A stretch of 64,000 nucleotides of DNA, from positions 512,001 to 576,000 of the forward strand of contig CAWGMA010000001.1 of NCBI GenBank assembly GCA_963823555.1, read 5' to 3'. Position numbers and translations under genes: made by a program. Origin of the DNA: Candidatus Eiseniibacteriota bacterium. Lineage in GTDB: Bacteria > Eisenbacteria > RBG-16-71-46 > CAVPCR01. The notes under the pieces are model-generated. The model was given only the letters and a program-made list of their open reading frames with translations, did no database searches and was not told the DNA's origin. Below are positions 1 to 64,000 of this stretch, piece by piece (position 1 is the stretch's first letter; every line of letters begins with the position of its first letter).

Positions 1-2312
1 CGTACCTGGAGCACTGGGGTCACGTGGTGGACGACGCGTCGCCGCGAGGCAACGGGAACGGGGTGGTGGAGGCGGGGGAGGAGATCTACTACCGGGTGAC
101 GGTGAAGAACACGGGGCAGGACGGATCGGTGGGGCTCGCGGGAGCGCTCCGGGCGCTCCAGGTGTCGGACCGGCAGCCGCACCCGGGGGTGACGGTGGGG
201 GACGGGGCATCGAGCTTCGGGACGCTCGCGCCGGGTCAGCAGGTGGAGGGAGATCGGTTCGCGTTCACGCTGAGCGGACAGGCGGATCCGACGACGGTGC
301 TCCTCGAGCTCACGCTCACCGACGCGCTCGGGGTGGCGGCCGTCGAGCTGCTGGACGTGCTGCATCCGGACTCGCCGGACACGGTGAAGGCATTCGGTTC
401 GCCGTCCTCGATCCGCTTGACGTGGAACCGGGCGGAGGCGGGGGACGCGAAGGGGTACGACGTCCTGCGGTCGAGCGCGCCGGGAGGACCGTTCCAGCGG
501 ATCAACGCCTACACGGTGGACGGGACGGCGGCGTACGAGGACCCGGGTCTGCCGGCGCTGACGCGGTACTACTACCAGGTGGTGGCGCGGGACTCGTCCT
601 ACAACGCATCGGTGCCGTCGGCGGTGATCTCGGGCACCACCAACCCGCCCAACACCCCCGGCTGGCCGATCGAGATCGCCCAGCAGACCCAGTCCTCGGT
701 CGTCCTCTCCAACACCGCCGGCGGATCCGACTACGAGATCTTCACCGCGGCGGACTTCCAGTACGGCTGGCACGCCAACGGGACCGAGATCCTCGATGGC
801 GACGACGATCCGCGCACCAATGGTCCCTACTCCCGCTACGGCTACAATTCAATCAAGGGATTCTCTGCCACCACCGCGATCGGGGATCTGGACGACGACG
901 GCGACTTCGAGATCGTCAATGTCGGCTGGACGGCAGACACGCTCTACGTCTGGGACCACCAGGGTCAGCTCGCTCCGGGCTGGCCCAAGTGGATCATGGA
1001 TGACTTCAACTGGCCGTCCCCCGTCCTCTTCGACCTCGATGGCGACAGCGATCTCGAGATCATCCTCTGGGCGGGGAACGGCGGGCGCCTCTTCGCCTGG
1101 CATCACGATGGGACCGAGGTCGCCGACGGCGACAACAATCCCGCGACGGACGGCATCCTCTACCGCGTGCTCGGCACCTCCTACAACTACTCGAGCCCGG
1201 CGGTGGGGGATATCGACGGCGATCTCCGCCCGGAGATCGTGTTCGCCGTGAACCTGTCCTCGGACATGAGCGGCATGATCTACGCCGTGAACGACAACGG
1301 GACGCTCCTGTGGTCGCGCGCCACGGGGAACGCGAGCGAGCCGTCGCAGATCACGTCGTCACCGGCCATCACTCAACTCGATGGCGCCTTCACCAACGAT
1401 GTCATCTTCGCCGCCGACCGCAACGGGGGCCGCATCTATGCGCTCAATGGCCTCACCGGTGCCGATCTCCCGGGATGGCCGCGCTCGGCTCCGAGCGCCT
1501 CCGGCCAGTCGCGCGTGGGCTCGCCCGCGCTCGGGGATCTCGACAGCGATGGCTACCTCGATATCGCCTACCCGGCCTCGGATGGGCGGCTCTTCGCCTT
1601 CAAGCGCGACGGCACGCCGGTTTCGGGTTTCCCCGTGGTCTATGCCGCCGGCCTCACCGAGGCCACGCAGTCCACACCATCCATCGCCGACATCGACGGC
1701 GACGGCAGACTCGAGATCCTCTTCGGCGACGAGACCGGGAAGCTCCACGGGTACAATCATGACGGCACCCTCGTTGCCGGCTTCCCCATCCAGCTCGGGG
1801 GCGAGGTGCGCTCGACCCCGGTCGTGTGGGACATCGACCAGGACACGATGGTCGAGGTCGCCGTCGCCGGCTGGGACGGCCAGATCCACATCTGGGATCT
1901 GCCCGGCGAGTTCAACCCCCTGCGGACCCCCTGGCCCTTCTTCCGCCACGACGTGCGCAATACCGGATGGACGCAGACGGCGCCCCTGGCCGTCGGCATC
2001 GCCGAGCCGGACGCCGCACCCCAGCCGCCCACAGCACGTGTCTGGCCGGCGCATCCCAATCCCTTCAATCCCGCGACCACGATCGCCTTCGACGTTTCCG
2101 GACAGGGGGCGGTGCCGGTGGCGATCGGCGTGTATGATGTCGCTGGACGGCTCGTGCGCCAGCTCATCGATGCCCCGGTCGAGGCGGGCCATCATGCTCT
2201 CGTCTGGGATGGGCGCGGCCGGAACGGCACGGTGCTCGGATCAGGGATCTACTTCGTCCGGGTCGAGATCGGCAACCACGCGTTCAACCAGAAGGTGACG
2301 CTGATCAAGTGA
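1..2312 (+). CDS. 5'-truncated secreted protein (Ig-like, FN3, FG-GAP repeats, C-terminal FlgD-Ig/T9SS-like domain); paralog of the downstream C25 peptidase
   Basis: The frame is open from the window start (YLEHWGHVVDD...). It has GDLDxDG FG-GAP repeats and a PNPFNP...WDG...SGIYF...KVTLIK tail, and is colinear with the C-terminal half of 2309..7129. Confidence 0.85.
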   Translation, partial: YLEHWGHVVDDASPRGNGNGVVEAGEEIYYRVTVKNTGQDGSVGLAGALRALQVSDRQPHPGVTVGDGASSFGTLAPGQQVEGDRFAFTLSGQADPTTVLLELTLTDALGVAAVELLDVLHPDSPDTVKAFGSPSSIRLTWNRAEAGDAKGYDVLRSSAPGGPFQRINAYTVDGTAAYEDPGLPALTRYYYQVVARDSSYNASVPSAVISGTTNPPNTPGWPIEIAQQTQSSVVLSNTAGGSDYEIFTAADFQYGWHANGTEILDGDDDPRTNGPYSRYGYNSIKGFSATTAIGDLDDDGDFEIVNVGWTADTLYVWDHQGQLAPGWPKWIMDDFNWPSPVLFDLDGDSDLEIILWAGNGGRLFAWHHDGTEVADGDNNPATDGILYRVLGTSYNYSSPAVGDIDGDLRPEIVFAVNLSSDMSGMIYAVNDNGTLLWSRATGNASEPSQITSSPAITQLDGAFTNDVIFAADRNGGRIYALNGLTGADLPGWPRSAPSASGQSRVGSPALGDLDSDGYLDIAYPASDGRLFAFKRDGTPVSGFPVVYAAGLTEATQSTPSIADIDGDGRLEILFGDETGKLHGYNHDGTLVAGFPIQLGGEVRSTPVVWDIDQDTMVEVAVAGWDGQIHIWDLPGEFNPLRTPWPFFRHDVRNTGWTQTAPLAVGIAEPDAAPQPPTARVWPAHPNPFNPATTIAFDVSGQGAVPVAIGVYDVAGRLVRQLIDAPVEAGHHALVWDGRGRNGTVLGSGIYFVRVEIGNHAFNQKVTLIK

Positions 2313-5300
2313 TGGCTCGTCGAATCCGCACGACGGCGGCCTGCATCGCCGGGTTCATGGCCCTCGCCTCGGTGGCCAGGGCCGGACCGCATTCCACTGA
2401 GACGATCCTCGATTTCCCGGCCGATCGTCTCGTGCTCTCCGTCGAATCCGGTGAGACGCGCATCGACTACCCGGGCGGGTTTCGCGCCGCACCCGAGGGT
2501 GCTCCCGATCTGCCGCGCATCGCCGTGTTGCTGGAGGGCCCGCCGGCGTCGACCGTGATCGCGGTGGAAGTCGATGTGCTCGAGGTCGAGGAGCTGGGAG
2601 TGCACCGGATCGCGAGGGCCGCGGCCGATCGGTCGGCTGACGGTCAGATCGCGGTCGCCCCGCCCGCGGCCCCATCTTCGCTCGCCGACGGCTTCTTCCC
2701 CGCGGCGATCGCCACCTTCGAAGGTTCCGGAGCCATGCGCGGGCGCCATCTCTTCCAGTTCGTCGTGAACCCGGTGCGCTGGAACCCGGAGAGCGGCCAG
2801 CTCGTGCTCCTGACCCGTATCCGCCTGCGCTACGAGCTCGGCCCATCATCCCAGGAAATCCTGCCGCGCCACCGCGTCATGCCCGAGACCGAGGTCAAGT
2901 TCGGGCGCGGGCTGGCGCACGTGCTCGGCGCCGGCGGGCGTGCTGCCGGAGCGGATGCGGGCGGTGCGGACGCGGTCCTCCCCGACGGCGCGACGCCGGC
3001 GGGTCCCGGCCCCTACCAGCCCACCTTCCGCCCGACGACGGACGGCAGCGCGGTCGAGTACGTCGTCATCACCTCGGAGGCCCTGGCCGGCGAGTTCGAG
3101 CCGCTCGTCCAGTGGAAGACGGAGAAGGGCGCTCAGGCCGTGGTGCGCACGGTCGAATGGATCGATGCGACCTACCCCAATGGCGTCGATCGGGCCGAGC
3201 GGGTGCGCTTCTTCATCCGGGACGCCTACCAGAACTGGGGCACGCTCTTTGTCCTCCTGGGCGGCGACACCGATGTGATCCCGGTTCGGTATGCTGAAGC
3301 CAACATCCTGGGCGGCGAATCGATTCCCACCGATTACTACTACATGTGTCTGGAGGGCAACTGGAACGCCGACGGGGACGCCCGTTTCGGGGAGGCCTTC
3401 GAGGGGCCGGAGAACCCGGGGGACAACGTGGATCTGATGCCCGAGGTCTATGCCGGGCGCGCCCCGGTCTCGACCCCGGAGCAGGCAGCGGTCTTCGTCG
3501 CCAAGACCATCGCCTACGATCGCAATCCCGCGACAGGCAACGGCGGCTACCCGGCGTCGATCCTCTATCTCGCCGAGCGTCTCTTCACCAACATCGACGG
3601 CGCCCTGATCGCGGAGGAGGCGAATGCGCTCGTGCCGCCCTGGTTCAAGCGGGTCAAGCTCTACGAGGAGTACGCGAGCTGGCCGCAGGCGTTGCCGGAG
3701 ACCTACTCGGCGGTCATCGATTCGATCAACAACGGCTTCGGCATCGTGTATCACATCGGCCACGGCTACCGCAACACGATGTCGATCGGCGACGGCGTGC
3801 TCATCAACGCCGATGCCGATGCCCTGGTGAACGGCGCTCGTCAGTCCGTTGTCTTCGCCATCAACTGCAGCGCAGCCTCGATCGACTTCAATGCGATCGG
3901 AGAGCGGTTCGTCAAGAATCCGGATGGCGGCTCCATCGCCTACATCGGCACCTCCCGGCAGGCCTTCGTCAGCGCATCGCGCGAGTACCAGGAGGAGTGG
4001 TTCTCGGCGATCTTCGCCAGCCCCGACTCGTTGCGTAGCCTGGGAGAGGTCTGCGCCGTGTCGCGTCTCCCCTTCGTGCCGTTCTCCGGTTACGAGAGCA
4101 GCTTTCGCTGGACGCTGTTCGCTGTCACGTTGCTCGGGGATCCGGAGGTCGACCTCCACACCCATGGCATCGCGCCGATCGCGGTGAATCATGCGCCGAC
4201 GATCGCGCTGGGTGCGGGGTCCTTCGCGCTGGCGGTGACGAGCGCGGGCGCGCCGCTTGCTGGCGCCCAGGTGACCCTGTGGAAAGAGGGCCAGGCCTAC
4301 GCCCGCGGTGTCACCGATGCCGGAGGGGTGGCCGCTCTCGCCTTCGCGCCGGAGACAACGGGTCCCGCCACGCTCACCGTATCGCGGCCGGGATATGCCG
4401 TGTATCAGGCCACCGTGACGGTGACCGCGGCGAGCGGGCCGTATCTCCACGTGCAATCGGTCCTCGTCGATGACGACATCATCCCGCCCTCGAGCGGCGA
4501 CGGCGACGGGCGCGCCGACGCCGGCGAGACGGTGGAGATCGCGGTGACGCTCAAGAACGCGGGTGGCGCGGGCGCCACCGGGGTCAACGCCGTGCTGCGC
4601 GTGGCCGATGCCGGTGGGTTCGTGACCCTCGTCGATTCGACGGTGAGCTACATCGCGATCGGGGCCGGCGGCTCATCGAGCGGAGCAGGGCGCTTCGTCA
4701 TCGCCATCGCGCCCGATGCGCCTTATGCCCTCCAGCCCGTCTTCACGCTCCGCGCCGCCACCGATCAGGGCATCTTCTCGGATGTCTTCGTCCTGCCGGT
4801 ACGGCGCTCCTTTCTCGAGCACGTGACCCACGTGATCGATGACGCCGTTCCGCGCGGGAACGGCAACGGCGTGATCGAAGCCGGAGAGGAGATCTGGTAC
4901 TCGATCTCGCTCAGGAATTCGGGGCAGGATGCAGCCGAGGCGGTGGCGGCCACGCTGGCGGCGGTCAAGGCCCGTACGCTCGACCCCGAACCCCTGGTCA
5001 CGGTGAGCGACGGGAACTCGAGCTTCGGGAGCGTCGCGGTGGGGGCCACGCTGACCGGGGACCGCTTCGCATTCGCCCTCGATCCGGGGCTCGATCCGGA
5101 CTCGCTTCGTCTCGCGGTGTCCTATGACGACGCCGACGGACCGGTTCGCACCGAGTACCTCGATGTCGTACCGCCAGGCGCGGTGGATAGCCTCGTCGTC
5201 TTCGGGGCGCCCAGCTCGCTCCTCATCAAGTGGAAGCGGCCAGCGGATCCCGATGTGCTCGGCTACGAGATCTTCCGCGCTCCGAGTCCGGGCGGGCCCT

Positions 5301-7129
5301 TCGTCCGGGTGAACGATTATCTGGCGGAGGGGGCCGCGGTGTTCGAGGATCCGGATCTCATGCCGCTCACCCGTTACACCTACAAGATCGCGCCGCGAGA
5401 CTCGTCGTTCAATGCGGGACCGCTCTCGACAGCGGTCTCCGGATCCACGAACCCGCCACTCGCGGTGGGATGGCCGATCGAGCTCGGCCAGCAGGCCCAG
5501 TCCTCTCTCCAGCTCGCCGATGTGGCCGGAGGCAGCGATAACGAGGTGTTCACCGCGGCCGACTACCAGTTCGGCTGGCACGCCGACGGCAGCGAGATCG
5601 TCGACGGCGACGGGGATCCACGCACGAGCGGGGTCCTCGCCCCGGATGGTTATTCGTCCTCGAAATCGTTCAGCGCTACCTGTGCGCTCGGTGACATGAA
5701 CGGAGACGGCAACGTGGAGATCGCTAATGTGGGCTGGATGCTGCCCGAGGCCTACCTCTGGAACGCGGACGGCGAGCTGCTATCGGGGTGGCCTGAGCCG
5801 GTGTTCGGTGATTTCAACTGGCCGTCGCCCCTGATGGCCGATATCGACGGCGATGACGATCTCGAACTCGTCGTGTGGGCGGCACAGGGTGGACGTCTCC
5901 TCGCCTGGCACCATGACGGCAGCGAGGTTGCCGACGGCGACAACAATCCCTCGACGCACGGCATCCTCTACCGCGTTACCGGAGCGTCATACTGCTATTC
6001 ATCTCCTGCGGCGGCCAACCTCGATGCGGATCCGGAGGCGGAGATCGTCTTCTGCCTCAACTTTGCGACCGACAATGCCGGCCCGATCTACGCCGTGAAC
6101 GGCGACGGCACCCTCGTCCCCGGCTGGCCGGTCGCGACCGGTGACCCCGCCAACCCTTCCGCCATCACGGCCTCACCAGCGATCGGCGATCTCGATCGCG
6201 ATGGCGTGAACGAGGTCGTGGTCGCCTCGGAGCGGGGTGGTGGGCGCGTGCATGTGTTCAGGGCCAACGGTACGGTGTTCCCGGGATGGCCGAAGAGCAT
6301 TCCCGCCGTGACGGCGCAGGTGCGGACCGGCTCCCCGGTCCTCGCGGATGTCGACGACGACACCTACCTCGATGTCGTCTTCCCCAGCTCGGACGGTCAG
6401 CTCTGGGTCTGGAACCGAAATGGCGCGACGCTTCCGGGATTCCCGGTCCGGTTCTACTCCGGGGCCGGCGAGGCGACGCAATCGTCACCGACGGTGGGGG
6501 ATCTCGATGCCGACGGAAGGATGGAGATTCTCATCGGGGACGAGACCGGAAGGCTCCACGCCTTCAACCACGACGGCGCTCCGGTCGCCGGCTTCCCGAT
6601 CCAGCTCGGCGGGGAGGTTCGAGGCTCGTCGATCATCTGGGACATCGACAATGACGGCCTGGTCGAGGTCGGCCTGGTGTGCTGGGACGCCAACGTCTAC
6701 ATCTGGGATCTACCCTATGCCTGGAACCCGACGCGCATCCCCTGGCCCTTCTTCCGCCATGATGTCGCCAATACGGGCTATGTCGGGAGCGAGATCCTCC
6801 CTGTCGCCATCGCCGAACCCGGGGCGGCCCCGGATAATGGCCCCCGTCTCGCGGTGATTCACCCGGCCCGGCCGAACCCATTCAATCCGCGCACCACGCT
6901 CTCCTTTGATGTGCCCGGATCAGGACAGATCCCGGTGAGCCTGTCGATCTATGATGTGGACGGCCGTCTCGTGGCGCGCATCCTGGACGGCCAGCTCCCG
7001 CCCGGCCGTCACGCGGTGGATTGGGACGGGCGCGGAGAAGGCGGCCGGGGTCTTGCGGCCGGGGTCTATTTCTACCGGGTCACGATCGGGGATTTCACCG
7101 CATCCCGCAAACTGACCCTCGTCAAGTAA
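2309..7129 (+). CDS. C25 (gingipain-like) cysteine peptidase with propeptide, Ig/FN3 domains, FG-GAP repeats and FlgD-Ig C-terminal domain
   Basis: Signal peptide; C25 motifs VLLGGD, TDYYY, GRAPV, YHIGHG (His), AINCS (Cys), LLGDP; FG-GAP repeats; PNPFNP...GVYFYR...KLTLVK tail. Start overlaps the upstream stop. Confidence 0.88.
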   Translation: MMARRIRTTAACIAGFMALASVARAGPHSTETILDFPADRLVLSVESGETRIDYPGGFRAAPEGAPDLPRIAVLLEGPPASTVIAVEVDVLEVEELGVHRIARAAADRSADGQIAVAPPAAPSSLADGFFPAAIATFEGSGAMRGRHLFQFVVNPVRWNPESGQLVLLTRIRLRYELGPSSQEILPRHRVMPETEVKFGRGLAHVLGAGGRAAGADAGGADAVLPDGATPAGPGPYQPTFRPTTDGSAVEYVVITSEALAGEFEPLVQWKTEKGAQAVVRTVEWIDATYPNGVDRAERVRFFIRDAYQNWGTLFVLLGGDTDVIPVRYAEANILGGESIPTDYYYMCLEGNWNADGDARFGEAFEGPENPGDNVDLMPEVYAGRAPVSTPEQAAVFVAKTIAYDRNPATGNGGYPASILYLAERLFTNIDGALIAEEANALVPPWFKRVKLYEEYASWPQALPETYSAVIDSINNGFGIVYHIGHGYRNTMSIGDGVLINADADALVNGARQSVVFAINCSAASIDFNAIGERFVKNPDGGSIAYIGTSRQAFVSASREYQEEWFSAIFASPDSLRSLGEVCAVSRLPFVPFSGYESSFRWTLFAVTLLGDPEVDLHTHGIAPIAVNHAPTIALGAGSFALAVTSAGAPLAGAQVTLWKEGQAYARGVTDAGGVAALAFAPETTGPATLTVSRPGYAVYQATVTVTAASGPYLHVQSVLVDDDIIPPSSGDGDGRADAGETVEIAVTLKNAGGAGATGVNAVLRVADAGGFVTLVDSTVSYIAIGAGGSSSGAGRFVIAIAPDAPYALQPVFTLRAATDQGIFSDVFVLPVRRSFLEHVTHVIDDAVPRGNGNGVIEAGEEIWYSISLRNSGQDAAEAVAATLAAVKARTLDPEPLVTVSDGNSSFGSVAVGATLTGDRFAFALDPGLDPDSLRLAVSYDDADGPVRTEYLDVVPPGAVDSLVVFGAPSSLLIKWKRPADPDVLGYEIFRAPSPGGPFVRVNDYLAEGAAVFEDPDLMPLTRYTYKIAPRDSSFNAGPLSTAVSGSTNPPLAVGWPIELGQQAQSSLQLADVAGGSDNEVFTAADYQFGWHADGSEIVDGDGDPRTSGVLAPDGYSSSKSFSATCALGDMNGDGNVEIANVGWMLPEAYLWNADGELLSGWPEPVFGDFNWPSPLMADIDGDDDLELVVWAAQGGRLLAWHHDGSEVADGDNNPSTHGILYRVTGASYCYSSPAAANLDADPEAEIVFCLNFATDNAGPIYAVNGDGTLVPGWPVATGDPANPSAITASPAIGDLDRDGVNEVVVASERGGGRVHVFRANGTVFPGWPKSIPAVTAQVRTGSPVLADVDDDTYLDVVFPSSDGQLWVWNRNGATLPGFPVRFYSGAGEATQSSPTVGDLDADGRMEILIGDETGRLHAFNHDGAPVAGFPIQLGGEVRGSSIIWDIDNDGLVEVGLVCWDANVYIWDLPYAWNPTRIPWPFFRHDVANTGYVGSEILPVAIAEPGAAPDNGPRLAVIHPARPNPFNPRTTLSFDVPGSGQIPVSLSIYDVDGRLVARILDGQLPPGRHAVDWDGRGEGGRGLAAGVYFYRVTIGDFTASRKLTLVK

Positions 7130-7133
7130 TCAG

Positions 7134-8261
7134 GTGGCAGGATTCACGGCGCATGGCCCCAGGCAACGACGACGAGCCGGGGGCTTGGTTGCCAATCTCT
7201 TTCTCCTTCTTGCGAGCATCCTCTTCACGCTCGTGGCTCTGGAGATGGCGCTGCGCCTCGTGGAGCGCCGCGAGACCGGACGCCCGCCGGCGGTGGCAGC
7301 GGACGCCGATGCGGATTCGGCCGCCCGGGATGTCACTCCCGAGTATGTGCCGTCCGACCTTCTGGGCTGGACGCTCCGCCCCGCGAGCGTGCAGCGTTTC
7401 CGGCGGCGGGGATTCGACACCACCGTCCGCTCGAATGATCTCGGCTTCCGCGGTCCCGTGGTGGAGCCCAAGGCTGCGGACGTGAAACGCTGGGCCGTGC
7501 TCGGCGATTCGTACGGCTTCGGCTGGGGGGTCGAGGAGAGCGAGACCTATGCCGCGGAGTTCGAACGCCTGCTGAATGCCGGTCCGGATCACGGGGTGCG
7601 CTACGAGGTCGTGAACGCGGCCTTGCCTGGATTCGGCACCTATCAGCGTCTGGCGGCGCTCGAATGTCTCCGGCCCTATGGGCTCGACGGCATCATCGTC
7701 GAATTCAGCGCCTCCAATGATGTGGTCGATGACTGGCGGGCTGCTCCCTACGTTCCCGATCGTCTCGGTGAGTACCAGGCGCGGGGGACGCAGTTCACGG
7801 CATTCGAGCGCTTCTTGAACGCACACAGCCGCTTGTTCACGCTGCTCTGGAATCGTGCCATGCCGCTCCGGTTGTGGCTCGAGGCCCGTTCCGGGAAGAA
7901 CCTCGAGCGAAGCGAGCGGTTGTGGGAGCAGATCCTCGCCCGTGCCGATGCGCTCGATCTCGACGTCCTGGTGGTGGTCAACGCCTCGCGCTACCAGGTG
8001 CTCGGGGATGGAGGCGGTGTGATGAGCTGGCTGGCACACACCGGCTTCGGCCTCAGGCCCAACACGATGATCCGCCGGGTCATCGAGCGCCATCGACTGC
8101 CATGGGTCGATGGAGAGCAGGTGTTTCGGGCGGCCCCGGCCGGCGATCTCTTCCTCGGCGGGGATGTGCACTGGACCAGGAAGGGCCACCGGCTCGTGGC
8201 CGAGGCCCTCGCAGACCGGATCGAGGAGGTCTCGCCGCCGCCGCCGGCCGGCGCGAACTAG
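7134..8261 (+). CDS. Membrane-anchored SGNH/GDSL hydrolase
   Basis: N-terminal TM helix; block I VLGDSYGFG, block II NAALPG, block III SND, block V DVHW. Confidence 0.85.
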   Translation: MAGFTAHGPRQRRRAGGLVANLFLLLASILFTLVALEMALRLVERRETGRPPAVAADADADSAARDVTPEYVPSDLLGWTLRPASVQRFRRRGFDTTVRSNDLGFRGPVVEPKAADVKRWAVLGDSYGFGWGVEESETYAAEFERLLNAGPDHGVRYEVVNAALPGFGTYQRLAALECLRPYGLDGIIVEFSASNDVVDDWRAAPYVPDRLGEYQARGTQFTAFERFLNAHSRLFTLLWNRAMPLRLWLEARSGKNLERSERLWEQILARADALDLDVLVVVNASRYQVLGDGGGVMSWLAHTGFGLRPNTMIRRVIERHRLPWVDGEQVFRAAPAGDLFLGGDVHWTRKGHRLVAEALADRIEEVSPPPPAGAN

Positions 8262-8353
8262 CCAAGGCGACCTGGACACCGCCCACCAGGCGGCGCCTGG
8301 CCCTATGGATTAATTTATTGTCTGGCAAGATTTTGTAGGCTTGGAGCAGAGTG

Positions 8354-8383
8354 TTGCCGGGGCCATGGCGGGTCTGCTAGCAT
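8354..8383 (+). promoter_or_regulatory. Putative sigma70 promoter of the tRNA pair
   Basis: TTGCCG-N18-TAGCAT with a TGn extension, about 75 nt upstream of tRNA-Gln. Confidence 0.35.
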
Positions 8384-8457
8384 CGTTCTTCGCCCGAGGG
8401 GTGCCGGGACGGCGCCCCGGCGCGTGGCTGGTCACGACGCTCGCTTTCATGACGCGT

Positions 8458-8531
8458 TGGGGAGTCGTCCAGTGGTAGGACACGTGGCTCTGGACCACGG
8501 TACCGGGGTTCGAATCCTCGCTCCCCAGCCA
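8458..8531 (+). tRNA. tRNA-Gln(CTG)
   Basis: Acceptor stem TGGGGAG/CTCCCCA, anticodon arm CGTGG-CT-CTG-GA-CCACG, T-loop GTTCGAATC, encoded 3' CCA. Confidence 0.96.
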
Positions 8532-8599
8532 GATTTTGCTGCTCGGAGTCATGGACGCTTCGCGGCAGCGCGGATCATCGAGTCAGGTCCTGACGGAGT

Positions 8600-8674
8600 G
8601 GCGCTATCGTCTAGGGGTTAGGACGGATGGTTCTCAGCCATCAAACCGGGGTTCGAATCCCCGTAGCGCTACCA
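8600..8674 (+). tRNA. tRNA-Glu(CTC)
   Basis: Acceptor stem GGCGCTA/TAGCGCT, anticodon arm GATGG-TT-CTC-AG-CCATC, GTTCGAATC, 3' CCA. Confidence 0.96.
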
Positions 8675-8682
8675 GCCTGAGC

Positions 8683-8727
8683 GGAAGCCCTCGCCGCCAT
8701 CACCGCGCGGCGAGGGCTTCCCTCTTT
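8683..8727 (+). terminator. Hairpin / probable intrinsic terminator after the tRNAs
   Basis: Perfect inverted repeat GGAAGCCCTCGCCGC / GCGGCGAGGGCTTCC followed by CTCTTT. Confidence 0.65.
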
Positions 8728-8746
8728 CACCCTCGAGAGTCGGTTC

Positions 8747-9499
8747 ATGAAAGTCCTCGTACACGCCGTGACCGACCGCGGCCTCCGCCGGTCGCGCAAT
8801 GAAGACAGTCACGGCGTGTGGGTGCCGGAGGACCCAGCCGAGATCGAGCGCCGCGGCGTGTTCCTCGTCGTTGCCGATGGCATGGGCGGTGGTCGAGCCG
8901 GAGATGTGGCGAGCCGTCTCGCGGTCGAGACCACGATGCGCGCCATGCGCGAAGCGCCGGGCCTGGACTTGCTGGCCGAACTGAGCGCGGCCCTGGCCGC
9001 GGCGAACCGGGCGCTCTATGTCGAGAACGTGCGCGTGGCGGAGCCACCTGGCATGGGGACCACGCTGACCGCCGCTGTGGTGCGAGGTCCGGATATCTTC
9101 CTGGCTCACGTCGGCGATACGCGCGTCTATCTGCTCCGCGCCGCCCGCCTGACGCAGGTGACCGAGGACCACTCGCTCGTCGCCCATCTGGTTGCGGAGG
9201 GGGAGATCACGGCCGACGAGGCGCGCGTCGATCCCAGGCGCAACCTGCTCACGAGGAGCGTCGGCCTCACGCCCGAAGTCCGGGTGGACGCCGGGCACCT
9301 GAAATGGACGTTCATGCCGGGCGATGTCCTGATCCTCTCCACCGATGGGTTGCACGGTCTCGTGAGCAACGAGGAGATGGCCCGGGCGGTGGGGGCGGCC
9401 GCCTCTCTCGAAGAAGCCGGCGCCGCTCTCGTCGCGCTCGCGCTCGAGGCCGGAGGGATCGACAACATCACGGTGATCCTGGCTCGGGCCGAGGCCTAG
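8747..9499 (+). CDS. PP2C-family Ser/Thr protein phosphatase (Stp1/IreP type)
   Basis: Motifs RSRNED, VADGMGG, GMGTT, HVGDTR, TEDHS, STDGL, GGIDNIT. Confidence 0.93.
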   Translation: MKVLVHAVTDRGLRRSRNEDSHGVWVPEDPAEIERRGVFLVVADGMGGGRAGDVASRLAVETTMRAMREAPGLDLLAELSAALAAANRALYVENVRVAEPPGMGTTLTAAVVRGPDIFLAHVGDTRVYLLRAARLTQVTEDHSLVAHLVAEGEITADEARVDPRRNLLTRSVGLTPEVRVDAGHLKWTFMPGDVLILSTDGLHGLVSNEEMARAVGAAASLEEAGAALVALALEAGGIDNITVILARAEA

Positions 9500-9536
9500 G
9501 CCGCGCCGGTCATGTCCTGACCGGAGCTCCTTCCGG

Positions 9537-10370
9537 TCAGGTGCCCTGGGCCTTCTGCCGCCAGCGCAGGTAGATCATCCCGACGACGATCGTGCCCAGG
9601 AGATAGGCGATCACGAGGGCGAGCGTGCGCCGACTGGGAGATCCCGCCGCCACGAGCAAGGCCAGCCCGATGTGGCGTGTCGTGCAGGACACGGCGAGCG
9701 AGGTGCGGTGGGAGGGGTCGGGACCGCCGAGGAGGTGGCCGACGACGATCGCCATCAAGGCAAATGCCGCGAAGCCGAGGAACGACGGCCATCCCAGGGC
9801 GAGGACGTCCTTCCTCAGGGCCACGAGCAGCACGATCGCGCACAGGCCAAGGGCGATGGTTGCCAGCTTGAGCAGCAGATCGTCGATCCTGGTGGCGATT
9901 CCAGGCAGGACGGCGCGGATGAGAATGCCCGCACCGATCGGCAGAAGGAAAGAACTGAAGAGGAGCGCGGCGACTTCTCTTGGCAGCACGATGTCCTCGC
10001 TGCCGATCCAGGTCCGGATGACGGTCAGCCAGGCGGGAACGGCCACGATCGCCAGGAGCGAGGTGGCCACGACCAGGCTGATCACGTAGTGCGGGTCGCC
10101 GCCGAATTTGAGGAGCTTGCGCGGAAGCAAAGGTGCCCCGGCGCAGATAGCGAGGACCAGGATCGCGATCTCCGTTCCCCGCGGCAGATCGAGTATCTCG
10201 ACCATCCCGATCGCGACCAAGGGAACCGCGACGTACATCGCCAGGAGCGATCTCACGAGCAGGCCGGGGCGCTTCCACAGCCAGGCCACATCCTCCAGCC
10301 TGGCCTTGAGCCCGGTGGCGAGGACGAGCACCGCGACCGATGCCTTCAAGACCAGGGCGAGCATCTGCAT
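9537..10370 (-). CDS. Bile acid:Na+ symporter-like membrane protein
   Basis: About 9 hydrophobic helices; RPGLLVRSLLAM, ICAGAP and SCTTRHIGLAL resemble the SBF family. Start uncertain (10370 or 10391). Confidence 0.7.
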   Translation of the reverse strand: MQMLALVLKASVAVLVLATGLKARLEDVAWLWKRPGLLVRSLLAMYVAVPLVAIGMVEILDLPRGTEIAILVLAICAGAPLLPRKLLKFGGDPHYVISLVVATSLLAIVAVPAWLTVIRTWIGSEDIVLPREVAALLFSSFLLPIGAGILIRAVLPGIATRIDDLLLKLATIALGLCAIVLLVALRKDVLALGWPSFLGFAAFALMAIVVGHLLGGPDPSHRTSLAVSCTTRHIGLALLVAAGSPSRRTLALVIAYLLGTIVVGMIYLRWRQKAQGT

Positions 10371-10433
10371 GGTGCGGGAGGGTAGCACCACGGGGTCAGG
10401 GAGGGTAGATGAGATGCCCTGCCCGGCTGGAGC

Positions 10434-10880
10434 CTAGCCCTCGGTTCCGGTTCCGGCCCGGCGGAGGGCGCGCAGGAGTTCGTCCGGCTCGTCGGTGCCG
10501 ATGCGGAAGGTCCGGCCGTTCTTGAACTCGAGTTCGACCGCGTCGCGTCCGGAGACGTTGTAGAGCCAGCCCGATCCAGCCCAGCGGACGCCGTAACCCG
10601 TGAACCAGGAGTTCTTGACCGCCCGGGCCCTCGCGATCTGATCCAGCGGAATCGTCCGGCGCGGCAGACCGAGGCCGAAATGCACCTCGATGGTGCCGTC
10701 ACCGATACGGACCGTGAGGGTGGTGAAGAGGATCACGCAGGCGGCGACCGCGAGGAGGACGCCGACGACGCCAGCCGGCCAGCCTTCCCGCGCTCCGACC
10801 CAGATGAGAGCGGCGAAGGCCACGGCGAATGTGATGACCATCACCTTACCGACCTGCGTGTGGTGATAGTTCTCACTCAT
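10434..10880 (-). CDS. Small membrane protein (2 TM helices plus a possible bacterial PH-like domain)
   Basis: MSENYHHTQ, two TM segments, then GYGVR...WLYNVSG...IGTDEPDEL. The ORF extension to 11369 is antisense to the next gene. Confidence 0.7.
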   Translation of the reverse strand: MSENYHHTQVGKVMVITFAVAFAALIWVGAREGWPAGVVGVLLAVAACVILFTTLTVRIGDGTIEVHFGLGLPRRTIPLDQIARARAVKNSWFTGYGVRWAGSGWLYNVSGRDAVELEFKNGRTFRIGTDEPDELLRALRRAGTGTEG

Positions 10881-10962
10881 GACAGTTCCTCCGCCGGCAA
10901 GCATATCATTGCTCAGCCCCGCGAGCACCGAGACTGGGGCTTCGATGCTATATTCGGCCGCC

Positions 10963-12888
10963 ATGAACCGACGCCGTATCGAGCAGCTCCTGGTTCCGGC
11001 CCGCGCCCGAGTCGAGCGTGTCCTCGGCGGGGGGGCATCCCGCCTTGTCGTTGTCGACGTCGCGGCGCAGCGTCTCCATCTGGTCGAGGGCGATGGTGTC
11101 GTCCTCGATCTGCCCGTCTCCACCGCGGCCGCCGGGGTCGGCGGGGCCGAGGGCTCGCACAAGACGCCGCCCGGTGTGCACACGATCGCCGCGCGCATCG
11201 GCGAAGGCCAGCCGCTCGGTGCCATCTTCGAGAGCCGTGAACCGACCGGGACCCTGTGGCGAGGGGAACCGACCGACGAGGACTTGATCCTGACCCGGGT
11301 CCTCACCCTGGATGGCAGGGAAGACGGAGTGAACCGCGGCCCGGGTCGGGACTCGCTCGCACGATACATCTACATCCACGGCACCAGCCACGAGCACGAG
11401 CTCGGTCGACCGGCTTCCCATGGCTGCATTCGCCTCGCCAACCACGAGATAGTGAGCCTCTTTGACCGCGTCCGGGAGGGCGATCCGGTGGTGGTCCTCG
11501 ACGGTCCGTCGACGCTTCCCGATCCACGAGAGAGTCGCTTCCATTACGCCGGGGTTGCCGGAAGCGGAATGAGCGCGCTCGCCCAGTTCCAGGGCATGCT
11601 CGGCGGGCGGGCCACAGGGAGCGATCGTGCTCTCGACCGCGGCGGAGTGCCGGCCATCCGCGCGGCCCTCGAGCGGGCTGAGGTGGCCATCGTGCCCCAG
11701 GACGGGAGCGGCATCCTCCCGGATACCGACGCCCTCATCGTCTCGACCGCGGTCGAGGACACGGTGCCCGACGTGCGGGCGGCGCGGGCGGCCGGCGTGC
11801 CCATCTTCCATCGCTCGGAGCTCCTGGCCGCGCTCATCGCATCGCGACGCACGATCGCCGTTGCCGGCACCAGCGGCAAGTCGACGGTGGTGGCGATGAT
11901 CTTCGAGCTCCTGCGCGGCGCCGGACGCGACCCATCCCTGGTGACGGGGGGCGATCTCCTGGTCCTGGGCGATGAGGGTTACCTGGGAAATGCCTGGGTC
12001 GGAGGTTCCGATCTCCTCGTGGTCGAGGCCGATGAGAGCGATGGCTCTCTGGTCCGCTACGAGCCGGCGACGGGAGTCGTCCTCAACCTCCAGAAGGACC
12101 ACAAGGAAGAACGCGAGGTGCGCGCGATGTTCGAGACCTTCCGTGCCCGCTGCCGCGAGTCGTTCGTCGTCGGCGAGGGCGAGAACCTGGCGCCGATGCG
12201 CGCCGGAGCGCTCGTCTTCGGCTGCGGCGAGGCTGCGACCCTGCGGGGCGAGGAGATCGAGCTGGGTGCTGAGGGGAGCGCGTTCACGGTCGAGGGCGTA
12301 CGCTACCGGCTCCCGGTCCCGGGCCGGCACAATGTCGAGAATGCGCTCGCCGCGCTTGCCGCGTGTCGCGCCGCGGGCCTCGAGATCTCGGATCTCGCCG
12401 GCCCGCTCGCGCGTTTCAGGGGCGTGGGACGCCGTTTCCAGGTGCTCGGCGTGGCCGGCGAGGTCACCGTCGTCGATGACTTCGCGCACAATCCCGCCAA
12501 GATCCGGGCGGCGCTCGCGACCGCGCGTCTGCGGGAGCCCGGGCGCATCCTCGCCGTCTATCAGCCCCACGGTTTCGGTCCGACGCGGTTCCTCGAGCAG
12601 GATCTCATTCAGGCCTTCGCCGAGTCGCTCGAGCCGCGTGATCACCTCTGGCTCCTCGACATCTTCTATGCGGGCGGCACGGCGACCAGGGACATGAGCT
12701 CCGCCGACCTCGCCGCCGGCATCGCCGCCCGCGGCATCGCCGCCATGGTGGCCCCTGATCGCCAGGCGCTCGTCGCGAGCATCGCTGAGGCCGCCGCACC
12801 GGGAGATCTCGTGCTCGTCATGGGGGCGCGGGATCCCTCGCTCACCGAGCTCTGCCAGGACATCCTCCTTGCCCTGGCCGCGGCCTAG
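10963..12888 (+). CDS. Fusion of a YkuD-family L,D-transpeptidase/carboxypeptidase domain (ElsL-like) with a MurC/Mpl-like Mur ligase
   Basis: N-terminal IYIHGT...SHGCIRL (YkuD His/Cys) with no signal peptide. C-terminal GVAGSGMSALA, P-loop GTSGKST, EADESDG, HNVENA, GRRF, DDFAHNP, QPHG. Confidence 0.88.
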   Translation: MNRRRIEQLLVPARARVERVLGGGASRLVVVDVAAQRLHLVEGDGVVLDLPVSTAAAGVGGAEGSHKTPPGVHTIAARIGEGQPLGAIFESREPTGTLWRGEPTDEDLILTRVLTLDGREDGVNRGPGRDSLARYIYIHGTSHEHELGRPASHGCIRLANHEIVSLFDRVREGDPVVVLDGPSTLPDPRESRFHYAGVAGSGMSALAQFQGMLGGRATGSDRALDRGGVPAIRAALERAEVAIVPQDGSGILPDTDALIVSTAVEDTVPDVRAARAAGVPIFHRSELLAALIASRRTIAVAGTSGKSTVVAMIFELLRGAGRDPSLVTGGDLLVLGDEGYLGNAWVGGSDLLVVEADESDGSLVRYEPATGVVLNLQKDHKEEREVRAMFETFRARCRESFVVGEGENLAPMRAGALVFGCGEAATLRGEEIELGAEGSAFTVEGVRYRLPVPGRHNVENALAALAACRAAGLEISDLAGPLARFRGVGRRFQVLGVAGEVTVVDDFAHNPAKIRAALATARLREPGRILAVYQPHGFGPTRFLEQDLIQAFAESLEPRDHLWLLDIFYAGGTATRDMSSADLAAGIAARGIAAMVAPDRQALVASIAEAAAPGDLVLVMGARDPSLTELCQDILLALAAA

Positions 12889-13899
12889 CTAGACGTAGGG
12901 GCAGGCGACGAAATGCTCAGCGCCGCGATCGACGAGCGGTGGCACGGTGTCGGCGCAGTCGGGGCGCGCGATCGGGCAGCGCGTGCGGAAGGCGCATCCG
13001 GAAGGCTTCGCCAGGGGATTCGGGACCTCGCCCGTCAGGCGAATGCGGCGGCCGCGCCCGCCGGAGCGCGGCACCGGTTGCGGTACGGCGGACAGCAGTG
13101 CCACCGTGTAAGGGTGAAGCGGGCGGCGGATGACTTCGTCGGCTTCACCGAGCTCGATCACGTTCCCCAGGTACATGACGGCGATGCGGTCGGCGATGTG
13201 ATGCACGACGTTCAGATCGTGGGCCACGAAGAGGTAGGAGAGGCCGAACTCCTCGCGCAGCTCGGCGAGAAGATTCAGGACCTGGGCCTGGATCGAGACG
13301 TCGAGCGCGGAGACGGGCTCGTCGGCGGCGATCAGCCGGGGATGGGTGGCGAGGGCGCGAGCGATACCGATCCGCTGGCGCTGCCCGCCCGAGAACTCGT
13401 GCGGGTAGCGGTTGATGTGATCGGGTTGCAGACCGCAGCGGGCAAGGAGCTCGCGTACCCGCTCCTCGCGCTCCGCCCGGCCTAGCTTCGTGTGCAGGCG
13501 CAGCGGCCCGTCCACGATCTCGCGCACGGTGAGGCGCGGATTGAGCGAGGAGAAGGGGTCCTGGAAGATCATCGAGATCTCGGCCCGGTAGGGCCGCATG
13601 GCCTTGGCCCCCAGCGTGAGCAGGTCCACCACACCGCTCTCCGCCAGGTAGCTGATCGTGCCGGAGAGGTGGATCCCGGGCACCATGGCCCGGAGCAGGT
13701 TGACGATCGCGCGGGCCACCGTCGTCTTGCCGCAACCCGATTCGCCCACGAGGCCGAGCGTCTCGCCCGGAGCCAGGGCGAAGGAGACGCCGTCGACCGC
13801 ATTCACGGCCCCCACCTTGCGGCGCAGGAGCCCGCCATAGATGGGGAATGAAACGCGGAGATCCTCGACCGCGAGCAGGGGTGTCACCGGCGTGATCAT
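12889..13899 (-). CDS. oppF: Peptide ABC transporter ATP-binding subunit (OppF/DppF-like)
   Basis: [29 protein letters not shown]-terminal Cys cluster; ATGA overlap with the upstream ATPase. Confidence 0.9.
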
Positions 13900-14897
13900 C
13901 GTCCGCTGTCCTCGACCAGATGACATCGCGCCCAGTGCCCGGGTCCGACTTCGAGGAGCTCTGGCTCCTCGGTCTCGCAGCGGGCGAAGACCTCGTCGCA
14001 GCGTGTCCAGAACTTGCAGCCTCGCGGCAGCTCGAGGATCCCTGGCACGATGCCCGGGATCGGATTGAGCCTTCCGCCCTTCGTATCAAGACGTGGCAGG
14101 GAGCGCATCAGGCCGCGCGTGTAGGGATGGGCTGGATGCTCGAAGATGGCCTCCACCGGGCCCATCTCCTGCACCTTGCCGCCGTACATCACGATCACGC
14201 GCTCGCAGGTCTCGGCGACCACGGCGAGGTCGTGCGTGATGAGGAGGAGCGCTGATTCGGGTCGCGCAGCCTTGAGCTCGAGCATCAGGTCGAGGATCTG
14301 GGCCTGGATGGTGACGTCGAGGGCGGTGGTCGGCTCGTCGGCGATGAGCAGCAGCGGGTTGGAGGCGAGCGCCATCGCGATCATGACGCGCTGCCGCATG
14401 CCGCCCGAGAACTGGTGCGGGTAGTCGCGCATGCGCGAGCGCGCCGCCGGGATGCCGACCCGCTCGAGGGCCGTGACCGCGCGCTCGAAGGCTTCAGCCT
14501 CGCTCATCCCCTCGTGCTCGCGCAGCGTCTCCATGACCTGCATCCCGATCGTGAACACGGGATTGAGCGAGGTCATCGGCTCCTGGAAGATCATCGAGAT
14601 CTGCTTGCCGCGGACCTCGCGCATGGCGGTGGTATCGAAGGTGAGGAGATCGCGATCCTTGAACCAGATCTCCCCGCTCGCGATGCGTCCGGGCGGGCTG
14701 GGGATGAGCCGCAGCATCGATAGCGCGGTCACCGACTTCCCCGAGCCCGATTCGCCGACGATCCCGAGAACCTCGCCGGTCATGATGTCGAAGCTCACGC
14801 CGTCGACGGCCGGAGCCTCGCGCCCGTCGAGGTCGAAGACCGTGCGCAGATTCCTCACCGAGATGAGTGGAGTGCCCATGACGCCGCTCGTCGTCAT
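13896..14897 (-). CDS. oppD: Peptide ABC transporter ATP-binding subunit (OppD/DppD-like)
   Basis: [28 protein letters not shown]. Confidence 0.9.
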
Positions 14898-16010
14898 CTA
14901 GCGCAACCTCGAGAAGGCGCGCGGGTCGAACGCCTCGCGCACGGCCTCACCGATGAAGACCACCATGATCAGGGTCCCGAACAGGGCGCCGAGGGGGAAG
15001 ATGACCAGGTGCCAGGCGGTGATGTGGGCGAGCCCCTGCCCGACCATCTCGCCCCAGCTGGGTGTCGGGGCCGGGAGCCCGAAGCCCAGGAAGTCGAGGG
15101 CGACGAGCGCCGAGATGTAGCCGACGATGGCGAAGGGAGCGAAGGAGATCACAGGCGTCAGCGCGTTGGGAAGAATGTGGCGGAACATGACGGCCCGCTG
15201 GTTCTCGCCTTGAACGATCGCAGCTGCCACGTAGTCCTTGGCCTTCTCCCGGTAGAACTCGCCGCGGATGTAGAAGGACATGCCGACCCAGCCGAAGAGC
15301 GAGAGCAGCACCGCCAGGAGTGCGATATTCGGTCGCACCAGTGAGCTCACGATGATCATCGTGTAGAGGAACGGGAGGGCGGCCCAGATCTCGACCAGGC
15401 GCTGGCCGAGCACGTCGACCCGGCCCCCGAAGAATCCGAGGATCGAGCCGACCGTGATGCCGAACGAGTAGGCGAGGACAACGACGGCCAGCGCGAAGGT
15501 GATCGAGATGCGGAAGCCGTAGGAGAGGCGGGCAAAGACATCACGCCCGCGGTCATCCGTCCCGAGCCAGTGCCGGTGGCTCGGGGCGTGGGGTGGCTCA
15601 CCCTGGAGATCGGGTTCGAGGAGGAGCGATTCGTTGGGATGGAAGGGGTAGGGCGGCATGATCACCCAGTCCCCTTGCCCTTCGCGGCGGTACTTCGCGG
15701 CGAGGTCGCGGTAGCGGGCCTCGCCCAGTCCCGCCTGGCCGAAGGTCGACGCATCGTAGTACTTGAAGGTGGGGAAGTAGAGCTTGCCCGCGTGACGAAC
15801 CATGATGGCGCGGTTGTTGATCAGGAACGGATTCAAGAAGCTCAGGAGGTAGAGACTGGCGATGATGAGGAACGAGTAATAGCCGCGCTTCAAGTGTCGG
15901 AAACGCCGGAGCCGCCGGCGAAACACCGACTCGGAGCGTGGAGCCGCGGCGGGCGCGGTCGTGCTCTCAGCTGAAGCGGATGCGTGGGTCGATGAGGACA
16001 TAGAAGACAT
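14898..16010 (-). CDS. yejE: Peptide ABC transporter permease, YejE-like (start uncertain)
   Basis: RRFRHLKRGYYS, YFP, HWLGTDDRGRDVFARLSYGFRIS, HILPNA, GEAVREAFDPR. Confidence 0.82.
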   Translation of the reverse strand: MSSMSSSTHASASAESTTAPAAAPRSESVFRRRLRRFRHLKRGYYSFLIIASLYLLSFLNPFLINNRAIMVRHAGKLYFPTFKYYDASTFGQAGLGEARYRDLAAKYRREGQGDWVIMPPYPFHPNESLLLEPDLQGEPPHAPSHRHWLGTDDRGRDVFARLSYGFRISITFALAVVVLAYSFGITVGSILGFFGGRVDVLGQRLVEIWAALPFLYTMIIVSSLVRPNIALLAVLLSLFGWVGMSFYIRGEFYREKAKDYVAAAIVQGENQRAVMFRHILPNALTPVISFAPFAIVGYISALVALDFLGFGLPAPTPSWGEMVGQGLAHITAWHLVIFPLGALFGTLIMVVFIGEAVREAFDPRAFSRLR

Positions 16011-17007
16011 CCGAGATGATGTTCCCGGTCAGGGTCAGGAAGGTGTTGATGACCAGGATGCCCATCACCACCGCATAGTCGCGCTCGACCACCGCATCGA
16101 AACCCAGGTAGCCGATGCCGTTGATGTTGAACACTTTCTCGATCAGGTACGAGCCGGCCATGACCAGCGAGATGGCGTGGCCGAGGCCGGTGGCGATCGG
16201 GATCAAGGAGTTGCGCATGGCGTGCAGGAAGACGACCCGCTGCTCGCTCAGCCCCTTGGCGAAGGCGGTGCGCACGTAGTCCTGGCCCAGGTTCTCGAGC
16301 AGCGAGTTCTTCATGAGCACGGTGAGGGTGGCGAAGCTCCCCACCATGTAGCAAAGAACCGGCAGGAAGGTGTGGTGCAGCTGATCGGTGATCTTGCCGA
16401 TGAGGTTCATCTCGCTCCAGCCCTCGGAGCGGAAGCCTCCGAGCGGAAACACGTCGAAGAAGCTGCCGCCGCCGAAGAGCACGAGGAGCACGGCCCCGAG
16501 TGCCCATCCTGGAATCGAGTAGCCGATGAAGACGATCGCACTCGTCACGAAATCGAAGCGCGAACCGTGGCGCAGCGCCTTCAGGACTCCGAGTGGGACG
16601 CATACCAGGTAGGACAGCGTGAAGCCGATGAGCCCGAAGTAGATCGAGACCGGAAAGCGGGAGCGGATCACGTCCCATACCGGTTCGTTGTACTTGTACG
16701 ACTTCCCCAGATTGAGATGGAGCAGGTCGTTGAGCCAGAGCATGTAGCGGACCGGGATCGGCTTGTCGAAGCGGAACTGCTTCTTGAGCTCGGCGATGGC
16801 TTCAGCCGGCATCTCGACCGATGCCATTCCAGGGCCGGCCCCGCCGCCCGCGGCGCCCCCTTCGCCGGCAGCTGCCATCTTCATCTTCATGATCGCCTGC
16901 TCGATCGGCCCGCCGGGCACGAATTGCATGATCATGAAAACGAGAATGGTGATCCCAAGGAAGGTCGGGATCATGAGCAGGAGGCGGCGGAGGAAGTAGG
17001 TTCCCAT
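15967..17007 (-). CDS. yejB: Peptide ABC transporter permease, YejB-like
   Basis: YFLRRLLLMIPT...PGGPIEQ, FDKP, FGGGSFFDVFPLGG, YVRTAFAKGL, DPRI. Confidence 0.85.
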   Translation of the reverse strand: MGTYFLRRLLLMIPTFLGITILVFMIMQFVPGGPIEQAIMKMKMAAAGEGGAAGGGAGPGMASVEMPAEAIAELKKQFRFDKPIPVRYMLWLNDLLHLNLGKSYKYNEPVWDVIRSRFPVSIYFGLIGFTLSYLVCVPLGVLKALRHGSRFDFVTSAIVFIGYSIPGWALGAVLLVLFGGGSFFDVFPLGGFRSEGWSEMNLIGKITDQLHHTFLPVLCYMVGSFATLTVLMKNSLLENLGQDYVRTAFAKGLSEQRVVFLHAMRNSLIPIATGLGHAISLVMAGSYLIEKVFNINGIGYLGFDAVVERDYAVVMGILVINTFLTLTGNIISDVFYVLIDPRIRFS

Positions 17008-17022
17008 CTTCGATCGCCGGTT

Positions 17023-19023
17023 CTAGAGCGAGGCCGTCGCCTTCTCGGTCGCCTGCTTGTAGGCCTCCCAGAAGTGGATCTCAGTCGGTCCCTGCGGCAT
17101 CGTCACCTGGGGGTTCGTCTTTCCGCCCTCGACGACCTTCTCCTTCTCCGGGTCGACCCACCATGAGTAGAGGATCTGATCGAAGTCCTCGACGCGACTC
17201 AGGTACCAGCGGGGCTGCCCGAGCTTGTTCCAGTAAGCGAACCTCTGGCTCGGTAGATACCATTCCATGACATAGTGGTGCTGGTTGTAGGCGATGCCGT
17301 CGATCTCCCGGATGATCGCGATCCGCTCCTTGATATCGAAGGACCTGTCATAGGCCTCGCAGAGCTCGTCCACCCTGGCGTCCTTGAATCCGGTGATGTT
17401 GTTGTTGTCCTTGAGATCGGCGAGCCGCGAGTGGAGGCTCGTTTCCGGATTGGGGAAGACGAGACCGCCCCAGGCGGTGGAAGTGAGCGCGAACTTGCGA
17501 TCCATCAGGTTCTTCCAGCGCGTCGAGCGGTTGAGGAGCTGGAGGTCGATCTGGATACCGGCCCGCCGGCAATCCTCCTGGAAGATGGTGAGGCTGCGCT
17601 CGGAGAGCTTGGATTCGTACTGGATCTCCAATTGGAGCTTTTGACCATCCTTGACCAGGATGCCGTCGGACCCGCGTTCGGTCCAGCCCGCCTCGGCCAG
17701 GAGCTCCACCGCTTGTTCCGGATCATAGGGGATGGGCTCATTGTCGGGGTTCTGGTAGATCCCCCCCTGGTACATCGAGCACTGGACCTTGTACTCGTTG
17801 TAATACAGCTTCTCGATCATGAGCTCGCGGTTCATGAGGTAGCAGAGAGCCTTCCGCACCCGGAGGTCGTCAAGCGGCGGCCGGCGCGTGTTGATGGCGA
17901 GCCCGCTCACCCCGATCGGTGCATCGGTGAAGACCTTTCGCTTCTGGATCAGGCCGCGCTGGACGCCGTCGATCTTGTCCACCTCCTCGGCCCACCACTG
18001 CGCCTTGGGGATCTGGAGGATGTCGATCTCCCCCTTCTTGAACTTCTCGAAGGCGAGGTTCTCGTCCTTGACGACGACGAACTTGATCTTGTCGATGTTG
18101 CCGCGGCCCTGGGCCAGGCAATCGTCCTGGCCCCAGTAGTCCGGGCGCCGCGTCAGCGTGATCGAGACACCCTTCTCGATGTCCTCAGGGAGCACGATGT
18201 AGGGCCCGCTCACCGCCGTGTACTTGAACTGATACTCGTCGAGGTAGGTCTTGCCGTCGATCTTCCCGATCTCGTGCGCGGGGAAGATGGAGGTGCCGCC
18301 GAAATACTGGAAGTTCCGCCAGTTCCGTTCCTTGACCCTGACCTCCACGATGTACTTGGAGATGGCCCGCGGCTTCTCCATCTTGCCGAAGGTGAAGGCC
18401 GCCGAAGGATCCTGAACGCCCGGATCGGTCTTGAGACGGATGGTGGCGATGACATCCTCCGCGGTCACCTCGTGACCGTCCGACCAGCGGGCCGCAGGGT
18501 TGATGCGGAAACGATACGTCACTTGATCGTCGGAGATCTGCCAATGGGTGGCGAGCCCAGGGACGAACTCGAGGGTGACCGGGTGGATCGAGATCAGGGA
18601 CTCGTAACAGAGGCCACTGATCAGGTAGTTGACATAGTCGTTCCATCCCTGACCGCACTGGCGGAGAGTGGCGGGCCAGTCGTAGATGACCTGCCGGACC
18701 GTGCCGCCCTTGATGGCATTGGGGTCGCCGATGAGCGGATATTCGCTTGCCGTCTGCCAGCCCTCGCCGGTGAAGCCGGGACCGCCGAGCTCCGCGGGGA
18801 CGCTGGCGTCGCCCGCCTGGGGGTCGAAGCTGGGAGTGCAGGTCTCGAGAACGAGGTCCTCGGTGCTGAACGCGGCCCTCTCCTTCCCGGCTCCCGCACT
18901 TTCCGTGGCTTCTCCGGACTTGCCCCTGCCGCATCCCGTAAGCGCCACAGCGACGGCGAGGCTCGCGAGGACCAGTCCGTGACCGAGCGGCGAATAGATC
19001 TGCTTGGAAAGCCGAAGCGTCAT
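17023..19023 (-). CDS. Peptide ABC transporter substrate-binding lipoprotein (family 5, YejA-like)
   Basis: Lipobox ALTGC; DPNAIKGG, ARWSDGHEVTAEDV, SGPY, DLRVRKAL. The ORF extension to 20184 is an antisense shadow. Confidence 0.88.
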   Translation of the reverse strand: MTLRLSKQIYSPLGHGLVLASLAVAVALTGCGRGKSGEATESAGAGKERAAFSTEDLVLETCTPSFDPQAGDASVPAELGGPGFTGEGWQTASEYPLIGDPNAIKGGTVRQVIYDWPATLRQCGQGWNDYVNYLISGLCYESLISIHPVTLEFVPGLATHWQISDDQVTYRFRINPAARWSDGHEVTAEDVIATIRLKTDPGVQDPSAAFTFGKMEKPRAISKYIVEVRVKERNWRNFQYFGGTSIFPAHEIGKIDGKTYLDEYQFKYTAVSGPYIVLPEDIEKGVSITLTRRPDYWGQDDCLAQGRGNIDKIKFVVVKDENLAFEKFKKGEIDILQIPKAQWWAEEVDKIDGVQRGLIQKRKVFTDAPIGVSGLAINTRRPPLDDLRVRKALCYLMNRELMIEKLYYNEYKVQCSMYQGGIYQNPDNEPIPYDPEQAVELLAEAGWTERGSDGILVKDGQKLQLEIQYESKLSERSLTIFQEDCRRAGIQIDLQLLNRSTRWKNLMDRKFALTSTAWGGLVFPNPETSLHSRLADLKDNNNITGFKDARVDELCEAYDRSFDIKERIAIIREIDGIAYNQHHYVMEWYLPSQRFAYWNKLGQPRWYLSRVEDFDQILYSWWVDPEKEKVVEGGKTNPQVTMPQGPTEIHFWEAYKQATEKATASL

Positions 19024-19212
19024 CGGAGCACTCCTTGATTTCTGCTCGCTGGGGAATCCGAGTTCAGAACGGTGGGAGACTGTGCTGGGGCGATGATGGT
19101 AACACAGCCCACGCGGGAGAGGCGCGGGAATCGCCCAGGCGATATACTCGATCCAGGTTCCGGAACCGTCCCGGTCCCGCCCCCATCCCCCCCTCGCAAG
19201 GAGAGGCACGCT

Positions 19213-20616
19213 ATGACCAAGTGCCGGTTGGCTGTGTTCTTCGCGCTCGCCACGGCCGGGCTCGCCGTGACACCGGCGGTTGCGCAGCACCCCCCGGAAA
19301 ACGTCGTTCTCCTGAGCCACCTCGATCGCGGCGAGGAGTACTCGGGCAACTGGGGCTACACCGCGCCCGACGGGACCGAGCTGGCCATCTCGGGCACGAT
19401 TGCCGGGACCACGTTCATCGATGCCACCGTGCCCACGGCCGCCGTCGAGGTGGCCTTCATCCCCGGGCCGGGCTCGATCTGGAGGGAGATGGCGGTCTTC
19501 GGCCACTACTGCTACATCGTCACCGAGGCGGAGGGGGCCGCGCTGCAGGTCGTCGACCTCAGCGATCCGTTGAGCCCCAGCCTGGCCGCGACCCTCAATC
19601 CACCGGCGCTGCCCTTCAGCCGCGCCCATGAGATCAAGATCGACCAGACCACGGGACTCTGCTATGTCGCGGGCACCCGCAATGGCTCGACCTACACTGG
19701 ACTCATCATCCTCGATCTGAACGTCAACCCGCTCCAGCCGGTCCATCTTGGCAGCTGGCCGATTTCGGGGGCGAGTACGGACAACTACGTGCACGACCTG
19801 TCCATCCTCGACGGCAAGGCCTACTGCGCCAACATCTATGCCGGCGAGGTGGTCGTGCTCGATGTCACGCAGCCCGGTGCTCCGCCCGTGCTGCAGAGCT
19901 GGACGTATCCCAGCGCCTTCACCCACAACACCTGGCCGAGCGCGGATGGGTCCTTTCTCGTCACCACCGACGAGAACGCAGGCGGCCATCTCCGGATGTG
20001 GGATGTGAGCGACCTGGATCAGATCCAGCAGACGGACGAGTGGGTCTCGCCGACGGGGGGCCTCGTTCACAACGCCTACCTGCGCGGGAGTCTGTGCTTC
20101 ATGTCGCACTACCAGGATGGGCTGCGCGTGGTGGACGTGTCCGATCCCTACGCCCTCCGGCCCGTGGGCTGGTATGACACGCACCCGGCCGATGGAGGGA
20201 CATCACGCGGCGCCTGGGGCTGCTTCTGCTTCGCCGCCGACTCGACGATCGTCTACATCAGCGACCGGGACACCGGGACCTATATCCTCCGCTACGTGGC
20301 TCCGCCGGTCGCCGTTCTCGACCCCGAGGCGATCGCCCCCAGCGCTCCGGGCAGTATCAGCTCTCCCAACCCCTTCCGGGCCATGACGCGAATCCGCTTC
20401 ACCCTGGCCGAGCCCGGGCCGGTGAGCCTCCGTATCTACGACTCGTCGGGGCGACTCGTCCGTACCCTGGCCGATCGCTCCATGGCGACGGGCCTGCAGG
20501 CCGTGACCTGGGACGGCCGCGATGGGGCCAGTCGCCGGGTGGGAAGCGGCGTGTACTACTACCGTCTCGATGCCCCTGGACTCGGAACCAGCGGGCGGTT
20601 GGTGGTTACTCCATAG
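19213..20616 (+). CDS. Choice-of-anchor B / LVIVD-repeat secreted protein with FlgD-Ig C-terminal domain
   Basis: RBS AAGGAG, signal peptide, WGY, WREM, YVHD, THNTW, HN, GAWG motifs; SPNPF...WDG...SGVYYYR tail. Confidence 0.82.
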   Translation: MTKCRLAVFFALATAGLAVTPAVAQHPPENVVLLSHLDRGEEYSGNWGYTAPDGTELAISGTIAGTTFIDATVPTAAVEVAFIPGPGSIWREMAVFGHYCYIVTEAEGAALQVVDLSDPLSPSLAATLNPPALPFSRAHEIKIDQTTGLCYVAGTRNGSTYTGLIILDLNVNPLQPVHLGSWPISGASTDNYVHDLSILDGKAYCANIYAGEVVVLDVTQPGAPPVLQSWTYPSAFTHNTWPSADGSFLVTTDENAGGHLRMWDVSDLDQIQQTDEWVSPTGGLVHNAYLRGSLCFMSHYQDGLRVVDVSDPYALRPVGWYDTHPADGGTSRGAWGCFCFAADSTIVYISDRDTGTYILRYVAPPVAVLDPEAIAPSAPGSISSPNPFRAMTRIRFTLAEPGPVSLRIYDSSGRLVRTLADRSMATGLQAVTWDGRDGASRRVGSGVYYYRLDAPGLGTSGRLVVTP

Positions 20617-20689
20617 AGGAGGTAGTGCTGGGAGCAGGTGGTGAGGGGAGGCAGGAGGGTCCCCCCAAGGAGAGCGGGAGAATCGGCGG

Positions 20690-20718
20690 TTGACACCTGT
20701 CCGGGTGGCCTGTAGCCT
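20690..20718 (+). promoter_or_regulatory. sigma70-type promoter upstream of the PstS-like/TPR/ExbBD/TonB operon
   Basis: TTGACA (20690-20695), 17-nt spacer, TAGCCT (20713-20718). Confidence 0.55.
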
Positions 20719-20932
20719 TCTGCGGGCCAATCCTCGAGGTTCCGGACCATGCATTTGGCCCGTCCCTCAGGCCGGATAAACGCCTGTCAAAATGCAACTT
20801 AGGCGAGCCAGGCGTTCACTGCGGGATGATCCCCGGCAGGCGCGCGGTCGGCGCTGGCCCGGCCGTACCGGGCGGGCTATTCCCGCCAAACACTGTCTAA
20901 CCATACCGTTGCATGTAGCTGTGAGACTGGGA

Positions 20933-21841
20933 ATGCCCAGGGTGGGGAGGTGGTGTCTCAGGAGCCGGGCGGCAGCCCTCCTCGCGGCAGGCGCATGCCT
21001 GCTCGGCGGGGTCGCGGGTTGCGAGCCTTCCCATCGCGGTGTCACCGCCGGGACGCTCCGGGTTGTGGGATCCGAAGCGGCTCGCCCCATGGTGCAGGCC
21101 GCAGCGGACACATTCGTTTCCTACTACAAGCGAGCACAGGTCACGGTCGAGGGAGGAGGCACCGTGGCCGGGCTCGAGGCCCTGATCAACAAGCAGGCCG
21201 AAATCGCAGTTCTCTCCCGCGAGCCGCTGGAGAGCGAGCGGAAGGCAGGCGCCGAGGTCGGGGTCGAGATCGCACTCTATCCCTTTGCCTATGATGGGCT
21301 GGCCATCATCGTCAACCGCGATAACTCGGCCTATGCCCTCAGCTTCCGCGAGGCGCGGACGCTCTTCACCGGTGAGACGACGGACTGGTCGGTCATTGGA
21401 GCCGACCCAGGATGGATCCGCGTCTACACGACCGGTGTTGAAAACGGCGCTACCGAGTTCGTCCGCCGGGTCCTGCTCGGCGGAGCGGACTTCGTCGCAG
21501 GGGCGGGGAGGGCAACCACGACCCGAGGGATCGTCGACTCGGTGGCCCAGCACGTTGACGCCATCGGCTACGCCAGCATGGCCGAGCTCGACGACCGCGT
21601 GAAAGCGCTGCCTCTCTCTCCGCCCGAGGGTGGGCCACTCAGGGTTCTCAACAGGGAAACGGTCTATCGGAAGGAGTACCCTCTAGTCCGTACCTTTTAC
21701 TTTGGCACCCGGGGCATCCCGCGGGACGACCTGATTTCCGGTTTTGTCAGCTTCGTCATGGGTAACAGCGGCCAGAAGGTCGTCGCCGAGATGGGTTTCG
21801 TCCCCGCCACCGTGCCCGTCCGGTTTCGGACCGAGGGCTAG
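20933..21841 (+). CDS. PstS-like periplasmic binding lipoprotein (PBP2 fold)
   Basis: Lipobox VAGC; GSEAA, GGGTVAG, AYDGLAIIVN, AIGY, YPLVR. No pstCAB adjacent. Start uncertain. Confidence 0.8.
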   Translation: MPRVGRWCLRSRAAALLAAGACLLGGVAGCEPSHRGVTAGTLRVVGSEAARPMVQAAADTFVSYYKRAQVTVEGGGTVAGLEALINKQAEIAVLSREPLESERKAGAEVGVEIALYPFAYDGLAIIVNRDNSAYALSFREARTLFTGETTDWSVIGADPGWIRVYTTGVENGATEFVRRVLLGGADFVAGAGRATTTRGIVDSVAQHVDAIGYASMAELDDRVKALPLSPPEGGPLRVLNRETVYRKEYPLVRTFYFGTRGIPRDDLISGFVSFVMGNSGQKVVAEMGFVPATVPVRFRTEG

Positions 21842-21873
21842 CCCCGCCAGCCGAAGAGCCCTGGATCCAGATC

Positions 21874-23571
21874 ATGACTGAGAGAAGAATGGAGAAAGTC
21901 ATCACACGCCACAGCCGCGGCTTCCTCGGGATCCTCGTCGCTGCCGGGTGCCTCCTGGCGCTCGGTGCCGGAAGTGAAGTCCGGGCTGCCGACGCCGACC
22001 CTCAAGTCCCCTACGCCCTCGCAGCTGCTGGGGATTCACTGTTTGCCCTGAACAAGATCGACCAGGCCGAGGCCGAGTACCAGAAATCCTATGAGGCCGC
22101 CAAGAGCTTCCAGGCCGGGACGGCGCCCCGCGAGGAGGGGCTCTGCCTGGCCAACTACGGGCTCGCCCGCGTGGCCCTGGTGCGCGGCGAGACCAAGGAT
22201 GCCGGGAAGCTCCTCAAGTCCTGCAAGGACAAGCCCCAGTACGAGGGCATCTACATGCTCGGCATGGGGCTTACGGCGTACAAGGAAGGCAATCTCGACG
22301 AATCCGAGAGGCTTCTCCTGCAGGGCGCGAGCCGACTCGACCTGGCCCGGGGCGATAGCCCCGCAGACGAGGTTCGGCTGGAGATGGCGGACTCACTGGT
22401 CTCCATCGCCCTCGCCAAGGACCTGCCTCTCATTGCCGTCGAGCGGCTCAACGAACGTGCCAAGCTCGTTCCTGGAGATCCGGCTCCTCATGTTCGCCGG
22501 GGGCGCATTCTCGAGGACTCGAAGCAGTACGAGGAGGCCGTGGAGGCCTATGGCCAGGCGATCGCCGTCGACTCGACCGCGGTCGAGGCCTATCGCGGCA
22601 TCGCCGGAATCTATTCTCGCGCCCAGGGCGGCAAGCCGGTTGCGGCCAAGACGTTGGAGCGACTGGCGATCGCGCAACCAACGGCAGAGAACTGGGCCGC
22701 GGCGGGCGAGGCCTGGATGGAGGCCGGACAGCCGCAGAGCGCGGCTCCGCTCTTCGAGAAGGCCGTGGCAGCCGGAGGCCCGGCCAAGGCGCAGGTCGGA
22801 CTCGCCCGCGCCATCTACGCCAGCGGCGATCGGGAAAAAGCCGTCACCATCTTCCAGGGCATCGACCCATCGGCGCTCAGCGCCGACGACTGGGACGCGA
22901 TCGGGAAGGCGCTCCTCGAGCAGAAGGACTACCCTCAGGCCCGCAACGCCTTCCTGAAGGAGTCCGAGCTCGATCCGACCCGGGCCGACGCGCTGTTCTA
23001 CGCCGGCTACACCCACTACGTGTCGCGCGAGTACGCGGAGGCCATCCCGTACTTCGAGCGGCGGATCGCGATCGACTCGAAGTCGACGGCGGCGTTCTCG
23101 AACCTGGGCCTCTGCTACCTGCAGGTCGGAAAGCCGGAAGAAGGGATCGCCATGCTCCAGAAGGCGGTCGATCTCGATCCCGACGACTCGCGGAGCCGGA
23201 TCTGGCTGGCTCAGGCCTATGCCGTCCAGTCCAAGTGGGGCGAGTCGGCGGCCGAGTACGAGAAGGTCATCGCGATGGATGCCGAGAGCGCCGAAGCCTG
23301 GCGTGGCCTCGGTTTTGCCCAGCTCAACCAGAATCGCTATGGCGAAGCCATCGATTCCCTGACCAAGGCCGATCAGCTCGAGCCCAACAACGTGCAGGGG
23401 CTCGTCTGGCTCGCCCAGGGCCACGGCATGGTCGAGCACTACGATACGGCCGCATCCTTGTTCCGGAAGGCCCTGAGCGTGGATCCCAGCTCGCAGGAGG
23501 CGCGGCAGGGATTGCAGATGATCGATGAAGTAACGAAGAAGCAGAAGAAGCGCAGGCCCTCTGCTTCGTGA
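21874..23571 (+). CDS. Exported tetratricopeptide-repeat protein
   Basis: Signal peptide followed by many TPR-like repeats, e.g. AFSNLGLCYLQVGKPEEGIAMLQKAVDLDP. Confidence 0.88.
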   Translation: MTERRMEKVITRHSRGFLGILVAAGCLLALGAGSEVRAADADPQVPYALAAAGDSLFALNKIDQAEAEYQKSYEAAKSFQAGTAPREEGLCLANYGLARVALVRGETKDAGKLLKSCKDKPQYEGIYMLGMGLTAYKEGNLDESERLLLQGASRLDLARGDSPADEVRLEMADSLVSIALAKDLPLIAVERLNERAKLVPGDPAPHVRRGRILEDSKQYEEAVEAYGQAIAVDSTAVEAYRGIAGIYSRAQGGKPVAAKTLERLAIAQPTAENWAAAGEAWMEAGQPQSAAPLFEKAVAAGGPAKAQVGLARAIYASGDREKAVTIFQGIDPSALSADDWDAIGKALLEQKDYPQARNAFLKESELDPTRADALFYAGYTHYVSREYAEAIPYFERRIAIDSKSTAAFSNLGLCYLQVGKPEEGIAMLQKAVDLDPDDSRSRIWLAQAYAVQSKWGESAAEYEKVIAMDAESAEAWRGLGFAQLNQNRYGEAIDSLTKADQLEPNNVQGLVWLAQGHGMVEHYDTAASLFRKALSVDPSSQEARQGLQMIDEVTKKQKKRRPSAS

Positions 23572-23598
23572 GCCAGTTAGCCTAGGAGGAAGCCGAAC

Positions 23599-24339
23599 GT
23601 GAGACAGTCGTGGTTCTTCATAATCGTGCTGACCATCGCGATCATCATCGCGTGGGTCGTCTTCAACTACTTCCTGCCGGAGTACGTCAAGGCCGGTGGT
23701 CCGCTCGTCATGTCGCTCATCGTGCTCCTCGTGCTGACGATCACCTACGTCTTCGAGCGCACCATCACGATCAAGAAGGCCGAGGGTCGCGGCAGTCTGC
23801 ATACCTTCGTGCGCAAGTTCCGCCAGGAAGTGCAGGCGGGAAACATGGACCAGGCGATCGCCGCGTGCGAGAAGCAGGGCGGTTCACTGGCCAACGTGTT
23901 GCGGGCTGGTCTCTCGAGCTTCCAGGATGCGCTCCACTTCAACCTCTCGGACTACGAGCGGACGGACTACACCCGGCGTGCTGTCGAGGAGGCGAACGCT
24001 CTCGAGTCGCCGATTCTCGAGCGAAACCTGATCGCGCTCTCCACGATCGCATCGATTGCGACCATGGTCGGCCTCCTCGGTACCACCATCGGCATGATCC
24101 GCGCCTTCAGGGCCATGGCCACCACCGGGGCGCCGGATGCCATCCAGCTCGCCCTCGGGATCTCCGAGGCTCTGATCAACACCGCCGGCGGTCTGACGGT
24201 GGCCATCCTGGCCATCGTTGGCTACAACTACTTCGTCAACAGGGTCGATTCGTTGAACAACACGATCGACGAGGCAGCCCACGAGATGCTGGATCAGGTC
24301 ACGGCCATGGGGAAGGGGCGAAAGGTTGCGCAAGCCTAA
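23599..24339 (+). CDS. exbB: MotA/TolQ/ExbB proton channel
   Basis: LSTIASIATMVGLLGTTIGMIRAF, GISEALINTAGG; RBS AGGGAG before a GTG start. Confidence 0.92.
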   Translation: MRQSWFFIIVLTIAIIIAWVVFNYFLPEYVKAGGPLVMSLIVLLVLTITYVFERTITIKKAEGRGSLHTFVRKFRQEVQAGNMDQAIAACEKQGGSLANVLRAGLSSFQDALHFNLSDYERTDYTRRAVEEANALESPILERNLIALSTIASIATMVGLLGTTIGMIRAFRAMATTGAPDAIQLALGISEALINTAGGLTVAILAIVGYNYFVNRVDSLNNTIDEAAHEMLDQVTAMGKGRKVAQA

Positions 24340-24892
24340 GCGAATCGGAGTCAGTATCGACATGACCCCGATGGTCGATATTGCCTTCCTGCTCTTGATC
24401 TTCTTCATGACGACGACGACCTTCAAGCCGCCGGAAGAGGTCACGATCGACCTGCCGCGCTCGAGCGCCGAGTACAAGGTGCCGGAGTCGAACGTGCTCA
24501 TCCTGACCATCACCAGGACCGGTGACCTCTTCGTGCAGAACGATCCGCGCAGCTCGGTGCAGAAGATCGACATGAGCCAGCTCGGAGGCTGGGTCCGGAG
24601 CGAGCGTTCGCGGAACCCGCGCGTGCGCATGATCGTGAAGGCCGACAAGAACTGCGAGTACGGGGTCATGCAGGACGTGATGGATGTCCTGCAGGTGGAA
24701 CGGACCAACCGTTTCGTGCTCATGACCGAGGGCGAAGGAGCGGAACAGGGGGAGAAGACGCTTCCCGAAGCCCTTGAGGGCGAGCCGCTCGAAGGCTACG
24801 GCGTCGGCGCCGGGCACCAGCTGGCCCAGGCCGGTTCGGACGCCGTGCGCCCGGAGGCGGCCGCGAGTGGAGGTGAGCCATGGGTGCGGTAG
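24326..24892 (+). CDS. exbD: ExbD/TolR biopolymer transport protein
   Basis: IDMTPMVDIAFLLLIFFM, VKADK. Confidence 0.9.
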   Translation: MRKPKRIGVSIDMTPMVDIAFLLLIFFMTTTTFKPPEEVTIDLPRSSAEYKVPESNVLILTITRTGDLFVQNDPRSSVQKIDMSQLGGWVRSERSRNPRVRMIVKADKNCEYGVMQDVMDVLQVERTNRFVLMTEGEGAEQGEKTLPEALEGEPLEGYGVGAGHQLAQAGSDAVRPEAAASGGEPWVR

Positions 24893-25368
24893 ACGTCGGC
24901 GCCCCGAAAGGCAAGGGCAAGAAGAAGACCCGCCGTGGCGGGATTCGCATCGACATGACCCCCATGGTTGACATCGCGTTCCTGCTCCTCATCTTCTTCA
25001 TGGTCACGACCGTCTTCCGCCGGCCGCAGGCGCTCGAGATCACGCTGCCCGGCGAGAAGAACGAGGTCGAGGTCCCCGAGCGGAACGTGATGTCGATCCT
25101 GGTCGACCAGGACGGCAAGGCGTACTGGCATCTGGGGCTCGACCTGCCGACCCCGGTCGAGGTCGACAAGGTAAACGAGATCGTCTATCAGGAACGCAGC
25201 CAGAACCCGGCGCTCGCGGCGGTGATCAAGATCGATCGCGCCGCTCCCTACCACTACATGGTGGATGTGCTGGACGAGGTCACCCTCGGCAAGCTCGAGC
25301 GCTTCAGCCTGGCCCCGCTGACCGAAGACGACAAGCTGGCCCTGCAGGGCGGGGGAACTGGATCGTGA
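24880..25368 (+). CDS. exbD: Second ExbD/TolR protein
   Basis: IDMTPMVDIAFLLLIFFM, MVDVLDE. Confidence 0.9.
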   Translation: MGAVDVGAPKGKGKKKTRRGGIRIDMTPMVDIAFLLLIFFMVTTVFRRPQALEITLPGEKNEVEVPERNVMSILVDQDGKAYWHLGLDLPTPVEVDKVNEIVYQERSQNPALAAVIKIDRAAPYHYMVDVLDEVTLGKLERFSLAPLTEDDKLALQGGGTGS

Positions 25369-26150
25369 GCTTCCGCACATACATCCTGCAGCGTCCTCTG
25401 ATCGAGAGTCTCGGTCCGTCGGCGCGACGGCTGGCCCGAGGCCGCTACCAGCGGCATTTCGCCACCGCTCTCATGCTGTGCATCGTGCTGCTCTTCTCAG
25501 TGATGCTGGGAGGAATGGGCTATTCACGGCTCAAGGAACGCGCTGAGGCGCACCAGGCGACGCGCCAGGTGAAGCTCGTGCCCTACCGCGACCTGGCCGC
25601 CCCGCCCTCGCTCCAGCAGGCACCGGCCGAGCCGCCCAAGTTCTCGTTCAAGGCCCCGACCTTCAAGGCGCCGCCGACCGGTATTCCGGTGCCGGTGCCC
25701 CAGGAGGAAGCGGCAGTGACGACGATCGCGAGTCAGGCACAGATCCCGTTCGCTGGGACCGAGGGCGATACCGGCCTCGGCTCCGATCTGAGCGAGGGGG
25801 TACCCTGGGGCGTGGAGGGCGGCGGTGACATCGTCATCACGGACGAAGAGGCAATGCCCTCGCCGGACGAGTTCGTCCCGGTGGAAGAGCAGCCGGTGCT
25901 GATCGAGAAGCAGCCTCCGGTCTATCCGGAACTGGCCCAGATGGCGAAGATCGAAGGTACGGTCATCGTCAAGGTGCTCGTCGGCAAGGACGGCAAGGTC
26001 AAGGACGCGATCATCGGCAAGGGAGTCAACGGGATTCTCGATCAGGCCGCTCTTGACGCCGCACAGAACTACGTCTTCAAGCCGGCCATGCAGAACAAGA
26101 AGCCGGTGGCGGTCTGGGTGGCGATCCCGTTCAGATTCCAGCTCTACTAG
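25365..26150 (+). CDS. tonB: Energy transducer TonB
   Basis: TM anchor, Pro-rich linker, TonB_C domain YPELAQMAKIEGTV...FKPA...IPFRF. Confidence 0.9.
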   Translation: MSFRTYILQRPLIESLGPSARRLARGRYQRHFATALMLCIVLLFSVMLGGMGYSRLKERAEAHQATRQVKLVPYRDLAAPPSLQQAPAEPPKFSFKAPTFKAPPTGIPVPVPQEEAAVTTIASQAQIPFAGTEGDTGLGSDLSEGVPWGVEGGGDIVITDEEAMPSPDEFVPVEEQPVLIEKQPPVYPELAQMAKIEGTVIVKVLVGKDGKVKDAIIGKGVNGILDQAALDAAQNYVFKPAMQNKKPVAVWVAIPFRFQLY

Positions 26151-26270
26151 AAGGGCCGGCACTGGCGCTCAGGATGGCAAGCGCCGCGGCGGAGAGCGCG
26201 CCGTTGTCTGCTGACATATGGCCTGCGCGGCCGGGCGTGGGTCACGCTAAGGAGAAACCGGAGGGAGCGA

Positions 26271-26618
26271 ATGGCAGTCAAGACCGTCATGCATGGGTCC
26301 GTTGCGGTGGTTACTCCTGAGGGCACTCTGTGGGGCGGCAACGAGACCTCCCAGCTCAAGGAGGCGATCGACAACCTCATCAAGCAGGGGAATCAACACC
26401 TCGTGCTGGACCTCGGCAAGGTAAATCATCTGAACTCGACCGCGCTCGGTCTCCTGGTCTCGACTCACTCGAACTACACGAAGCGCGGCGGGTCTGTGAA
26501 GCTCTGCGCGCTCGAGAACAAGATCAGGAACCTGCTCCTCATCACCAAGCTGTCCATGGTCTTCGAGTCATACGAAACCCTCCAGGATGCCCTGGCCAGC
26601 TATGCGGGGACGAGCTAG
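26271..26618 (+). CDS. STAS-domain anti-sigma-factor antagonist
   Basis: LVLDLGKVNHLNSTALGLL (phosphorylatable Ser region), ITKL; RBS GGAGG. Confidence 0.88.
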   Translation: MAVKTVMHGSVAVVTPEGTLWGGNETSQLKEAIDNLIKQGNQHLVLDLGKVNHLNSTALGLLVSTHSNYTKRGGSVKLCALENKIRNLLLITKLSMVFESYETLQDALASYAGTS

Positions 26619-26697
26619 CGGAAGATCCTGCCCGCCGTCCCCTGCCGGTGAGAAGGCTCCTCCCAAGCCAGGCCCAGCGGAGCGACCGCCAAGATGA

Positions 26698-26733
26698 GGG
26701 CCGTCCAGGTCTCTGCCTGGACGGCCCATTTCT
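26698..26733 (+). terminator. Hairpin / probable terminator after the Ton operon
   Basis: 12-bp stem GGGCCGTCCAGG / CCTGGACGGCCC followed by ATTTCT. Confidence 0.6.
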
Positions 26734-26741
26734 GCTATAAT
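26733..26741 (+). promoter_or_regulatory. Extended -10 promoter element for the second choice-of-anchor B gene
   Basis: TGCTATAAT (TGn plus consensus TATAAT) in otherwise GC-rich DNA. Confidence 0.5.
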
Positions 26742-26865
26742 TACTGGGTTCCGGTGTCGCAGCGAGCTGGATGGCTGCTGCGGCTTGAGCCACGGTCCTC
26801 CTCCAACCCTGTCCACCACCCGACCCCCCGGTCCTAACTGACATTGTTGAAAGGGATTGAGCGCG

Positions 26866-29310
26866 ATGCGTGGATCAACCTCGTTCTTACTCGTCCTGGC
26901 TGCTCTGCCTGCCCTCATCGGCGCTGGGGACCCGGCAAGCGCCCAGGTCAACCCCCCTGAGAACGTGGTTCTCCTGAAGAACCTCGATCGTGGCGACACC
27001 TACAGCGGCAACTGGGGCTACACGGCGCCCGACGGCACGGAGCTCGCCATCTCCGGGACGACCACCGGGACCGCCTTCATCGACGCCACCGACCCCGCCA
27101 ATGCCTACGAGGTGGCCTTCATTCCCGGCCCCAACTCGACCTGGCGCGAGATGGCGACCCTCGGGAACTACTGCTACATCGTGACCGAGGCCACCGGCGC
27201 CGCGCTCCAGGTCGTGGACCTCTCGAATCCCCTGAGCCCGGCCCTCGTTGCCACGCTCAATCCGCCGAGCTTCTTCTATGCGACCGCTCACGAGATCAAG
27301 GCGGATCCCACGACCGGCTTCCTCTATGTCTGCGGCACCAGCCCGGGCTCGGGCCAGCCCAGCCGCGGGCTCGTCATCCTCGATTGCAATGCCAGCCCGA
27401 CCAACCCGACGCTGCGCGGCGACTGGAACGTGAACTACGTCCATGACATCTCGATCAAGGACGGCCGGGCTTACGCCGCGTCCATCTACGACGGGATCGT
27501 CTACGTCCTCGACGTCACCAACTCGGGAACGCCGCCCATCCTCGCCCAGTGGACCTACCCGCAAGCGTCGACGCACAACACCTGGCCCAGCGCGGATGGC
27601 CGCTACCTGGTGACGACCGACGAGGTCACCGGCTTCGGCATCAAGATCTGGGATGTGAGCAACCTCCAGAACATCACGCTGACGGACGAGTACTACTCGC
27701 CCACGGGATCGATCGCGCACAATGCCTACATCCGGGGCAACCTCGTGTTCGCCTCGTTCTACCGGGACGGTCTCCGGGTCTTCGATATCAGCGATCCCTA
27801 CAACATCCAGCCGGTGGGCTGGTACGACACGCACCCGCAGAGCGGACAGAGCTATTCCGGGGCCTGGGGTTGCTACGCCCTGGCCACGGACCCCAACATC
27901 GCTTACATCACCGATATGCAGACCGGGACCTACATCCTGCGCTACTCCAACGACCTCGGGACGCTCTCGGGGACGGTGCGCGACGCCCAGAACCAGCAAC
28001 CGCTGGCGGGGGCGTCGGTGGAGGTCCTGGAGGCGAGCTCGACGCGGACCACCAACGCCCAGGGGACCTACACTTTCTCCCTGCAGCCCGGCATCTACAA
28101 CGTGAACTGCTCGATCTTCGGCTACACCCCGGGGTCGGCCCAGGCCACGATCACGACCCAGCAGACGACGACTCTCGATTTCAACCTGAACCCGATTCCG
28201 GCCGGTGGCTTGACCGGTGTCGTGCGCGACTCGAACCAGACTCCGATCGCCGGGGCGACCGTGACGATCGATGGCACTCCGCTCAGCGCCGAGACCAACG
28301 GGAGCGGGGTCTACACCTTCGCTTCAGTGCCGATGGGCAGCTACAGCGCGACGGCATTCAGGTTCGGGTACGCATCCCAGACCGCGCCGGTCACCATCGT
28401 CGCCTCCCAGCAGGCGAGCCATGACTTCGTGCTCCAGGCCGCGTACTTCGCCAGCGACATGGAGACGAGCCCCGGCAACTGGACGGTGTCGGGGAACGCC
28501 ACCTCGGGCCAGTGGGTGCGCGTCGATCCGGTCGGCACGTTCAACGGGGGCGACCCCGTGCAGCCCGAGGATGATCACACCCGGGCTCCCGGCGTCCTGT
28601 GCTGGGTGACGGGAAACGGAGTCCCCGGCGGGGCCATCGGGGACAACGATGTCGACAACGGATCCACCATCCTCACCACCCATGTCTTCGATCTCAGCGC
28701 TCTCTCGGATCCGGTGCTGGATTACTGGCGCTGGTTCTCGAACGATGCCAATGGCAACGCCGACGACCCCTGGGTTGTCGAGGTGAGCTCGAACGGCGGA
28801 GCGACCTGGGTCGCGATCGAGAGCACGCTCGCCGCCCGGGCTTCCTGGATCCAGATCTCACGGCGTCTGGGCGACTACCTGACGCTTCCGCTGTCCCAGT
28901 TCCAGGTGCGATTCACCGCCAGTGACCTGACTCCGGGATCGATCGTCGAGGCAGCCATCGATGACTTCCAGATCTTCGACAGCGGGGCGACGACGGGTGT
29001 CGAGGAACCCGACGAGGGTCCGGTTACAGCGCCGGTTGCTCTCCGCGGCAATTTCCCCAATCCGTTCAATCCCACGACGGAGATCCAGTTCGAGCTATCG
29101 CGAGAGATGCCGGTGAAGCTGCGCATCTTCGATGCGTCGGGTCGCATCGTGCGCGTGCTCGTGGATGAGAGGCCGTTCGGTGCGGGAGCGCAGTCGGTGA
29201 CATGGGACGGCCGCAACGATGCGGCTCAGCCGGTGGCGAGTGGCGTCTACTACCTCCGGCTCGAGACGCCGGGCTCCTCGCAATCCAGGAGCATGGTGCT
29301 CGCCAAGTAG
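26866..29310 (+). CDS. Choice-of-anchor B protein with two carboxypeptidase-regulatory-like domains, a jelly-roll-like domain and FlgD-Ig C-terminal domain
   Basis: N-terminal domain closely paralogous to 19213..20616; GTLSGTVRD and GGLTGVVRD repeats; FPNPFNP...WDG...SGVYY...MVLAK tail. Confidence 0.85.
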   Translation: MRGSTSFLLVLAALPALIGAGDPASAQVNPPENVVLLKNLDRGDTYSGNWGYTAPDGTELAISGTTTGTAFIDATDPANAYEVAFIPGPNSTWREMATLGNYCYIVTEATGAALQVVDLSNPLSPALVATLNPPSFFYATAHEIKADPTTGFLYVCGTSPGSGQPSRGLVILDCNASPTNPTLRGDWNVNYVHDISIKDGRAYAASIYDGIVYVLDVTNSGTPPILAQWTYPQASTHNTWPSADGRYLVTTDEVTGFGIKIWDVSNLQNITLTDEYYSPTGSIAHNAYIRGNLVFASFYRDGLRVFDISDPYNIQPVGWYDTHPQSGQSYSGAWGCYALATDPNIAYITDMQTGTYILRYSNDLGTLSGTVRDAQNQQPLAGASVEVLEASSTRTTNAQGTYTFSLQPGIYNVNCSIFGYTPGSAQATITTQQTTTLDFNLNPIPAGGLTGVVRDSNQTPIAGATVTIDGTPLSAETNGSGVYTFASVPMGSYSATAFRFGYASQTAPVTIVASQQASHDFVLQAAYFASDMETSPGNWTVSGNATSGQWVRVDPVGTFNGGDPVQPEDDHTRAPGVLCWVTGNGVPGGAIGDNDVDNGSTILTTHVFDLSALSDPVLDYWRWFSNDANGNADDPWVVEVSSNGGATWVAIESTLAARASWIQISRRLGDYLTLPLSQFQVRFTASDLTPGSIVEAAIDDFQIFDSGATTGVEEPDEGPVTAPVALRGNFPNPFNPTTEIQFELSREMPVKLRIFDASGRIVRVLVDERPFGAGAQSVTWDGRNDAAQPVASGVYYLRLETPGSSQSRSMVLAK

Positions 29311-29357
29311 GCGGCGCCGCCGGAGCGCCCACGATCCGCAGGTGGGCCGGCGGTAGA

Positions 29358-30344
29358 TCAGGCGGCCAGCGGCCCCAGCACGGCGCGTGGGGCAACAGCG
29401 CCCTCGGCGACCCCGAACAGGGTGAGCGTGCGCTGGACCCCTGACTCTGCGGCGGCGATCAAGCGCTGGCGGTCCGTCGTCCAGCGAGTGACCGGAAGAT
29501 CGGGGGGAGGGGCCACCACGGCGAGGCGGGCCTCTTCCCCTCTTTCGTGTCGCCCGGCGCGCAGGAGTCTCAAGCCCTCGTGGAGTCGCGCCATCCCGGC
29601 GGCGTAGGAGGCGGCCAGGGCACCGGCCCGCCGATGGTCGATCGTCCGCCACACGAGCGGCATCAGGAAGCTCTGGGGTGTCGTCTCGGCGCTGGCCAGC
29701 GGCCGGCTCAAGAGGACGAGGACATCGCTGCAACCGTCCGCTATCGCCTCGAGGATCGGTACCGGAAGGAAGAGGGCGCCGTCCACGTATCGCGAGCCGC
29801 GGTGGACGATGGGGCGGCGGTAGACGAGTGGCATGGCCCCCGAGGCCTTGAGCAGGGTCAGCAGGTCGCGCGGCCCATCCATCTCGTTCTGGGTAAAGCA
29901 CTCCGTTCTGGCCCGCTCGACATTCGTCACGTAGACGTGAAGTCGAGTGGAACTGGCCAGCACTTGCTCCATCGCCAGCCGCTTTCTCCTGCCCACCACT
30001 TCTTCGTAGCAGAAGTCGATATCAACCGCTGTACCGCGGAGGATGCGCCGCCAGTCGATGAAGTTGCGGTTGTTGATGTCGCTGTAGTAGATCGAAGTAC
30101 CCAGCGTTACCTGACCGGAGAGGAAGTAGCTCGCGTTCACGGCTCCCGCCGAGGATCCATAGACCGCATCGAAGATGCTCCTGAGCCCGAGCTCCTCGAG
30201 CGCGCACAGGGCGCCCGCCGTGAAGACGCCCCGCATCGCCCCACCCTGGACGACGAGCCCGATGCGACGACCGTCACTCCATTTGCCGGCAGGCGCTCTC
30301 CTCCGGGCGAGAAGATGTTCGATGAGTGGTGCGGGCAAATTCAC
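29358..30344 (-). CDS. Patatin-like phospholipase
   Basis: GGAMRG oxyanion motif, GSSAG nucleophile motif, DGA catalytic Asp. Start uncertain. Confidence 0.88.
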   Translation of the reverse strand: MNLPAPLIEHLLARRRAPAGKWSDGRRIGLVVQGGAMRGVFTAGALCALEELGLRSIFDAVYGSSAGAVNASYFLSGQVTLGTSIYYSDINNRNFIDWRRILRGTAVDIDFCYEEVVGRRKRLAMEQVLASSTRLHVYVTNVERARTECFTQNEMDGPRDLLTLLKASGAMPLVYRRPIVHRGSRYVDGALFLPVPILEAIADGCSDVLVLLSRPLASAETTPQSFLMPLVWRTIDHRRAGALAASYAAGMARLHEGLRLLRAGRHERGEEARLAVVAPPPDLPVTRWTTDRQRLIAAAESGVQRTLTLFGVAEGAVAPRAVLGPLAA

Positions 30345-30474
30345 TCTCCATGGGATTGGAGATGCCGCGGCCTGTGCGCTGCGGTTATCGTAGCAGCTGG
30401 AGGGAGGCGCGATGCCAGCAGAAGCGAACGGTGGGGGCGAGGACGCCAGGGCCGAACGGGACCTGGCTGGTGTG

Positions 30475-30657
30475 ATGAAGCTCGACCAGTTCCTCAAATG
30501 GTCGGGCATCACCGCCACCGGCGGTCAAGCCAAGGTCCTCATCCAGGGCGGTCAAGTGCGCGTCAACGGGGTGGTCGAGACACGCCGGGGGCGAATGCTC
30601 CGCTGCGGGGATCGGGTCGAGGTCGAGGGCCGGGTCTACCCGGTCGAGCGCTCCTGA
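30475..30657 (+). CDS. S4-domain RNA-binding protein (YaaA/YbcJ family)
   Basis: MKLDQFLK...TGGQAK...VNGVVETRRG. Start could be as far upstream as 30412. Confidence 0.88.
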   Translation: MKLDQFLKWSGITATGGQAKVLIQGGQVRVNGVVETRRGRMLRCGDRVEVEGRVYPVERS

Positions 30658-30777
30658 GATCGGGACCCCGGCGGGGGTGCCGATGGATCTCGGGCGGCCC
30701 CGGCTCGGGCGTTGGGGGCTCTCCACCCACGCTCCCGGTGGGAGAGGCGGGTCCGGGTCCGTCCCGCCCTTCGGGGC

Positions 30778-30807
30778 TTGCCAAGGCGGCCGAGGCGGTG
30801 CTAGGCT
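30778..30807 (+). promoter_or_regulatory. Putative promoter of the act-cta operon
   Basis: TTGCCA-N18-TAGGCT with a TGn extension, followed by an AT-rich stretch before actA. Confidence 0.35.
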
Positions 30808-30884
30808 GCGCCGTTCATTTTAATTAGCCTCCGTGTAGCCCTAGTCCGCCCTCGGCGGCCCGACCCCCAAACCGTGCTGTCTAC

Positions 30885-31535
30885 ATGGCCCAGCTCTTCC
30901 CTCGCAGCTCCAACGCGCTCGCGAAGGCGTCGATCGTCGTCGCCGCGGCACTCGTCGCTGGTCTCCTCTACGTCGTCTACGCCCTTGATCGCTCGAGCTA
31001 CACGACGGGCAAGGACGTCATCCTGAGCCAGCCCGTGCCGTTCAGCCACGACCACCACGTCGCCTCGATCGGGATCGACTGCCGCTATTGCCACACCTCG
31101 GTCGAGACCGCCTCGTTCGCCGGGATGCCGCCGACCGCGACCTGCATGAACTGCCATTCGCAGATCTGGTCGGACAGCCCGATGCTCGAGCCGGTGCGGG
31201 AAAGCTACCGCACCGGGAAGCCCATCGAGTGGACCCGGGTCCACAACCTCGCCGATTTCGTCTATTTCGATCATTCCATTCACATCGCCAAGGGCATCGG
31301 CTGCGCTACCTGCCATGGGCGTGTGGACAAGATGCCGCTCATGTGGCAGGAGGAATCACTGCGCATGGAGTGGTGCTTGAACTGCCATCGTAACCCCGAG
31401 CGCTACGTGCGGCCCCGGGAGGAAGTGTTCAACCTGGCGTGGGCGCCGCCGGCCAATGCCGACAGCCTGGGGCGAGCGCTCGTCGAGAAGTACAAGATCC
31501 AGAGCCTGACGCATTGTTCGGTCTGCCACCGCTAG
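30885..31535 (+). CDS. actA: Alternative complex III pentaheme cytochrome c subunit
   Basis: N-terminal TM helix; five CxxCH motifs (CRYCH, CMNCH, CATCH, CLNCH, CSVCH); QPVPFSH. Confidence 0.93.
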   Translation: MAQLFPRSSNALAKASIVVAAALVAGLLYVVYALDRSSYTTGKDVILSQPVPFSHDHHVASIGIDCRYCHTSVETASFAGMPPTATCMNCHSQIWSDSPMLEPVRESYRTGKPIEWTRVHNLADFVYFDHSIHIAKGIGCATCHGRVDKMPLMWQEESLRMEWCLNCHRNPERYVRPREEVFNLAWAPPANADSLGRALVEKYKIQSLTHCSVCHR

Positions 31536-31592
31536 TTGCCGCTGCCTGCTCACGCTGACGGAGCGGGCGAGATCGAGAGAGGAACTCGAGCC

Positions 31593-36063
<4,471 letters not shown>

Positions 36064-36067
<4 letters not shown>

Positions 36068-36609
36068 AGCAGCACACCGCAACCCCGATCTTCGGCCTGA
36101 TGGCCGAGTTCGCCTCAGCACAGGCGTTGCTCGACGCCGCTCACGCCGCCCACCACGCAGGCTACAAGAAGGTCGAGGCCTATAGCCCGTTCCCCGTGGA
36201 GGGGATGGGGGAGGCGCTGGGGCACGCCCCGTCGCCGCTGCCCTGGATCGTGCTCATCGGCGGGGCCATCGGCGGGATCGGTGGCTTCATGTTCCAGTGG
36301 GTATCGTTCGCTCGCTTCTACCAGCTCAACATCGGCGGCCGGCCGTTCTTCAGCTGGCCGAGCTTCGTGCCCGTGACCTTCGAGCTCACTGTGCTCCTGG
36401 CGGCGCTCTCCTGTGTCGTCGGCCTGATTGTCCTGTGCGGGCTACCGATGCCCTACCATCCCGTCTTCAACGCTGCGCGCTTCGCCGGCGCGTCCCGCGA
36501 CCGGTTTTTCCTCTGCATCGAGAGTGCGGATCCCCGGTACGACCGCGCGGAAACCGAGCGTTTCCTCAAGGGTATGAACCCCAGCGAGGTGATCGAGGTT
36601 GAGCCCTAA
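36064..36609 (+). CDS. actD: Alternative complex III ActD (DUF3341)
   Basis: AYSPFPVEG, NIGGRP, PVTFE; position in the operon. Confidence 0.9.
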
Positions 36610-37237
36610 GCTTCGGCGCGGGCCGATCCCGCGCGCCCTGTTCATCTTGGCGGGCCTGTTCCTGCTCGCTACCAGCACCGGCTGCCATCGGGACTTGCGC
36701 GACCAGCCGCGCATCGATCCGCTCGAGAAGTCCCGCTTCTTCGCCGACGGTGTTGGAGCCCGGCCGATTCCGGCGGGAACGGTCGCGCGCGGGCAGCTCC
36801 GGGAAGACCGCACGTTCTACACCGGCCAGGATGGGGAAGCGTTCGCCGCCTCGATCCCGCTCCCGGTCGATCGGGTTCTCCTCGAGCGCGGCCGGGAGCG
36901 CTTCAACATCTACTGCGCGCCTTGTCACGGCCAGACCGGAGACGGCCTCGGGATGGTGGTGCGACGGGGTTACATGCAACCGCCCTCCTTCCACATCGAT
37001 CGCCTACGCCGCGCCCAGCCCGGCTACTACTTCGACGTGATCACGAACGGATTCGCCAAGATGCCGAGCTACGCGAGCCAGGTGCAGCCTGCCGACCGCT
37101 GGGCGATCGTGGCGTACATCCGCGCGCTGCAGCTGAGCCAGAACGCCACCCTCGAAGATGTGCCTGCCGAGGTAAGGCGAGATCTCGAGGCGGCCCCGCC
37201 GGCGCCCGAATCCCATGAGGATGCCCAGAGCCCATGA
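36599..37237 (+). CDS. actE: Alternative complex III ActE monoheme cytochrome c lipoprotein
   Basis: Lipobox STGC, GTVARG, CAPCH, MPSY, DRWAIVAYIRALQ. Confidence 0.9.
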   Translation: MSPKLRRGPIPRALFILAGLFLLATSTGCHRDLRDQPRIDPLEKSRFFADGVGARPIPAGTVARGQLREDRTFYTGQDGEAFAASIPLPVDRVLLERGRERFNIYCAPCHGQTGDGLGMVVRRGYMQPPSFHIDRLRRAQPGYYFDVITNGFAKMPSYASQVQPADRWAIVAYIRALQLSQNATLEDVPAEVRRDLEAAPPAPESHEDAQSP

Positions 37238-38415
37238 GCGCGACCTCCAATTCCCATCTTCCTCCGGCCGACCTCGACAAGATCCGCCGGAACGCGCTCG
37301 TGATCGGCGTTCTCGGGATCATCCTCACGGTGGTCGGGGGCATGGCGAACATGCCGCAGTTCTATCGCTCATATCTCCTGGGCTATCTCTTCTGGCTCGC
37401 CATCCCGCTCGGGTGCCTTGCCATCATGATGCTGCACCACCTGACCGGAGGGGGCTGGGGGATGTTGATCCGCCGCGTCCTGGAGGCGGCCTCGCGCACG
37501 CTCCCGCTCATGCTCGTGCTCGGCCTGCCGGTCCTCTATGGGCTCGGTCAGCTGTACGAGTGGGCTCTCCCCGAGCATGTCGCGGGAGATGAGCTCCTCG
37601 AGCACAAGGCGCCCTATCTCAATCCCGGCGCCTTCACCGGGCGCTACATCGGCTACTTCGCCATCTTCCTGTCCCTGACCTTCCTTCTCGATCGCTGGTC
37701 TGCGGCCCAGGACCGCGACGGGGACCGGGGCCACGCGCAACGGATGCGTTCGCTCTCGGCTCCCGGTCTCATCCTCTTCGGCGCCGCTGCGACCTTCTTC
37801 GCTTTCGACTGGATGATGTCGCTCGAGCCGCACTGGTTCTCGAGTATCTACGGCATCTACTTCATCGGCGCCGCCGGGCTCGCGGGGATGGCTTTCACGA
37901 TCGTCGTGGCGGCGTTCCTCGCCGCCCGTGAGCCGATGGCCGGTATCTTCCAGCGCAAGCACTTCTTCGATTACGGCAACCTGCTGTTCGCCTTCATCAT
38001 GTTGTGGGCTTACTTCTCGGTGTCGCAACTCATCATCATCTGGTCGGGGAACCTGCCGGAGGAGATCACCTGGTACATGCACCGGTTGCGCGGCAGCTGG
38101 CAGAAGCTGGCGCTCGCCCTAGCCATTCTCCACTTCGCGCTGCCGTTCGTTCTCTTGATCACGCGCACCGCCAAGGGGTCGATACGGATCCTGAGCTGGA
38201 TCGCGCTCCTGGTGCTCGCCATGCGCTGGGTGGATTTTCTGTGGCAGACTCGACCGCCCTTCCACGAGGTGGGGCCGCCCTTCCATTGGCTCGACCTGGC
38301 CGTGGTGGCCGCGATCGGCGGGGTCTGGGTCGCCCTCTTCGTGACGCTCCTCAAGCGGCGCCCACTGCTTCCGGCCAACGATCCCCGTCTCGCGGAGGTG
38401 CTCCATCATGCGTGA
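37234..38415 (+). CDS. actF: Alternative complex III ActF membrane subunit
   Basis: About 10 TM helices; DWMMSLEPHWFS, IIWSGNLPEE. Confidence 0.9.
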   Translation: MSATSNSHLPPADLDKIRRNALVIGVLGIILTVVGGMANMPQFYRSYLLGYLFWLAIPLGCLAIMMLHHLTGGGWGMLIRRVLEAASRTLPLMLVLGLPVLYGLGQLYEWALPEHVAGDELLEHKAPYLNPGAFTGRYIGYFAIFLSLTFLLDRWSAAQDRDGDRGHAQRMRSLSAPGLILFGAAATFFAFDWMMSLEPHWFSSIYGIYFIGAAGLAGMAFTIVVAAFLAAREPMAGIFQRKHFFDYGNLLFAFIMLWAYFSVSQLIIIWSGNLPEEITWYMHRLRGSWQKLALALAILHFALPFVLLITRTAKGSIRILSWIALLVLAMRWVDFLWQTRPPFHEVGPPFHWLDLAVVAAIGGVWVALFVTLLKRRPLLPANDPRLAEVLHHA

Positions 38416-38842
38416 CAAGCATGGGCACAAGCCACCGGCGGCCGAGGATTCGCATGCCCCAGGCCAGATCGATCGCGAGATCAATGTCCGGAGCATCGTC
38501 GCCTTCCTGGTCATCGTGATGGTGGCGACGGCCGTTTCGGCCGGTCTCATGTGGTTCCTGTTCAAGGGTCTCCTCGCCACGGAGGTGGCACGTGATCCAC
38601 AGCCGCTTGCCATCGTCGAGCGCACGGCGCCGCCGCCCCCACCCGCGCCGCGCCTGCAGGTGGACGGGGCGACGGATCTGAAGACGATGCGGGCCGAGGA
38701 AAGCGCGGTGCTGGAGGGATACGGCTGGACCGACCGGGCCGCAGGCCGGGTCCGCATTCCGGTTGCGCGCGCCCTGGATCTGGTCGCCGAGCGCGGCCTG
38801 CCCCCGGTTCCCCCACCCCCGCCTGCGGAGGCACGACCATGA
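38408..38842 (+). CDS. actG: Alternative complex III ActG-like subunit
   Basis: Single TM helix, PPAPRLQ, YGWTD...RIPVARA; position in the operon. Confidence 0.75.
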   Translation: MRDKHGHKPPAAEDSHAPGQIDREINVRSIVAFLVIVMVATAVSAGLMWFLFKGLLATEVARDPQPLAIVERTAPPPPPAPRLQVDGATDLKTMRAEESAVLEGYGWTDRAAGRVRIPVARALDLVAERGLPPVPPPPPAEARP

Positions 38843-39747
38843 GACGGATCGGGGTCATCGGTGCGTTCATGCTTGCGATCTGGCTCGGCAACCTGGCCGG
38901 AATGACCCTCGCGCTGCCCGGTTCTCCGGCGCCAGGCCCGGGCGAAGTGCGTGAGGAGAAGGGGCTGCCGGCCGATCTCGAGGGCGTCGGCTTCGATCAG
39001 AACCTGGGGGCGCAAGTCCCGCTCGCTCTCGTCTTCCGCGACGAGAGCGGGGCCGAGGTTCAACTGGGCCAGTACTTCGGGGAGCGTCCGGTTCTCCTCG
39101 TGCTCTCGTACTACGAGTGTCCGATGCTGTGCACCCTTGTCTTGAACGGTGTCGCGTCGGCGCTGAAGGCGGTTCCTTTCGATCCCGGTCAGGATTTCGA
39201 GATCGTGACCGTGAGCTTCGATCCCGGAGAGAAGCCGCCGCTCGCTGCCAAGAAGAAGGCGAACTATGTCGCCGAGTACGGGCGTGCCGGAGCCGGGACG
39301 GCATGGCACTTCCTCACCGGCGACGAACCGTCGATTCAAGCACTCACCGCCGCCGTCGGGTTCCGTTATCGATACGACCCGGAGAGTGACCAGTACGCGC
39401 ATGCCACCGGGATCATGGCGCTGACGCCGGGGGGCCAGATCTCGCGCTACCTGTTCGGCATCGAGTACGCCCCCAAGGACATCCGCCTGGCCTTGGTCGA
39501 GGCCTCGGCGGGGAAGATCGGGAGCTTCGTCGATCAGTTGCTCCTCTTCTGCTATCACTACGATCCCGAGACCGGCACCTACGGGGCGGCGGCGATCAAT
39601 GGCATCCGCGCCGGCGGCGTCCTGACGCTGGCTGGAATCGGACTCTTCATGTTCCTTTCGTGGCGCCGCGACCAGCGCGCGCGGCGGGGGGACGGCGGTA
39701 CGGATGGCCCCGCTACCGGCGGCCCCGCGGCACCGAGGATCGTCTAG
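38839..39747 (+). CDS. SCO/SenC copper chaperone
   Basis: CPMLC (CxxxC), conserved His in YAH, C-terminal TM helix. Confidence 0.9.
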   Translation: MRRIGVIGAFMLAIWLGNLAGMTLALPGSPAPGPGEVREEKGLPADLEGVGFDQNLGAQVPLALVFRDESGAEVQLGQYFGERPVLLVLSYYECPMLCTLVLNGVASALKAVPFDPGQDFEIVTVSFDPGEKPPLAAKKKANYVAEYGRAGAGTAWHFLTGDEPSIQALTAAVGFRYRYDPESDQYAHATGIMALTPGGQISRYLFGIEYAPKDIRLALVEASAGKIGSFVDQLLLFCYHYDPETGTYGAAAINGIRAGGVLTLAGIGLFMFLSWRRDQRARRGDGGTDGPATGGPAAPRIV

Positions 39748-39749
39748 CG

Positions 39750-40761
39750 ATGTGGGAATACTTTCGCTTCCTTCCTGAGCGCGCCTCGACCCTCGCCGGC
39801 GAGGTGGATGCGATCTTCCTCTTCCGTCGCGGTCACCATCTTCTTCTCGATCCTCATCGCCGGCCTCATCATCCTGTTCATGGTCCGCTACAAGCGGCGG
39901 GCGGCCGGCGAGTTCGGGAAGCCCGTGCACGGCTCGACCAAGCTCGAGATCGCCTGGACGGTGATTCCGCTCGCCATCGTGCTCTTCCTGTTCGGCTGGG
40001 GGGCGAAGGTCTTCTTCTCCCTCTCGCGGCCGCCGGCCGACGCCGTCGAGTACTTCGTCGTCGGCAAGCAGTGGATGTGGAAGATCCAGCATCCCGACGG
40101 CAAGCGCGAGATCAACGAGCTGCACGTGCCGGTCGGACCGCCGATCAAGCTGACGATGACCTCCGAGGACGTGATCCACAGCTTCTTCGTCCCCGCCTTC
40201 CGCGTCAAGGCCGACGTCCTGCCCGGGCGCTACACGACGATCTGGTTCGAGGCGACCAAGCCGGGCCGATACCACCTCTTCTGCGCCGAGTACTGCGGCG
40301 CCGAGCACTCGCTCATGGGCGGCTGGATCTATGTCATGGAGCGCGCCGACTACGAGAACTGGCTCGCCGGAGTGACGACCGGCCAGACGGTCGTGGCGAG
40401 CGGCGAGGAGCTCTTCACGCAGCGGGCCTGCAACACCTGCCACCGGCCCGACACCAAGGCGCGGGCGCCGATCCTCCACGGTCTCTTCGGTGCCAAGGTG
40501 CTGTTGCGCGACGGATCGCAGGTGGTGGCGGATGAGAACTACCTGCGCGAGTCGATCTTGAACCCGGCGGCGAAGGTCGTGGCCGGCTACGAGCCGGTGA
40601 TGCCCACCTTCCAGGGGCAGATCACCGAGGAGGAGCTGATCCAGCTCATGAGCTACTTGAAGACGCTGAAGCCCGCGGGCGCGGACTCGACGGCGGCCGC
40701 CGGTACCGCGGCCGCCCCGGGCACCGCGGCTCTCGGGCGCTCCCTCCCGGACGGCGCGTAG
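39750..40761 (+). CDS. ctaC: Cytochrome c oxidase subunit II with fused cytochrome c (caa3 type); one frameshift near 39826
   Basis: MWEYFRFLPERAST... shifts frame into VAVTIFF; QWMW, DVIHS, CuA motif CAEYCGAEHSLM, heme c motif CNTCH. Confidence 0.88.
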
Positions 40762-40783
40762 GAAACGGCGGAACCAAGGCCAG

Positions 40784-42421
<1,638 letters not shown>

Positions 42422-42429
<8 letters not shown>

Positions 42430-43181
42430 CGCTCATGGGCCCGCAGGCGAAGGCAGCGCGGCCCCGCCGCTCGCCCATCACTTCGAGACCCTCGAGCAGC
42501 AGCGACGAGTCGACCTCGCTCGGGATGTGGATCTTCCTGGTCACCGAGATCATGTTCTTCGGCGGGCTGTTCACCGCCTACGTGGTCTACCGGAACGCCT
42601 TCCATGAGGCTTTCAACGCGGCGAGCCATCACCTCGACGTGCGCCTGGGCGGGATCAACACCGCGGTCCTGATCGCTTCGAGCTTCACCATGGCGATGGC
42701 GGTGCGCGGCGCCCAGCTCGGGAAGCGCACGGCAACCGCCGGATTCCTCGTCCTGACCCTGATCCTCGGGTTCACCTTCCTCGGCATCAAGGCCTACGAG
42801 TATCACCACAAGTTCGAGGAGCACCTGTTCCCTGGGCCGAGCTTCCAGTTCCAGACGCATGCCACGGCAGATCTGGCAGCCGCCGCAGCGCGGGGAGACG
42901 TGTCCCACCACGCAGCGAGTGGAGTGTCGCCGCACTCCCAAGTGGTGGATCCACGGCATGCCCGCATCTTCTTCTCGCTCTACTTCGCCATGACCGGCCT
43001 CCATGCCCTGCACATGGTGGTGGGGGCGGGGCTTCTGATCTGGCTCTTGAAACCCACCCTGGCCGGGCGCTGGAGCGCCGCCTATTACGATCCGGTCGAG
43101 TGCGTGGGTCTCTACTGGCACTTCGTCGATATTGTCTGGATCTTCCTCTTCCCGCTGCTCTACTTGATCGGGCGGCACTAA
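42422..43181 (+). CDS. ctaE: Cytochrome c oxidase subunit III; one frameshift near 42503
   Basis: HHFETLEQQ shifts into [33 protein letters not shown]. Confidence 0.88.
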
Positions 43182-43196
43182 GGAGCGTTTCGAGGC

Positions 43197-43505
43197 ATGT
43201 CCGAATCTGCAGCGCACGTCGTTCCGGCTCGCACCTATGTGCTGATCTTCGCCGCCCTCATGGCCCTCACGGCGACGACGATCTACGTTGCCTTTCAGGA
43301 CCTCGGTCCGCTCAACAACATCGTGGCGCTCTCGATCGCGGTGGTGAAGATGACCCTCGTCGTCCTCTACTTCATGCACGTGCGCTATGCGACCCGTCTC
43401 ACGTGGCTCGTGGTGGCCTCGGGATTCGTCTGGCTCGTTTTCCTGATCCTGATCACGATGAGCGACTACTGGTCGCGTGGCTGGCTCGGCGTCCCCGGCA
43501 AGTAG
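43197..43505 (+). CDS. ctaF: Cytochrome c oxidase subunit IV
   Basis: Three TM helices, KMTLVVLYFMH; RBS AAGGAG/GAGG. Confidence 0.85.
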   Translation: MSESAAHVVPARTYVLIFAALMALTATTIYVAFQDLGPLNNIVALSIAVVKMTLVVLYFMHVRYATRLTWLVVASGFVWLVFLILITMSDYWSRGWLGVPGK

Positions 43506-43737
43506 CAAGCGATAAGTGATGTCATATCTTTGGTTTGGGTGCGCCCGGCGGGGCCTGCCCGACGTGTTCGGACCTCCCTCTCAGCCCACCCGTCAAGGCC
43601 CCGATCCCGGGCGTCGATAACTCCTCAGGTGCTTGACCCGGCCTGCGCCGCGGCGCGGGCGCGGGCCCACCCGCGTCTGCCGCGCTCCCGCGGCGTCGTG
43701 GGCGCGCCGCCGCGCATCCCGCAACGAGGGGGGAATC

Positions 43738-45027
43738 ATGTCTGGCCGAAGGTCATCCAGCATTATCGAATGGGCGGAATGGGTCCCGGGGTCGCGCCGC
43801 TCGCCGACGCGATGCTGCGTCCTCTGGACCCTCCTGGTCGCTGCTGTGACGCTTCTCGCGAGCGGCTGCGGCGACGAGGGGGACGATGGCCAGACCAACG
43901 CCGAGACCATGAACGCGGCGCTCGCCGATCTCGGGGACTTCGCCACCGATCTCACCGCCAATCCGGCCTTTCAGATGACGGGGAACGCCGCCGTCGAGGA
44001 TCTCTTTGGCCGCATCGGTTTCAGGCTCGATGCCGTTTGGGGCGCCGGCGTGATGCCTCTCGACTTCACGGCGGCCGGGATCACTCGACCGTCACTGACT
44101 GCTTCCCGAAGCCGGGTCGCGGGTGGTGCGAGCGTTCCTTTCGGGACCTACGAGCGCGACGTGACGAGCGCGGCCGAGCCCTTCCCGGGCTGGGTGTTCG
44201 TCTCGGAGTCGCCGGCAGACGGGCTCATCTTCCATTTCAGCGAGGACGACGACTTCGTGATCCGGGGGGGGACCGGCGAGCGCCATGTCTCCGGCGAGAT
44301 CCGTTTTCTCCAGATCGTGCTGGAGACGGTCGGTGTCGAGTCCTTCCTGACCCACGTCGTATGGGAGATCCAGGTCGATCCGATCGCGCTTCCGCTCATC
44401 CATGTCCCGTTTGCCGCCACCTTGGATGAGACAGCGGGCGGCTACAGCCGCGTGGCCTTCGGAGACGTCGACGCCCCGAACAGCCTCAGCAACTGCTACA
44501 TCGGGAACCTGGCCTTTGACTTCCTTCTCGATGCCACGACCGAGGATGTGCGCACGGCCCTTCTCGCCGTCGACACCGCCCCCGATCCCAACTACGTGCT
44601 CGCCCTCGACCTCCACCAGTGGAACGTGGTCGACGACATGCCGGAGGAGATCACGATCGTCTTTGGTTTCGGCCGCTCGGACGACGCCGAGAATCCAGGG
44701 ATGGTGATTGCCGCCAGCTTCGCCGACTTCCGCCTCGATCCAGGAACGCAGGAGATCCTGGCTGACGTGAGTGGCTCGGCCACTCACCGCGGGCGGCTAC
44801 TCGCCACCTTCGCCGGGTCCACGGCCGAGATCCCGGTCGCGGTCGACACCGATGGTGATGGGGACGTGGATGGTGACGACACCTGTGTCGACATCGACAT
44901 CACCTTCACCGACGATGGCCAGACCATGAACCTGTGCGAAGCGTTCAGCAACACCGTCCGCATCGTCGGCGTGCCCCTGCCGCGCGCGGTCGCGGGCGGA
45001 CTCTCCTGCGGACCAGTCTGCTTCTAG
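43738..45027 (+). CDS. Hypothetical acidic lipoprotein
   Basis: Hydrophobic stretch plus lipobox LASGC; coding-like codon usage; DTDGDGDVDGDD motif. Start uncertain. Confidence 0.65.
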   Translation: MSGRRSSSIIEWAEWVPGSRRSPTRCCVLWTLLVAAVTLLASGCGDEGDDGQTNAETMNAALADLGDFATDLTANPAFQMTGNAAVEDLFGRIGFRLDAVWGAGVMPLDFTAAGITRPSLTASRSRVAGGASVPFGTYERDVTSAAEPFPGWVFVSESPADGLIFHFSEDDDFVIRGGTGERHVSGEIRFLQIVLETVGVESFLTHVVWEIQVDPIALPLIHVPFAATLDETAGGYSRVAFGDVDAPNSLSNCYIGNLAFDFLLDATTEDVRTALLAVDTAPDPNYVLALDLHQWNVVDDMPEEITIVFGFGRSDDAENPGMVIAASFADFRLDPGTQEILADVSGSATHRGRLLATFAGSTAEIPVAVDTDGDGDVDGDDTCVDIDITFTDDGQTMNLCEAFSNTVRIVGVPLPRAVAGGLSCGPVCF

Positions 45028-45199
45028 CGCAGCGCGGGCGGGGATGAACGGAGGCTGGGTCGCCAAGGGTCCGGCCTCCGCCACATTGGGGGATGTTCCT
45101 GCCGCTGGCCCTTTGACGCCCCGCCCGATCGGCGCTACGATCATGGGTGCGCCATCCCGGACGCTTCAGTCGCACGCTCGCGACGGAAAGGGGGGGGCG

Positions 45200-45679
45200 A
45201 TGCCATCGGCACGACTCAAGAAGTTCCTCGACGAGCAGAACGTCAAGTACTTGAGCATCCAACACTCCCGAGCCTTCACCGCCCAGGAAGTGGCCGCCAA
45301 GATGCACATCCACGGGTGGGAGTTGGCAAAGACCACCGTCCTCAAGGTGGACGGCAAGTTCGTGATGGCGGTCATGCCCGCCCCGGTTCATGTCGACATG
45401 AGCGCCTTCCGCGAGATCGTGGGCGCCAAGTCGGTGGCGCTCGCCGCCGAGGAGGAGTTCAAGCAGCTCTTCCCGGAGTGCGAGCTGGGGGCGATGCCGC
45501 CGTTCGGAAACCTGTACGGGTTGCCGGTCTATGTCGATGAGAGGCTGGCGGAAGACCCGTCGATCGTGTTCAATGCGGGAACGCACACCGAGGCGGTCCG
45601 CATGGATTTCGGCGATTTCCGGCGGCTCGTGCAGCCGAAGATCGCGCACTTCGGTGTACCGGCCGCGGCCCATGCCTGA
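45200..45679 (+). CDS. YbaK/ProX/EbsC family aminoacyl-tRNA deacylase-like protein
   Basis: LAKTTV, FPECELGAMPPFG, FNAGTH. Confidence 0.88.
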   Translation: MPSARLKKFLDEQNVKYLSIQHSRAFTAQEVAAKMHIHGWELAKTTVLKVDGKFVMAVMPAPVHVDMSAFREIVGAKSVALAAEEEFKQLFPECELGAMPPFGNLYGLPVYVDERLAEDPSIVFNAGTHTEAVRMDFGDFRRLVQPKIAHFGVPAAAHA

Positions 45680-45714
45680 GAGGCGCAACGCCTGAGCGGT
45701 GGCCGAGAACAGTG

Positions 45715-45752
45715 AGAAGGGCCGGATCCCTTCCCGGGATCCGGCCCCTTCT
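45715..45752. terminator. Bidirectional hairpin terminator between convergent genes
   Basis: AGAAGGGCCGGATCCC / GGGATCCGGCCCCTTCT. Confidence 0.7.
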
Positions 45753-45796
45753 TCTTGGCTCCGTGAAGAGCGGCGCGAAGACGGAACTAGTCGGGA

Positions 45797-46135
45797 TTAG
45801 TAACCGCCGCGCCCGCCGCCGCCATAGCCACCGCGCCCGCCGCCGCCATAGCCGCCACGGCTGCCGCCACGGCCGCCGCCGCCCGACTCCTTGGGACGAG
45901 CCTCGTTCACGGTCAGAGTGCGCGAGCTCACCTCGGTGCCGTTCAGCTCGGCGATCGCCGTCTGCGCTTCTTGATCGCTCGACATCTCGACGAAGCCGAA
46001 ACCCTTGGAACGGCCGGTGTCACGGTCGACGATAACCTGCGCCGACTCCACCGAACCGTACTGCGAGAACAACTGCTCGAGATCGCTGTCATTGATGTCG
46101 TAGGACAGATTTCCCACGTACAACTTCTTGCCCAT
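45797..46135 (-). CDS. RRM RNA-binding protein with Gly/Arg-rich tail
   Basis: RNP2 LYVGNL, RNP1 KGFGFVEM, VNEARP, GGRGGY repeats; RBS GAGGAG. Confidence 0.95.
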   Translation of the reverse strand: MGKKLYVGNLSYDINDSDLEQLFSQYGSVESAQVIVDRDTGRSKGFGFVEMSSDQEAQTAIAELNGTEVSSRTLTVNEARPKESGGGGRGGSRGGYGGGGRGGYGGGGRGGY

Positions 46136-46360
46136 CTTGGGACTCCTCTTTCTCTATCTGCTTTCTTACGGCGACCCCACCAGAACGGTGGCGTAACCGG
46201 AAGGGCATGTTTCGAACAACTCGTTCGTGCCCGTCCTCGAGCCAGGTCCCTTGCGACAAGGCAAGAAGATGCTGAGGATCGATCGAACTTCCCCCCGCCC
46301 AGGGTGGCTAGACCCCGCTCCCTGGACAGGAGTCACGCGGATGATAGCACGTCCAGGCCT

Positions 46361-46545
46361 GGGGGGGGGGAAGGGCCGGGGCGGCCGGGGGAGGGCCGGG
46401 GCGGCCGGGGGAGGGCCGGGGCGGCCGGGGGGAAGGGCCGGGCGGCCGGGGGAGGGCCGGGCGGCCGGGGGGAGGGCCGGGGCGGCCGGAGGGGAGGGCC
46501 GGGCGGCCGGGGGGAGGGCCGGGGGCGGCGGCGGGGCGGCCGGGG
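46361..46545 (+). repeat. G-rich tandem repeat, about 8 copies of a ~20-nt unit AGGGCCGGGGCGGCCGGGGG
   Basis: AGGGCC recurs at about 46372, 46392, 46412, 46434, 46453, 46473, 46495 and 46515; G-run lengths vary; a G10 run precedes the array. Confidence 0.9.
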
Positions 46546-46782
46546 CTCATTCGGATGGACCCACGCAAGCCCCCCGGGGGTCTGTGGCGATCCTCACTAC
46601 CGGCACCTGGATCCAGACGCTCCGGATCCTCGACGCCAAGCTCGAAAGGAGCGACACTCCGGGCCTGTGATGACTTCCTCGAGACGCCCGATCGCCTTGC
46701 TTCCGCTGGTGATGTGGGTGTCGCCCTGGCGATGGCGCAGGTAGCGATCGGGCGTTCTTCGCGGTCAAGTGGCAGGAGTCCA

Positions 46783-47679
46783 ATGAAGAAGCGCGTTTCT
46801 CCGCTGTGGCCGACCGTTCTGTTGACCGCCAGCTGCATGGTGACGACCATGCCCTCACTGGCGGATGAGGCGACCGAGCCTCTCGCCGTTGAGGAAGGCT
46901 ACGTCGAGGTCGATGGCGGCAGGATCTTCTACGAGGTGGCAGGCCACGGTCCGCCGGTCGTCATGATCCACGATGGCTTGTTGCACCACGAGACATGGGA
47001 TCCTCAGGTCGACGCCTTCGCCAAGAGCTACAGGGTGATCCGCTGGGACCGCCGCGGCTACGGACGGTCCGACAAACCACAAGCTCCGTTCTCCCCCCGT
47101 GATGATCTGCTTGCGGTCATGAATGCTCTCGGGGTCGAGCGCGCAACACTGATGGGGTGTTCATCGGGCGGACTCCTGGCCATCGAGTTTGCGCTCGATC
47201 ATCCGGAGATGGTCTCATCGCTGGTCCTCGTCGGTCCCATCGTCAGCGGGTTCGGATTCTCCCAGCACTTCAGGACACGTGGCCAGCGGGGCGAACCAGG
47301 CCGTGATGCGCCTGTGGAGGAGAGGATCGAGTATTGGAGCCGGAAGGATCCCTGGATCATGGCTCCTGAGAGCGCAGCCGCCAGAGAGCGCATGCGCGAG
47401 TTACTGATCGCGAATCCCCAGAACATGGAAGGATCGGGGCGATATGCCCGCCGCCCGGACCAGCCGGCACTGGGTCGACTGGCCGAGATCCATGCGCCGA
47501 CGTTGATCGTGGCCGGGGAATCCGACATCCCCGACGTTCACGTGCATATCGGGGCGATTCAAGCCGGGATCGGTGGATCCGAGCGCGTGGTGCTGGCTCG
47601 CAGTGGACACCTGTGTCACCTGGAAGTGCCGGATGCATTCAACAAGGCAGTGCTCGACTTCCTGGGCAAGGTCAAGTGA
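46783..47679 (+). CDS. Exported alpha/beta hydrolase
   Basis: RBS AGGAG, signal peptide, HDG, DRRGYGRS, nucleophile elbow GCSSG, GESD, SGH. Confidence 0.85.
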   Translation: MKKRVSPLWPTVLLTASCMVTTMPSLADEATEPLAVEEGYVEVDGGRIFYEVAGHGPPVVMIHDGLLHHETWDPQVDAFAKSYRVIRWDRRGYGRSDKPQAPFSPRDDLLAVMNALGVERATLMGCSSGGLLAIEFALDHPEMVSSLVLVGPIVSGFGFSQHFRTRGQRGEPGRDAPVEERIEYWSRKDPWIMAPESAAARERMRELLIANPQNMEGSGRYARRPDQPALGRLAEIHAPTLIVAGESDIPDVHVHIGAIQAGIGGSERVVLARSGHLCHLEVPDAFNKAVLDFLGKVK

Positions 47680-48016
47680 ACCCAGCCCATGGCCGCTTGT
47701 AGCGCCGATGGCGAGCTGGCAACGGATGGCCTAGAATCAGGTCATGAAATCCAATCCGCCGCTGCCTGTGTCGATCGAGAGCACCGTCTCGCCACCGGGC
47801 TCCCTTGGGAGAAACCACGCCGCCGGATGGAGAAGGTCGTTGTCAAGGCGATTCAGGAACATCGGTCTGCCGCCGCTTGCGGCATCCGGGCTCCCCATCA
47901 CGCCGTTGTTTCGCGGTCACACAAGGGCGGTAGAGTCCTTGAAGGAGTGCAGGAGCGATGCTCCAGCCAGGATGCCCTGATCTCGGCATGCTGGCCCATC
48001 TATCCGGGAGATCTTG

Positions 48017-48460
48017 ATGTCGCTGACCGAACTCGACCACTACTTCATCAGAACCAAGGATCTCGAGCGTTCCCGGGCCTTCTATTGCGACGTGCTCGGG
48101 TTCGACGTCATGCCACGGCCAGACCTGCCCTTTCCTGGCTACTGGCTCGGCGTGAGCGGCAAGATCCAGGTCCACATGGGCCCGGACGGGATTCCAGGCG
48201 AGGCCAGTCTCTACTTCGGCACATCAGCACGATCGGCACGAGACAACGCCGGCGTTGTGGACCACATTGCATTTCAAGGCACGGATCCGGGGGAGCTCGC
48301 CCGGCGTCTGAGTGAGCACGGACTGCCCTCACGGACCCGGTACATTGCCGAAATCCAGCTCTTCCAGATCTTCGTCGCCGACCCCGACGGGCTCATGATC
48401 GAACTCAACTACCCCGGCGTCGCGACGGAGCCATCCTGGGCGGACGGCCACGCTATCTGA
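48017..48460 (+). CDS. VOC/glyoxalase family protein
   Basis: LDHYFIRTKDLERSRAFY, DHIAF, DPDGLMIELN. Confidence 0.88.
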   Translation: MSLTELDHYFIRTKDLERSRAFYCDVLGFDVMPRPDLPFPGYWLGVSGKIQVHMGPDGIPGEASLYFGTSARSARDNAGVVDHIAFQGTDPGELARRLSEHGLPSRTRYIAEIQLFQIFVADPDGLMIELNYPGVATEPSWADGHAI

Positions 48461-48490
48461 TCCCGGTCTTGAGGAGGCCATGGGGAGGAG

Positions 48491-49171
48491 ATGAAGGTCT
48501 GCATCGTCGGGGCTTCAGGGAAGCTGGGCCGGTACATGGTGCAGCACGCCCTGGACCGAGGTCACGACGTCGTCGGCGTTTGCCGCGAGCAGAGCGTCGG
48601 CAAGCTCGACGCGTTCAGGGGGCGGATCACGGTCGTTCCGGGCGCCACGAACGACCGCAAGGTCATCAAGCGGGCCGTGACCGGGTGTGACGGCGTGCTC
48701 ACGGTGCTGGTGCCCTGGGGCGTCGAGCAGTATTCGACGGGAACGGCGCAAGCGGTGCTCGACCACGCGCCTCGAGGCGCGCGCCTGGTCTTCTCCTGCG
48801 GCTGGCACATCACACGGGACGGGCAGGACACGTATTCGCCCGCCTTCAGGGCGCTGGTCAGAGTCTTCGGCTGGTTCGCGCGGCTCGTCCGCTTCGCCGA
48901 CATCGACGACCAGGTGGAGGCATGCCGGCGCATCTTCACGAGCGACACCCGGTGGACGGTGGTTCGCGGGAGCGACCTCGAGGAGGGGGAGAGCCAGGGA
49001 TTGCCCGTGTGGAGCCGGCACGTCGGCGACCCGATCCTCGAGAGCAACAAGACGCGCCGGGTGGACTTCGCTCTCTTCATGGTCGCGGCCCTCGAGAACG
49101 ACGAGCTGGTCCACGAAGCACCGGCGATCGTGGGTCGTCTCACGCCGTCGGCGCTTGTGCACGGTGCATGA
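48491..49171 (+). CDS. NAD(P)H-binding oxidoreductase (flavin reductase/BVR-B-like)
   Basis: VGASGKLG Rossmann motif, WTVVR; RBS GGAGG. Confidence 0.85.
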   Translation: MKVCIVGASGKLGRYMVQHALDRGHDVVGVCREQSVGKLDAFRGRITVVPGATNDRKVIKRAVTGCDGVLTVLVPWGVEQYSTGTAQAVLDHAPRGARLVFSCGWHITRDGQDTYSPAFRALVRVFGWFARLVRFADIDDQVEACRRIFTSDTRWTVVRGSDLEEGESQGLPVWSRHVGDPILESNKTRRVDFALFMVAALENDELVHEAPAIVGRLTPSALVHGA

Positions 49172-49297
49172 CCGGAGCCCAAGGGGCATGGGCAAGACCG
49201 GCATGGGGTGGCTTGAACGAGATGCATCGCTGATGGTAAGGAAGCGATGGCTCGATCCATGTGGAGCGCATTCTCACATGAAGAAAGGAGAGATCCC

Positions 49298-49687
49298 ATG
49301 CCCAGCAATGTCGAGACGATCCGCAATCTGTACGCATCCTTTGCCCGCGGTGACATTCAGGGGGTCCTGGGGGCCTTCGCGCCCACTATCGAGTGGACCC
49401 AGGCCGAGGGGTTCCCGTACGGCGGTACCTTTGTCGGTCCGGATGCCGTCCTCCAGAACGTCTTCATGAAGCTCGGTACGGAGTGGGATGGCTGGACCGC
49501 GGTTCCCCGGGAGCTCGTAGCCGAGCGCGACACGGTGGTCGCCCTGGGTGACTATGGCGGGACGTACAAGGCAACGGGTAAGAGCATCAAGGTTCCCTTC
49601 GTCCATGTCTGGAAGCTCCAAGGCGGCAGGGTCGCGACGTTCACGCAGCATACGGATACGGTGGTCGTGCAGCGGGCGCTGAAGTAG
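49298..49687 (+). CDS. SnoaL-like / NTF2 family protein
   Basis: YASFARGD, EWTQAEGFPYGG, FVHVW, QHTDT; RBS AAGGAG. Confidence 0.88.
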   Translation: MPSNVETIRNLYASFARGDIQGVLGAFAPTIEWTQAEGFPYGGTFVGPDAVLQNVFMKLGTEWDGWTAVPRELVAERDTVVALGDYGGTYKATGKSIKVPFVHVWKLQGGRVATFTQHTDTVVVQRALK

Positions 49688-50245
49688 CCGCGCCGTCGCG
49701 GTCGGTGAACAGGGGTGGTGGCTCGAGAAGGAGAAATGGTGCAGCTCGTGGCCGCCGGTGCAATCGTCTTCACGCTGGCCGTGCCCCTCGGAGGGTGCGC
49801 TGACGAGCCATCACAGCGCTCGCCAACGCAGCTTGCGCCCGGCGTCGACTTAGGCTCCACGAGAGTGTCCCGCCCTCCGCATGTGAGGTGGCCCCGGCTG
49901 CACGTCGAGATTGCTTCAGCGATCCCCCTGCCGGGCCGGAGGGTCCGGGACCGCCCTCCGCTCCGCTGCGCGACCTGCTCGATCTTCCGGCCGCTGGCGA
50001 GCGCTGGGTCGTACTTCACGTCCAGCGCGAAGGGATGTTGGCGAAGTTCTGACTCAATCCGGTCCGTGGCTCGGTCCACAGGTTTTTCGACATGGGAACT
50101 CCGGAGAATCCAGGCGATCGTGCTTGAGAACTCGACCATAGCGCGTCAATCACTCTGACTGGTCGCGCCTCCTGATCGGTATCGCTGGCGGCTAAGCGTC
50201 AGCTCGAGACACATAGGTGAAGGGTGATCAACAAGGAGATCTCGC

Positions 50246-50599
50246 GTGAAGACTCAGATCGCGCATCGTCGGATGAGGCTGGGCGTAATCGCTATGCTCT
50301 TGACCTGGGTATCGCTCCTGGTTGCGGGCTGCGCTACGGTGGGCCGAGACTTCCCGACGAACAGAGTCGTTGACATCCGCATGGAGGAAACGACGCAGGA
50401 GCAGATCCGTGATATGTTCGGAGATCCGTGGCGGGTTGGCGTCGAGGATGGGCGGACCACCTGGACATATGGGAAGTACCGGTACCGCCTGTTCGGCGAG
50501 GACAGCACAACCGATCTCGTGGTCCGTTTCAATCAGGCGGGTCATGTTGTCTCCTACTCCTTCAGCACCACGGAGTACCAAGAAGAGGATGCCGATTGA
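50246..50599 (+). CDS. SmpA/OmlA(BamE)-domain-like lipoprotein
   Basis: Lipobox VAGC, TTQEQIRDMFGDP, WTY, LVVRF; RBS AAGGAG. Confidence 0.78.
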   Translation: MKTQIAHRRMRLGVIAMLLTWVSLLVAGCATVGRDFPTNRVVDIRMEETTQEQIRDMFGDPWRVGVEDGRTTWTYGKYRYRLFGEDSTTDLVVRFNQAGHVVSYSFSTTEYQEEDAD

Positions 50600-51035
50600 C
50601 CTGGCGTGGCGATCGACCCCACCGAACGCATCCTGGCCCGCTATTGCTGGTGACGTGGCAGTGCTCTGAGCGCTAGTGGACGCGCGGCGTCGACCGCGTG
50701 GGTCGCAGCAGTCCTTCCGAGTTGACCTCCAGCCGTTCCGACCATACCGTTCAGGCCGTGAGAGGGCTCGCCGTCAATGGACTACGAAACCTACCGCCGA
50801 ACGTTCTTCACCCGGCCTTCACCCGAGCGGCGCTTTGCCTTTGCAGGTCTCCACGGTATCAGCGGGTGCTCGGCCCACCAACCTACGTTGAGGCGGGCGG
50901 CTCCGGCGATGCGCCTAGTGACCAGTTGATGTATGAACCGGTTCGCTCGTGTTCAGTCCGGGAGCCATCTGGAACAGAGATCCTGATCAACGCACCCTTG
51001 CTGGCATCCAGGCAGGGGAGCAGGCCGGGACTGGA

Positions 51036-51974
51036 ATGAAGGTCATCCGCGGCGGACTCGAGGATTCGCGCATTCAGGCGCTCCTGGAGCACCACGCCAT
51101 GACCGCGCGCGCGGAGACGGCCCCGGGGAGCGCGCATGCGCTGGACATCGGCGACTTGATGTCACCCGGCATCGAGTTCTGGTCCGCCTGGGAGGGGGAC
51201 ACGCTCCTGGGTGTGGGTGCACTCAAGCGGCTCTCCGACACCCATGGCGAGATCAAGTCGATGCACACGGCCGGGCTCCATCGTCGGTCGGGAGTGGGCA
51301 CTGCCATCCTGCGCCACATCATCGCCGCTGCCCGGATGGGTGGTCTCCGGCGCCTCAGCCTGGAAACCGGCTCCTCGCCCTACTTCCAGCCGGCGCTGGC
51401 GCTATATCGTCGCCATGGGTTCGCGGAGTGTCCGCCGTTCGGAGACTACATTCCAGACCCGAACAGCGTGTTCATGACGCTCGAGATCCCTGAAGCGCAC
51501 CGGTTCCAGCCACTGATCGACCGCGCCTGGCAATTGGCCTATCGAGCGGCGTTCCTCTCGCTCCGGACCTGGTGGCGCATTCGCCATCCCCGCTCCGAAG
51601 GCTCCCTGGTTGCTCTCTGGTACGATGGCCGCGTCCTTCTCGTGCGCACGAGCTACCGGCGCCCGCTTCTCCTCCCGGGCGGGAGCGTGCGCCGAGGGGA
51701 GTCACCGCGGGACACCGCCCTCCGGGAGCTCCAGGAGGAGCTCGCGATCACGCTCGAACCCGATGCTCTGAGGGAGGCGTGGTCCGGCACGCATTTCTTC
51801 GAGGATCGGCATGATACGGTCACCATCTGGGCCGTCGACTGCGCCCTCCCGCCGTTCCCGCGGATCGATAACCGGGAGATCGTCGCGGCGTTCTGGTGCA
51901 CTCCGGTGGAGGCACTGGCATTCGCGCTTCTCCCTCACGTGCGCGATTACCTGACGGAGGCTCTCCCCGACTGA
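51036..51974 (+). CDS. GNAT acetyltransferase-NUDIX hydrolase fusion
   Basis: N-terminal GNAT: HALD, GEIKSMHT, RRSGVG, LSLETG, LYRRHGF. C-terminal Nudix box GGSVRRGESPRDTALRELQEELAI. Confidence 0.8.
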   Translation: MKVIRGGLEDSRIQALLEHHAMTARAETAPGSAHALDIGDLMSPGIEFWSAWEGDTLLGVGALKRLSDTHGEIKSMHTAGLHRRSGVGTAILRHIIAAARMGGLRRLSLETGSSPYFQPALALYRRHGFAECPPFGDYIPDPNSVFMTLEIPEAHRFQPLIDRAWQLAYRAAFLSLRTWWRIRHPRSEGSLVALWYDGRVLLVRTSYRRPLLLPGGSVRRGESPRDTALRELQEELAITLEPDALREAWSGTHFFEDRHDTVTIWAVDCALPPFPRIDNREIVAAFWCTPVEALAFALLPHVRDYLTEALPD

Positions 51975-52020
51975 TGGGCGTGAGCCCACCCGATACAACT
52001 CTAACCAATGGAGAGTGGTG

Positions 52021-52524
52021 ATGATCACGAGGGCCCTGCTCACGCTCGTCATGTTGGCCGCGACTGTCCTTACCGGCTGTGGCAGTCCAGAACCGAGCAA
52101 GGAGGTCGCAGCATCGACCGCGGCATCGGGAGGCGAAGCGCCGGAGTACTTCCTCTTGCGACCGGAGGTCGAAAAGGCCTATGGCTATACGCACGCCGTC
52201 AGGATTGGCGACGACATCAAGATCTCCGGTGCGGTGAGCATGGACGATGAGGGCAAGCCCACCGCCGTTGGGGACCTTGAGCAACAGATGAAGAACGCCT
52301 ACTCCGACCTCGACAAGGTCTTGAAGCACTACGGCTGCACCTTCGACGATGTGATCGTCGAGAATGTCTATACGACCGACATGGCGAAGTTCCTCGAGCT
52401 GTCTTCCTATCGCAACACGATCTACACGAAAACCTTTCCGACTGGAACCTGGGTCGAGGTCAAGGGATTGGCGCTTCCCGAGTTCATGATCGAGATCGAG
52501 CTGGAAGCGCACCGATCGCGATGA
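52021..52524 (+). CDS. RidA/YjgF family protein with lipoprotein signal peptide
   Basis: Lipobox LTGC; YTHAV, ISGAV, LALPEFMIEIELEA. Confidence 0.82.
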   Translation: MITRALLTLVMLAATVLTGCGSPEPSKEVAASTAASGGEAPEYFLLRPEVEKAYGYTHAVRIGDDIKISGAVSMDDEGKPTAVGDLEQQMKNAYSDLDKVLKHYGCTFDDVIVENVYTTDMAKFLELSSYRNTIYTKTFPTGTWVEVKGLALPEFMIEIELEAHRSR

Positions 52525-52728
52525 GGCCGACCCCGGAGATATCCGCCCGAGACTTCAGAGGCATGAGCGGTGGGCAACCTGCCGCAATCAGGCGACGACC
52601 GCGCCGCGTTCGGCCAGTCGGGACATGAGAGGAGATCGATCGATGAGGATACTTGCCGTTCCTGCCGCCACTAAGATGTCAATGCGCGCGGCGCCGTTCA
52701 TTCTGCCTGGGCGGACCCGCTCTTGAGC

Positions 52729-53286
52729 ATGAAGAAGCGCTGTGATTGGGCCCGGACACCTCTCAGCGTCCTGTACCACGATACCGAGTGGGGTGTTCCG
52801 GTTCACGACGATGCTGTGTTGTTCGAGTTTCTGACGCTCGAGGGCGCACAGGCCGGTCTGAGCTGGGAGACGATCCTGAAGAAGCGAGAGGCATATCGGG
52901 AGGCGTTTGCCGGCTTCGATCCGAGGAAGGTGTCGCGGTTCACGCCCGAGCGAGTGGAGCTCCTGCTCAAGACCAGCAATATCGTCCGCAATCGACTGAA
53001 GGTCGAGAGCGCTGTGAGCAATGCGCGTGCCGTGGTGACGATTCAGCGTGAATGCGGCAGTTTCGACGCCTATCTGTGGACTCTTGTGGGCGGATGTCCG
53101 CGGGTAAATCGCTGGCGCACCCTGCGGGATGTGCCGGCGCAGACGCCCGAGTCCATGGCAGTAAGCCGTGCACTCTCGAGTAGAGGGTTCAAGTTCGTCG
53201 GCCCGACGATCTGCTATGCCTTCATGCAGGCCGTCGGCATGGTGAATGACCATATCGTGGAGTGCTTCCGACATGGCGAGGTGTGA
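52729..53286 (+). CDS. tag: DNA-3-methyladenine glycosylase I
   Basis: RCDWA, YHDTEWG, LEGAQAGLSW, IVRNRLK, GFKFVGPTICYAFMQAVGMVNDH...CF. Confidence 0.93.
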   Translation: MKKRCDWARTPLSVLYHDTEWGVPVHDDAVLFEFLTLEGAQAGLSWETILKKREAYREAFAGFDPRKVSRFTPERVELLLKTSNIVRNRLKVESAVSNARAVVTIQRECGSFDAYLWTLVGGCPRVNRWRTLRDVPAQTPESMAVSRALSSRGFKFVGPTICYAFMQAVGMVNDHIVECFRHGEV

Positions 53287-53324
53287 CGCGAAACGGCCCT
53301 CCTGGCGAACGGAGCGGATGGGGT

Positions 53325-53553
53325 GTGAACTCTGTGCCGATATGCTTGATCGAGTGGATTACAATCCCTGTTCCTGATCTGGAGGCAGCAAAGCGGTTCT
53401 ATACCCTCCGTGCAGCAGTACGAGGCGCGGCTGCAGGAATTCGGGTGCGATATTGTCCGTGGGCGCCACGAGCTTGGGCCCGGCACGGGGTTCTGTTGCA
53501 GGTTCCGCGATCCAAATGGCAACATGCTCGAGATCTACTCCGCCAGCGACTGA
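53325..53553 (+). pseudogene. VOC/glyoxalase remnant with internal deletion and frameshift
   Basis: N-terminal WITIPVPDLEAAKRFY in one frame; C-terminal FRDPNGNMLEIY-stop in another; the middle is missing. Confidence 0.65.
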
Positions 53554-53704
53554 CGCCGGAAGTGCCTTGCCGGACCATTGACCGACTTGCTAGCTTGGCG
53601 CCGGTCGACCCCTCTCTTGCCCAAGAAGGAGTGAATGGCGGTGCGGACGGGTTGGCGGTAGGGAGGATCCGCAGCTGCTGGAGACATTCGTCCGGAGGCG
53701 GTCC

Positions 53705-54511
53705 ATGAACGCAGCCCCGATCATCGCATCCATCACTGCGAGCGACATTCCCATGGGGATTCGCTCGGCACGACACCTCGACCACTGCTGGCGCGACATG
53801 ATGCGTGGGCGCGATGGCGTGGAGGGTGACGGCTTCTTTCGGGTGATGACTGGAGAGAACCACCCACTGGGGAACGTGGCCATCATCTCGGACGCCAGCA
53901 ACCTGGAGGTCGCACGAGCGGCCGTGGGGCCCTTGATCGATCTGAGCCTGCCGGCCATGGTTCTCTACACCGAAGGCATCACCGAAGGCGTTGCTCAGTC
54001 GCTGGTTGGCCGTGGCTTCGTGCCCGGGGGAGCAATGCCGGCCATGGCGATCGATATCGAGCGATTGCCGGCGAGAGCACTGCCTCCAGGGTTCAACTGG
54101 GTGCGCGTGGATGCGCATGGGAGTGGGTCGGCTTGGTCCGACGTGCTGGCCAAGTGCTTCGATATGCCGCCAACTCTCGCCCGGCGTTTCTCGCCGGAGA
54201 GCCTGGGTGCGGACATGGCGGTGGATGCGCCGGTGCAGTTCTTCGGGATCACCCGCGGTGGAGAGATGGCTGCAACCTCGATGCTCTTTCTCGCTGACGG
54301 GCTGGCGGGCATCTACAGCGTGGCAACCCTGCCCCCTATGCGAGGCCAGGGGCTCGGTGCGTACGCCACGGCGGAAGCACTACGTACAGCTCATCGCCTT
54401 GGCTATCGCGTCGGTGTTCTGCAGTCCTCGGAGTCTGGCCACTCCGTGTACCTCGGACTCGGGTTCCAGGACCTGGGCTCTGTCTCGATGTTCATCCGGA
54501 TGCCGGCCTGA
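53705..54511 (+). CDS. GNAT family acetyltransferase
   Basis: GIYSVATLPPMRGQGLG, LQSS...VYLGLGF; RBS GGAGG. Confidence 0.85.
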   Translation: MNAAPIIASITASDIPMGIRSARHLDHCWRDMMRGRDGVEGDGFFRVMTGENHPLGNVAIISDASNLEVARAAVGPLIDLSLPAMVLYTEGITEGVAQSLVGRGFVPGGAMPAMAIDIERLPARALPPGFNWVRVDAHGSGSAWSDVLAKCFDMPPTLARRFSPESLGADMAVDAPVQFFGITRGGEMAATSMLFLADGLAGIYSVATLPPMRGQGLGAYATAEALRTAHRLGYRVGVLQSSESGHSVYLGLGFQDLGSVSMFIRMPA

Positions 54512-54622
54512 CAAAGCTCGGCGCCGGCGGCGCGCCGCCTGAGTCGCACCGCCGGCGCTTCCTCCGCCTCCGCCCTCACGGGCGGCGCGGAAAGGCTATG
54601 AGGCGCTTTCCTCCGCCCCGCC

Positions 54623-55021
54623 CTATCTCGCGGTCCGCACGAACTTGTACCCGTAGCAGAGGACGCCCGACTCGCCGTCCTGGCGCACGCGCCGGAACTC
54701 GAGCCGTACCGGGTCTCCGATCTTGATCGCCTCGGGTTCGCAGTCGACGATCTGTCCGGTGACCTTGACCCCGTTCGCGAGCTTGACGATGCCCACCGCG
54801 TAGGGGGCTTCGTCGCCGAACCCGCTCGGTGCCACGCGAATGACCGTGAACGTCTCGACGGTGCCATCCAAGGGCAGCGTCACCTTGTTGAAGACCCGAC
54901 CCCAGCAACCGCTGCACACGAGTCGCGGAGGGAAGAAGATCTTCTCGCACTTGGCGCACTGGGCCGCCTCGTAGCGGTAGCGCTGCGGGATCTCTCGCCA
55001 GTAGCGTGGTGATCCGATCAT
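54623..55021 (-). CDS. DUF35 Zn-ribbon/OB-fold scaffold protein
   Basis: CAKC...FPPRLVCSGC, GTVETFT, YGYKF; follows the thiolase. Confidence 0.9.
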   Translation of the reverse strand: MIGSPRYWREIPQRYRYEAAQCAKCEKIFFPPRLVCSGCWGRVFNKVTLPLDGTVETFTVIRVAPSGFGDEAPYAVGIVKLANGVKVTGQIVDCEPEAIKIGDPVRLEFRRVRQDGESGVLCYGYKFVRTAR

Positions 55022-55036
55022 TTCTCTTCTCCCCCC

Positions 55037-56194
55037 TTACACGCGCTCGAAGATGTGAACGACCGTGCTGGCGCCGGTCCCGCCCATGTTCTGCGTGAGT
55101 CCGTAACGCGCATCCTGGACCTGGCGCTCCCCGGCGTCGCCGCGGAGCTGGAGCACCGCCTCGCGGATCTGGGCGACTCCCGTCGCGCCTACCGGGTGCC
55201 CCTTGGACTTGAGCCCGCCCGAGGGGTTGACCGGAATCTTGCCGCCGAGCGCGGTCATCCCGCTTTCCGCTGCCTTCCCGCCCTTCCCGCGCTCGATGAG
55301 TCCCAGCGCCTCGATCACCATGACCTCAGCGATCGTGAAGCAATCGTGGACCTCGACGAAGGAGAGCTTCTCGGGGCCGATCCCCGCCTTCTTGTAAGCG
55401 ATCTCGGCCGCTTTCGCGGTGGCGCTGAGCCAGCACAGATCCTCGCGGTCATGGAGCGCGATGGTGTCGGTCGCATGCGCCGACGCCAGGACCTTGACGT
55501 GCGGTCCCTTCTTGATCTTCTTCGCCTCATCCAGCGAGGCGACGACGACCGCCGCCGCCCCATCGGTGATGGGCGAGCAGTCGAGGATGCGGAGCGGATC
55601 GGCGACGAGCACCGATTCCATCACCTGCTCGGCGGTCACCTTGCTCTGGAACTGGGCGAGCGGGTTCCTGGCGCCGTTGGCGTGGTTCTTGACTGCCACC
55701 GCTGCGAGCTGCTTCCGCGTCGTCCCGTAGCGGTGCATGTGTACGTTGGCCATCATGGCGTAGAGGCCCGGGAAGGTGATCCCGTGATAGCACTCGTACT
55801 CCTGATCGGCGGCGGTCGAGAGCGCATAGGTCGCCGCCCCGCCGTCGACGTCGGTCATCTTCTCGACCCCGCTCGCGAGCACGATGTCGTGCTCGCCTGC
55901 CGCAACCGCGAGCACTGCCTGCCGGAAGGCGAGGCCTCCCGAGGCGCAGGCCGACTCGACCCGGGTCCCCGGAATCGGTCCCATACCAAGCTGCTCCGCG
56001 AGGAGTGCCCCCAGGTGCTCCTGTCCGACGAAGAGCCCGCCGGACATGCAGCCGACATACATCGCATCGACGCGATCGACGCCGGCGTCCTGCACGGCTT
56101 CGAGCGCGGCCTCGGTCCAGATGTCGCGGTGTGACTTCTCCCAGAGCTCGCCCCACCGGTTCATGCCTACCCCGATGACTGCCACGTCACGCAT
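55037..56194 (-). CDS. Archaeal-type acetyl-CoA C-acetyltransferase (thiolase)
   Basis: [45 protein letters not shown]. Confidence 0.9.
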
Positions 56195-56209
56195 GGTCGA
56201 TCTCCCTCT

Positions 56210-57269
56210 CTAGGCCTCGGCGAGCTTCTTGATCTTGCCGCGGAACTTGGCGTAGGTCCCGTAGTCGACGTAGATCGGATGGTCCTCGAGCTGCGCCCGC
56301 GTCTGCGGGGCGAGCGTCTGCGCTTCGGTGATGCGATCGGTAACCCGCCAGATGAAGCCGTCGCTCCCGGAGCCCGAGCCGTAGCTCACCATCAGGATGC
56401 GGTCGCCCGGCTTCGCGACATCGAGGATGGCCGTGAGCCCCATCGGCGACGAGCCGGAGTAGGTGTTGCCGAGGGTCGGGCAGAGCCAGCCCTGCTCCAC
56501 CTTGCTCCTTGGGGAAGCCGAGCTCGGCCGCGGCCCGCATCGGGAACTTGCCGTTCGGCTGGTGGAAGACGGCCCAGCGGAAGTCCTCGGGCTTGGTCCC
56601 CGACTTCTCCATGATCCCGTGGGCGCAACCCAGGATGTGCTTGAAGTAGGCCGGCTCCCCGGTGAAGCGGCCGGCATGCCGCGGGTAGAACTGGTACTCG
56701 CGCCGCCAGAAGTCGGGCGTGTCGGTCATGTAGGAGTAGGTCTCCTCGCAGACGGCGAGGAGCTTCTCCCTTCCGAAGATGAAGGCCGCCGCCCCGGCCG
56801 AGGCCGAGTACTCGAGGGCATCCCCGGGGGCGCCCTGCGAGGTATCGGCGCCGATCCCGAGCGCGTAGTCGATCTGGCCCGCCTTGACGAGCGAGAGCGC
56901 GACGAACATGCCCTCGCTGCCCGCCTTGCAGGCGAACTCGAGGTCGGCGCAGTGGATCTCGGGCGTGGCCCCGAGCGCCTCGGCGACGACCGTGCCGCTC
57001 GGCTTCACGGCGTAGGGATGGGACTCGGAGCCGATGTAGATCGCACCGATGCTCGCGGGATCGACGTTGCCGGCGCGGCGGAGCGCGTTCCGCGCCGCCT
57101 CGACCGACATCGTGATCGTGTCCTGGTCGGGGGTCGGCACCGACTTCTCGCGCAGCATCAGGCCGCGCTTGTAGGACGGGGCGTCGGCGCCCCAGACCTT
57201 GGCGATCTCCTCGACCTTGATGCGGTGGCGCGGGACGTACGCCCCGTAGCCGACGATTCCGACATCCAT
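56210..57269 (-). CDS. Archaeal-type hydroxymethylglutaryl-CoA synthase; one +1 frameshift near 56502
   Basis: [11 protein letters not shown] (Glu), EFACKAG (Cys), FHQPNGKFP (His); after the shift, GNTYSG and SYGSGSGSD. 1060 nt minus 1 gives 353 codons. Confidence 0.88.
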
Positions 57270-57345
57270 GCTTCGCTCCGTCTTGTGGCGTTGAAAGCGC
57301 CCGGGTGCGCTGCAGCGAACCCGGGCCTGATGGCAAAGGCTCTAG

Positions 57346-57801
57346 TTACTCGTGGCACTCCTCATGGCGTTCGAGCATGCCACGCGCCCGGAACACGAGA
57401 TAGGGATGCACCTGAAAAGCAGCGGCCACCTCCCCCGGCGGGCCCTCGACCAGGAAACGCACGCCGCGAGTGTCCCCCTCCGCCTGGCGCACGAGCTCCT
57501 TCGCCGCCAGGCAATCCGCGGTGGGGGAGGCGACGGTCGCCGCCCTTGCCGCCCCCTGTCCTCCGCCCTCGCTGCCGGTCCGCATCCGCTCGTGAGCCCG
57601 GCGCACTTCCTCGATCAGGACGGCTCGGCCGTCCACCGTCTCCAGATAGGCGCGTGCGGCGTCGACGACGAACGGATGCACGCCGAGGGTCACCGCCACG
57701 CTCTCCAGGTAGGCCTGATGCAGGAATCCAAGGCCATGCGGATGCCGGGCGATGCGCTCGACCAGATCAGCAAGTTCAGTTGGCAGGGGTGGAGAGACCA
57801 C
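57346..57801 (-). CDS. Hypothetical protein made of two similar ~40-aa modules
   Basis: RBS GGAGGA before GTG; internal repeat G-x2-FL-x6-VA-x4-VHP-x2-V-x2-AR-x2-L; co-oriented with the HMG-CoA synthase. Confidence 0.7.
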   Translation of the reverse strand: MVSPPLPTELADLVERIARHPHGLGFLHQAYLESVAVTLGVHPFVVDAARAYLETVDGRAVLIEEVRRAHERMRTGSEGGGQGAARAATVASPTADCLAAKELVRQAEGDTRGVRFLVEGPPGEVAAAFQVHPYLVFRARGMLERHEECHE

Positions 57802-58177
57802 CGGCGATCCTCCATCAGCGGCCAGGGCATCAGACCAACGTCAGGTCCCTGCGCATAACATGTGCCGCGCATTTCGGACCCGAGCTGTGCCCTTAACTCA
57901 TTCTCAAGACGGCGATTTCGCCCATTCACCACATCGTGGGACTCCGGTTCACGGCTTCATTCTGTCACATGCATCGGGTCGGATCGGTCATTCTGTCGCA
58001 AGCGTCAGACGCAATGGCGCAGTCGCTCGGCTCCGGTCGGGCGAATGGACACATAAGAAAATAGGGAGGTTAGCTCGGTTCGGGGTTGAAATACGAGGAG
58101 CAGTCAATTTCGAGGTGTAAAATGGTGATTGCAGATAACTCTTCCGTCTCCTCGCGCCAACGATCCGGGAGGCGAAG

Positions 58178-58717
58178 ATGCGCACCAGACAATCCGCCGC
58201 GACAGCAAACAGCGCGCCGGCCGCGCACGCTGCTTACCGCAGAGAGGTCGGTAACGGGAACGGCGCGCGAGCATTTCCCATCTACGAGCGCTCCTACTCG
58301 ATCGGTCACGTGGCGCGGATGCTCTATGTGTCCGCGCAGACGATCCGCTACTACGAGCGGGAAGGGCTCATTCTTCCCACCAGAACATCCGCAGGAACCC
58401 GCCGTTACACGACGAGCGACCTCGCGCGATTGAAGCGCATTCGCGATCTCATCTCCGATGAGGGCCTCAACGTCGCCGGCATCCGGCACATGCTGGGCAT
58501 GCTCCCATGTTGGGAACTGCGCGGATGCGGCGTGGAACGGGCATCCGAGTGCTGGCAGTTGCACGATGATCGTCATCCCTGCTGGACCAATTCCTATTGC
58601 ATGTACCGGGACGGTCCCAAGACGTGTCGGGCATGCAATGTCTACCTGCGAGCCTTCGACGTGCTTGCGGGAAGGCGCGTGCTACGCCTCATGCCTTCGG
58701 GCTGGCCGCAGGCCTAG
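58178..58717 (+). CDS. MerR-family transcriptional regulator with Cys-rich (two PCW motifs) C-terminal domain
   Basis: YSIGHVARML...TIRYYEREGLI...GTRRY; C-terminus with seven Cys ending in CRACNVY. Confidence 0.88.
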   Translation: MRTRQSAATANSAPAAHAAYRREVGNGNGARAFPIYERSYSIGHVARMLYVSAQTIRYYEREGLILPTRTSAGTRRYTTSDLARLKRIRDLISDEGLNVAGIRHMLGMLPCWELRGCGVERASECWQLHDDRHPCWTNSYCMYRDGPKTCRACNVYLRAFDVLAGRRVLRLMPSGWPQA

Positions 58718-58753
58718 GCCGCAAATAGAGGCCGCAATCCAGGCGCACACAAG

Positions 58754-58786
58754 ACGGCGCCCCGGTCGGGAGGGACCGGGGCGCCG
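58754..58786. terminator. Hairpin between the convergent MerR and protease genes
   Basis: CGGCGCCCGGTC / GACCGGGGCGCCG near-perfect inverted repeat. Confidence 0.5.
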
Positions 58787-58815
58787 GTGTGATTCTGGCC
58801 TGGATTCTCGTCCCG

Positions 58816-60540
58816 CTAGCGGGCGATGAGCGCGCGGAGGGATGTCTCCTGCCCCGCGGCCTCGAGACGGAGGAAGTAGACGCCGTTCGCGAGTTCGCGC
58901 GCCGAGCCGTCGCGCCCGTCCCAGACGACGGCGTTGGCGCCGGCCGAACGCGACTCATCGACGAGCGTCCGCACGTGTCGGCCGCCGGCGTCGAAGACCT
59001 GCAGCCTCACCCGCCCTGGCGCGGGCACGGTGAAGCGGACCGTGGTTGCCGGGGCGAACGGATTCGGTGACGCGGCGAGAAGGAGCGGACCGGCACCCGG
59101 GGCGCTGGCGCCGGGGTCGGCCACCGCGGTCACGTTGGTCTCGGCGCTGTAGGTGTAGTTGGTGCCGCCAGCGGCCGAGATCCCGGCCGACACCATGACC
59201 GCGCGATCGTAGACGGGGCCGACATCCGGTAGATCGATCGTCCCCGCCTGGAGCGGATCGAGGGCCACCCGGGTCACGCGTGGCGGGAGCGTCGCGTCGA
59301 GCTCGAGCGCCCATAACGCATAGCGCGTGATGTCATTGCCGTCGAAATCGAAACCCACTCCGCTCTGCGGGTTCAGGAGCTGGATGTAGTCGGCGGCCCA
59401 GTGATTCACCGTCGCGTTGATCGGCCCCACCGGATAGGTCGAGTGTGTCGCCGAGTGGTTGAAGGGCGGGAGATCCTCACCCACATAGCCGAAGCGCCCA
59501 TCGCCGATCGCCGGGTCATCCAGGTAGTTGGCGACGACCCAGTCGGCGAACACATCCTCGAAGTTGTCGGTGTAGCCGCGTCGATCGAGCACCGCATCGT
59601 AGCCGGCGATCGAGTTGCCCGGCTCGTGGACGACATCGTAGAGCGCGGCCTCGCCGCCGTAGCGCTCGTAGAAGTAGAGCGACCACAGGTAGGTCTTGAT
59701 GTAGTCGGCCCAGGCGCCGTTGAAAACCGTGAGGTTGTTGTCGGGCTGGGAATTGAACGAACTGATGTTGTCCGGATTCCCGTAGAGCCACATGGCGACC
59801 TCGGCCAGCCCCTCGTCCACCCACGACGACTCGTTCTGGTCATGCTGCCAGTGGATCATGTGCTCGAACTCGTGGGCCAGCACCCCGAGGAGGTAATCGC
59901 CGCTGGGGGAGTTGTCCGAATCGTTGATGTAGACCACCTCGCACTCGTTGCTGGCGTAGGGCTGGCTGCCATCCGGATACTGGTCGAAGATCCAGAAGAA
60001 GCCGTCGGAGCTGACGTCGAAGTCGTAATACATGATGTAAATGCGCGGATCGTTGTCGAGGGCGTCGGGCGGGACGCCGAAGGCGGCGACGTTGATGTCG
60101 TAGATGCCCTGGTCGGGGTGCGGGCCGATGGACATCAGGTCGAAGCGCTCGATGATGCGGTCGACGTCGGCCTGGTCGATGTTCACGTTCCACTGCGAGT
60201 CCTCGACCACGACGTAGCAGTTCTGTCCCACGCCGCGGATGGTGCAGGGCAAGAGGTCGGCCACCGGAGGGCCGTTCAGGCGCCAGATGTACCACAACCA
60301 CTCGTCACCGAGGCCGGGGTTCGGCGGCGGTCCCGCCGGCGTCACCTCGGGGCCGGCGCCATCGGGGGCCGGCGGCAACGGCTCGGGCACGAGACTGCGC
60401 GCGACCTGGGTCAGGCAGCGACCATCACGGGCGGTGGGGTCGGCGGCAGGCGCGTTGCCCGCAGTCGCCGTGGCGAGAAGGAGCGCCGCGGCGAGCACGA
60501 GTGCGGGACGGGCGGCGGATCGCAAGCGGATCGAGGGCAT
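58816..60540 (-). CDS. Secreted zinc metalloprotease (M30/hyicolysin-like) with FlgD-Ig C-terminal domain
   Basis: RBS GGAGGAG, signal peptide, LAHEFEHMIH...WVDEGLAE gluzincin motif, SPNPF...WDG...NGVYFLR tail. Confidence 0.82.
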   Translation of the reverse strand: MPSIRLRSAARPALVLAAALLLATATAGNAPAADPTARDGRCLTQVARSLVPEPLPPAPDGAGPEVTPAGPPPNPGLGDEWLWYIWRLNGPPVADLLPCTIRGVGQNCYVVVEDSQWNVNIDQADVDRIIERFDLMSIGPHPDQGIYDINVAAFGVPPDALDNDPRIYIMYYDFDVSSDGFFWIFDQYPDGSQPYASNECEVVYINDSDNSPSGDYLLGVLAHEFEHMIHWQHDQNESSWVDEGLAEVAMWLYGNPDNISSFNSQPDNNLTVFNGAWADYIKTYLWSLYFYERYGGEAALYDVVHEPGNSIAGYDAVLDRRGYTDNFEDVFADWVVANYLDDPAIGDGRFGYVGEDLPPFNHSATHSTYPVGPINATVNHWAADYIQLLNPQSGVGFDFDGNDITRYALWALELDATLPPRVTRVALDPLQAGTIDLPDVGPVYDRAVMVSAGISAAGGTNYTYSAETNVTAVADPGASAPGAGPLLLAASPNPFAPATTVRFTVPAPGRVRLQVFDAGGRHVRTLVDESRSAGANAVVWDGRDGSARELANGVYFLRLEAAGQETSLRALIAR

Positions 60541-60635
60541 GACTCCTCCCTGGACATGGCTTCAAGCCGGGCCAAGTTGTCGAAGGCGGTTGCGAAGATG
60601 GCTGCACCTTAGCTTATCACAGAACGAGCGCAGGC

Positions 60636-62591
60636 TCACGCCGCTTCGGAGCGCTGTGCCCTCGCCGTGCGGTAGAGCCAGGTCGCGAGCAGCAGGAAGA
60701 TGACGAGGGAATAGGCCTCCCACGCGAATCCGCCCAGGAATGGCTGGATCCCCCAGTGAATGTGCGCGATCTCGATCAGACCGATGGTGAGGAGTCCGAT
60801 GATCGCGTCACCGGCCACGAGCCCCGAGGAGACGAGAACGCCGCGTTCGAGTCGCGATGCCGGCGGGTCGGTGCCGGGCCGCGAACGGCCGAGGAGCCAC
60901 GACACGATGCCCCCGGTGAACATGGCGGTGGAGGTCGAGAACGGGAGGTAGATCCCGATGGCGAAGGGCAGGGTCGGAATGCGCGCCAGCTCGGAGGCGA
61001 CGCCGATGCCCATGCCGATCAGGACCAGGGTCCAGGGCAGGTTGCCCCCGAAGAGCCCCTGCACGATGAGGGACATCAGGGTCGCCTGCGGCGCCGGCAG
61101 CTCCTCCGAGCCGATGGTCTTGGTCTCGTGCAGGAAATAGAGGACGAAGCCGATGGTGGCGGCGGCGGCGAAGTTGCCGACCACGTTCATCGATTGCTGG
61201 CGCCATGGCGTTGCACCCAGGATGTAGCCTGTCTTCAGGTCCTGCGACATGTCCCCGGACATGCAGATCGCGATGCAGATCACGGCGCCGACCGTCATCG
61301 CCGCGATCATGCCCGAGGTCCCGGTCCAGCCGACGCCGAGGAAAATGAGGCAAGTGACGAGGAGGGCGGTGATCGTCATGCCCGATACCGGCGAGGCCGA
61401 GGAGCCAACCTGCCCGCAGATGTAGGCGGCGACGGCAACGAAGAAGAAGGAGAGAATCGTCGTCGTCGTCACCCCGACGAAAGCGCGCCACTCCCCGAAC
61501 CCGAGCAAGCCCCAGAGAAAGACGATGGCCACGACGGAGCCGAGAAGGAGCCAGCGATTCGAGAGGTCGCGCTCGGTGCGGAGGCGCGTGTCGCCCGCGC
61601 CGCGCGTTCCGCGCACGTCGCGGAAGATCGCGGTGAAGGCGCCCACCATGAGACCCGCCGACCGCATCACTGCCATGAAGCCGCCGACCGCCACCGCGCC
61701 GGCGCCGATGTATCGCAGGTAGCGGCCCCAGATCTCCGATGGTGTCATCGTGGAGAGCGGTTGGTCGGCGAACATCGGGTTCAGGTGGCTCGAGCCGTAG
61801 GCGTGCAGGAGCGGCAGGATGATCATCCAGCCGAGGAAGCCGCCGGCGAACATGAGGGTCGCCATGCGCGGGCCGACGATCATGCCGACGCCGAGGAGCG
61901 CCGGCATGCCCTCGCCGGCCACGGTGGCCTGGTGGAGCCGCTGGAAGGTGAAGGTGAACTCCCGGTTCCAGAGCTGGAACATCTCGACCACGAAACGGTA
62001 GACGGCGCCCATCCCGATCCCGCGCATGACGAGACCGAACTGCATCCCGCCGTGCTCCCCGGCCTTCAGGATCTCGGCGCAGGCCACGCCCTCGGGATAG
62101 GCGAGCTTGCCGTGCATGCGCACGATGAGGTAGCGGCGGAGCGGGATCATGAACAGCATGCCGAGAAGACCACCGACCCCGGCGAGCGCGAAGATGAGGG
62201 CGAGGGATGGGCGCTCGCCGAGGAAGATGAGCGCGGGCACGGTGAAGATGACGCCGGCGGCGAGCGACTCGCCGCTCGATCCGATGGTCTGCACGATGTT
62301 GTTCTCGAGCACGTTCCGTGATTTGAACACGGTCGAGAGGAGGAACATGCCGATGACGGCGGCGGGCAGCGAGGCCGAGACCGTCTGGCCCGCGAGGAGG
62401 CCCAGGTAGGCATTGGCGGCACCGTAGACCACGCCGATCAGGACGCCGATCGCCACGCCGCGGAACGTGATCTCGGGCGGGCTCTCGCCGGCCGCGATGT
62501 AGGGAATGCGGTGCGGATCGTGGGCGCTCGTGCGGCCGCCGGCGGGGTTCGTGGGGAATTCGCGGCGGGTGGGCCTGGTCGCGTCGCTCAT
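60636..62591 (-). CDS. OPT family oligopeptide transporter
   Basis: AANAYLGL, ENNIVQTIGSSGES, YPEGVAC, QDLKTG, LPAPQA, FAIGIYLP, SGLVAGD. Confidence 0.92.
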   Translation of the reverse strand: MSDATRPTRREFPTNPAGGRTSAHDPHRIPYIAAGESPPEITFRGVAIGVLIGVVYGAANAYLGLLAGQTVSASLPAAVIGMFLLSTVFKSRNVLENNIVQTIGSSGESLAAGVIFTVPALIFLGERPSLALIFALAGVGGLLGMLFMIPLRRYLIVRMHGKLAYPEGVACAEILKAGEHGGMQFGLVMRGIGMGAVYRFVVEMFQLWNREFTFTFQRLHQATVAGEGMPALLGVGMIVGPRMATLMFAGGFLGWMIILPLLHAYGSSHLNPMFADQPLSTMTPSEIWGRYLRYIGAGAVAVGGFMAVMRSAGLMVGAFTAIFRDVRGTRGAGDTRLRTERDLSNRWLLLGSVVAIVFLWGLLGFGEWRAFVGVTTTTILSFFFVAVAAYICGQVGSSASPVSGMTITALLVTCLIFLGVGWTGTSGMIAAMTVGAVICIAICMSGDMSQDLKTGYILGATPWRQQSMNVVGNFAAAATIGFVLYFLHETKTIGSEELPAPQATLMSLIVQGLFGGNLPWTLVLIGMGIGVASELARIPTLPFAIGIYLPFSTSTAMFTGGIVSWLLGRSRPGTDPPASRLERGVLVSSGLVAGDAIIGLLTIGLIEIAHIHWGIQPFLGGFAWEAYSLVIFLLLATWLYRTARAQRSEAA

Positions 62592-62869
62592 GCGGGGGCT
62601 CCTTGTGCGTCCGCCGCATCCGCCCGCGGCGGACGATCGCACTCCAGGGGCCGGCCCGCGGGGCGGGCCGAGGCAAAGGCGCGAGGCAACGGAAAGGCGG
62701 GAGAATAGCAGAGAGCCGGCCCCCCGTCGCGGTGGGGGAGGAATCCCTGCCAAGATCCTCGCCGCGCAGGGCGTCTTGGATTACTCTTCCCCTGGTGGGT
62801 CGGGCCGGTGCCGGCCCGGCCTCGAGGGGCCCGCCGCCACGCGCGTGACCAGCGCATGATCCGGAGCGC

Positions 62870-63763
62870 ATGATCCGACTGAGCGTGATCATCCCCGCAT
62901 TCAATGCGGGCTCGCTGCTCGCTGAAGCGGTGGCTTCGGTGGCCGCATTTCTGCACGACGACGTCGAGGTCATCGTCGTCGACGACGGCTCGACGGATGG
63001 CTCGGCGGAGGTCGTGGCCACGATGCGCGGCGTCGTGGCGCTCCGCCAGGAGAACCAAGGGCCGGGTGCCGCGCGGAACACGGGGCTCGCCGCCGCCCGT
63101 GGGGAACACGTGGCGTTCCTCGATGCCGACGATGCCTGGCTTCCGGGACGCGTGGACGCGCTCCTGGCCACGGGCTCGCCCGAGTCGCAGGCGCTCGCCC
63201 GGGCCGATCTCGTCTATTCCGATTACGTGATCCGCGATCTCGTGCGCGGCACGCGCCGCTGCCACCGGTGCCCGCCGCTCGTCGAGCCTGCGGCGTGCAC
63301 CATCCTCCTCCACAATCCGATCGGCACCTCGACGGTGATCGCGCGGCGCGAGGCGGTCCTCGCTGCGGGAGGCTTCCGCACCGATCTCCGTTTCGCCGAG
63401 GACTGGGATCTCTGGCTCAAGATGGCCGAGCGTGGTCGCGTCGAGCACATCGCCAACGCCTGGGCTGAGCACCGCGAGCGCAAGGGAAGCCTTGCCGGGG
63501 GCGATTTCTCGCTGCTGCACCGCGCTGGAGAAGCGGTGCTCGAGGCGGCGTTCGAGCGGGCACCCGCCGTCTACCGCCCCGTGCTCGTCCGCGCTCGCGC
63601 CGGCCTGGATCTCAGAAGCGGGCTCCGCGCCTACCGGGCTCGAGATTTCGTTCGCGCGCGTGACTACTTCGGGCGAGCGGTCCGCGGCGGTCAATTGCGG
63701 CCGGGGCTCAAGCTGTATCTGGCCTCCTTCCTCGCGCGCAGCCGTCCGGAGCGCCGCGGATGA
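62870..63763 (+). CDS. GT2 family glycosyltransferase
   Basis: SVIIPAFN, VDDGSTD, ARNTG, FLDADD, AEDWDLW. Confidence 0.92.
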   Translation: MIRLSVIIPAFNAGSLLAEAVASVAAFLHDDVEVIVVDDGSTDGSAEVVATMRGVVALRQENQGPGAARNTGLAAARGEHVAFLDADDAWLPGRVDALLATGSPESQALARADLVYSDYVIRDLVRGTRRCHRCPPLVEPAACTILLHNPIGTSTVIARREAVLAAGGFRTDLRFAEDWDLWLKMAERGRVEHIANAWAEHRERKGSLAGGDFSLLHRAGEAVLEAAFERAPAVYRPVLVRARAGLDLRSGLRAYRARDFVRARDYFGRAVRGGQLRPGLKLYLASFLARSRPERRG

Positions 63764-64000
63764 CGACATCGCCCGAGTTGTCGCGGCGCCTGGTATCGAA
63801 TCTCGCCGCCTCGTTCTGGGCGATGGGGCTCAGACTGCCGGTCACCTTTCTCCTCACCCCGTTTCTCCTCACCCGGCTCGGCGATGCGCGTTTCGGCACC
63901 TTCGGCGTCTTGCTCTCGCTCCTGGCGTACCTCAACCTCGCCGGTGGCCCCTTGCACTCCTCGACCGGCCGCGAGTACGCCCACGCCGGGGACGATCCCG
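63760..64000 (+). CDS. 3'-truncated Wzx-like polysaccharide flippase
   Basis: ATGA overlap with the GT2 gene; MTTSPELSRRLVSN...FLLTPFLLTRLGDARFG. Runs off the window and is absent from the ORF track. Confidence 0.7.
   Translation, partial: MTTSPELSRRLVSNLAASFWAMGLRLPVTFLLTPFLLTRLGDARFGTFGVLLSLLAYLNLAGGPLHSSTGREYAHAGDDP

Follow-up and report, generated by a model that had tools for sequence, protein, structure and literature searches.

The window (the whole stretch of 64,000 nucleotides of Candidatus Eiseniibacteriota DNA that was analysed) carries on its forward strand a gene that joins an ElsL-like YkuD domain to a complete Mur ligase in a single reading frame. We place the ligase in a branch for which we use the working label MurC2, unrelated to the "MurC2" of Frankia. 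The gene and its surroundings comprise the following features.

10434..10880, minus strand: small membrane-protein gene, divergent, without a Pfam match; a counterpart lies upstream in genome G001 of the same genus
10963..12888, plus strand: fusion gene, 641 aa by translation; further in-frame ATG codons lie upstream, at 10945 and 10879
11041..11496, plus strand: YkuD domain, ElsL-like, aa 27-178 (Pfam PF03734, 83 bits, cut-off 23; NCBIfam NF040925, 123 bits)
11377..11379, plus strand: His139 of HGT, predicted catalytic histidine (motif position; role from knowledge of the YkuD family)
11425..11427, plus strand: Cys155 of SHGCIR, predicted catalytic cysteine (motif; homolog conservation)
11497..11538, plus strand: short linker, aa 179-192, without stop or frameshift (translation, Pfam boundaries)
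11539..12831, plus strand: complete three-domain Mur ligase, MurC2 branch; Mur_ligase 193-295, Mur_ligase_M 300-468, Mur_ligase_C 490-623 (Pfam)
11866..11886, plus strand: P-loop GTSGKST, where MurC and Mpl have G[TSA]HGKT (motif, alignment)
12475..12495, plus strand: DDFAHNP, with Phe at the position of MurC Tyr346, as in Mpl (motif, alignment)
12562..12588, plus strand: QPHGFGPTR, with Gly and Pro at the positions of MurC Arg377 and Arg380, which bind the incoming L-Ala (motif, alignment)
12889..20184, minus strand: Yej/Opp-type oligopeptide ABC operon (SBP_bac_5, two permeases, two ATPases), convergent, candidate importer (Pfam)

Translation of positions 10963 to 12888 on the plus strand gave 641 residues and one stop, the terminal one, in agreement with the initial annotation of this DNA, which had described an uninterrupted ORF of about 640 aa with an N-terminal YkuD domain and no signal peptide. 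The YkuD motifs quoted there lie at residues 68 (TPPG), 139 (HGT), and 152 (SHGCIR). With hydropathy as a proxy for a signal peptide, the top 15-residue Kyte-Doolittle mean was 1.48 in the first 45 residues and the top 19-residue mean was 1.65 over the whole length; none of the best 120 of 5172 homologs exceeded a 15-residue mean of 2.0 in the first 45 residues. A Pfam scan of the protein returned no peptidoglycan-binding domain. At the locus, a promoter scan found no sigma-70-like site, and two terminator-like sites were counted versus 0.6 ± 0.9 in shuffled sequences. Twenty public DNA runs were listed as matching the gene, none with half of its words, and no RNA run was among the matches listed.

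The C-terminal part had initially been described as a complete MurC/Mpl-type ligase. Completeness was borne out, as the N-terminal, middle (P-loop and Mg-binding Glu), and C-terminal domains are all intact, but membership of MurC or Mpl was not. The ligase scored 282-283 bits on the murC model (TIGR01082, cut-off 335.1) and 126-128 bits on the mpl model (TIGR01081, cut-off 388.7), and its closest PDB matches were MurC. MurD served as the outgroup in a maximum-likelihood tree of 29 rows, in which the ligase fell outside both the MurC clade (support 99/97) and the Mpl clade (100/100), in a MurC2 group (82/87) made of several sub-branches; MurC and Mpl grouped together (94/92), and a 60-row quick tree had the same shape. 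Since it lies below both cut-offs and outside both clades, the ligase is, as judged from its sequence, a third, unnamed branch that is neither MurC nor Mpl. A sister grouping of MurC2 and Mpl was not rejected (AU p=0.123), so we dropped the claim that MurC2 arose independently of Mpl.

According to the available text of PMC3060825, the amino acid-binding residues of MurC are His376, Arg377, Arg380, Tyr346, and His348 (H. influenzae numbering); the same text names Mpl-specific residues and describes weak acceptance of tetra- and pentapeptide by Mpl. We aligned 21 MurC, 3 Mpl, and 33 MurC2 sequences. The Arg377 position is Arg in 16 of 21 MurC and Gly in all 33 MurC2, the Arg380 position is Arg in 21/21 MurC and Pro in 33/33 MurC2, and Phe occupies the Tyr346 position in 32/33 MurC2 and 3/3 Mpl. 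Both histidines of the L-Ala site (His376 of QPH and His348) are kept in the fusion ligase. MurC2 proteins are without the Mpl motifs EPRSNT and MSNG and keep the MurC-like QPH; where Mpl has GI(C/G)GTFM, EPRSNT, and SNG, the fusion ligase has GVAGSGM, QPHGFGP, and MGAR. The same invariant motifs run across all MurC2 sub-branches.

We surveyed MurC2 loci with one genome per species and analysed the best 80 of at least 589 confirmed (at least 600 stretches), which do not form a random sample. Among these 80, MurC2 was fused to a YkuD domain in 30, accompanied by a separate YkuD gene in 12, and directly followed by LdcA in 11; YkuD and LdcA never occurred together, and 27 loci, 5 of them incomplete, had neither. 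Two of the 12 separate-YkuD loci are particular, one (L041) resembling a frameshifted fusion and the other (L039) having its YkuD gene 5.6 kb away. A MurC2-LdcA fusion (P0240) was also found. In a survey of 41 genomes of the class, the window's own included, with MurC2 counted at ≥42% identity, 22 genomes held MurC2, one as a fragment. Nine of these holders had an ElsL-like domain (7 fused, 2 adjoining), 12 had LdcA, and one, from a genome 70% complete, had neither. Exactly one carboxypeptidase type was thus present in 21/22 holders, versus 2/19 non-holders, all of which are kin rather than independent cases; the non-holders had LdcA in two genomes and an ElsL-like domain in none, and LdcA was found in 0/9 genomes with an ElsL-like domain. 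In families f10 and f14, the genome without MurC2 was also without the YkuD domain. Across phyla, 34 of 39 MurC2 genomes held one or both carboxypeptidases (20 with an ElsL-like match and 16 with LdcA, 2 of them having both), and the 5 with neither included Fibrobacter and both Elusimicrobia. Of the 60 distinct MurC2 genomes (62 entries less one duplicate and one non-holder), 2 had an mpl gene over the cut-off, a rarity that may reflect taxonomy only. The fusion is therefore optional, many MurC2 being split from YkuD or paired with LdcA. That the partner of MurC2 can be one or the other of two unrelated L,D-carboxypeptidases suggests a tripeptide ligase.

The gene content of one group of MurC2 holders bears on the substrate. 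Four MurC2-LdcA loci (L107, L108, L111, and L112) belong to small Alphaproteobacteria whose source is an animal gut or is not stated, possibly members of the order RF32. As a gut group we used the first 25 of 41 listed relatives, with genomes of 0.8-2.0 Mb, a group drawn by list order and ligase count. Mur_ligase_M matches numbered 2 in 19 of these genomes, 1 in 3, 0 in 1, and 3 in 2, versus 4-7 in the other 16 of the 41. Neither murD nor a murE over the cut-off was found in any of the 25, whereas both were present in 8/8 controls of 1.4-2.0 Mb. MurC2 was directly followed by LdcA in 23/25 gut genomes (19/19 fetched plus the four loci above), the 19 fetched MurC2 being 69-83% identical to that of L111, and in the 2 of these 25 genomes that were searched with the murC model, MurC2 was the only match. 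The other ligase was MurF (15/15 by BLAST, and 4/4 over the murF cut-off, TIGR01143), and the third match in genome G099 was a 971-aa MurF-like protein below the cut-off. We found ampG in 24/25 and Amidase_2 in 21/25 gut genomes, so single genes are well recovered in this group. In 5/5 gut genomes tested, murA and ddl were over their cut-offs, and in 5/5 tested, murG-like genes scored 190-215 versus a cut-off of 250. Three of the four gut dcw contigs fetched had a contiguous mraY-ftsW-murB-ftsQ-like-ftsA-ftsZ run, and the fourth ended in ftsW. In these three runs, 9-18 bases separate mraY from ftsW, the place of murD in E. coli, and 13-55 bases separate ftsW from murB, the place of murG-murC in that species. 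By gene content, these cells are equipped to make UDP-MurNAc and to attach D-Ala-D-Ala, but a stepwise route to the tripeptide is missing, so MurC2 would be the sole remaining ligase to supply the tripeptide. The murD- and murE-less gut genomes thus provide what we consider the strongest argument for tripeptide ligation by MurC2. The gut MurC2 belong to another sub-branch, are 38% identical to the window's ligase, and are paired with LdcA rather than YkuD; the argument would extend to the window's ligase because the invariant motifs are shared, at 38% identity.

Two other views of the ligase have to be weighed against these data. It could use another peptide or acceptor (a dipeptide, a tetra- or pentapeptide, or stems without mDAP), the family being mixed and the window's branch differing from the gut branch. 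C-domain motifs unlike those of Mpl, the 82/87 support and several sub-branches of MurC2, the holders without a known carboxypeptidase, and the weak use of tetra- and pentapeptide by Mpl described in the available part of PMC3060825 would all fit. We nevertheless find this unlikely: the invariant motifs are common to all sub-branches, a cell without MurE could not use a dipeptide, the gut clade has retained MurF and Ddl, and a fused trimmer implies a tripeptide. It also seems quite improbable that the ligase serves as a further enzyme for L-Ala addition, such as a redundant or stress MurC, to which an independent recycling carboxypeptidase was fused by chance. Both L-Ala-binding arginines are lost in 33/33 MurC2 although murC is the top-scoring family (282 versus 126 bits for mpl), MurC is the best PDB match, His376 of QPH is retained, and public names are often MurC. 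Moreover, a canonical murC is present in the window's genome, an organism without murD and murE could take an L-Ala product no further, and the repeated pairing with two unrelated carboxypeptidases would be left unexplained. We favor tripeptide ligation by MurC2, and the points that count against it include a score nearer to murC than to mpl and the absence of the Mpl C-domain motifs.

The best NCBIfam model for the N-terminal domain was that of ElsL (NF040925, 123 bits). Other YkuD models, including those of the periplasmic L,D-transpeptidases (Ldt), scored ≤27 bits, and the protein has no hydrophobic N terminus. The domain misses the NF040925 cut-off of 270, which 0/40 genomes reach; this comparison was made with the family model. 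When the YkuD domain was searched by itself, the matches were close relatives without a name, none of them a characterised protein. The pattern HGT...S[HQ]GC.R was matched by 119/120 homologs (best 120 of 5172). Three other YkuD matches occur in the window's genome, one of which scores best on a YcbB-type transpeptidase model and has a signal-like N terminus. Most YkuD enzymes are transpeptidases, and with the ElsL cut-off missed, one may ask whether the domain is a cytoplasmic L,D-transpeptidase, an enzyme that exchanges D-amino acids, or chiefly a module that binds peptide and feeds it to the ligase. We regard this as very improbable, given that the place of YkuD next to the ligase can be taken by LdcA, a serine carboxypeptidase, that LdcA co-occurs in only 0/9 and 2/20 ElsL-like holders, and that the catalytic Cys is conserved. 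An ElsL-type carboxypeptidase remains our prediction for this domain. The available text of PMC8649774 describes A. baumannii ElsL as a cytoplasmic enzyme that requires its YkuD cysteine, Cys138, converts tetrapeptide M4 to M3 but does not act on M5, and whose loss is toxic through UDP-MurNAc-tetrapeptide made by Mpl. The ortholog survey described there covered stand-alone proteins of 105-200 aa only; sequences longer than 200 aa were dropped, and fusions therefore could not show up.

All four Pfam domains are present in 120/120 homolog clusters, own protein included (best 120 of 5172, from several sources), and the distance between the Cys and the ligase is 42-46 aa in 90% of the 117 homologs measured. 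Among the matches listed, named homologs were mostly from Candidatus Eisenbacteria, and many were labelled MurC by public sources. In the ESM Atlas, a feature search gave clusters of the same architecture only, all named automatically. Among the contig pieces listed from four public runs, none of which reaches across 11500-11540, no indel relative to the gene was seen. The fusion is conserved and is not an assembly artefact, because four-domain homologs of diverse origin exist and the distance from Cys to ligase varies little. That two adjoining genes were wrongly joined here has next to no probability, since, despite split adjoining forms in relatives (G002, G003; 12/80 best loci) and no listed contig piece that spans 11500-11540, 119 other clusters are fused (best 120 of 5172), as are 7/41 class genomes and 30/80 best loci, in several phyla and including cultured Holophaga foetida. 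The initial annotation had proposed both a survey of the fusion in related genomes and a look for a separate canonical murC; the former is answered by these counts, and the latter by the dcw cluster.

This cluster of the window's genome (4.62 Mb, 92.5% complete) is a run of ftsI-murE-murF-mraY-murD-ftsW-murG-murC at C1:1,132-1,143 kb. It lies ~620 kb from the fusion gene, which was rightly said to be outside any dcw cluster. The dcw MurC scores 515 bits on the murC model and has QPHRFTRTR, and MurE carries DNPR, a motif that marks mDAP. Searches of this 92.5% complete genome gave no match for ampG, Amidase_2, anmK, or LdcA, and E. coli nagZ had no match in it either. It does have murQ, as well as three amidases resembling AmiA, and in two of these amidases the N terminus is signal-like. 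Because matches to ampG, Amidase_2, and anmK are absent, anhydromuropeptide is a less likely substrate, and a free stem peptide or UDP-MurNAc-tetrapeptide is more likely. YejA, YejB, and YejE find their best matches in the genome in the convergent operon at 12889-20184. A Yej-like operon adjoined the fusion in 0/6 relatives' wider loci, and we rejected it as a conserved partner; its adjacency in the window is possibly incidental. Yej/Opp-like permeases lay near MurC2 in 2/80 loci (best 80 of at least 589 confirmed), and loci L091 and L098 have the order SBP5-permease-permease-ATPase-MurC2-LdcA on one strand. In the available text of PMC9790009, Agrobacterium YejBEF-YepA is a muropeptide importer.

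We propose, with a probability of roughly 0.78, that the fusion protein is a cytoplasmic two-activity stem-peptide salvage enzyme in which the YkuD domain would trim the peptide and MurC2 would then ligate the tripeptide to UDP-MurNAc. Both activities are predictions. Periplasmic amidases would free stem peptides, and an oligopeptide ABC system of the Yej/Opp type may import them, although the link to this importer is weak. The YkuD domain would act as an ElsL-type cysteine L,D-carboxypeptidase that takes the terminal D-Ala off an mDAP-containing tetrapeptide, and the MurC2 domain would join L-Ala-gamma-D-Glu-mDAP to UDP-MurNAc at the expense of ATP. The resulting UDP-MurNAc-tripeptide would pass to MurF, with MurC, MurD, and MurE bypassed, so that MurC2 would do the job of Mpl without being Mpl. 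So far this salvage step has been ascribed to Mpl alone, a separate enzyme. The free tetrapeptide may be trimmed first, or UDP-MurNAc-tetrapeptide may be proofread. Joining trimmer and ligase might guard against UDP-MurNAc-tetrapeptide, which is toxic in Acinetobacter and E. coli, and might allow the trimmed peptide to pass straight to the ligase. The missed ElsL cut-off and the 27/80 best loci without a carboxypeptidase neighbour count against this proposal, as do the 5/39 genomes with neither carboxypeptidase, the absence of ampG, Amidase_2, anmK, and nagZ matches from the window's genome, and the distance of the gut MurC2, on another sub-branch and paired with LdcA, from the window's ligase. 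The trimming and religation put forward in the initial annotation appears to be the best-supported reading, in view of the conserved fusion, the separate murC, and the conserved catalytic motif, but a ligase homologous to Mpl is not part of it.

On a wider scale, we lean towards the view that MurC2 does the job of Mpl in many phyla that have been little studied, taking as its partner any L,D-carboxypeptidase available, be it a fused YkuD domain or an adjoining or fused LdcA. In one lineage of animal-gut Alphaproteobacteria, MurC2 would have become the sole way in to the stem peptide; these bacteria would have lost murC, murD, and murE and would depend for their wall on scavenging the mDAP-tripeptides of their neighbours. 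The window's fused form may hand the peptide over directly. Such tripeptides are also sensed by host NOD1. If this is true, these gut bacteria rely on the cell-wall tripeptide of others, which may account for their uncultured state and hints at a medium supplement. A second ligase family would then be concealed under the "MurC" annotation, with many annotations to correct, and the fusion would be a one-gene, readily testable recycling module. As far as the available texts of PMC13046382 and PMC9790009 go, direct reuse of stem peptides is described as a route of the E. coli type, and a species that lacks LdcA and Mpl homologues is assumed to degrade the peptides to amino acids. The reuse route would extend to genomes of Eisenbacteria-like bacteria, Acidobacteriota, Nitrospirota, Fibrobacterota, Latescibacterota, Verrucomicrobiota, and Alphaproteobacteria. 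Both reactions are already known, from ElsL or LdcA followed by Mpl, and what is new is probably the fusion together with a separate ligase subfamily. A literature search, with subscription journals largely outside its scope, returned nothing on a YkuD-Mur ligase fusion or a MurC2 subfamily, consistent with the initial statement that no characterised example was known.

A close functional counterpart would be Mpl (TIGR01081; PDB 3HN7; PMC3060825, available text), which, like the fusion ligase, has three domains and is encoded outside the dcw cluster in a genome with a canonical MurC. Both have Phe at the Tyr346 position and lack the L-Ala-binding Arg pair, and they presumably catalyze the same reaction. 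Unlike Mpl, the fusion ligase has no GICG, EPRSNT, or MSNG, forms its own branch, occurs in other phyla, and often has a fused or adjoining carboxypeptidase. With MurC (TIGR01082) it shares the top score, the PDB match, QPH, and EADESD, but it differs at the Arg377, Arg380, and Tyr346 positions, in the P-loop (His to Ser), and in having HNP instead of HHP. ElsL (LdtK) and the fusion have in common the YkuD family, the catalytic Cys motif, and the absence of a secretion signal or peptidoglycan-binding domain. ElsL, however, stands alone and works with AmpG and a true Mpl, whereas here the YkuD domain is joined to a ligase, the genome shows no match to ampG or mpl, and the fusion, with 641 aa, falls outside the 105-200 aa stand-alone range of the ElsL survey. 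Mur chimeras such as MurE-MurF and MurG-MurC (PMC10214165) likewise fuse consecutive cytoplasmic steps of peptidoglycan metabolism, but they are enzymes of de novo synthesis, and the main text of that paper makes no mention of YkuD, carboxypeptidase, or mpl. The same two consecutive steps are carried out in E. coli by LdcA (S66), the alternative partner of MurC2, and Mpl; neither half of the fusion belongs to the same family as the corresponding E. coli enzyme, and the fusion would combine both steps in one chain.

Oligopeptide ABC transporter genes, MurC2 (the unnamed Mur-ligase branch beside MurC and Mpl) and the L,D-carboxypeptidase LdcA lie on one strand in two loci from Kiritimatiellia and Verrucomicrobia, a run that is a predicted complete import-trim-ligate cluster:

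L091:128-8483, ABC transporter-MurC2-LdcA run
L098:104-8543, ABC transporter-MurC2-LdcA run

Neither YkuD nor LdcA adjoins MurC2 in loci L081-L092, L101, L110 (Fibrobacter), L040 and L100 (Elusimicrobia). Since both types were also absent genome-wide from the three such genomes searched (3/3), a different trimming enzyme, or none, would operate there.

Two metagenome-assembled genomes carry a MurC2 gene interrupted by a frameshift or stop (L041:5377-7425; L096:5968-7386), reflecting either sequencing error or decay. P0251 (754 aa) joins MurC2 to a domain of the class II tRNA-synthetase (D, K, N) type, which follows it at residues 455-746; this architecture, found in one representative only, may be an artefact.

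In the Eiseniibacteriota genome itself, murQ was found (C1:1780056-1780955), yet anmK, ampG and nagZ were not matched. The window also encodes:

17023-20184, minus strand, solute-binding protein, 1053 aa
24-7129, plus strand, two large FG-GAP-repeat proteins ending in FlgD-Ig domains

The N-terminal 528 aa of the solute-binding protein matched no Pfam family. Near the fusion of the same-genus relative G001, two pieces resemble its first 300 aa (L237:12-710 and L237:7545-8396) and stand without the remainder of its operon. The FG-GAP/FlgD-Ig proteins, the second of which also has a Peptidase_C25 domain, are unrelated to the YkuD-MurC2 fusion.

Among 25 small gut Alphaproteobacteria (G079-G103), murD and murE were each absent (0/25, murE counted above a cut-off); murF, ampG (24/25) and MurC2-LdcA (23/25) are retained. 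One genome, G099, encodes a MurF-like protein of 971 aa with long extensions (L221:2113-5025), under every cut-off. The dcw cluster is contracted in this group:

L223:4731-11850, contracted dcw cluster
L224:2844-9990, contracted dcw cluster
L226:4927-11985, contracted dcw cluster

We predict that these bacteria are stem-peptide auxotrophs.
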